Assembly (NCBI GenBank): GCA_009602725.1
Contig: WELB01000003.1
Coordinates: forward strand, 960,064-994,158
Reading direction: 5' to 3'
From: Spirogloea muscicola
Lineage: Eukaryota
DNA length: 34,095 bases
The first letter of the stretch is position 1. Each line of letters opens with the position of its first letter. Positions 1 to 34,095 of this stretch are shown piece by piece. The notes below the pieces were generated by a model that was not told the origin of the DNA, ran no database searches, and was given only the letters and a program-made list of their open reading frames with translations. A program made the position numbers and the translations under genes.

Positions 1-1
1 C

Positions 2-88
2 GCCGCCGCCGCGCCGCCGCCGTCGCGGCGGCTCGGCGAGGCCGAGCCGCAGGTGGCGGAGGCCGTCCACCACCTCCTGTGGGACTGA
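2..88 (+). CDS. Possible 3' end of an upstream gene (...RRLGEAEPQVAEAVHHLLWD*)
   Basis: Open frame from the window edge with GC3-rich codons, ending TGA at 86-88. No homology recognised. Confidence 0.25.
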   Translation, partial: AAAAPPPSRRLGEAEPQVAEAVHHLLWD

Positions 89-3000
89 GCGCCGCATCGC
101 CGCCACCGTCTCGAGCCCCCGCAGCACGCTCCCACGGCGGCACTGCCGCCAGACTTGCTGCTCCGACCTCTGCCGCCGCTGAACGAGCGCCCGTCTCTAT
201 CGACTGCCTCCACCTGAACACGAAGTCCATCACGCTCGACTGGGCAAGCAGCCCCAGCCCGCCTCGCTGCCGTGGCCCGTCAATGGGCTCCCCGTTACTT
301 GCTGTACGTGGAGGACTGAGCTCCTCCTTTTGGGATTATTATCTCTCTTTTCATAGTTGACAGCCACCCCCGCGCCCATGCGGGCTGCTGTTTTTTCTCC
401 GGCGCCTGGCTGCTCAAAGCCGGGTGTCAGGACCGCTGTAGAACCACTGCCCCCTTTGGCGTGGCCCTAGCTGCCACCTCCCAGCCTGGTCACAGGGCCT
501 AGCATGACCACCTGCTTTGTGGGTGAAAGCCCCAGCAGCATGACCTTCTGCACCTGACGGCCACCCTCTAGTCCCCCTTGCCCAGTTGCCCAGTTGTTCT
601 CCTCCTCCCCCATTTTTAGAGCTGCAACAGCGCAGCTGCTGACAGCCGCCTGCTGCTTGCTGCTACACATCCATTTGTCCAGGCCCCGTGAACAAATGAG
701 TTCTCGGGGGTAGGTTTCCTTACATTCTGCTGATACTCTTTACAATCTTCATACGGCATTGCAGCCGTCACGACCACCTAGGCTCGTTCACTGTCTGACA
801 AGCATCAATGCAGCTTCCTGCTAGCTTGGTAATGAGTCAAGACCAGATCACCGGTTGCTGTGACAATGACAACCCATCATCTGCACTATGTACCTTGCAC
901 GTGTACCGCCACTTCTGTGATTGTCTTGTCTTTGACTGGTTGTCTGTCTTTGACTGGTATACCAGCAGACTGGTATGGTCGTGTGGCACTCCCAAGTCCA
1001 CTGTGCATATTAACCTCGTCTGTCTTGACGTCTCTGAGTAACTTAGATAGCAAGGTCTTTCCTATGCAAAGATCTCAACTTGGCAAGGCTCAGCATGTAG
1101 TTGCAATATGCTGCTTGATTGTCGTGCTTGCTTATTCTACTCGATGGCCTGCGGGCAGCTTTTGACTATTTGATACGGAGATGGCAAAACGTATCGCTCA
1201 GTGTTGGAGATGCTTGTAAAGAAGGCAGTGCCCATTGAAACAGACTCGCGCGACAATCTTTTGGCAACTCTTGCTTGGCAATCAGCTCAGCAACTTAGCA
1301 CAGCCAGCCAGCAAATGTGGTTAGAGTGAGGCAATGGCGCGCAGAATGGAAGCCGTGTCATGCATTACCATGTCGAGGCTTATGCATGTTGATCTGACTC
1401 AAAAGCCGATCTGACTAACACGAGAATGGTACTGGTAGGCTTACTCATACTGATCTTCTAGTCGCGTCGAGCGCGGAAGCCCCCTCCCTGAGAAGTTCAA
1501 GATGAAATGCTGAATAAAATCGTGTAGTAATGGCAGCACAGCGACAACGAAGGGCCACGTGTGCGCTTGATACTTTTAGCCAATGAAGACCTTCCAAGGT
1601 GCAACAACGAGGGAGCCCACAAAGAGGGCACCTCAGCCATCACGTACTGTGTAGGCGGGCGCTACAGAAGCGGTGGCAAGGAGATGGCGGAGCGACGCTG
1701 AAGCCAACAATCCATGGTCCAAGAAAGCACTGGGCTTGACGAAGGATCAAATAAGGGGCAACCGGCCATACCACGGCCTACTGAAAGATGCAAGTCACCT
1801 CGACGAGACCAGCAGTGCAAGGGAAGGGAACCCCACACCACGCAGTCTGCTTGGCAAGCCTCAGCCTCTAGCTGAAAGCCGCACCTGCGAAAGCGCCGCA
1901 CTTTGGTCGTCGAATTCGGGCACTGGGTGCACCTGCTAGTGAGCCTTCGCTGGACCTGCATGCGATGCGCAAATGGACACTTGCGGTGCGCAGCCTCAGC
2001 CTCGAGTGTTGTGCTCTCCTTGTGAGCTGCTACATTGTGAGTGCCAGTTTTCAGACCCGGTCAGAAATTCATGGGTCAGGGCTGAACATGGGTCGTGACC
2101 AGTTTGACAAGCGCCGATGTCGCACACAGGATCATTTTGTGGTCGGGTGCGTTGCATACACTGCTTGTGTGACGCCTTTCCATCTTTGTTGCATTGGGTC
2201 GCCAAGGGCTAGGTTGTCGTGCTTAGCCCGTGCAGACTTGGCCTATAAGGTAGTCTTCTTGGAAGATCTCTTTGGCTCAAATTTGAAAGGTCTGTTTTGC
2301 TCAGGTCACGCACTAAGTCTGTCTCTAATGGCTCTCTTTGGCTCTGATTGCGAGTATGATCTCCTCTGTGGAGCGTCTCTTCGGCTTGGATCCACTCACC
2401 AGCCTCTGTCTCCGCTTGTCTGCACCTGAATAAGCCTCAGCTTTGGTTCAGGCAGTCTACTCTCACTCTCTGCTGTCTGCTTTCTGCCCTCTTCCATACC
2501 TGCCATACTTGTAGGTACCGCGTTACTCTTTGCATGCATTTCAGACAGTCTCCTTAGTCGTCCGTCAATCTGACCCCTGGGATACACTTTTCCCTTTGGT
2601 TTCGTGGCCACGTCGTCTCTACACATCAGCATCAAAAGCCGAAGTGGCATATCAACACCACCTGGCAAGCAACTCCACTTGCTTGACACCGCATCTCCCA
2701 AATACTACCTCCAGGGCAAGAGTCCAGTACTGGAGTGCTGCACGCACCCCGTTGCAACTGGTCCTCTGAGCCGTCGGCCAGCAGATGGAAGACAGACTAA
2801 AGCCCGCCTGCTCTATAATGTGCAACTAGCGGTAGGCCTGACATAGTTGGCACCAGCTTCATTTTGCAGCCACTACAGGCGGAAGCATTAGGGAGAGCCC
2901 ATAACATGAGTCGTAGATCCAATCAGTACGCGAGGTCCTGTCGGTCAATATAGCCAAGTGGCGGCTCAGAGCTTGCACACAAGTCTTGGGGCCAACAGTC

Positions 3001-3486
3001 GTATGTACACATCAGCTTGAAGAAGGTCGGAATTGTTGCAGGATAATACAGATGCACACTGCTTCGAGCTCTCCGGAATGAACCACTGCATTGTGAACGA
3101 TAGGCTTCTCACTGGACCAAGTGAGCCAGAAGTACTGCGATTGACGCCTGAACAACACCGAACATGGTCGACTTGGCAAGTGTATACATGTCGCAGAGCG
3201 ACAAAAGTTGTAGTGTTGGGTGACATGCTGTACAGGAATGACCATTCCGAGGCCAAGTGCAAGCCACCGCGGGCCGCTGCCAAGGGTCACAAGCGTACTC
3301 GGACCGTACTTGGGCAGCCAGGAGTTGGCCAGCCGGCATGGTGCACTCTAATGGCACACATGACTCTTCCTACGGCAGGCACAGAGGGCCCGGCTGCTGC
3401 AGTGCGGCAAAGCTAAGCTGGAGAGAGCGAGGGGGCAGTGAAGCCAGAGCGGCTCACTGGAGCCCCGCCGAAGAAGGGTCTGCGCG

Positions 3487-4443
3487 CTACGAGGAGGCTG
3501 CATTGGCGGCGGCCGCCGAGAGGCAAGCGGCGAGCGCCTGGAGGGGCGTGATGGGATGCCGGAACGTGAGCTCGACGCAGCCGCCGGCAGCCGGCGCGGC
3601 CCGCATGACCACGTCGTTGGCGCCGTCCTCCGAGTCGGGCTCGACGACCAGGAGCTCGAAGCCGGAGCCGGAGGCGGTGCGTGCGGAGCGGCCGAGGAGG
3701 GTGACCGTCTGCTCGTCCCTGGCGATGGCCGCCCACTGCAAGGGCCGCAGCGCGCCCCGGCCGCGGCCGCCCTTGCTGTCGCTCGGCGAGAAGCCAAAGG
3801 AGCCGAGGAGGCCGCCGCCGCCGCCGCAAGCTCTCGCTTCTTGCGCGGCCCCGGCCTCCGCCGTCAGCGCGTACGCGTTGCCCTTGGTGCGCGGCGCCAG
3901 CCGGGCCACGGCCAGGGCCTCGCCGCCGTCGTCGGCGCCGCCGCCGGGCTGCGCGATACAGAAGCCGCGGCCAGATGGGTCCCGCGCGGCCGTCAGGATG
4001 GGGTCCGCGTCGGCGTCGGCGCCGAGGACGAGGACGTAGCCGCCGTCGGGCTGCGGCAGCACGCAGGCCGCCATTGTTGTATCGATGCTGGAGGCGCTGG
4101 CTCCGCTGGGCTGGCAGCGGCCGGCGAGCTCGCAGGCGTCGCACAGCGAGCTCCGTCGGCTGCTGCTGCTGCCGCCGCCACTGCTGCGGGACGACGGGGA
4201 CGGCATCTCGACGTCCTTGTAGAGCCAGGCGTGGAGCGCGCCGTTGCTGCTGCGACGCGACGGCGAGCCGCTGGGCGACGCGGCGCCGGAGGAGCAGCAC
4301 GAGGAGCAGGGCTCCGAGGCGGCTGCCGACGGAGACTCCACGGCGATGGCGGCCATGTCGCCGGACGGCAGCTGGCTCCAGCTGAGCGAGCGCGCGAGCT
4401 CCGGGCGCCGCAGGCGCGCAGCGAGCTTGCGGACGAGGCCCAT
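3487..4443 (-). CDS. Intronless, degenerate Tubby C-terminal-domain-like protein with Ser-rich N-terminus
   Basis: ATG at 4443 in gccgccATG context within ORF 3487..4614; strong GC3 bias. The C-terminus LTFRHPITPLQALAACLS resembles the tubby terminal helix (xDYRYPLSAFQAFAICLS), and ARTASGSGFELL resembles RVTVASVKNFQL. Confidence 0.65.
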   Translation of the reverse strand: MGLVRKLAARLRRPELARSLSWSQLPSGDMAAIAVESPSAAASEPCSSCCSSGAASPSGSPSRRSSNGALHAWLYKDVEMPSPSSRSSGGGSSSSRRSSLCDACELAGRCQPSGASASSIDTTMAACVLPQPDGGYVLVLGADADADPILTAARDPSGRGFCIAQPGGGADDGGEALAVARLAPRTKGNAYALTAEAGAAQEARACGGGGGLLGSFGFSPSDSKGGRGRGALRPLQWAAIARDEQTVTLLGRSARTASGSGFELLVVEPDSEDGANDVVMRAAPAAGGCVELTFRHPITPLQALAACLSAAAANAASS

Positions 4444-4560
4444 GGCGGCGGCGGCGGCGGCAGCGGGGCTAGCCCGGCGGGGGAGGGGGGAGGGGCTGCC
4501 CCCCTCCTCCCCCCCTCCTCGCGCCCCTTGGCGGGCCCCCCGGGCGGCGCTACGCGACAA

Positions 4561-5298
4561 GCCACGTGGCCCCGCCGCGGGCCCGACGTGCCGCGGGCGC
4601 CGGGCGTCGACCAATGAGCGCGCGCCGAGACGCGGCGAACCGACGCCGCTAAGCCGCCGGCCACGGCTGGCTGGCGGGGCGCGGGACGGACGGCTGCGAT
4701 GAGCGCCCTCCCCGCATCGGACGGCTCACAGAGGGGTGGACGGCAGGCCGGGGGGCGGGAAGCGGGGCGAGTGCGCGTGCGGCTCGTGCGGCAGGCTGTT
4801 GGCGCGGCGGCTCGAGTGCTCGAGCGCCCCCCCCGCCGGAGGGCGCCACGTGGCGTCTCCCCGTCACACTGACTGACCGTTCTCTTGTGGGAACCACTGG
4901 AAGGCAGCCACGTGGACTGGAGGAGACGCGGCGCCCCGCCCCCGGGCTCTGCACGTGCGCGGGTGGCTGTCCACACGGATGGGGTGCCGCCCGTCGGGCC
5001 GCGGCGCGCCGCCGCCGCGTCGACCCCGGGAGAAATTTGTTTTTGTGTGGTCTAACCTTGTCTATTTATTGATTTCCGGCTGGCATTCAGCAACCCCCGG
5101 CCCCCCTTTACAAGAAGGAGATGTTCCCAGGAGAGGGCGGTGGCTGTGAGAGGCCAACCCAGAAAAGAACAGACAAGGTTCGACCACAGCATCGCCAGGA
5201 AATTTCTCGGGGTAGTGCGGCGGCGAGGCGCCGCGGCCCGCCGGCCGGCACCATCTCCGTGTGGCCGGCGCCGGCGGACCGTCGCCACCTGCACGTGC
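4561..5298. promoter_or_regulatory. Cluster of G-box/ABRE-like CACGTG sites upstream of the tubby-like gene
   Basis: GCCACGTGGC 4561-4570, CGCCACGTGGCG 4844-4855, GCCACGTGG 4907-4915, GCACGTGC 4951-4958 and 5291-5298; CCAAT at 4611. Confidence 0.35.
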
Positions 5299-5385
5299 AA
5301 GCCCCGGGGGCGAGGCGCCGCGTCTCCTCCAGTAGTGGAGGAGTCCACGTAGTGGCCTCCGAGTGGCTTCCCACAAGAAACGGTC
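4875..5385. repeat. Large imperfect inverted repeat (arms ~4875-5095 and ~5142-5385, ~45 bp spacer)
   Basis: The reverse complement of the right arm reproduces left-arm blocks in order: GACCGTT.CTTGTGGGAA, CGTGGACT, GGAGGAGACGCGGCGCC, CCCCCGGG, GCACGTGC, CCACACGGA, GGGCCGCGGCGC, GAGAAATTT, TGTGGTC.AACCTTGTCT. A third partial direct copy lies at ~5990-6130. Confidence 0.9.
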
Positions 5386-6269
5386 GGGCCACAACAGAGG
5401 GGGGCTGAGCCCAAAAACAATCCCAAAGTCCAAAGAGCCTGAGAAAACGGTGCCGAAAAGAAAGCTACACATCTATAGACACGAGACCTTTTTGGCTCAC
5501 CCGGGGGTATTGAGCTTCCTGTGATTTCGTCGTGTCTTCTTCTCTAGCTGCCTAGCTGTGTGTTTTTTGTTTTTGTGTTTTTTGGCTTTTGACATTGTCC
5601 ATTCTTTCTGGGCTGGCTTTGCTGGCCCCCTTTCTCTATGGGCGCGCTCTTTCTTTCCTTCTTTTTGAAGAGCTGCTCCTATTCCTTTCTCCTTAGGGAT
5701 GGTTTACACCGGGTCGGTCGGTCGCAAATTGCCTCGTATTGGCCTTGACTTTGACCCCAAGTGTCCATACAATGCGCGACACGTTTTCCTCGGCCGCGTC
5801 CACCCGACCCGGTATAAACTGGCCCTAAGCTTAGTGGGTCGTTCGTCTTCCTCAGTCGCCTTAAGGCCGTTCCCGAAAAGCTTCTACCTGTCAACATTTC
5901 TAGGCTGGCCACACGAAGGATTTGAAGTGTGACAAAGTGATGACGGGCCAGAGTGGCCAAATACTAAGCCACACGGCCACACGAAGAGGTGCCGGCCGCG
6001 GCGCCGCGGCGCCCCGCCGCCGCGTCGACCTCGAGAGTTTTCGGGGCGCGATGCTGTAGTTGAAACCCAGGTTCATTCCATTTTCTCTTCTGGGCTGGCA
6101 TTCGGCAGCCCTCGCCACCTTTGAAAGAGCTCCTGATGATTCATCTTCGTTGGACGGCTGCTTCTTTCCGCAGCTCCGCTTCATCGCTTCGCCCACTTGC
6201 TTGTACTCTGCTCATTCTTCTATGGGCTGGCTGTTCCAGCCCCTATCCTCAATGGGCGAGCTCTTCTAC

Positions 6270-6421
6270 TTGCTGACGCCTTTGGGGTCTGCTCTACAAT
6301 GGCCCGTGCGCTGCACCTGCGTGCCGGCCGAGCCCTCGCTGCTGCCTCTGGCTCTGGCCAGGGGACGTCCTTCCAGGAACATAGCCTCTCAGACCTGCGA
6401 CTGCTTAGCAGGGGTTACTGA
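6270..6421 (+). mobile_element. 3' fragment of RLE non-LTR retrotransposon ORF (divergent subfamily)
   Basis: Translates ...ARALHLRAGRALAAASG...SDLRLLSRGY*, homologous to the ORF end of the 26643 element (ANALHQKAGRAL...SDLYVLTRGY*). Confidence 0.75.
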
Positions 6422-7270
6422 GTAGTTAGTAGCTGCTTTGTTTCTTCTTGTGTGCTTCTTTCTTAGTGCTTCGCCTTAGTGCTTCGCCTGGCCCCCCTTC
6501 TTCTTGGGCTTCTTGTACTCTGCTCATTCTACCATAGCCTCTTCAGTCCCCTTTGTAGCTGCTCCACGCTTTTTCGGCCCCTTCGAACCTTTGTTAATTC
6601 CTTTTGGGCTGGCTTTTCGCATCCCTTGCTTTTCGCGCCTTCCGGCCCTCTCAGAAATTGTCCAATCCTTCGGGCCGGCCTCTCACAGCCACTGCTGTCG
6701 AGTCAAGAAGCTATTCCCTTCCAGACTCACCAGCAGGAGGCTCACCAGCAGATCTGCTCAGATACTGCAGTGACCTTCCACAGCAGGTGGGCGCCGCCGC
6801 CAACATGCTAGCCAGCTCGCTAGGGACCATTATCCCCATAGACATGCGCCGCTGTAGCCACGCTGCCCTTCGTCTACACGAAGTTGTGTACCTACGAGGT
6901 ATTCCTGCAGCAGCGCCATATTGGCTATCAATTGCTGCGACGTCAACCCAAGAAGCGCGATGATGTGCTCACTTATGTCACCCAAGATATGGTCACAACA
7001 AGTACGACATGTTCGTAAGGGGGGAGGCTAATATTGGGGCCCTTTAAGACCTTGTACACTCCTTTGAGCTTGCTTCTCACCATTGCCGTCAATCGGACAA
7101 GCTATGCTTTGGAAGAGCTCACCTCCTCGCCCCCTCTGACAGAAGAAAGTGGCTCTCCCAAAGCTCATCCAATTTACGTCAATGGCTGGAAAGAGGTCGA
7201 GGGATGTGAACAGCCCGAAAAGAAGTGACAAGGTCCGAAGAGGCCCAAAAAGCGCTTTACTCAACGCTAA

Positions 7271-7332
7271 CAGAGAGAGAGGGCGCGCGGGGCGCATGAA
7301 TTGAAAGGGAGGCCAATTCAAGCCAATACATT
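7271..7332. repeat. 62-bp block repeated at 26320-26381 (1 mismatch); diverged inverted copy ~8265-8320
   Basis: CAGAGAGAGARGGCGCGCGGGGCGCATGAATTGAAAGGGAGGCCAATTCAAGCCAATACATT read at both sites. Confidence 0.9.
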
Positions 7333-7382
7333 GTTCAGGCAGAGTCGAGTGCAGACTAAACAAGGCTACATAATACGGAGAC

Positions 7383-7388
<6 letters not shown>

Positions 7389-7418
<30 letters not shown>
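7389..7418. repeat. (AG)n microsatellite
   Basis: About 15 AG units. Confidence 0.95.
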
Positions 7419-7420
<2 letters not shown>

Positions 7421-7584
7421 AAGAGCTCTGTCCATTGTTTTTGGGCTGGCATTACCAGCCCCTCTTCTCTTCTCTATGGGCGAGCACTTTCTTCTGAGAG
7501 AGCACTACTCTGTTCTTTCTTCTTTTCCATCTTTAGCTAGCCTATCACAGCCGTCGCCCTCATTCAGGAAGACCTTCTCCACCG

Positions 7585-7853
7585 AGCGTTTGGGACTCGG
7601 TGGCTCGACCTTCTCCAGCGACTTGCGCGGCGTGCAATGTCCCGCTGCCAAGGACAGCAGAGCGAGCAGCCCAGCTACCATGTCGCCGGGTCGCTTGCCT
7701 AAACGTACAGGACGCCTGGCAATCTCCTTGCAGAGATACATAGCCTTTGCCGTCCACTTGCATGCAGGCCGCGACTTGGCTGCTGCCTCAGCTGCTGCTT
7801 TCCGTCAGGGCGACGCTTTCCGCCCTCTATTGATTCTGACTTGCATTTACTGA
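7585..7853 (+). mobile_element. Degenerate RLE retrotransposon 3' ORF fragment
   Basis: AFGTRWLDLLQRLARRAMSRCQGQQ..., then a stop and frameshift, then RLAISLQRYIAFAVHLHAGRDLAAAS. This parallels GCLGPRFHTLLQNIA...RVSACLQRAQANALHQKAGRAL. Confidence 0.7.
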
Positions 7854-8036
7854 CCAAAACTTATTGAGAGCCCACTTGCTGACGTCTTGAAGACTACTAT
7901 TCTGCTTCTTGCGCCATCTGACCTTTTCAGACCTTGTCCATTCCTGTTGGGCTGGCTCCTCACAGCCGTTGCCGTCATTTTGGAAGAGCTATCTCTTTCT
8001 ATTCTACTCGCCGTGTAGAGCACTTGTTGTTGGCTG

Positions 8037-8183
8037 CGGCTCTAAGCGTTGCAGCGCACCCAAGCTCTAGCTATTCAACAACGTGCTGGGCGCGCTTCAA
8101 GTCCGGCCACCAGCTTCCGTGGCGGAGCTACGGCTCCTCAAAATTTAGCCTGTCGGAGTCATATGTGCACCCGTTGGTACTAA
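8037..8183 (+). mobile_element. Degenerate RLE retrotransposon 3' ORF fragment
   Basis: LQRTQALAIQQRAGRA...MCTRWY* (TAA 8181-8183), matching the family's C-terminus. Confidence 0.6.
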
Positions 8184-9075
8184 TATCACACTATTACCTT
8201 CGCCACCAGAAATGGGCTACAGTTCATGCTGCCCCACTGTTTGCACTAGCTTTTACCTGAACAAGGTTTGGGCTTCAGATTGGCCACCCTTTCATTTCAA
8301 ATGCACGGCGTGCCTTCTCTCTTTTCTGGCCACTTTCTTCTTCTTTTTGGCCACTTTCTTCTTCTTCTCTGGGCTCGCCAATCACAGCCATTGCCCTCTA
8401 CTGGACGAGTCTCTCTCCCTTCCCTTCCTTTTCGGGTCAATTTGCAGTAGTGATGTACGTCACCAATGTGCATGCCTTTGTGCTTGGCCATTTTGGCCTT
8501 CCTTTGACCTTCACTTTGGCCTTCCTTTTTTAAAGAAAGTATATACACGCATATCCTTCCCTTCTCCCACCCGGGCCCGTAGGGCGGGGTGCGGGGTGAC
8601 TCGCATCACGTCGAAATTTATGGGGGAACTGTGACAAGTAAATTCCTTTGGGCTGGCCTCTCACAGCCATTGCCTTACATTGGAAGAGCTCTGTCGTTGT
8701 ATCGAGACGGAAGGGTAGTGAAAGCTTCACCCACCTTCGGACCCCTGGACCTTGCCCCGTGCAGTTGTCATCTTACTGTTGTAGCACCAGCCCAATGCCT
8801 TTCAAAGAAAGGGCTCGCCCATTGAGGAGAGGGGCTGGACAAGCCAGCAACCCTTACAGATTTGGTGAGGTGCTGCCCACAGTGTGACTTCATGGGCATA
8901 TAGTACGACCCTGTCTGGGGCAAAGACACTGCAAGAGCATAGAGGTGAGGCTGTGTGCGAGATGCAAGTCAACTCGGCTCTGGTGCAGGGGAAGGGAGGA
9001 CTCATGCCTGTTGGGTGCTTTTCTGCCCAATCATAAGACCCATGCTCGTCAGAGTAGGAAAGTACACCACGCATA

Positions 9076-9402
9076 AATTTTCGTGTATTTGAAACAGACG
9101 AAGGCCAAATGGCCAAGTACAAAGGCAAACACATCTAAAGACCTACCTAAACTACAGCACGTAGACCCGCTCAGTGACCACGGGTCAAAACATGAAGGTC
9201 GCTAATCGATGCCTGAATACTAGATGTCAGATACGAAGCCCTTCTGCCACCAACTAGAAAGGGCTCGCCCAGCTTTCTGGTGCAAGGCATTAGCCTGAGC
9301 ATGCTGCAAACAGTCGTCGCAAGAACGACAGATATGCAGCTGGCAAGCCCATCTCAGCCGGAAACCCATCTGCACGACGTGTGTAGCCTAGATTGGTCAT
9401 GT
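9076..9402 (-). mobile_element. 5'-truncated copy of the RLE retrotransposon (same subfamily as 26545-27440 and 29003-29430)
   Basis: Shares TTCGTGTATTTGAAACA..., GGCCAAGTACAAAGGCAA, CGGGTCAAAACAT.AAGGTCGCTAA and GTGTAGCCTAGATTGG with the other copies; stop at 9171-9173. Confidence 0.9.
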
Positions 9403-9585
9403 AAATACGCACACGCAGGTAAATAAGCGATAATCAAGAATGGCCGCTTAGTAACCCCTAGTTAGCAGCCGCGTTCTTGTCATGGCCCCATGATGTCTCC
9501 AAGTCATTGCATGGCGCCTCTGAGCTGCTGCGCCCCGCACTGACGAGCCGGCTAGGGCGGCGTGCCGACAGAGCTCCACATCCAG

Positions 9586-11205
9586 ATGCTGCCGCTACCG
9601 CTGTGCTGCGAAGTGAGCTGCCGTCAGCTGCCGCCGTCCGCCACGTTTGCCTCGTGTTGCTGCGCAGGCTGGCCGCTGGCGGCAGGCGGGGCCGGCTGCC
9701 GAGCCGGCGGCGAGAGGAGGAGGAGGAAGGGCCAAGTAGGCGGCGGCGGCTTCGCTTCAGTGGGAGGGCGGAGCTTGCGCAGACGGCCAGTGGTTGCTGC
9801 TGCTACAGGGCCGGAGCACGAGGATGCGGCCACTGCCAGGGGTCCCGGGAGGCCGCCATCAGCTAGCAGGATGCAAAGCCAGGAGGCCATGGCAGGAGCC
9901 ACCAGCGACGACAGTGCGGGTGCTCAAGCTGACGGTCACGAGAGCAGCATGGACGGAGGCGAAGGTGGCGGCCGCAATGGCGGCACGGGGGGTGGTGGGT
10001 CGCCGGGGGACGGGCTCGGTGGTGATGCCGAGGCAGGGCCCCCCTGGCGCGGCTGGCGCCTCTGGGCGGGCTCCGTCCTCATGCAGAACCTCGTCCTCCT
10101 CGCGCACGTCGGCCTCGCGATGTTGTCGCCGCAACGGCGCGCCCGCATGCGCTCGCGATACGGCAATCTCTGGGTGCGTGCGTTCTGGAGCACTGATAAT
10201 AATTGGTGTTGCTCGGCTCCCTCTGAATCTTGAGACCGCCTTGAGCAGAATCAGCTTCGAGTGGCTCAGTCATGCAGGGGATGGCTCATGTACCACATGT
10301 TATATATCTGAACACCCATAGTCTAGACCCTGAACCCTCTCGCAGGACGGAGATGAGGGGGAGGACAGGCAGAGGAGGAAGCGCAGGGGGCGGCAGCAGC
10401 AGCAGCGCCGGCGACGACGTGCCGCTGCTAACGAGGCAGACCAAGAGGAGCAGTGGCGGGCACGGCGGAGGTACTGGCGGGCTTACCGGGAGATGCTGCG
10501 GCAGCGCGAGAGGGCGCAGCGGGCGCACGAGTGGCGTCAGGCAGAGCACGCTGCTGCGGATGGGGCCACAGGCAGCGAGGGGCAGCGAGGTATATCATCA
10601 ACCTCATCATACCTTTGCCTTTCCATGTCAGGCTCAAGGAGCTCAGTGCCAGTAGTAGAATCTGGACATTGGCCTCTACGGTATTAAATGCAGCTCCTAC
10701 CTCGAGCCTTGGTGCCATTTGGAGGCAGTGTGGCTGGGCTTAGGCCCCACACTGGCCGCCTGACTCCACTATGGTGCACCTTCTGAGTCGCACAGTAACA
10801 ACAGCATCTTGAGGCTTCCACTTGCTCAAGAGTCTGCTTGTGGCTCCGCATGCACGTGGGTGCTGACCAGGCAATGCTTTCCTCGTGACAGGAAAGACGG
10901 AGGGGCCAGAACTCACGTATCGACAATACGTGGCAAGGTGGGCGCGAATCACGAACTGCGACAGTGAGCAGCTGACGTTCTTGGACATCCCATGGCCGCC
11001 CGTCTGCAACCCATTGTTCTTGGAGTCTGGCGACTCAGCGGACATCAAGCGGGTCAAGCTGCGGCGTGCGCTGCTGATGTGGCACCCTGACAAATTTGCG
11101 GCGCGGTTTGCGGGCCGTCTCGACCAAGGTGAGCGTGACCGCATTGGTTGCGAGGTAATGCGGGTGGCACAGGAGGTAATTCGCCTCAAGGAGAGGCTGG
11201 CATAA
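9586..11205 (+). CDS. 3-exon protein: possible transit peptide, hydrophobic segment, Arg/Glu coiled coil, C-terminal HPD domain (NFKBIL1-C / J-domain-like)
   Basis: Phase-consistent GT-AG exons 9586-10173, 10346-10589 and 10892-11205. The last exon has LTFLDIPWP...LRRALLMWHPDKFAARF. Start codon uncertain. Confidence 0.65.
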
Positions 11206-12220
11206 GCCATGTCAGATGGGAGGCCGTTATTGTCTCGTCGTATCTTGAGATTGCTTCACTTGTCGTTGAGCTATATGAACGTGTTGGACGACCAGCGAAA
11301 AGACGTGACGGTAGCAGTGGCGCTCCTATCAGCGACTGGATGTCTGTGCACACTTGGTGTAACTCCAAGCCTTGAGCAAATACTAGCACACTTCACAGCA
11401 CTTTGAAGTGTCTCGATTTGCCGCAAGAATCTGGGTTGACTGGCTTGTGCAAGACATTGCCATTGCGCTGAACAGCCTTGGCACATATGGCCACTACCTG
11501 AGCGCAACATTACGACAACTGTTGAGTCTTTGAGTCTAGCAGAGGATGGACTCCTTCCCCACTGCAGCACTGCGCTTGCGCCAGAAAGTGTTTCCACGAA
11601 CTCAGCGCTCGACACTTCTTACTCAGATAGCAACCTCGAATGGTGGGCAGGCTCTTGAGCCTACGTCGGGCCACCCTACTCCAACAAGTCCACGACCAGC
11701 TCACTGATCCCTAGCATTGTACGTCAAGAAGTACGTAGGTATTGCCTTGGCTTGTGTCCTCAAGAAAGCAGAGTCTTACACTTAAAGCTTCATGGTATGT
11801 ATAGTACTATCCAGCTTCGTATCTGATGTTGAGGTTTCCGGGAAGTTCACCCTTGTTCACGCTTTTGGGGTGGCCTCTGCAGCTGTTGCCTTACACTGAA
11901 AGAGCTGTTTCTGTTTCTAATGGCTGGCATTTCACAGCCGATTCTTTCATATCAGCAGCCGCTTTCTTCTAATTGTCACTTGCATATCAAGCACTCCAGT
12001 CAAGCTGCAGTACTAACTCATTTGCTTGATTCCTCGAACAATAACTTTACTTAACTCGCAAGCGCAGCTTGCGATAGTGCTCATCGTCACGCACCCAAGT
12101 GCAGCATTTCGTTGCTGGCTGTCTGCTGCAGGCAGCAGCAATTTGACTGTGCCGTCGGCAGTCTGGCCGCAGCCGCCGCCGGCGCCGTTGCCATTGGCGC
12201 TGGTGCTGGCTACCCGCCCT

Positions 12221-15200
12221 ATGTGCAGCTTGCAGCCTGCGGCAGCCGCGGCGAGCCTCCTCCGCAGCTGCCTGCGCCGGTGGTGGGCGCCCGCGGCGCC
12301 GCCCGAGAGCGCGCCGCTGCTCGGCCAGCGGGCTGCGAGACACATCGACGCCGCTGTCGGCCTGACGACTGGCGCCAAGGCGCCCTCGAGGAGGTCCGCA
12401 GCGTAGCCATGGAGGCTATCTCGCCAACCTCGCGTCTATGTGTTGGCGGTGGCCGTGCCTGACGTCCTGCACAGCATCGCCGCGCTCAGGGAGGAGGGAC
12501 AGCGGACTTCTGCTGCCGCCGCCGCCACAACCGCCGTCGACTGGTCGTTCGCCCTCCGCCTGCTGCGGCTCGCACGGCTGGCACGAGCTCGAGTGAGCAC
12601 TGCAGCTATCACGCTTAAGTCTGGGCTGTAATGGGCAGGACTTGGGCATCAGAGTCGAGGCCTGCAGTGTGAGGCCTAGTCTGGACCTCTTTGACATTGG
12701 CGTGTTTGCATGTGCGCACTGGCAATGGCTTCACCATGGCTCCGGCGCTGAGCTACCGCTGACCAGTATCGTGCAAGTCATATAAGTATATGCCAAGTTA
12801 CGTCGCGCTCTCAGCTCAGTCGCAGCAAGCCCTCATCTTGATCTCCTAGTCTTAGCCCCGCAGCCTAGGCCCTTAATTTGATAGCCGGAGTGCCATTGGC
12901 TGTTGCAGGGTGCTCTGCTCCTGGTGGCGCTGGCCCTTGCCCACGTGCTGGTGACAGCGCAGGTCGGCCAGCTGGCTGGCCTCTTCTACAAGGCGCTGGT
13001 TGATGGGAACGCTTCGGTAGCTGCCCCCGATTCCAAGTGTCAAGGGCCTCAACAAAATCCCATGTCTTTGTATCTACTATGACTAAGGCCAAATTGGTCG
13101 GGGAAGCCCTGTTTTGCACGTAGATTTCCAAGTTCGGGAGCACTTGCCTTGGTGTCACTTATTTTAAATGTTGCTCGAAGCACAACCCAATCCTACTCGA
13201 AACCTGTGCAGAAGCTGACATATAGGGGACTATATTTGGTCTTGTGGGTTACACTGCAATGTCTCAGCTTCAGCATCAATATTAAAAGCCACTTCCAGGC
13301 CCTTTTCTTCATCATTAGTAGTGATGTCTCCATGGTGCTCAAGCTACTGACATACCTATGCAAACTTTGTGCAGCTCTTCTGGCGGGCGGTCAAGTGCAA
13401 CGTGCTGTGGTATGGCCTGGCGACGCTTGGGAGCGCGGCGCAGCAATGGGCGGCGGAGTGGCTGAGTCTGGGGTGGCGCCGCAACCTTACGCGAGCTGCG
13501 CATGAGGCCTACTGCCGCAATGCCGCTTTTTACCGTGTCGGCCTGCACTTCCAGGAGCTGGACAATCCCGACCAGCGCATCGCGCAGGTAGTGACTTGCA
13601 TTGAGCAGCTGCAACTTGCCCCAAGTTGGCACTTCATGACACTCGGCTTCTGGTGGAGCCATCCTCTAATCATTGCCTAGACCTCTGCAGCATTTAGTTT
13701 ACATCCCAATCAAGTGGCTTTGTTGCTGAAGCACAAACACACACAAGCTTTGTAGGAGATCAGCAGCTTCTGCAGAGGGCTGGCTGATTTTCTGGCCAAG
13801 ACAGTGGCTGCCCCGTTCATGGTCCTATACTACGGATGGTGGACCTGGTCCCGTATGGGGTGGTATGCACCTGCCACTGGAGCCCTCTTCTTCCTCATGG
13901 CTGCAGCCTTGACGAGAAGGATCATCTCGCCCATCGCCGCGCTGGTGGCCAAGCAGGACCGGCTGGAAGCTGACTTCCGAATGTCCCACTTCAGGTAGCA
14001 CCATGGGCAGCGGTAATGACTAGATGACAGACTTGCCAGCTAGCTAAAGAGAACTGCAACTTCTTCCGGGCTACTTGTTGTCAACGTTGCTGGTAATTCC
14101 ATGTAACTGTGGGGCTTCATAGGTGCAATTGTCCTGTGGACCGCCATTGTTGACTGACGAGATCCTTCACAGGCTGAAGGACTACGCAGAAGAGGTGGCT
14201 CTCCATGGCAGTGGCCTCACGGAGGCGCACTACCTGGACGCGGACCTTACGAAGGTCCTGACTAACCAGAGGCTCCTTGCAGACCGCCACTTCCTGCTCA
14301 AGCTCGCCACCGGTGCCTGTGACTATTGTGGTCTGTAACCTGGCCTATCATGCTCTTCTACTCATAGAGTGTGAGAGATCTTGTTCTTAGACCTCCTTGA
14401 CAAAATGCCGCAGGTGTACTCCTTACTAAATGTGCAGCATCCTGGTAGTACAAAGAATGGAGATGCAGGCCACCAGTGATCTTATGCTTTTGCTACTTCT
14501 AGCTGACACACCCAGCCGGTGTTCTTGTGCGACCAGGGTCTCTGTCAAGTTACATGGTGCTGGCGCTGATGATCTTTGGAGGACAAGTTGATAGGACCAT
14601 GGACAAAGGCGCCATGGCTCAGCTAATCAGCAACTCTGCTTTTGCAATACTACAGCTCATTTACAGGTAAGAAGTAGTCTCGTGGCTCTGCTGTAATTGA
14701 ACAACTCGTCTTTCGCTAGAAATTCATATCAAAAAGTCGCTGGATGGTCGGCTTCCCCATGATGCTTGTCAACGTCCTTACCAGAGTTGCCTCGTGCTTA
14801 TGAAAGAGGACAGCTTACTTGCCTTTATGGTTTGCATATAATATCTCACTTCAAGCACTGAGCGAGAGCTTCCTTTCCAGCTTCTCTCAGGTCATTGACG
14901 CTTCCAAGGTTCTCTCAGAGGTGGCCGGCGCAGCCTCAAGAGTGGCAGAGCTACTGGAAGTGTTTGACACCGTGTCAACTGATATGAAGGAGCCGTCAAC
15001 TGCTGATCAAACACTGAATCAAGCCAGCTATCCAGCTAAATCAGATGGCAGTATTGGCAGCTACGCACTGGCAATTACGGAGAACCCAGAGCTCGCCTTC
15101 AAAGGACTTCTCATTGGCCCTGTGTCTGTGATCCTCCCCGGTGGTGACGATCTCGAGTTCTCCATCCACCGATGCCCAGTGGAGCTTCTGAGCTTGCTGG

Positions 15201-17467
15201 CTGCAGTCTTTCCCGGGGTCTGCCCAGATGACATGCTCATCGTCCCAACGTTCCAGCGCAGTGCGCTCGACCTCTGCGCTGGTAACGCTGACGACCAAGA
15301 CGAAGTTGCGGAGGAGATGGACCGGATGCTGGCCGCATTCCTGAGCTTCCAGATATCAATCTGTGAGTTTCTCAGAGGAAGGGGCCACTGGGCGGACGCA
15401 ATCGACCCCAAGTCTGGGCATGCGCTTGCGCCCAGTCCAGAGCGCCCAGTTCGGAGCGGCGAGGCCTCAATTGAGGATGGACAGGTGGCAGTCCTAGAAA
15501 GCCGGCTGCCGTACAGTGAAGCATATGCAGCGAGCGTCCTGCTGGGATACGCGACGGTGGAGGCTGGCGCGTGCATCGTGACACGCCACCCAGTATTTGG
15601 CACCCGCTGCTACCCGGCGTCGCTCTTCACTACGGCTCCACTGCAGGACCTGCTCCTTGCCATTGACAAAGTTGGACCATGTAAAAGTTGCACTGGCCAA
15701 GCTCGAGCGACAGGCAGTTATGGTAATGGCGGTGGAGGATGTCATAAGGAGCGGAGTAGAAGTCACAGCAAACCGGATATGTGCGACAGCGGATCTGCAT
15801 CTGAAGATCTGGCCCCTAAAGACCGTCCTCCAGATACAGAGCCACTTTTAGGAGAAGCAAGATGCAATCTGGAAGCCTCAAGTCAACCCATCCTCCTGGG
15901 GATTCATCGCTTGACCTTGTGTGCACCCAGGTCCGATCTAGTTCTCATTAAAGACTTATCTGTTACCGTGGCTGCTAGGAGATCCTTGCTTGTGATGGGA
16001 GACAGTGGGGCCGGCAAGTCCAGCCTCGTTCGCGCCATTTCCCGCCTGTGGCCGCTTGCGGCAGGTCCTATTTCTTACTTGCTCACCTGTTGCCCTTGAA
16101 GCACCACTGCAAGTTAAAACCCACCAGAATGACCCAACAAAATTAAGCATACCTAATTCATAAGCTATGCTTGTGCTATGGTGGCTGCATGACGTTATCG
16201 AGCTCTTTCTGTTTGAAATCTCACCTTCCATTCTGTGCAGCGCGCCAAGTCTAGTACCAATGTGCACCTCTGAATCGTCACAAGAGCTTATACTGCTTGT
16301 ACTGTGTAATTGCCATCAAACTGAGCTTCTTCTTGACAGGCACGGTAAAGAGCACCCCTGGCCTCCGGACCTTGTACGTCACGCAGAGGCCCCTGCTTTG
16401 CCGGGGCGGCCTTGCTGCTCAGATCCTGTACCCAAGGAAGCCTGACTCAATGTCATTCAATGAGGGTACTGCTTTGTGGTTGGAGCACCTCCTCGAGATG
16501 GTGGGCCTCCAGGACCTACTCCGCCTCACTGGCGGCGATTGGAATGTAAGACTCAGATAGGTGACAGCAAACTATGTCATTTGTTCAAGCATTTGCTCAC
16601 ATGTGAGCCACAGATTCTCTTCTGTTAGCATGGGACATAGTATGCATGCATAACCCATACACCATATATGAATGTTGTATGCACACAGATGTGCCAGGAC
16701 CTCAAAAGACCCGGCAAATTGCATGAATGCACAAACAAGTCCTTGCTGTGCTTTTTGCGGTGTCTTGCTTAATTGGGTTAGAGATTCATCTTGAAGCTTG
16801 CTGTGAGCTGATGTCATGATATACCTCAGGTACCTCTTGACTGGAGCCGGGAGCTGTCGCCAGGAGAGCAGCAGAGCCTGGTGCTTGCTCGGGTCCTGTG
16901 CCACCGCCCGCAGCTTGCCATACTGGACGAGGCAACGACCGCCATAAGCCAGCAGGCAGAGGTTGGCTGCTACCGTCTTAGATGCTTCCTGTTGAGAAAT
17001 AATATGTATACCATGATGTCCGGCGTCTTCTACTCACTCTGCTTCTACTTATTCTACTTCTCCTTCTTCTACTTTGAAAAGCATAACTCAGGAGCTGAAC
17101 AATACTCTTGCTTGTGGTAAGACAAAAGAATTCATCATATCGGTCCTTACTACACTACCTCGTAATGTCTGTATGAGCGACAATGACCAATGCCAGACTC
17201 TGTTGGCAGTTTTCTATTTCCTCGACAAGCTGTGGCCATGAGGGCTCTATTTGCTCATAGTCACAGCAATGTGGGCTCTCTTTGTGCTCACAGGCACAAT
17301 TCTATGGGCACCTCTTGGCAAGTGGTACGTGCTTCGTGAGCTTGTCTCATGGCAGCTCGCTGGAAAAGTGGCACCACACTGTGCTCACGGTGCTGGGCGA
17401 CGGGCGGGGTGGCTGGCGCCTTCGGCCATCGACCAACGCCCCTTCAGACAGCTTCCACGCCTCTTGA
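12221..17467 (+). CDS. ABCD4: ABCD4-like half ABC transporter (candidate cobalamin exporter) fused to an internal MMADHC/CblD domain
   Basis: Phase-consistent GT-AG exons: 12221-12393, 12475-12592, 12909-13016, 13375-13587, 13756-13994, 14173-14330, 14537-14666, 14881-16064, 16340-16545, 16830-16961, 17294-17467. Motifs: WRRNLT..H..Y, LDNPDQRIAQ, QDRLEADFRMSH, DYCGSLSSY, SFSQVIDAS.VLSEVAG...RVAEL (ABCD4-like), Walker A GDSGAGKSS, LSPGEQQ, ILDEAT, SLSH. The 5' exons are less certain. Confidence 0.88.
15152..15655 (+). other. MMADHC: MMADHC (CblD)-like domain inside the ABCD4 gene
   Basis: LEFSIHRCP..L...VFP...MLIVPTFQ...DL...EMDRML..F.....IC..LR.RGHWADAIDP.SG...LGY....GAC.V.RHP.FGT....SLFT.A aligns by eye with recalled human CblD VECAIQTCP..FP..MILTVTQ..IC.ALRAEGYWADFIDPSSG..LGF..GCCKVIRH..WGT..SIFTNA. 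Confidence 0.9.
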
Positions 17468-18265
17468 AATGATCCCAAGACCAGCACAGCTTCAGCTGCG
17501 CTACGACTGCGCTGCAACTCGCAGCTGACCAGGGAAAGGAGGTGCTGGCTTGCATGCAGCTGCCGGGTCAAGAGCAGTGGTTGTGAGCACCAACTTTGCT
17601 TTGCCAGGCTTCTCAGACCTACGACAGTGATGGAGTTGGACCAATCACTATGCCGTCTTGACAAGCAGTAGTCTCAAGGAGCTCGTTTCCTGCATCAGCT
17701 AGCCTAAGCCCTGCTGATTTGAAGCATATACACTTTCCATCATCCTCAACAAACTTTTTCGCCCCTCCTCTAACACCCCCCTCCCTCCACTTCCTAAAAC
17801 GGGTCCAATTACGTCTATTCTTCAGTCATAAGTAGCTGAAGTTGGACAAGCATAGCGCACAACTTATGATACAGAGTTGGTAAAGTGTCAAGCACAATAG
17901 GTGCCAGCAGATGAAACGATTCTAAGTTCCAAAGTGACAGAAGCTGAGCGCAAAGATGGCACGCTAGCTGGCCCCAAAGCTCCGCCAGCACAACCCAGTG
18001 CACATGCCAGCAGACGCAGGCAAGGCCTGACCACATTACCACCTGACTTGAGACCTCAACGGCCTTCAAAGAACTCCAATATACAAGAGTATTGTACAAA
18101 GGGGCCGACCAGTGAGCTGCCGGCTATGGTTCCACTGTACCTCTGCAACAAACCCTGCTAGCCGAGCTACAAAACCGACATGGGCTTGAGCAGCACCGCA
18201 GCAGGTGCCAGTTCTAAACACAGTGGCTGGACACCTCGGGTGCGCGCACACTCAGGTCGACGCTT

Positions 18266-18635
18266 TCAGGCCTCGTGCTTGAACGCCGTCTCCTTGGTGG
18301 CGTTGCGCGCGTGCTCCTTCTCGGCGACCTCCGAGCCCTGCTCTTGGTCGCGCTCCTTCGGCGGGTCCTTGGCGAGGACGTCGCCCGTCGACTCCTGCTC
18401 GCCCGTGTCCCACGACGCCGGCGCGTTGCCCGTCCTGAACGGCGCCACGGCAAGGACCTCAGCTGCAGACGATGGCCGCGACGGCCCAATTGCCGCCACG
18501 GCGGCGGCACGGGTGCTGCTGCAGTGCCGGCGCTCACTTGCCGACGGCGGTGCTGGTAACGGGCTCGCCATAGATCTGGCCGAAGCCCTCGTCGGCGGAG
18601 CGGCCCGCGTAGCCGTCGCCGTACGAGTCGTTCAT
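18266..18635 (-). CDS. Small hydrophilic 2-exon protein (88 aa) resembling a conserved uncharacterised plant family
   Basis: Exons 18635-18538 and 18434-18266 (intron GTGAGC...TTCAG, in phase). Product MNDSYGDGYAGRSADEGFGQIYG...DQEQGSEVAEKEHARN... recalls plant proteins with YATRSDEEGFGGIYG / QGSEVKEKEKARH motifs. Confidence 0.7.
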
Positions 18636-18884
18636 GTCGTCCCTGCCACAACGACGACGGCCGCCATCACACGCCGCATTGCAGAGAGCCAACCAATTGG
18701 CGCGGAGTAGTGGCGGGGCAGAGACATGCACCTATACTCCTGGCGCTCGGCCGCCATGGCGGCCGGCGGGAAGGAGGCGGGGGCGGCGCGGGCGGCGCGG
18801 GCGGCGGCNAAGCTCCCGTTTGCCGTAGGCTCTTTTTGCGATACTTTTTTTTTTTTTTTGCATATGCTGTGTGGCTTGGGCGCC

Positions 18885-19136
18885 TATTGGCAAAGCCAGC
18901 CCAAAAAGAATGGACAATGTGTTATGCCAAAGACAGAGGAGCCGGAAAAGGACTACACTACAGAACACTGCAAAACACGTAGACGATGCAGAGGGAAGCT
19001 CAGTACCCACGAGTGAGCAACATCGGGTCTGAGTAGCTCGCTGCAGGGAAAGAGGCACTCCGCTGAGAGCCAGAGGCGGCGGCCATAGCACGGCCGGCTC
19101 GCGTGTGGACGGCGTGGGCAAGGGAGCGTTTGGCCC
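18885..19136 (-). mobile_element. Isolated RLE retrotransposon 3' end plus hairpin tail
   Basis: KRSLAHAVHTRAGRAMAAASG...SDPMLLTRGY* (stop at 19000), followed on the same strand by ACATTGTCCATTCTTTTTGGGCTGGCTTTGC (~18890-18920). Confidence 0.75.
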
Positions 19137-19728
19137 TTGTTCGTTGTAACTGTTGTTTTTTTCCTGTTCGTTGTAACTGTGCTGGCTTTTCACAGAAATA
19201 AAGAAGTGGCCTCTCCCAGCGAATCTGTGTGGAGACGCTTGTGTGGTGCACAATGGCGACCGAAGTTGGATGCCTGACCAATCGCCTCAAGCTGAACAAA
19301 GTGAAGTGGATGCCAATGATATCCACAAAGGCCTCACTGTGACTTGTATGCTTAAACACTACTCTCACCGGGCCTGACTAACTTTCCACTCACTGTGGTC
19401 ACTCTGCACGTGTGTAACATATTAATGGCAGGACAGACTTGTCATGGACGGAGCTATATGGCCTAACACCAAACATAATCTGCTCTGTGATTCAGCTCAA
19501 TTTCAGCACTATCACACCATGAAAAGGGTGCTGTTCTGTTAAGAGAGAGTCTGCTATTGTGCTGGTGACAAGTACTTTGTGTTGGAACAAGTATCTTGTA
19601 ACAAGCATGACGATGCATCACAAGTGAGTAGGGTGCCAATCTTGTAGCCAGGGTTGGAGGAAGGCCCATAGAATTTGGTGCAAAATGGTCTCTGCAGAAA
19701 CTAGCGCAGATATCTGGTGTCATCATTC

Positions 19729-22700
19729 TCAAATCGACTCGGGACAGGTTGCTCGTCCTCTCATTGAGACTCTGCTGACTTGTATGGGCACCTCCATCTG
19801 CATGACATTCCAGCCCTGGAGCACAAGCCTCGGCACCTGGCCATCCTTCACACGGAACGTCACCCTGACATCTCGCCGCTCTCCGGGCACAAGGGATAGG
19901 TAGTTGTCTGAGTAGCGCACGGGCAAAATCCTGCCGTCTCCCAAGGTGTCACTGCCGGCAGGTCCCCTGGCAAAAACGGCCAGCTGAAGCCAGAAGGCTA
20001 CGCAAGGCGAGCTGTCATCGTCAGCCTCCTCGGTGCTTACTCGTCCACTCGCTTCGGCAGGCGTGTACGGCGCCAAACGCTGCCTGTGATACTCAATAAA
20101 TCGAGCATGCTCATCCTCGATCGCTGCCTCAGTGGACGGACGTGTGCAGCCACCATGGCAGACCAGGGGCACCAATTCCTGCGATGCAGTGCGCCCCCTT
20201 TTTTCACATGTATTCTCGAGGGACACAGCAACCTCGTACTCATCAGCATTGACGCTCACAGTCGCGATAGCGGACACTTTGGCCTTTCTCTCTCTGAACA
20301 TGCCCTGCAGGGCAGTGTAATCAGCCCCCTCCTTGTGCAGCCAATAGAAGTTGCTCGACAGACTGTGGCCCTTGGAGGTCTCAAGAGCCAAGCTGAGGAA
20401 GTACACAGGGCTGACCCCAATACACGAGCAACTTGGCACCTGCACAAGGACAAAAGTGGACCGGGCAACCTTCATCATCTTCAGCACTCTGCAAGAGCTT
20501 GCAAAGTACACAGGCTATTGATGTGCATTACGCAGCCCAGCAAGCTGAGGGCTAGTCGACTAAGTCTGAAGCATCTCACAACTAATGGCAGGTGTCCATT
20601 CAATGCATTCTTCACATCAATTGACTAGCACATTATTGTGTATTGTAATACTAGTTCCACATGTGCTTGCTAAGGTGCAAGCTTCTGCGCAGTCATTTCT
20701 CCACCCCAATGTAACTCCACACATCTCCTGGGAGATCCTTGAGCTGGTGTAGGGTGGTAAATCAATGTCCTCGTACATTTCTCCGCTGGGGCAGGAACCA
20801 TCGAGATTGAATATGTTAGTCCGCACTTTGGCACTCCTCAGATGTTGTCGCGTTGTGTTGATGACCTGAACAGATACCCAAGTGACATTAGCTGGTGGCC
20901 CCTTTGCAGTATGATGCTCTTCAACCACAGGCCATTGGGCGGCTTTCCTTGTCATACATCCTGTCACAGACATCCTCTTCCAAATTAGAGTGACAGCTCT
21001 CCTTGTGACGCAAAGAAGACTTGAGTCATGAATAAAGAGTGGTAAAAGTGACAATCTTCATGGGCATAACATCAGACTAACATTGTACCTCTACAGCGCA
21101 GTTATGAGGGTTGTACTGGATATGAATGGGCTCCGCTGCAAGTTTGGTACCAAAGAAGCCACCAGTCACATCAAGAAGCGAGTCATAGAGCTGTCCTCTC
21201 AAACCTGGCCAAGGATTCTGGGTCTTCCAGATGAGTAGACCAGTGTACGAGGTCCACATGCGAGAATTCCATGACTCAATCAATGCTCGGTATTGTACAT
21301 AGTTCACCAACTGTGCCTGCACGTCAAATTAACACGATCTTTAGCCAAGAGGGACAAGCTGTAGCGCTACAGGTAAGAAACGTTTTGCAGAGGTTGCTTC
21401 TTTGTCCATAACAGGGTGCAAGAAAGTGTGAGGAGAGCAACAGATGTGATCTCCAATGTATACCCTCATACTGTACTGACAAACTTGAGATGCTCTTGCA
21501 TGCAAATTAGAGGAAAATCTCTAATGCTATACGACATAGAGCCATAGCAAATAAGGCAGGACTGACCTTCTCACAAAAATCATCAAGGTCTGCATAAGAA
21601 CCATACTGAGTTATCTGATTGGGCACCACATTTGGTTGTGAATAAGGAATATAAGTGTGTTGCGTCCATGTGTCGTTTGGCACCTCAATCTCTCCTCCTC
21701 CTGGCTGTGCCATGATGACAGGAGGGCTCCATGCTTCGATAGGCATGGTCGCTCTCACTGTGGCTGCTACTGGCACACCCACGGAGCCTACAGTGCATAC
21801 AAAACAAGGCAGCTTGTCAGCCCTCTCCAGACCTTGCGGGTGCACTAGTGCATGCGTGTCGTACATAACAACAATGTGAGTTACACATGGGTTTTGGATT
21901 CACCAATCTCGGGGTTAAAGGCATACGGGTAGAAGTTGTCCTTAAAATATGTTTCTGGTTCCTGGATTGTGTATGGCCCATCGCGGAAGTCCCCATTCCC
22001 CTTTGCAAAGCCTCCCCAAAGAGAGCCCTGGATGTAGATCCTGCTGCCATCCAAGCACCTGCTGGGGTCATCCTTCTCACCGTGCTGACTACCACAAATG
22101 GATGACGTGCCTGATGAGTGATCTGGTTGACGGTGTGCCAGATGGCAGCATGTCCATGTTGAGGAAGGTAAGGCAGAAGGTGGTGCTTCATTGGAGGTCA
22201 GCCCAGTGGTCCGATCTTGTGAAGAAACCGTTTCGTTTGAGGGCATCTCACTTTCTGCCTCTATATTCTTGTCCACGATTTTCTTGTGGGAGCTACCATG
22301 CAAGTGCAACCAGCTTAGCAGGGCGTCATTGATATTCTTTGCTGGATGCTGCTCATTCCCTCCGACCCACAGAGCAAGGCTGGCATGGTTTCTGAGCATC
22401 TTGATTGTGTCTTCGGGGAATTGGAGGAACATGGCGTGATCAAGTGGCCAACTTGACTCTGATGGCGGAATGCCTCTCCCATTGCAATCTCCGGTGATCC
22501 AGAACTCCTGCCACACCTGATGACCCGAAGCAGAGCAGGCAATTGAGAACCTACCCACAAGCAGACAGGATGGACAAGGTATAGCCTGCAACGATCACCT
22601 AGATCCACCTCATCGATCATTCATTTGTAGGCAACCAATGGGATGGACTGCTTGATGAAAAGTATGTCTCTGTCTCAATGGCAAGGAGCTTGTAACCCAA

Positions 22701-25700
22701 ATCGCTTCTGCAGGCCGAATGGCGACAAAAGTAGCATGGCCTCATTGCAGGTGCTTCTAAGTCCCATGTTGTCAGCATGACCTAGAACAGGGGTATTTGC
22801 TCACAAGGAGACCAAGCTCGTCACAAGCATTGTAGAAATCCGGACGCTCTGCGAGGGCGCCTCCCCAGATTCTCATCATGTTGAGGTTCATATCGGCATG
22901 GAACTGCAGCTCAGTTTTGTACCTGTCTTTGGACAGCCTTAGCATGCCATCTGACACTATCCAATTTGCACCTCGTATGAAAAGAGGCTCTCCATTCACA
23001 AAAAACTTCCTGTAACAATGTCCCACAATGATGACACAGTTATGACTGCTCACGACTGTCATGATGCAACAATAACAATGCCCATCTAGATTCCATGACC
23101 GTGATACCACCTTGGGTCTCCTAATAGATAGAATTTAGTGGCAAAAACCACTGACCACAGGAACATGAGGACAAGCAAGCGCAGCAGAAACAGCAGCTAC
23201 ATGTACTAATATATTGATTCAGCTGTCACCCGCAATAGGTGTCACCTGCTTGCTAGCCTGCCTTCAGGCCTGAGATGGCTTGAGCAGTATGCAAGAGACT
23301 AACCTTCCCCCAGTGTCGTCATCAATCACACTCTCAATGTGGCGGAAACCAAATCTGCCCATCCACGTGTCACTTTCTCCGTAATTCCTGATGTCTAAAA
23401 TGATCTGCACTGAGTAGAGCGATTGAGAGCCCATCCCATTGGGCCACCAAAGCCTAGGCTTCCTGAAGGTCAGCTGAAAAACAGGCATACAAGACAACAC
23501 AACTAAAGTGTAAGAATACTTTACACCACTCACTCTCTCTTGCCAATGTTGCTTCTCACGCATGATGCAGCAAATCCACAGAACAGCGACTACACGCATG
23601 CATACCATTCAGCTGAACTGGAATACTTGTCTGTCAGATTGTGGACCAATTATGCAGTCCCAAATGTGCGAGACTGAGGAAGGCAATCTCAGGAACCTTC
23701 AGAAAGCAAGAGCAAGACCTGAATGGGCATCCTCACAGGACTCACCGGTCGCAAAGTATGAAGAACAGACTCGTGGGCAGTCAATGTGATGTCCTCTGTA
23801 TAGACATGTTCAATGCACACCAGGCCGCCTCCTTCTGAATCATCCAAAGAAACCTCAACAGTGAGGGTCCCCTGACATGAATGAGGCAGATGGTTGACTA
23901 GCATCGCTGAGATGTGCAGCTTTGCTGTCTGGTAGGACCTCCTCGCTTGCCTCTCTTCCTCCTGAAATACCGCCACCAAGTGGGGATCTCGCAGAACCGC
24001 AGGCTGGAAGACAAGGGGTTGACATTGACAAGGTTGCTTGTCAATGTGTTTGACCAGACAATAATATTGTTTCTGAAGGGAAAGAGTATCTGTCTTAGTC
24101 AGGAGCTCAAGAGCTAGAATGCAAGGGAATTGAGCAGTCTGCGGGCCAGTGACCCAACTCACCCCTGAGACAGAGACCACAACCTTGTCCCAGATGCCAG
24201 TATTCCGGTCCCTGCGCAATGTCAAGGTGGCACTAGATACAATAAGGTCATGAACTCAGAAGCTTCTGCGTAGCCCTTTGGTAAGCACTAAACAAAAGCA
24301 CTAGATTTTGCCAGCAACCCCAGAAATGCCAGATTTAGCTGATGGACACATTGCTTCCAGCAACAATGAGGAACTGCTGCAATGGAACAGAGCAGCCTAG
24401 GATGGATGATTGCTACATCGTGAATGACATTCTGATGACGTGCTAAAAGTTACAATTCTCATGAAAACTCTCATGTCCAGCAAGAGATGCTAAGTTGCCG
24501 GTACAAGGTAAATGCGCAAAAGATGAATTTGCCAGATGGCTCGAACTCAGCTGACGTACTAGAGACCTTTGGATTATAGTGCTTTGAAGGACTGATTTGA
24601 CCAACATTTACCAAGGAAACAAGCATCACGATTTGCTGGTTGAGCAATTCCATCATCGTCGATAATCATTTCTCCCACATTGGCAACAGCTCAGAATGTT
24701 GAGACTTCCAACAACTCAGAATGGTCAGTCTGGAGGCTGACCTGATGGGAATGATCCAATCCCAACCCTCAACATACTGGGCAGTTACATCCTTGGCTAT
24801 CTGCAACTTGTCACACCACAGGACCAACGTGAACAATTGTTGCACACAATTGAAGCACAATGTAGCAACTTCGTAGGAATTAACCATTGAGCGAGCTTGA
24901 AAGAGCAGAGGAAACTCACGTCATGGTCACCACCCTGGCCCCAACCTTGGACATTGCCAGGGTGGTCAGGCGGGTGCACAAGTACAGCGAGTTGGTTGGT
25001 GCCCCCCCAGACGACATCGGTGATGTCAGCCTGGTGCCTGAGGAACATGCCCTTTGTCTGTGCCACCTTGAAGCCATTGACAAATATTTCTGCCGAATAG
25101 TTGACGCCCCAAAACTCCAACCATACCCTGGATGTGAGCTGCTCCAACATGCTTCAGAAAAGGAAGTCAGCCCATCTTGGCAACTGCAAGAGCTACTCCA
25201 ACTCAAGCAGACTACAGATTGAGATTACCGTGAGGTGGGAAATGGGCGCCCCTGGCAACTCAAAGGAGGTGCAGAACCAAAACGTGTAGAAGTCGCGACC
25301 AGCGGTGTGGATGTCAGGGATCTGCTGGTTGTTGAGACCGTAGAACGGGTCTGGAAATATTCCGTTGTGCACCAGGGTGGTCAAGACTCTGCAGGGTCTT
25401 GACTAGGACATGGTCAAGCGTGCTACACCCACGTGCATGCAGCGTGGCTTAGTTACAACATTATGCATGAGTAGGAGCAAAGGTCCTGCTGGGGCTCCAC
25501 ATCCGCTCTACTCTGCTTTCTATTTTCATTGAGCTGCCTCGTAAGATCCGACAGATAGTACAGAACGATAGGGAAGGTGGCATTGGCACTCACGTGCCAG
25601 GCACCACGGCTGCAAGCCAAGTGTCATCATTGGAAGTCGGAGCAAGTCGTGAGCTGAGTTCTGACCCATTGTGCCGCACCTCACTGAAACAAAACAGCAA

Positions 25701-26120
25701 TGAATGCCCAAGATGCCTCAATGAGGAGGTGCTCATTGTCGACAATCGCCGTCAATGTTGCAACTACAAAATCTCAGCCTGGCAACTTGATAAGCAGCAG
25801 CCGATCAAGCCAGAGACAGTAAGCAGTCATGGAAAAATACAACAAGTGTGCAGATGATAGTGCGTCACTAGCGGACTATGACACGGCAAGCTAAGGTGCT
25901 GGCGATGGTCCAGCCAGCCGTTCGCTAGCTTTGCAGTTTGACCACCAGCAGAGCCGCTGGCCACCAAAGGCCACGCAAGCTGCAGCTGAGGCTCCTCGTG
26001 GCCACGCTTCCCGCGTAGGCAAAGGAGCGATGGAATTCAAGCCTAGGGGCTGAGGGCGTCCCAGGGTCCGCGGCACCTGGCTCGCTTGGCCACCCAGCCG
26101 TGGTCGAGGTTGCGCCACAT
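19729..26120 (-). CDS. EBM: Mannosylglycoprotein endo-beta-mannosidase (GH2), about 14 exons
   Basis: Exon 1 26120-26077 [15 protein letters not shown]; then [92 protein letters not shown] (acid/base), FNPEIG (nucleophile), [18 protein letters not shown]; stop at 19729. Confidence 0.93.
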
Positions 26121-26544
26121 GGCGCCGCCGCCGCCGTTGCGGCGGCGGCGAAGCGAGCGAAGGCCCTGCCCTGGTTACTCCGCGGCCACCTGAAGGTTCC
26201 ACCTCGATTACAGGCAAGTGAAATGGACAGCGGCATGATGCCCGCTCCGGCGCGTTGGAATGAAGTGAGAGCCATCGCGGGCAAATCAGAAGCTAGCTTC
26301 TTCGATGAAGTAGCTCTTTCAGAGAGAGAAGGCGCGCGGGGCGCATGAATTGAAAGGGAGGCCAATTCAAGCCAATACATTCAGAGGAGAAAGGAAAGAG
26401 AAGGAAAAGGTGAAGTAAAAGGGCGCGAGGGCTGAGTAAAGCCAGCCCCAAAATAGATGGACAAGGTCCAGAAACAAGGGCCGAAAGGCGCAAGAACTAC
26501 ACAGCTATGCCAAGTGGCTACAGCACATGGCCACATCAGCTCGA

Positions 26545-27440
26545 AAATTTCGTGTATTTGAAACAAACATAGGCCAATGGCCAAGTACAAAGGCAAGCAA
26601 GCACATCTAAATATCTACATAACCTACAGCAGGTTGACCCGCTCAATATCCACGGGTCAAAACATAAAGGTCGCTAACCGATGCATGAATACTAGATGTC
26701 AGGTACGAAGCCCTTTTGTCACCAACTAGAGCTCGCCCAGCTTTCTGATGCAAGGCATTAGCCTGAGCTCGCTGCAAACAGGCCGAAACTCGACGTCGCA
26801 AGAACGACAAATATGCAGCTGGCAAGCCCATTTCAGCCGGAAACACATCTGCACGTCGTGTGTAGCCTAGATTGGCAATGTTCTGGAGGAGGGTGTGAAA
26901 TCGAGGACCCAGACAGCCATAGATGTCGATTGCCGCTGGCAGGAGCTGGTCGCATCGAGGGTACTCGGAGTAGTGCTGCATCTTCCTTTGTTCTGCACTG
27001 CCCACTGCGTGACCAGCGATGTGTGTTGACGCTGGACCTTAATACGCCTCAGTGACAACCACGTCGACCAGGGCCCGTGGTCCTCCACCAGGTTGTACGC
27101 CCACAGTGTCAAGTGTGCGGCGATGATGACGTCCCTGTGCGTCCGTGGTGATGGGCATGATGTTGTTGACTTCCCCGACCGCCCGGTAGCCGGCGTCGCG
27201 CATCAAGCCCGCGAGGGCATCGCGAAGGAGGTTGTGGATGCCCACCACTTCTGGTCCAGTGGAACATCTCAGCATGTGAGTGGCGAGCTCAGCACCCTCT
27301 GCACGGAAGCCACACTCGCACTGGCGCACCCCAATCAGGCAGTTGGGTGGGAGGCCGAGGAAGAGTTGAAGCGACGTCCGAAAGGCCTCGGAGCTGATGC
27401 TGAAGGCGTTGGCGACGGCGTGAGAGGTAGGCCACATCAG
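26545..27440 (-). mobile_element. Longest 5'-truncated RLE non-LTR retrotransposon (CRE-like) remnant: Zn knuckle plus restriction-like endonuclease, pseudogenised
   Basis: ORFs 27039..27437 and 26643..27005 share a frame, separated by TAA. Motifs: LGLP, CECG...HMLRC, IHNLLRD, TLD...LVDVVVT, AEQRK..HY, LPAAIDIYG, RVSACLQRAQA. These are typical of the RLE C-terminus. No RT domain is present. Confidence 0.85.
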
Positions 27441-27441
27441 C

Positions 27442-27820
27442 TCAGTAACCCTGGTCAGCAGCCGCTAGTCAGGGGTAATTAGCAGCTGGAAAAGAGTCAC
27501 CCCCGACGAAAGCAGAAGCAGCTGCCAAAGTGCAGCCCGCAAGTGTCACTGCATGAACCTAGGAACGCTGGAGTGAGACAGAGAGCCGCATGCAGGACAG
27601 ACACGGCCGCATTGAAGCCGGGAGCTCACCTTGCTGTCCCTGATGACGATTAACTGCCCGCCGAGCAAGCAGCTGCAGGAGTCCCAGTCACCGCCTGCCA
27701 AACGCCCCGTGCACGTCCATTGTCAAAGCCACCAAACCATGCCAGCAGGGTGGTCGCGTACTTGCGCTCTCCATCGCCTGCAGCCTTCCCACCCGTGTAC
27801 CCTGGCTCCAACGCCGATCT
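27442..27820 (-). mobile_element. Degenerate RLE retrotransposon fragment, head-to-tail with the preceding copy
   Basis: GKAAGDGERKY / LVALTMDVHGAFGRR*LGLLQLLARRAVNRHQGQQ / MRLSVSLQRS / RLLTR with stops and frameshifts; same subfamily as 7585-7853. Confidence 0.7.
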
Positions 27821-29002
27821 GGTGGAAAAGAAGAAACAGTTCATAATAATAGTAAGGCGATGGTTGTCAGAGGCCAGCCCAGAAGGAACAGACAAGATTG
27901 AAAAAGAAAGAAGTCGCTCCGCCCAAGTCCAAAGCGGCAGCCAGGGCAGGACCAGCACGTGAATGCAAGGCATGTGCCAACAGTTGCTGCCTCTACATAC
28001 TTGACAGCAAACAAGGTCTGGAAAGGTTGGAAAGTGCTAAACCATACAGCTACGCAAATGCCTGCTTTGAATGGGCGAGCAATTCCTTTGAATAGAAGCT
28101 CAGCCCTAGTCAGCAGCTGCAAATTAGAGTAGTTTGCAGCTGGAAAAATGTCACCCAGCGATTCTTAAAACCAGCAAAAGCGCGGTTTGCCAGCAAGTGT
28201 ACTGCACTGGGACGCTGAAGCAACACTGGCAGGCAGATGCGGAAAACCTGCATAGGCGACATCGAAGTCGGGCTGCTCAGCTCTCTGTCCTTGGGTCACG
28301 CAAGTTCACGCTCGACGGCCACCGAGCCCCGAGCCGGATCATTGCCAAGGCGGACGTCTGATCAGAAGAAAGTGCTCGCCCATTGAGAATAGGGGCTGGA
28401 ACAACCAGCCCGAAAAAGAATGAACAGAGTACGAGAAGGGGGCCAGGGGAAGCGCTAAGTAACAAGCGTCTGATCGGGCTTCACTTTGCTGCCTGGCCGA
28501 CGTCCTTTGGCAGCCGTTTGGCCTCGGGGAGCGGGAAGGCCAACCGCCGGGCTGGGCACCGGGCGAAGGGGGAAAAATTTTCGGCCCCTTCGGACCCTTT
28601 TTCCGGGCCGGCTGTTCACAGCCCCCACTTGCTTTTGGAAGAGCCACTTTCACGATCAAAAGGAGAAAGACTCTTAGTTCCTTAAGAGAGACTCGTCTTA
28701 GTCCTTGTCCATTCCTGTGGGCTGGCCTCTCCCAGCCACCAGTCAATCTGGCAGCGCTTGCTTCTTCTTAGGTACTTAAGAAAGACTCGTCCAGTAGTGG
28801 GCGATGGCTGTGATTGGCAGCCCAGACAACAGAATGAACAAAGATCGAAGGGGACAGAAAAGCCTAAATTTCCTTACACCACATTGAGCAGCCGCAGATC
28901 AGTGAAAGATGTCTCCAACTAGCCTCGCTTTTGGCCCCTTCGAACCTTTGTCAATTCTTTTCTGGCTGGCTTTTCACAGCCCCTGCCCCCATTGTAAGGA
29001 GA

Positions 29003-29430
29003 TTCGTGTATTTGAAACAAACGAAGGCCAAATGGCCAAGTACAAAGGCAAGCACATCTGAGACCTATAAAACCTACAGCAGAATGACCCGCTCAGTAAC
29101 CGCGGGTCAAAACATGAAGGTCGCTAATCGATGCCTGAATACTAGATGTCGGATAAGAAGCCCTTCTGCCACCAACTAGAGCTCGCCCAGCTTTCTGGTG
29201 CAAGGCATTAGCCTGGGCACGCTGCAGACAGGCCGAAACTCGTCGTCGCAAGAAAGACAGATATGCAGCTTGCAAAAGCACATCTCAGCCGGGAACACAT
29301 CTGCTCGTCGTGTGTAGCCTAGATTGGCCATGTTGTGGAGGAGGGTGTGGAAACGCGGACCCAGACAGCCATAAGTGTCAACTGCAGCTGGCAGGAGCTG
29401 ATCGCACCGGGGGTAGTCGGAGTAGTGCAT
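29003..29430 (-). mobile_element. 5'-truncated copy of the RLE retrotransposon
   Basis: HYSDYPRCDQLLPAAVDTYGCLGPRF... with a frameshift, then ...SDLHVLTRGY* (29093) and a 3' UTR matching 26545-26642. Confidence 0.9.
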
Positions 29431-29530
29431 TGGGAATGCCACTTCTTCGCTTAATCAAGAGGACTTTCGAGAACGGCCTGCAAGCCCCCCTCCCCCGGGC
29501 CAGAGCCCCGGCTGCAGCTCCGCGAGCTCC

Positions 29531-31539
29531 ATGGCGGCCGCCGCGCCGCGCGCGCTCGCCGGCCCGCCGCCACCGCTGCTGCTGCTGCTGCTGCTGCTGG
29601 CTCCCGCGCCGCCCGGCCGCAGCTCGCCCGGTCGGTCGCCCATGGCCGGCTTCGTCTGGTGGCGCGAGCTGGGCTTCTGTGGCGCCGCCGGTGTGCGCGT
29701 CCCAAAGGTCGCAAGCTCGTCGCTGATGGCGCTGGCGTTCCATGCCCGACTGACTGCCTCCTCTGTCCTGCGGTCTGCAGCACCTGACTGCAGGTTGCCG
29801 AGCATCGCCGTGCGCCGTGGTGGCAGCGTCTACTGCCTCACCTGCACGGCTGATCAGATGCTCCAGGTACTACGGAAAACCCGTTCTATTGAGATGTCAG
29901 GCATGCTGCCAATGCGGGAACATGAGCTGATCCACATCTATGCAGGGCATGCCTCTTCTTTAAAGTCATGCATGACTATTAGCAACTTGACTCTGCTGCA
30001 GTGGACGCTTCTCAAGTCAGGCGCATGCGTACACATGCATCATAGTAGCTGGTATCGTGTGAGTGTGGGGAACGCTACAATCAACTAATTGCATTCATCG
30101 ATTATGCGCTTGCCCTGCACAGGTGGTGGATGACATCAGCTACTGCGCAGCCGTCGACTGCACAGCCAAGTACGGCAGCGCAAGGCCACGATGGGACGCA
30201 GTGGCGGGCCTGTGCCAGGCCTCGGAGCCGCCAACCGTGACCTGCCTTCCAGGCTTTGTGAGAGGCCAGCTCGGCTTGCACGTCTACGCACTCGACGCCT
30301 CACGCCAAGTCCTCTGCAACGACATGACAATACATCACAACACAACGGCAGTAATGCCATGTTCCCAAACGCTCCACTGATTATCATTATATACAGTATT
30401 AATATACGTGTATTTCATTACTTCGCAGGCATGCGAGACGCCGATGTGGCCGTCTCCACGGGCAGTGCAGCCAAGTAGCGCCCTCTTGCCCAAGCCGCCA
30501 GCTACACTTGGGCCGCCCGCGCCTCATCAATCCACGCCTGGTACACCGCAGCCACCGGCACGTCCTCAAGCAAACCCACGGCCAGAGCCAGCCGCGCACT
30601 CCCCACTCGTCGTGCCCAACTCTCAACAGCCACCGCAGTCGCCAGGACCAGACTGCAGCGGCCATGGGACAGCCAATGCCGATGGCGCAGGCTGCGACTG
30701 CAGCGCCGGCTGGTTAACTAACCCTGCACAAGTAAGCTCCCCGCCCAGAGGTAGCTGCAGCATCGGCACCACGCTCTGTGTACTATGTTAGCATGGAATT
30801 GTGCACAGCGCCAAGGCTGACGGAAGATAAGAGCGCCGCAAGGCAGGGCATGACGGGCGTCGTCTTCTGCAACGTTCCCGTCGGTACACTCGCAGACCCT
30901 CCCGGCACAAAATCGTATCCAGTAGCCCCCGCAGCTACAATGGGGAGCAACAGTCCAATAGCTGCACCCTCACCGACAGACACAAGCAGTTCCTCTGACC
31001 TCGCCGACTCATCGTCTCAGCCCTTCCTCTCAAGGGTAAACCCTGCCTTCGTGGTGCAAGAATCTCGCACCAGTATGCAGCGAGCCATCATCGCCTGGTC
31101 AATGATGCTTAGGACCCGCAACTGGCTTAAGACCTGCAACTACTGGCCTGTTGAATCTCTTCTAGGAAGGCATCACCTCGGGATTGTGGCTTGCATGTGA
31201 CAGTTGGCAGGGATCGTTGTGCTTGTCGCCATCCTCCTCTGCTGCTGCTGCTGCTGCCGCAGACTGTGTTGCCGCAGAAGCAAGCCCAGTCGTTCAGAGG
31301 TGACAACACGGCTTGTCTTTGAGGTTCGCTTCCTGAAGCCTGCTCTTAGCTCCATGGTGCAGCCAATGACTAGCAACATGTGTCTCGCACTTACACATAA
31401 AATCTGTGACCCCAGTCTTCTGCTGGCACATCGCAAGGCTGCCTGCCCAAGCCATGCACGTCCTTACCAGTGCTCCTCTTCCTTCTCTCATCCAGCCCAG
31501 CAGGGTCGCTCCAGCCCGGGACTTAGTGACCCCCCATGA
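29531..31539 (+). CDS. Multi-exon type I membrane protein: signal peptide, Cys-rich region, Pro-rich linker, EGF-like module, TM and Cys-string tail
   Basis: Poly-Leu signal; exons with YCLTC, YCAAVDC..CQ..TC; Pro-rich segment; DCSGHG....GCDCSAGW; TM LAGIVVLVAILL followed by CCCCCCRRLCCRR. Exact splice sites and stop are uncertain. Confidence 0.6.
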
Positions 31540-32170
31540 TGTCCCATGGCGAGCCTGGGCGCGAGAGAGGGCGGCCAACTGATGAAGGCCAGGAGATGAG
31601 CATTTGATGCCATTCATCCAGGGATGGCTAGACGAAAACGCCAGAGGAACTCTTCATTAGATATAGCGCGTCAAAGTATCACAAATCATGCTGCCCCTGC
31701 TTGGCTCTAGCAGCTGTGTTCACCCAGCATATTTTTATGTTAGAAGAAGTCCACAGATGTCAAGCGTGTTGATCCTCTTGTTGCATGACTTCTGCGACTG
31801 CTCTTACCACACCACTTGCGAATACGAAATCAAAGCTGTGATCTCACAGCCAGAGTCTATCATCAGGGTTACTCTTAGAACCAATCCAGGCGCACCTTCG
31901 AGCTACAGGGCTTGCGTAGCGTGCGCTCAAATCCAACTTACACGTTTCTAACTGCTGATTCTTGCCGCACATCAGCAAGCAAATGGGCCATGCTTTGCCA
32001 TGATAGCAATTGTCATGGAGCAACCAGGATAAGCTCCTTCAAATATGATGCCCTTATGCATGTCAGGTTGCAAGAGTAGAGCTTGACTGAGGTCTACTCA
32101 GTTGCTGCACAAAGCTAAAGCTCAAGCTCAGAAGCAAACCCTGCGCATTTGCCAAGCGTTCAAGTGCACT

Positions 32171-33915
32171 TCAGGTGCGATGGAGCGGGTCGCGATTGGT
32201 GTCCTTGTAAAGCAGATACCGAGACCTTGTTGCGCCCAGTGCGGCGTACCTGTGGCGGGGTACGGGCATGAGGTGGAACAAGCAGAGGGCATCAGAAGGC
32301 TTCCAGTGCCGGACACTTGCAAGGTGTCCTGAGCCGATAACGTGACTGGCTACAGATGCAATGGTGGCAGACATCTGCAGACTGAAGGACAATGCATTAT
32401 ACAGTTTCTGGCGACTAGGTTTTGCCGGCAAGCCCAGCTTTGCCATACATAAGTCGTGATCATCAGCATTGATGATGGCTGAGCAGCTCAAAGTGACCGC
32501 ATGCACGAGTACACAGAAGGCTGTGACGAGCAGGGCACACCACTGCGGCACAAACGGTGCCATCCAGATGACGTCCCCAGCCTGCACAGGGTACCTGATC
32601 ACAAGAAGAGTGGACTCGAAGTATCAGCTGGCAGGTAGTTCTCTGATGTAGTACTAGCTACAAGTGAGGAGAAGCTGTTGCTTAGATCGCGTCACGCTGC
32701 AGGACACTGCCTGAGTCTGCCATCTTACCACTGATTATCCAGCCGGTAGATGCCTCGTCCCTCGAGGAGCAAAAGGCCGTGCTGGTTGTAGTGCACTTCC
32801 TGAAGCACGGCGCGAATGCATGTGGTAAGTATGAGGATGGCAGAAAGCTGTGCGACACTATGAAGGATGGCACAGACGATCTCCATGTCTGGCGCTAGGT
32901 TGCCATAACATCTGGCAACATATCAGCAACAAGGAGGCCTCCGTCTGCTCAATGTTATGGACTGCAGCAGGTTGATGCAGAGCTTGCAGCTCGAACTAAC
33001 TGAAGATTGTCTTGAGCTTCGTACCCAGACTATATCCATCTTATGATTGCCCATTGCTTTTGCAAAGACGAGTAGAGCGCCTGTTTCTAGTGCGTCAGAC
33101 AATGAGGCAGCTGTTGGGGGAGGACGAGCACCTTGACATTCAGGTACTCGCCAGGCTCAAAGTCCATAATCTGTGCATGCCAGCAGGTGAAAAGCATGCC
33201 GCGGCCTGAGATGCTCACGCAGCTTGCAGGCTTAGTCGGCACAAAGGAAGCTGGCACTCACTGCCATCAACACTCGGGAGCTTCACAGTATCCAGATCTC
33301 TGGAAGAGCTCAGCGTCTCTGCAGCTGCCAAGCATGCTGCTACACTGGGTCCTGCCGCACGTGGATGTTGAAGTCGTAGGCGGGCCCTGTGGGAAGCAGC
33401 TTCCGAAGTACAAAAACCTGCAGACGAGCAGCAGACAGACTATACTGACCCAATCCTGCATCTGGACAAGAACTGGATGAAGGTGAAGAGACAAATTTCA
33501 AGATCAACAGGGTCCAAGTCGAAAGTGAGCTTCAGGCTGACCTCGCCTGGCACTGCGACTACGGGCTGCTCATCTGTCGAGCCAACAACGGCCTCAGGCA
33601 CGTCGTCTGTGCCGTAACCCGGCTGGTACCTGACGCAACGGCAGCCCATAAAATGCTGAGAGCTGCACTTGAAGCAGTCTAATTGAAGTACAAGGTGCAC
33701 GGCATGCTTAGGTAGAAGTTACTGCACTTGGGTCTCATCTTCGGACATCCTTTGCTGCTCGTGTGAAGAGCGTACTGGCTACATTAGCACGCGGCAAAGG
33801 CACGCGGTGCGCTTGCCATTCTCTCTTACAAGCGTTCGAAGACAGCAAGCACGGCTCCCGAGGGCGACGCCAGCGCGTGGGGCTGGCCAGCAGGGGCGTA
33901 AGCAAACGAGTCTAC
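32171..33915 (-). CDS. UGLYAH: (S)-ureidoglycine aminohydrolase (bicupin), 3' portion; 5' exons lie beyond the window
   Basis: Successive exons: VDSFAYAP..VFER / VVGSTDEQP..VPGE / VFVLRKLLP..YDFNIH / IMDFEPGEYLNVK / EVHYNQHGLLLLEGRGIYRL / YPVQAGDVIWMAPFVPQW / YAALG.TRSRYLLYKDTNRDP*. Confidence 0.95.
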
Positions 33916-34095
33916 CTGTCAAGGGCGACAGGAGCGCGAGCAGGTGGGTGATGAGAGCAGGGAGCTGGAAGTGCTGCGAGCGGCTGCAAACGACCGGCGT
34001 GCGACATACGGTCGCTGGCAGTTGCCATGGAGCTGAAGCATTGTCGGAGCAAGCCAAGGGGGGGGAGATGCAGAATGGAGGACCGGGGAGGGAGG

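What the first reader, a model, noticed from the sequence alone, without database searches (positions are those of the whole stretch)
14881..16064. ABCD4-CblD (MMADHC) fusion: candidate B12 exporter with a built-in cobalamin chaperone domain
Seen: one uninterrupted reading frame (a single predicted exon) encodes the last ABCD4-type TM helix, a linker, a complete CblD-like domain (15152-15655), a second linker and Walker A (15998-16021). It is therefore unlikely to be a gene-merging artefact. Established: in animals ABCD4 (cblJ), with LMBD1, exports cobalamin from lysosomes, and MMADHC (cblD) acts downstream with MMACHC (cblC); they are separate genes. Inference: this is a Rosetta-stone fusion that tethers the chaperone at the cytosolic exit of the transporter and could channel B12 from the vacuole to CblC or methionine synthase. 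I do not know of this architecture being characterised, but cannot verify novelty.
Basis: partly seen in the sequence, partly recalled or inferred. Interest (0 to 1): 0.92.

Follow-up and report, generated by a model that had tools for sequence, protein, structure and literature searches.

The report
Green-algal B12 exporter fused to chaperone
This algal gene joins a likely vacuolar vitamin-B12 export pump and a B12-chaperone-like domain into one protein, a design found in both main branches of green algae, and the added domain likely catches the vitamin at the pump's exit and hands it on.

Summary
The fusion is real and old. An 11-exon gene (12221-17467, +; modelled 939 aa) encodes an ABCD4/CblJ half-transporter with a folded CblD/MMADHC domain between TM6 and the ATPase domain. 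I found 25 such proteins; all 10 with an organism name are green algae, from both chlorophytes and streptophytes. Their CblD domains form one clade (SH-aLRT 99). Most of the human ABCD4 B12-pocket residues and the ATPase motifs are kept. (1) Chara also has a stand-alone CblD with both vicinal cysteines, whereas fused copies lack the Cys261 cobalt-ligand position (0 of 25) and mostly keep Cys262 (21 of 25). The domain is therefore a diverged paralogue, likely an acceptor at the exit rather than the methionine-synthase loader. (2) All 9 usable N-termini carry a PLL dileucine-like motif and the window's protein has lost the LMBD1 contact residues, so it likely reaches the vacuole without LMBD1. 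(3) Caveat: contigs of one probable RNA run never skip the CblD part, but they place the preceding acceptor 10 nt downstream, out of frame. No paper searched describes the fusion. Nothing functional was tested.

The parts
12221..17467 (+). Whole gene model: 11 exons, 939 aa, ABCD4-type TMD + CblD-like domain + NBD
   Evidence: All 10 introns GT-AG and frame open; equals P0001 from residue 451 plus 6 residues restored by the RNA-supported donor at 14331
12221..12393 (+). Exon 1 (inferred start ATG and cytosolic N-tail)
   Evidence: No RNA depth in bin 12170-12486 and no joint listed for intron 1; frame follows P0001 and is only weakly favoured by homoeologue substitutions
12305..12322 (+). Acidic dileucine-like motif ExxPLL, predicted vacuolar sorting signal
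   Evidence: PLL in 9 of 9 usable N-tails against 0.33 in shuffles
12490..14666 (+). Exons 2-7 (12490-12592, 12909-13016, 13375-13587, 13756-13994, 14173-14330, 14537-14666): transmembrane domain TM1 to first half of TM6, with most B12-pocket residues
   Evidence: Pfam PF06472; alignment to human ABCD4; RNA joints listed for 4 of the 5 introns between these exons
14881..16064 (+). Exon 8: end of TM6, linker, CblD-like domain, linker, NBD start with Walker A
   Evidence: contig pieces 14924-15204, 15310-15445 and 15421-16021 with no differences and no internal joint
14889..14890 (+). Second acceptor AG, 10 nt downstream of the in-frame one; its use shifts the frame and stops at 14985-14987 (406-aa TMD-only product)
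   Evidence: Joint 14663>14888 in contigs of run X1; depth arithmetic fits this placement; translation
15152..15655 (+). CblD/MMADHC-like domain
   Evidence: PF10229; AlphaFold and Foldseek
15317..15319 (+). Met at the position of human Arg197, a marker of the fused clade
   Evidence: M in 24 of 25 fused; K/R in 126 of 127 stand-alone without P0115
15569..15574 (+). Hairpin tip: Ala at human Cys261, Cys at human Cys262
   Evidence: Gap-free alignment to 9MRS and 6X8Z; positions; family counts
15998..16021 (+). Walker A
16340..17467 (+). Exons 9-11 (16340-16545, 16830-16961, 17294-17467): rest of NBD with Q-loop, signature, Walker B with catalytic Glu, H-switch
   Evidence: RNA joints listed for all three introns leading into these exons; motifs

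Best explanation
This is a green-algal ABCD4 (CblJ) half-transporter with a diverged CblD domain inserted between TM6 and the ATPase domain; it likely works as a homodimeric B12 exporter, predicted to target itself to the vacuole, and the extra domain likely catches B12 at the cytosolic exit and passes it on to CblC. Shown: the architecture, its presence in both green-algal lineages, a single origin of the fused domain, the kept B12 pocket and ATPase motifs, the N-terminal PLL motif, the lost Cys261 position and the separate Cys-Cys CblD in Chara. Inferred steps: (1) the dileucine motif sorts the protein to the vacuole or lysosome without LMBD1; (2) ATP turnover moves B12 from lumen to cytosol as in human ABCD4; (3) the CblD-like domain, on flexible linkers beside the cytosolic opening, binds the cobalt through its one hairpin cysteine (the Cys262 position) or holds CblC-bound B12 there; (4) lacking the second cysteine, it would not load methionine synthase by the human disulfide route, which is likely left to the stand-alone CblD.
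For: Domain order TMD-MMADHC-NBD in P0001-P0004. 20 of 30 long hits scanned carry ABC_tran, and 11 of these carry all three domains at E<=1e-5. Named fused proteins: Chara, Chlorokybus, Mesostigma, Micractinium, Chlorella A99, Myrmecia, Tetraselmis, Pedinophyceae, Nannochloris. Fused CblD domains lie on one side of a branch at SH-aLRT 99. The A1 profile scores ABCD4 493 bits and ABCD1/3 about 310. B12-contact residues named in PMC13434180 in the fused set: Y68 14/14, D/E278 18/18, Y279 18/18, Y286 20/20, F315 20/20, D329 19/21, V60 11/14; Walker A Lys 23/23; catalytic Glu 21/21. PLL in 9/9 N-tails; such motifs sort Arabidopsis proteins to the tonoplast (PMC5383025). Of 9 LMBD1 cytosolic-interface residues only Pro483 is kept in the window's protein (read by hand). 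CblF is almost confined to dinoflagellates among algae (PMC11439496). Human C261S MMADHC still binds aquocobalamin through Cys262 but cannot transfer it to methionine synthase. The domain fold is intact.
Against: No binding, transport or localisation data. Human C261S MMADHC forms no complex with CblC-cob(II)alamin, which argues against hand-over to CblC by the human chemistry. In humans CblD acts after CblC has freed the upper axial site, so a CblD directly at the exit is out of order for alkyl- or cyano-B12. 4 of 25 fused copies lack the Cys262 position too. 70 of 126 stand-alone relatives also have only the Cys262 position, so loss of Cys261 is not proof of a changed job. Tyr319, whose loss abolishes human transport, is kept in 0 of 21 and Pro64 in 0 of 14; an aromatic at position 322 (19 of 21) may compensate, untested. 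The one RNA-like run shows only the out-of-frame acceptor ahead of exon 8. Sayer et al. report BLAST-level LMBD1 homologues in Chlamydomonas.
Confidence: 0.55

Rival explanations
1. Scaffold, not ligand: the fused domain docks CblC or methionine synthase on the pump by protein contacts and never binds cobalt itself, taking over the recruiting role of the human ABCD4-LMBD1-MMACHC super-complex.
For: The Cys262 position is lost in 4 of 25 fused copies against 3 of 126 stand-alone ones, while fold residues stay conserved. Apo-MMADHC binds methionine synthase stably. The human super-complex is described in PMC13434180.
Against: Human CblD-CblC affinity rests mainly on the Co-S bond. The two CblC-facing loops carry long, variable insertions in several streptophyte copies. 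The cysteine is still kept in 21 of 25.
Confidence: 0.18
2. Feedback sensor: the domain binds cytosolic B12 and tunes the ATPase, so export slows when B12 is plentiful.
For: It sits between TM6 and the NBD, the covalent link between the two working parts. A single cysteine can bind B12 but not discharge it by the human route. A canonical CblD exists separately in Chara.
Against: Both linkers are long, variable and low in confidence in the model (pLDDT under 50 at residues 399-422 and 598-611), which suits a mobile tether better than a rigid allosteric coupling.
Confidence: 0.14
3. Full CblD tethered to the pump: it takes B12 from CblC and loads methionine synthase, using the Cys262 position as most non-animal CblD proteins may do.
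For: The Cys262 position is the near-invariant one outside animals (123 of 126), and 70 of 126 stand-alone relatives have no Cys261 either. One 154-aa fragment inside the fused clade (P0115) has Cys-Cys.
Against: Cys261 is 0 of 25 fused against 53 of 126 stand-alone (Fisher p 1e-5; 1 of 26 against 52 of 125, p 8e-5, if P0115 is counted as fused; rows are related). Further clade-wide changes: K/R to M, basic to Pro after the cysteine, W to F/H. Chara and Volvox keep stand-alone Cys-Cys CblD.
Confidence: 0.1
4. In this organism the gene is mostly switched off by unproductive splicing, or is decaying, and gives a TMD-only product.
For: The only joint listed into exon 8 uses the out-of-frame AG, carried by contig depth 25.9 (two records that differ at several sites), and the depth arithmetic fits it (41.58 against 41.57).
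Against: Contigs drop variants and this is one run. The frame is intact over 939 codons. Two further full-length fused copies exist (P0002, P0003). The in-frame junction matches human ABCD4 and the other fusions.
Confidence: 0.05

Closest known systems
Human ABCD4 / CblJ (PDB 6JBJ, 24VC, 24VE; PMC13434180)
   Same: Half-transporter without the long ABCD1-3 N-terminus; best match for TMD and NBD; 6 of the 8 highly conserved B12-pocket residues are identical in the window's protein; Asn141, Arg432 and Glu549 are kept.
   Different: About 330 extra residues with a CblD domain between TM6 and NBD; Pro64 to Ala and Tyr319 to Gln; its own dileucine-like motif, where human ABCD4 has no sorting motif and needs LMBD1; LMBD1 contact residues Tyr482 and Gln541 are not kept.
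Human/mouse MMADHC / CblD C-terminal domain (PDB 5CV0, 5A4R, 6X8Z, 9MRS)
   Same: Same fold (Foldseek E 5e-11, TM-score 0.79 by target) and the same hairpin register.
   Different: Covalently part of a membrane pump; no N-terminal extension; Cys261 position absent and Cys262 position kept; Arg197 position is Met.
Green-algal stand-alone CblD (Chara P0018, Volvox P0009)
   Same: Same family; present in Chara beside the fusion.
   Different: Soluble, about 200 aa, keeps Cys-Cys and the basic residue at Arg197; falls outside the fused clade.
Plant CTS/ABCD1, human ABCD1-3, Mycobacterium Rv1819c
   Same: ABCD-type fold and NBD motifs.
   Different: Lower scores (TMD 84 and 79 bits for the CTS halves; whole protein 160-176 bits for ABCD1/3 and 110 for Rv1819c, against 282 for ABCD4). 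The ABCD4 pocket pattern is not kept in the CTS and bacterial controls.

Membership tests
ABCD4 / CblJ | ABC_membrane_2 + ABC_tran half-transporter closer to ABCD4 than to ABCD1-3 or CTS | tested here: met
   HMMER scores; Foldseek first hit 6JBJ by a small margin. No tree with human ABCD4 was built.
ABCD4 / CblJ | B12-pocket residues V60, P64, D278, Y279, Y286, F315, Y319, D329 | tested here: inconclusive
   6 of 8 kept in the window and across the fused set; P64 and Y319 not kept, aromatic at 322 instead.
ABCD4 / CblJ | Intact ATPase motifs | tested here: met
   Walker A Lys 23/23, Q-loop 20/20, catalytic Glu 21/21; H-switch His 14/21, present in the window.
ABCD4 / CblJ | LMBD1-dependent lysosomal targeting (no own sorting motif; LMBD1 interface on the NBD) | tested here: not met
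   By sequence only: own PLL motif 9/9; 1 of 9 interface residues kept (one search read). This is a property of the human protein, so orthology stands.
ABCD4 / CblJ | ATP-driven cobalamin transport out of a lytic compartment | not testable with these tools
   Needs proteoliposome and localisation assays.
MMADHC / CblD | PF10229 above cut-off and CblD fold | tested here: met
   59.5 bits against 27.
MMADHC / CblD | Cys261 cobalt ligand with vicinal Cys262 (human transfer chemistry) | tested here: not met
   Ala-Cys in the window; 0 of 25 fused have Cys261. Also absent from 73 of 126 non-animal stand-alone relatives, so it does not define the wider family.
MMADHC / CblD | Binds B12, complexes with CblC, loads methionine synthase | not testable with these tools
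   Needs biochemistry.
Peroxisomal ABCD1-3 / CTS | Closest similarity to the acyl-CoA importers | tested here: not met

The most novel reading that the evidence does not exclude
Green algae run a B12 import route unlike the animal one: a single LMBD1-independent, self-targeting vacuolar ABCD4 that carries its own CblD-derived B12 acceptor. It arose once before chlorophytes and streptophytes split, divides labour with a soluble Cys-Cys CblD, and in this alga may be throttled by an out-of-frame splice acceptor just ahead of the chaperone exon.
Probability: 0.4. Interest if true: 0.88.

Novelty: new variant of a known kind. Interest (0 to 1): 0.76.

Why it matters
How algae bring B12 into the cytosol is an open question: CBA1 is needed for uptake but is not itself a transporter (PMC10828217), and CblF/LMBD1 is nearly absent outside dinoflagellates (PMC11439496). 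This gene is a concrete candidate for the missing membrane step in green algae. Its own sorting motif would explain how it works without LMBD1. The fusion also ties the orthologue of a human disease transporter physically to a B12 chaperone, and gives a natural one-cysteine CblD for testing which cysteine is the ancestral cobalt ligand. Surveys that score CblD or CblJ by one Pfam domain can count this protein under either name without noticing the fusion.

Tried and rejected
Gene-merge artefact: rejected for the CblD insert (one exon, 25 fused proteins). P0001-P0003 do look merged with an upstream gene at their N-ends (separately spliced contigs at 10172-10905). Peroxisomal ABCD/CTS identity: rejected. 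Word-based homologue searches with alignments A1 and A2 were crowded out and added only P0175, so they say nothing about absence in land plants, Chlamydomonas or non-green algae. No genome is held for this window, so stand-alone CblD, CblC, LMBD1, METH and METE were not checked in this organism. The run search listed no holder on record as RNA; X1 is a guess. A metagenome scan with P0053 returned 80 loci at 25-42% identity, none with a CblD-like stretch in any frame. The ESM Atlas showed only ABCD-type clusters for P0022, none with PF10229 among the rows shown; it did not answer for the CblD domain. The VIA structure searches and a CblD-domain/NBD complex prediction gave no result, so docking of the domain on the NBD is open. 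The TMD+NBD tree groups 17 of 17 fused rows, with 6 short rows dropped. Its printed support was displaced by re-rooting and it holds no true ABCD4, so I do not rely on it. In one search the bacterial rows are out of register around TM6. One search used four wrong exon ends, corrected. The Fisher line miscounted P0115 and was redone. The supplements of PMC11439496 could not be read.
Full report
OBSERVATION. A single open frame spans 14804-16099 on the + strand. Pfam places MMADHC in it at E 5.6e-16 (59.5 bits, cut-off 27), followed by the start of ABC_tran; the upstream exons match ABC_membrane_2. The best PDB sequence matches are CblD and ABCD4. The CblD part starts at 15152 and Walker A at 15998. 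AlphaFold folds 15122-15682 confidently from a 91-row alignment (pLDDT 88), and all 8 Foldseek hits at E<=0.001 are CblD structures. The exon carries the second half of TM6, not a whole helix, and the domain equals only the folded C-terminal part of MMADHC.

GENE. A database protein, P0001, is identical over the region searched, and two further copies (P0002, P0003; 89-91% identical) have the same three domains. P0001 groups with Chara, Chlorokybus and Mesostigma in a rough tree; its gene-id style is, from recall and unchecked, that of a zygnematophyte genome. I model 11 exons from 12221 to 17467, giving 939 aa with all introns GT-AG. P0001-P0003 are longer because they appear merged with an upstream gene.

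RNA. One run, X1, which the tool only guesses to be RNA and holds as contigs, shows GT-AG joints for 8 of the 10 modelled introns; introns 1 and 3 have none listed. Seven match the model exactly. No joint lies inside exon 8. Pieces without differences cover 14924-15204, 15310-15445 and 15421-16021, bridging linker to CblD and CblD to Walker A. So the CblD part is not spliced out. Against my reading: the joint into exon 8 is placed at the AG at 14889-14890, ten bases past the in-frame acceptor. The depth figures fit that placement (41.58 and 41.57 from two bins) and do not fit the in-frame one (13.5 and 46.6); a third reading that leaves out the joint letters gives a start near 14882. Taken at face value this shifts the frame and ends the protein at 406 aa (stop at 14987). 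Contigs drop variants, so the in-frame form is not excluded; it is the form that matches human ABCD4 and the other fusions. This stays unexplained.

SPREAD. A full HMMER scan with the CblD part gave 628 proteins at E<=0.001, of which the best 150 were listed. I Pfam-scanned 30 of the longer ones: 20 carry ABC_tran and 11 of these carry TMD, MMADHC and NBD in that order at E<=1e-5. With P0001 and P0004, 22 of the 150 are fused or fragments of fusions; the other 128 have no Walker A. P0002, P0003 and P0175 bring the set to 25; P0175 misses Pfam MMADHC but hits my own profile at 3e-32. Ten carry organism names, all green algae: Chara braunii (2), Chlorokybus, Mesostigma, Micractinium, Chlorella sp. 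A99, Myrmecia, Tetraselmis, Pedinophyceae sp. and Nannochloris. Both chlorophytes and streptophytes are present. The fused domains form one side of a branch (SH-aLRT 99; 23 fused rows plus fragment P0115 against 36 sampled stand-alone rows; short rows dropped). The simplest reading is a single fusion before the two green lineages split (inference). The searches were too limited to say anything about land plants, Chlamydomonas or non-green algae.

TRANSPORTER. The TMD scores 156.5 bits against human ABCD4 and 84 and 79 against the halves of plant CTS; the NBD scores 125 against 106 and 85. Whole-protein scores are 282 for ABCD4, 160-176 for ABCD1/3 and 110 for Rv1819c; the family profile gives 493 against about 310. 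I mapped the cobalamin contacts of the ABCD4-LMBD1 structure paper (PMC13434180; abstract, results, discussion read) by hand through and counted them (23 fused rows, n = rows covering the site): Y68 14/14, D or E at 278 18/18, Y279 18/18, Y286 20/20, F315 20/20, D329 19/21, V60 11/14. Not kept: P64 (Ala in 12/14) and Y319 (0/21), although position 322, one turn along TM6, is aromatic in 19/21. Walker A Lys, Q-loop Gln and the catalytic Glu are invariant. B12 export is therefore likely, not shown.

TARGETING. Human ABCD4 has no sorting motif and needs LMBD1 (PMC4960490, abstract and opening text; PMC13434180). Of nine ABCD4 residues in the cytosolic LMBD1 interface, only Pro483 is kept in the window's protein; Tyr482 falls in a gap and Gln541 is Arg. 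All 9 fused proteins with a usable N-tail contain PLL, and 8 of 9 fit (D/E)x3-5L(L/I); shuffles give 0.33 and 1.34, never reached in 20,000. Of 17 rows examined, 6 were N-terminally truncated, and P0002 and P0003 were left out because their models read exon 1 in another frame. I noticed the motif before testing it. Such motifs send Arabidopsis membrane proteins to the tonoplast (PMC5383025, passages). CblF is almost confined to dinoflagellates in a survey of plant and algal genomes (PMC11439496, section 9 and passages), though Sayer et al. mention BLAST-level LMBD1 homologues in Chlamydomonas (PMC10828217, passages). Self-targeting to the vacuole is a good inference. In the window, exon 1 has no RNA cover and its frame rests on P0001, the motif and weak substitution evidence.

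THE CblD DOMAIN. Human CblD binds cobalt through Cys261; Cys262 then displaces it onto methionine synthase. The C261S variant still binds aquocobalamin through Cys262 but neither complexes with CblC nor loads the enzyme (PMC12501144, parts 1-2 read; bioRxiv 10.1101/2023.07.25.550549, passages). The window has Ala-Cys at these two places in a gap-free alignment. Cys261 is present in 0 of 25 fused against 53 of 126 scorable stand-alone relatives; Cys262 in 21 of 25 against 123 of 126 (Fisher p about 1e-5, rows not independent). One 154-aa fragment in the fused clade, P0115, has both. The Arg197 position is Met in 24 of 25 fused and Lys/Arg in 126 of 127 others. Chara has a stand-alone CblD with Cys-Cys as well as two fused copies, and Volvox has a stand-alone one. 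The fused domain is thus a diverged paralogue beside a canonical CblD. The model of the Chlorokybus protein shows three well-folded parts joined by low-confidence linkers.

MECHANISM. Most likely (0.55): a self-targeting vacuolar B12 exporter whose tethered domain takes B12 at the cytosolic opening through its single cysteine, or holds CblC-bound B12 there, and passes it on, leaving METH loading to the soluble CblD. Rivals: a pure scaffold for CblC or METH (0.18), a feedback sensor (0.14), a full tethered CblD (0.10), or a gene mostly silenced by splicing in this organism (0.05). I put the fusion itself and its ABCD4 orthology above 0.9 and B12 as the substrate near 0.85.

NOVELTY. Seven paper searches aimed at the fusion found no description of it: ABCD4+MMADHC+algae+fusion, 0 papers; CblJ/CblD/streptophyte, 30 of 187 listed; ABCD4+Chlamydomonas+cobalamin; PF10229; MMADHC+Chlamydomonas; CblD/CblJ/fused/green algae; ABCD+green algae+vitamin B12. 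Most hits were seen as listings only. Dorrell et al. treat CblD and CblJ as separate proteins in the passages read; their supplements could not be read and may list these domains. PMC8085122 (passages) has no 'fusion' or 'ABCD4'. Subscription journals are not covered. The proteins sit in public databases as plain ABCD4 or hypothetical proteins. This scan's index held no look-alike. Both parts are known; the architecture, the degenerate cysteine pair and the own sorting signal make it a new variant of a known kind. Interest 0.76.

Noticed in passing
window 14667-14890: Two acceptor AGs 10 nt apart ahead of the fused exon; the contigs of run X1 use the out-of-frame one. Possible unproductive splicing, unexplained.
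   Followed up: partly
window 9556-11205 (+): A separate upstream gene with its own GT-AG joints (10172>10345, 10587>10890) and a WHPDKF motif; no Pfam hit in two of its ORFs. Database models P0001-P0003 join it to the ABCD4 gene, probably wrongly.
   Followed up: partly
window 14314-14336: P0001 uses an earlier donor and omits six residues, including the Asp278/Tyr279 B12-pocket equivalents; the RNA joint 14329>14536 restores them.
   Followed up: yes
window 16045-16286: A contig of depth 5.6 reads from exon 8 into the next intron: retained intron, pre-mRNA or DNA.
   Followed up: no
window 19729-20514 (-): ORF with an Ig_GlcNase domain (PF18368, E 1e-15), probably the end of a glycoside hydrolase gene.
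   Followed up: no
P0008-P0152 (stand-alone CblD relatives): Outside animals the Cys262 position is nearly invariant (123 of 126) while Cys261 is variable (53 of 126), the reverse of what the human cobalt-ligand assignment would suggest.
   Followed up: partly
P0005, P0007, P0010, P0011, P0067: These fused copies carry very long low-complexity insertions inside the CblD domain, at the loops that face CblC in the human complex.
   Followed up: no
P0030, P0093, P0006: Single proteins joining MMADHC to a GDSL lipase (P0030) or to MmgE/PrpD (P0093), and a Chara fusion joined to a retroelement (P0006); probably gene-model merges, not checked.
   Followed up: no
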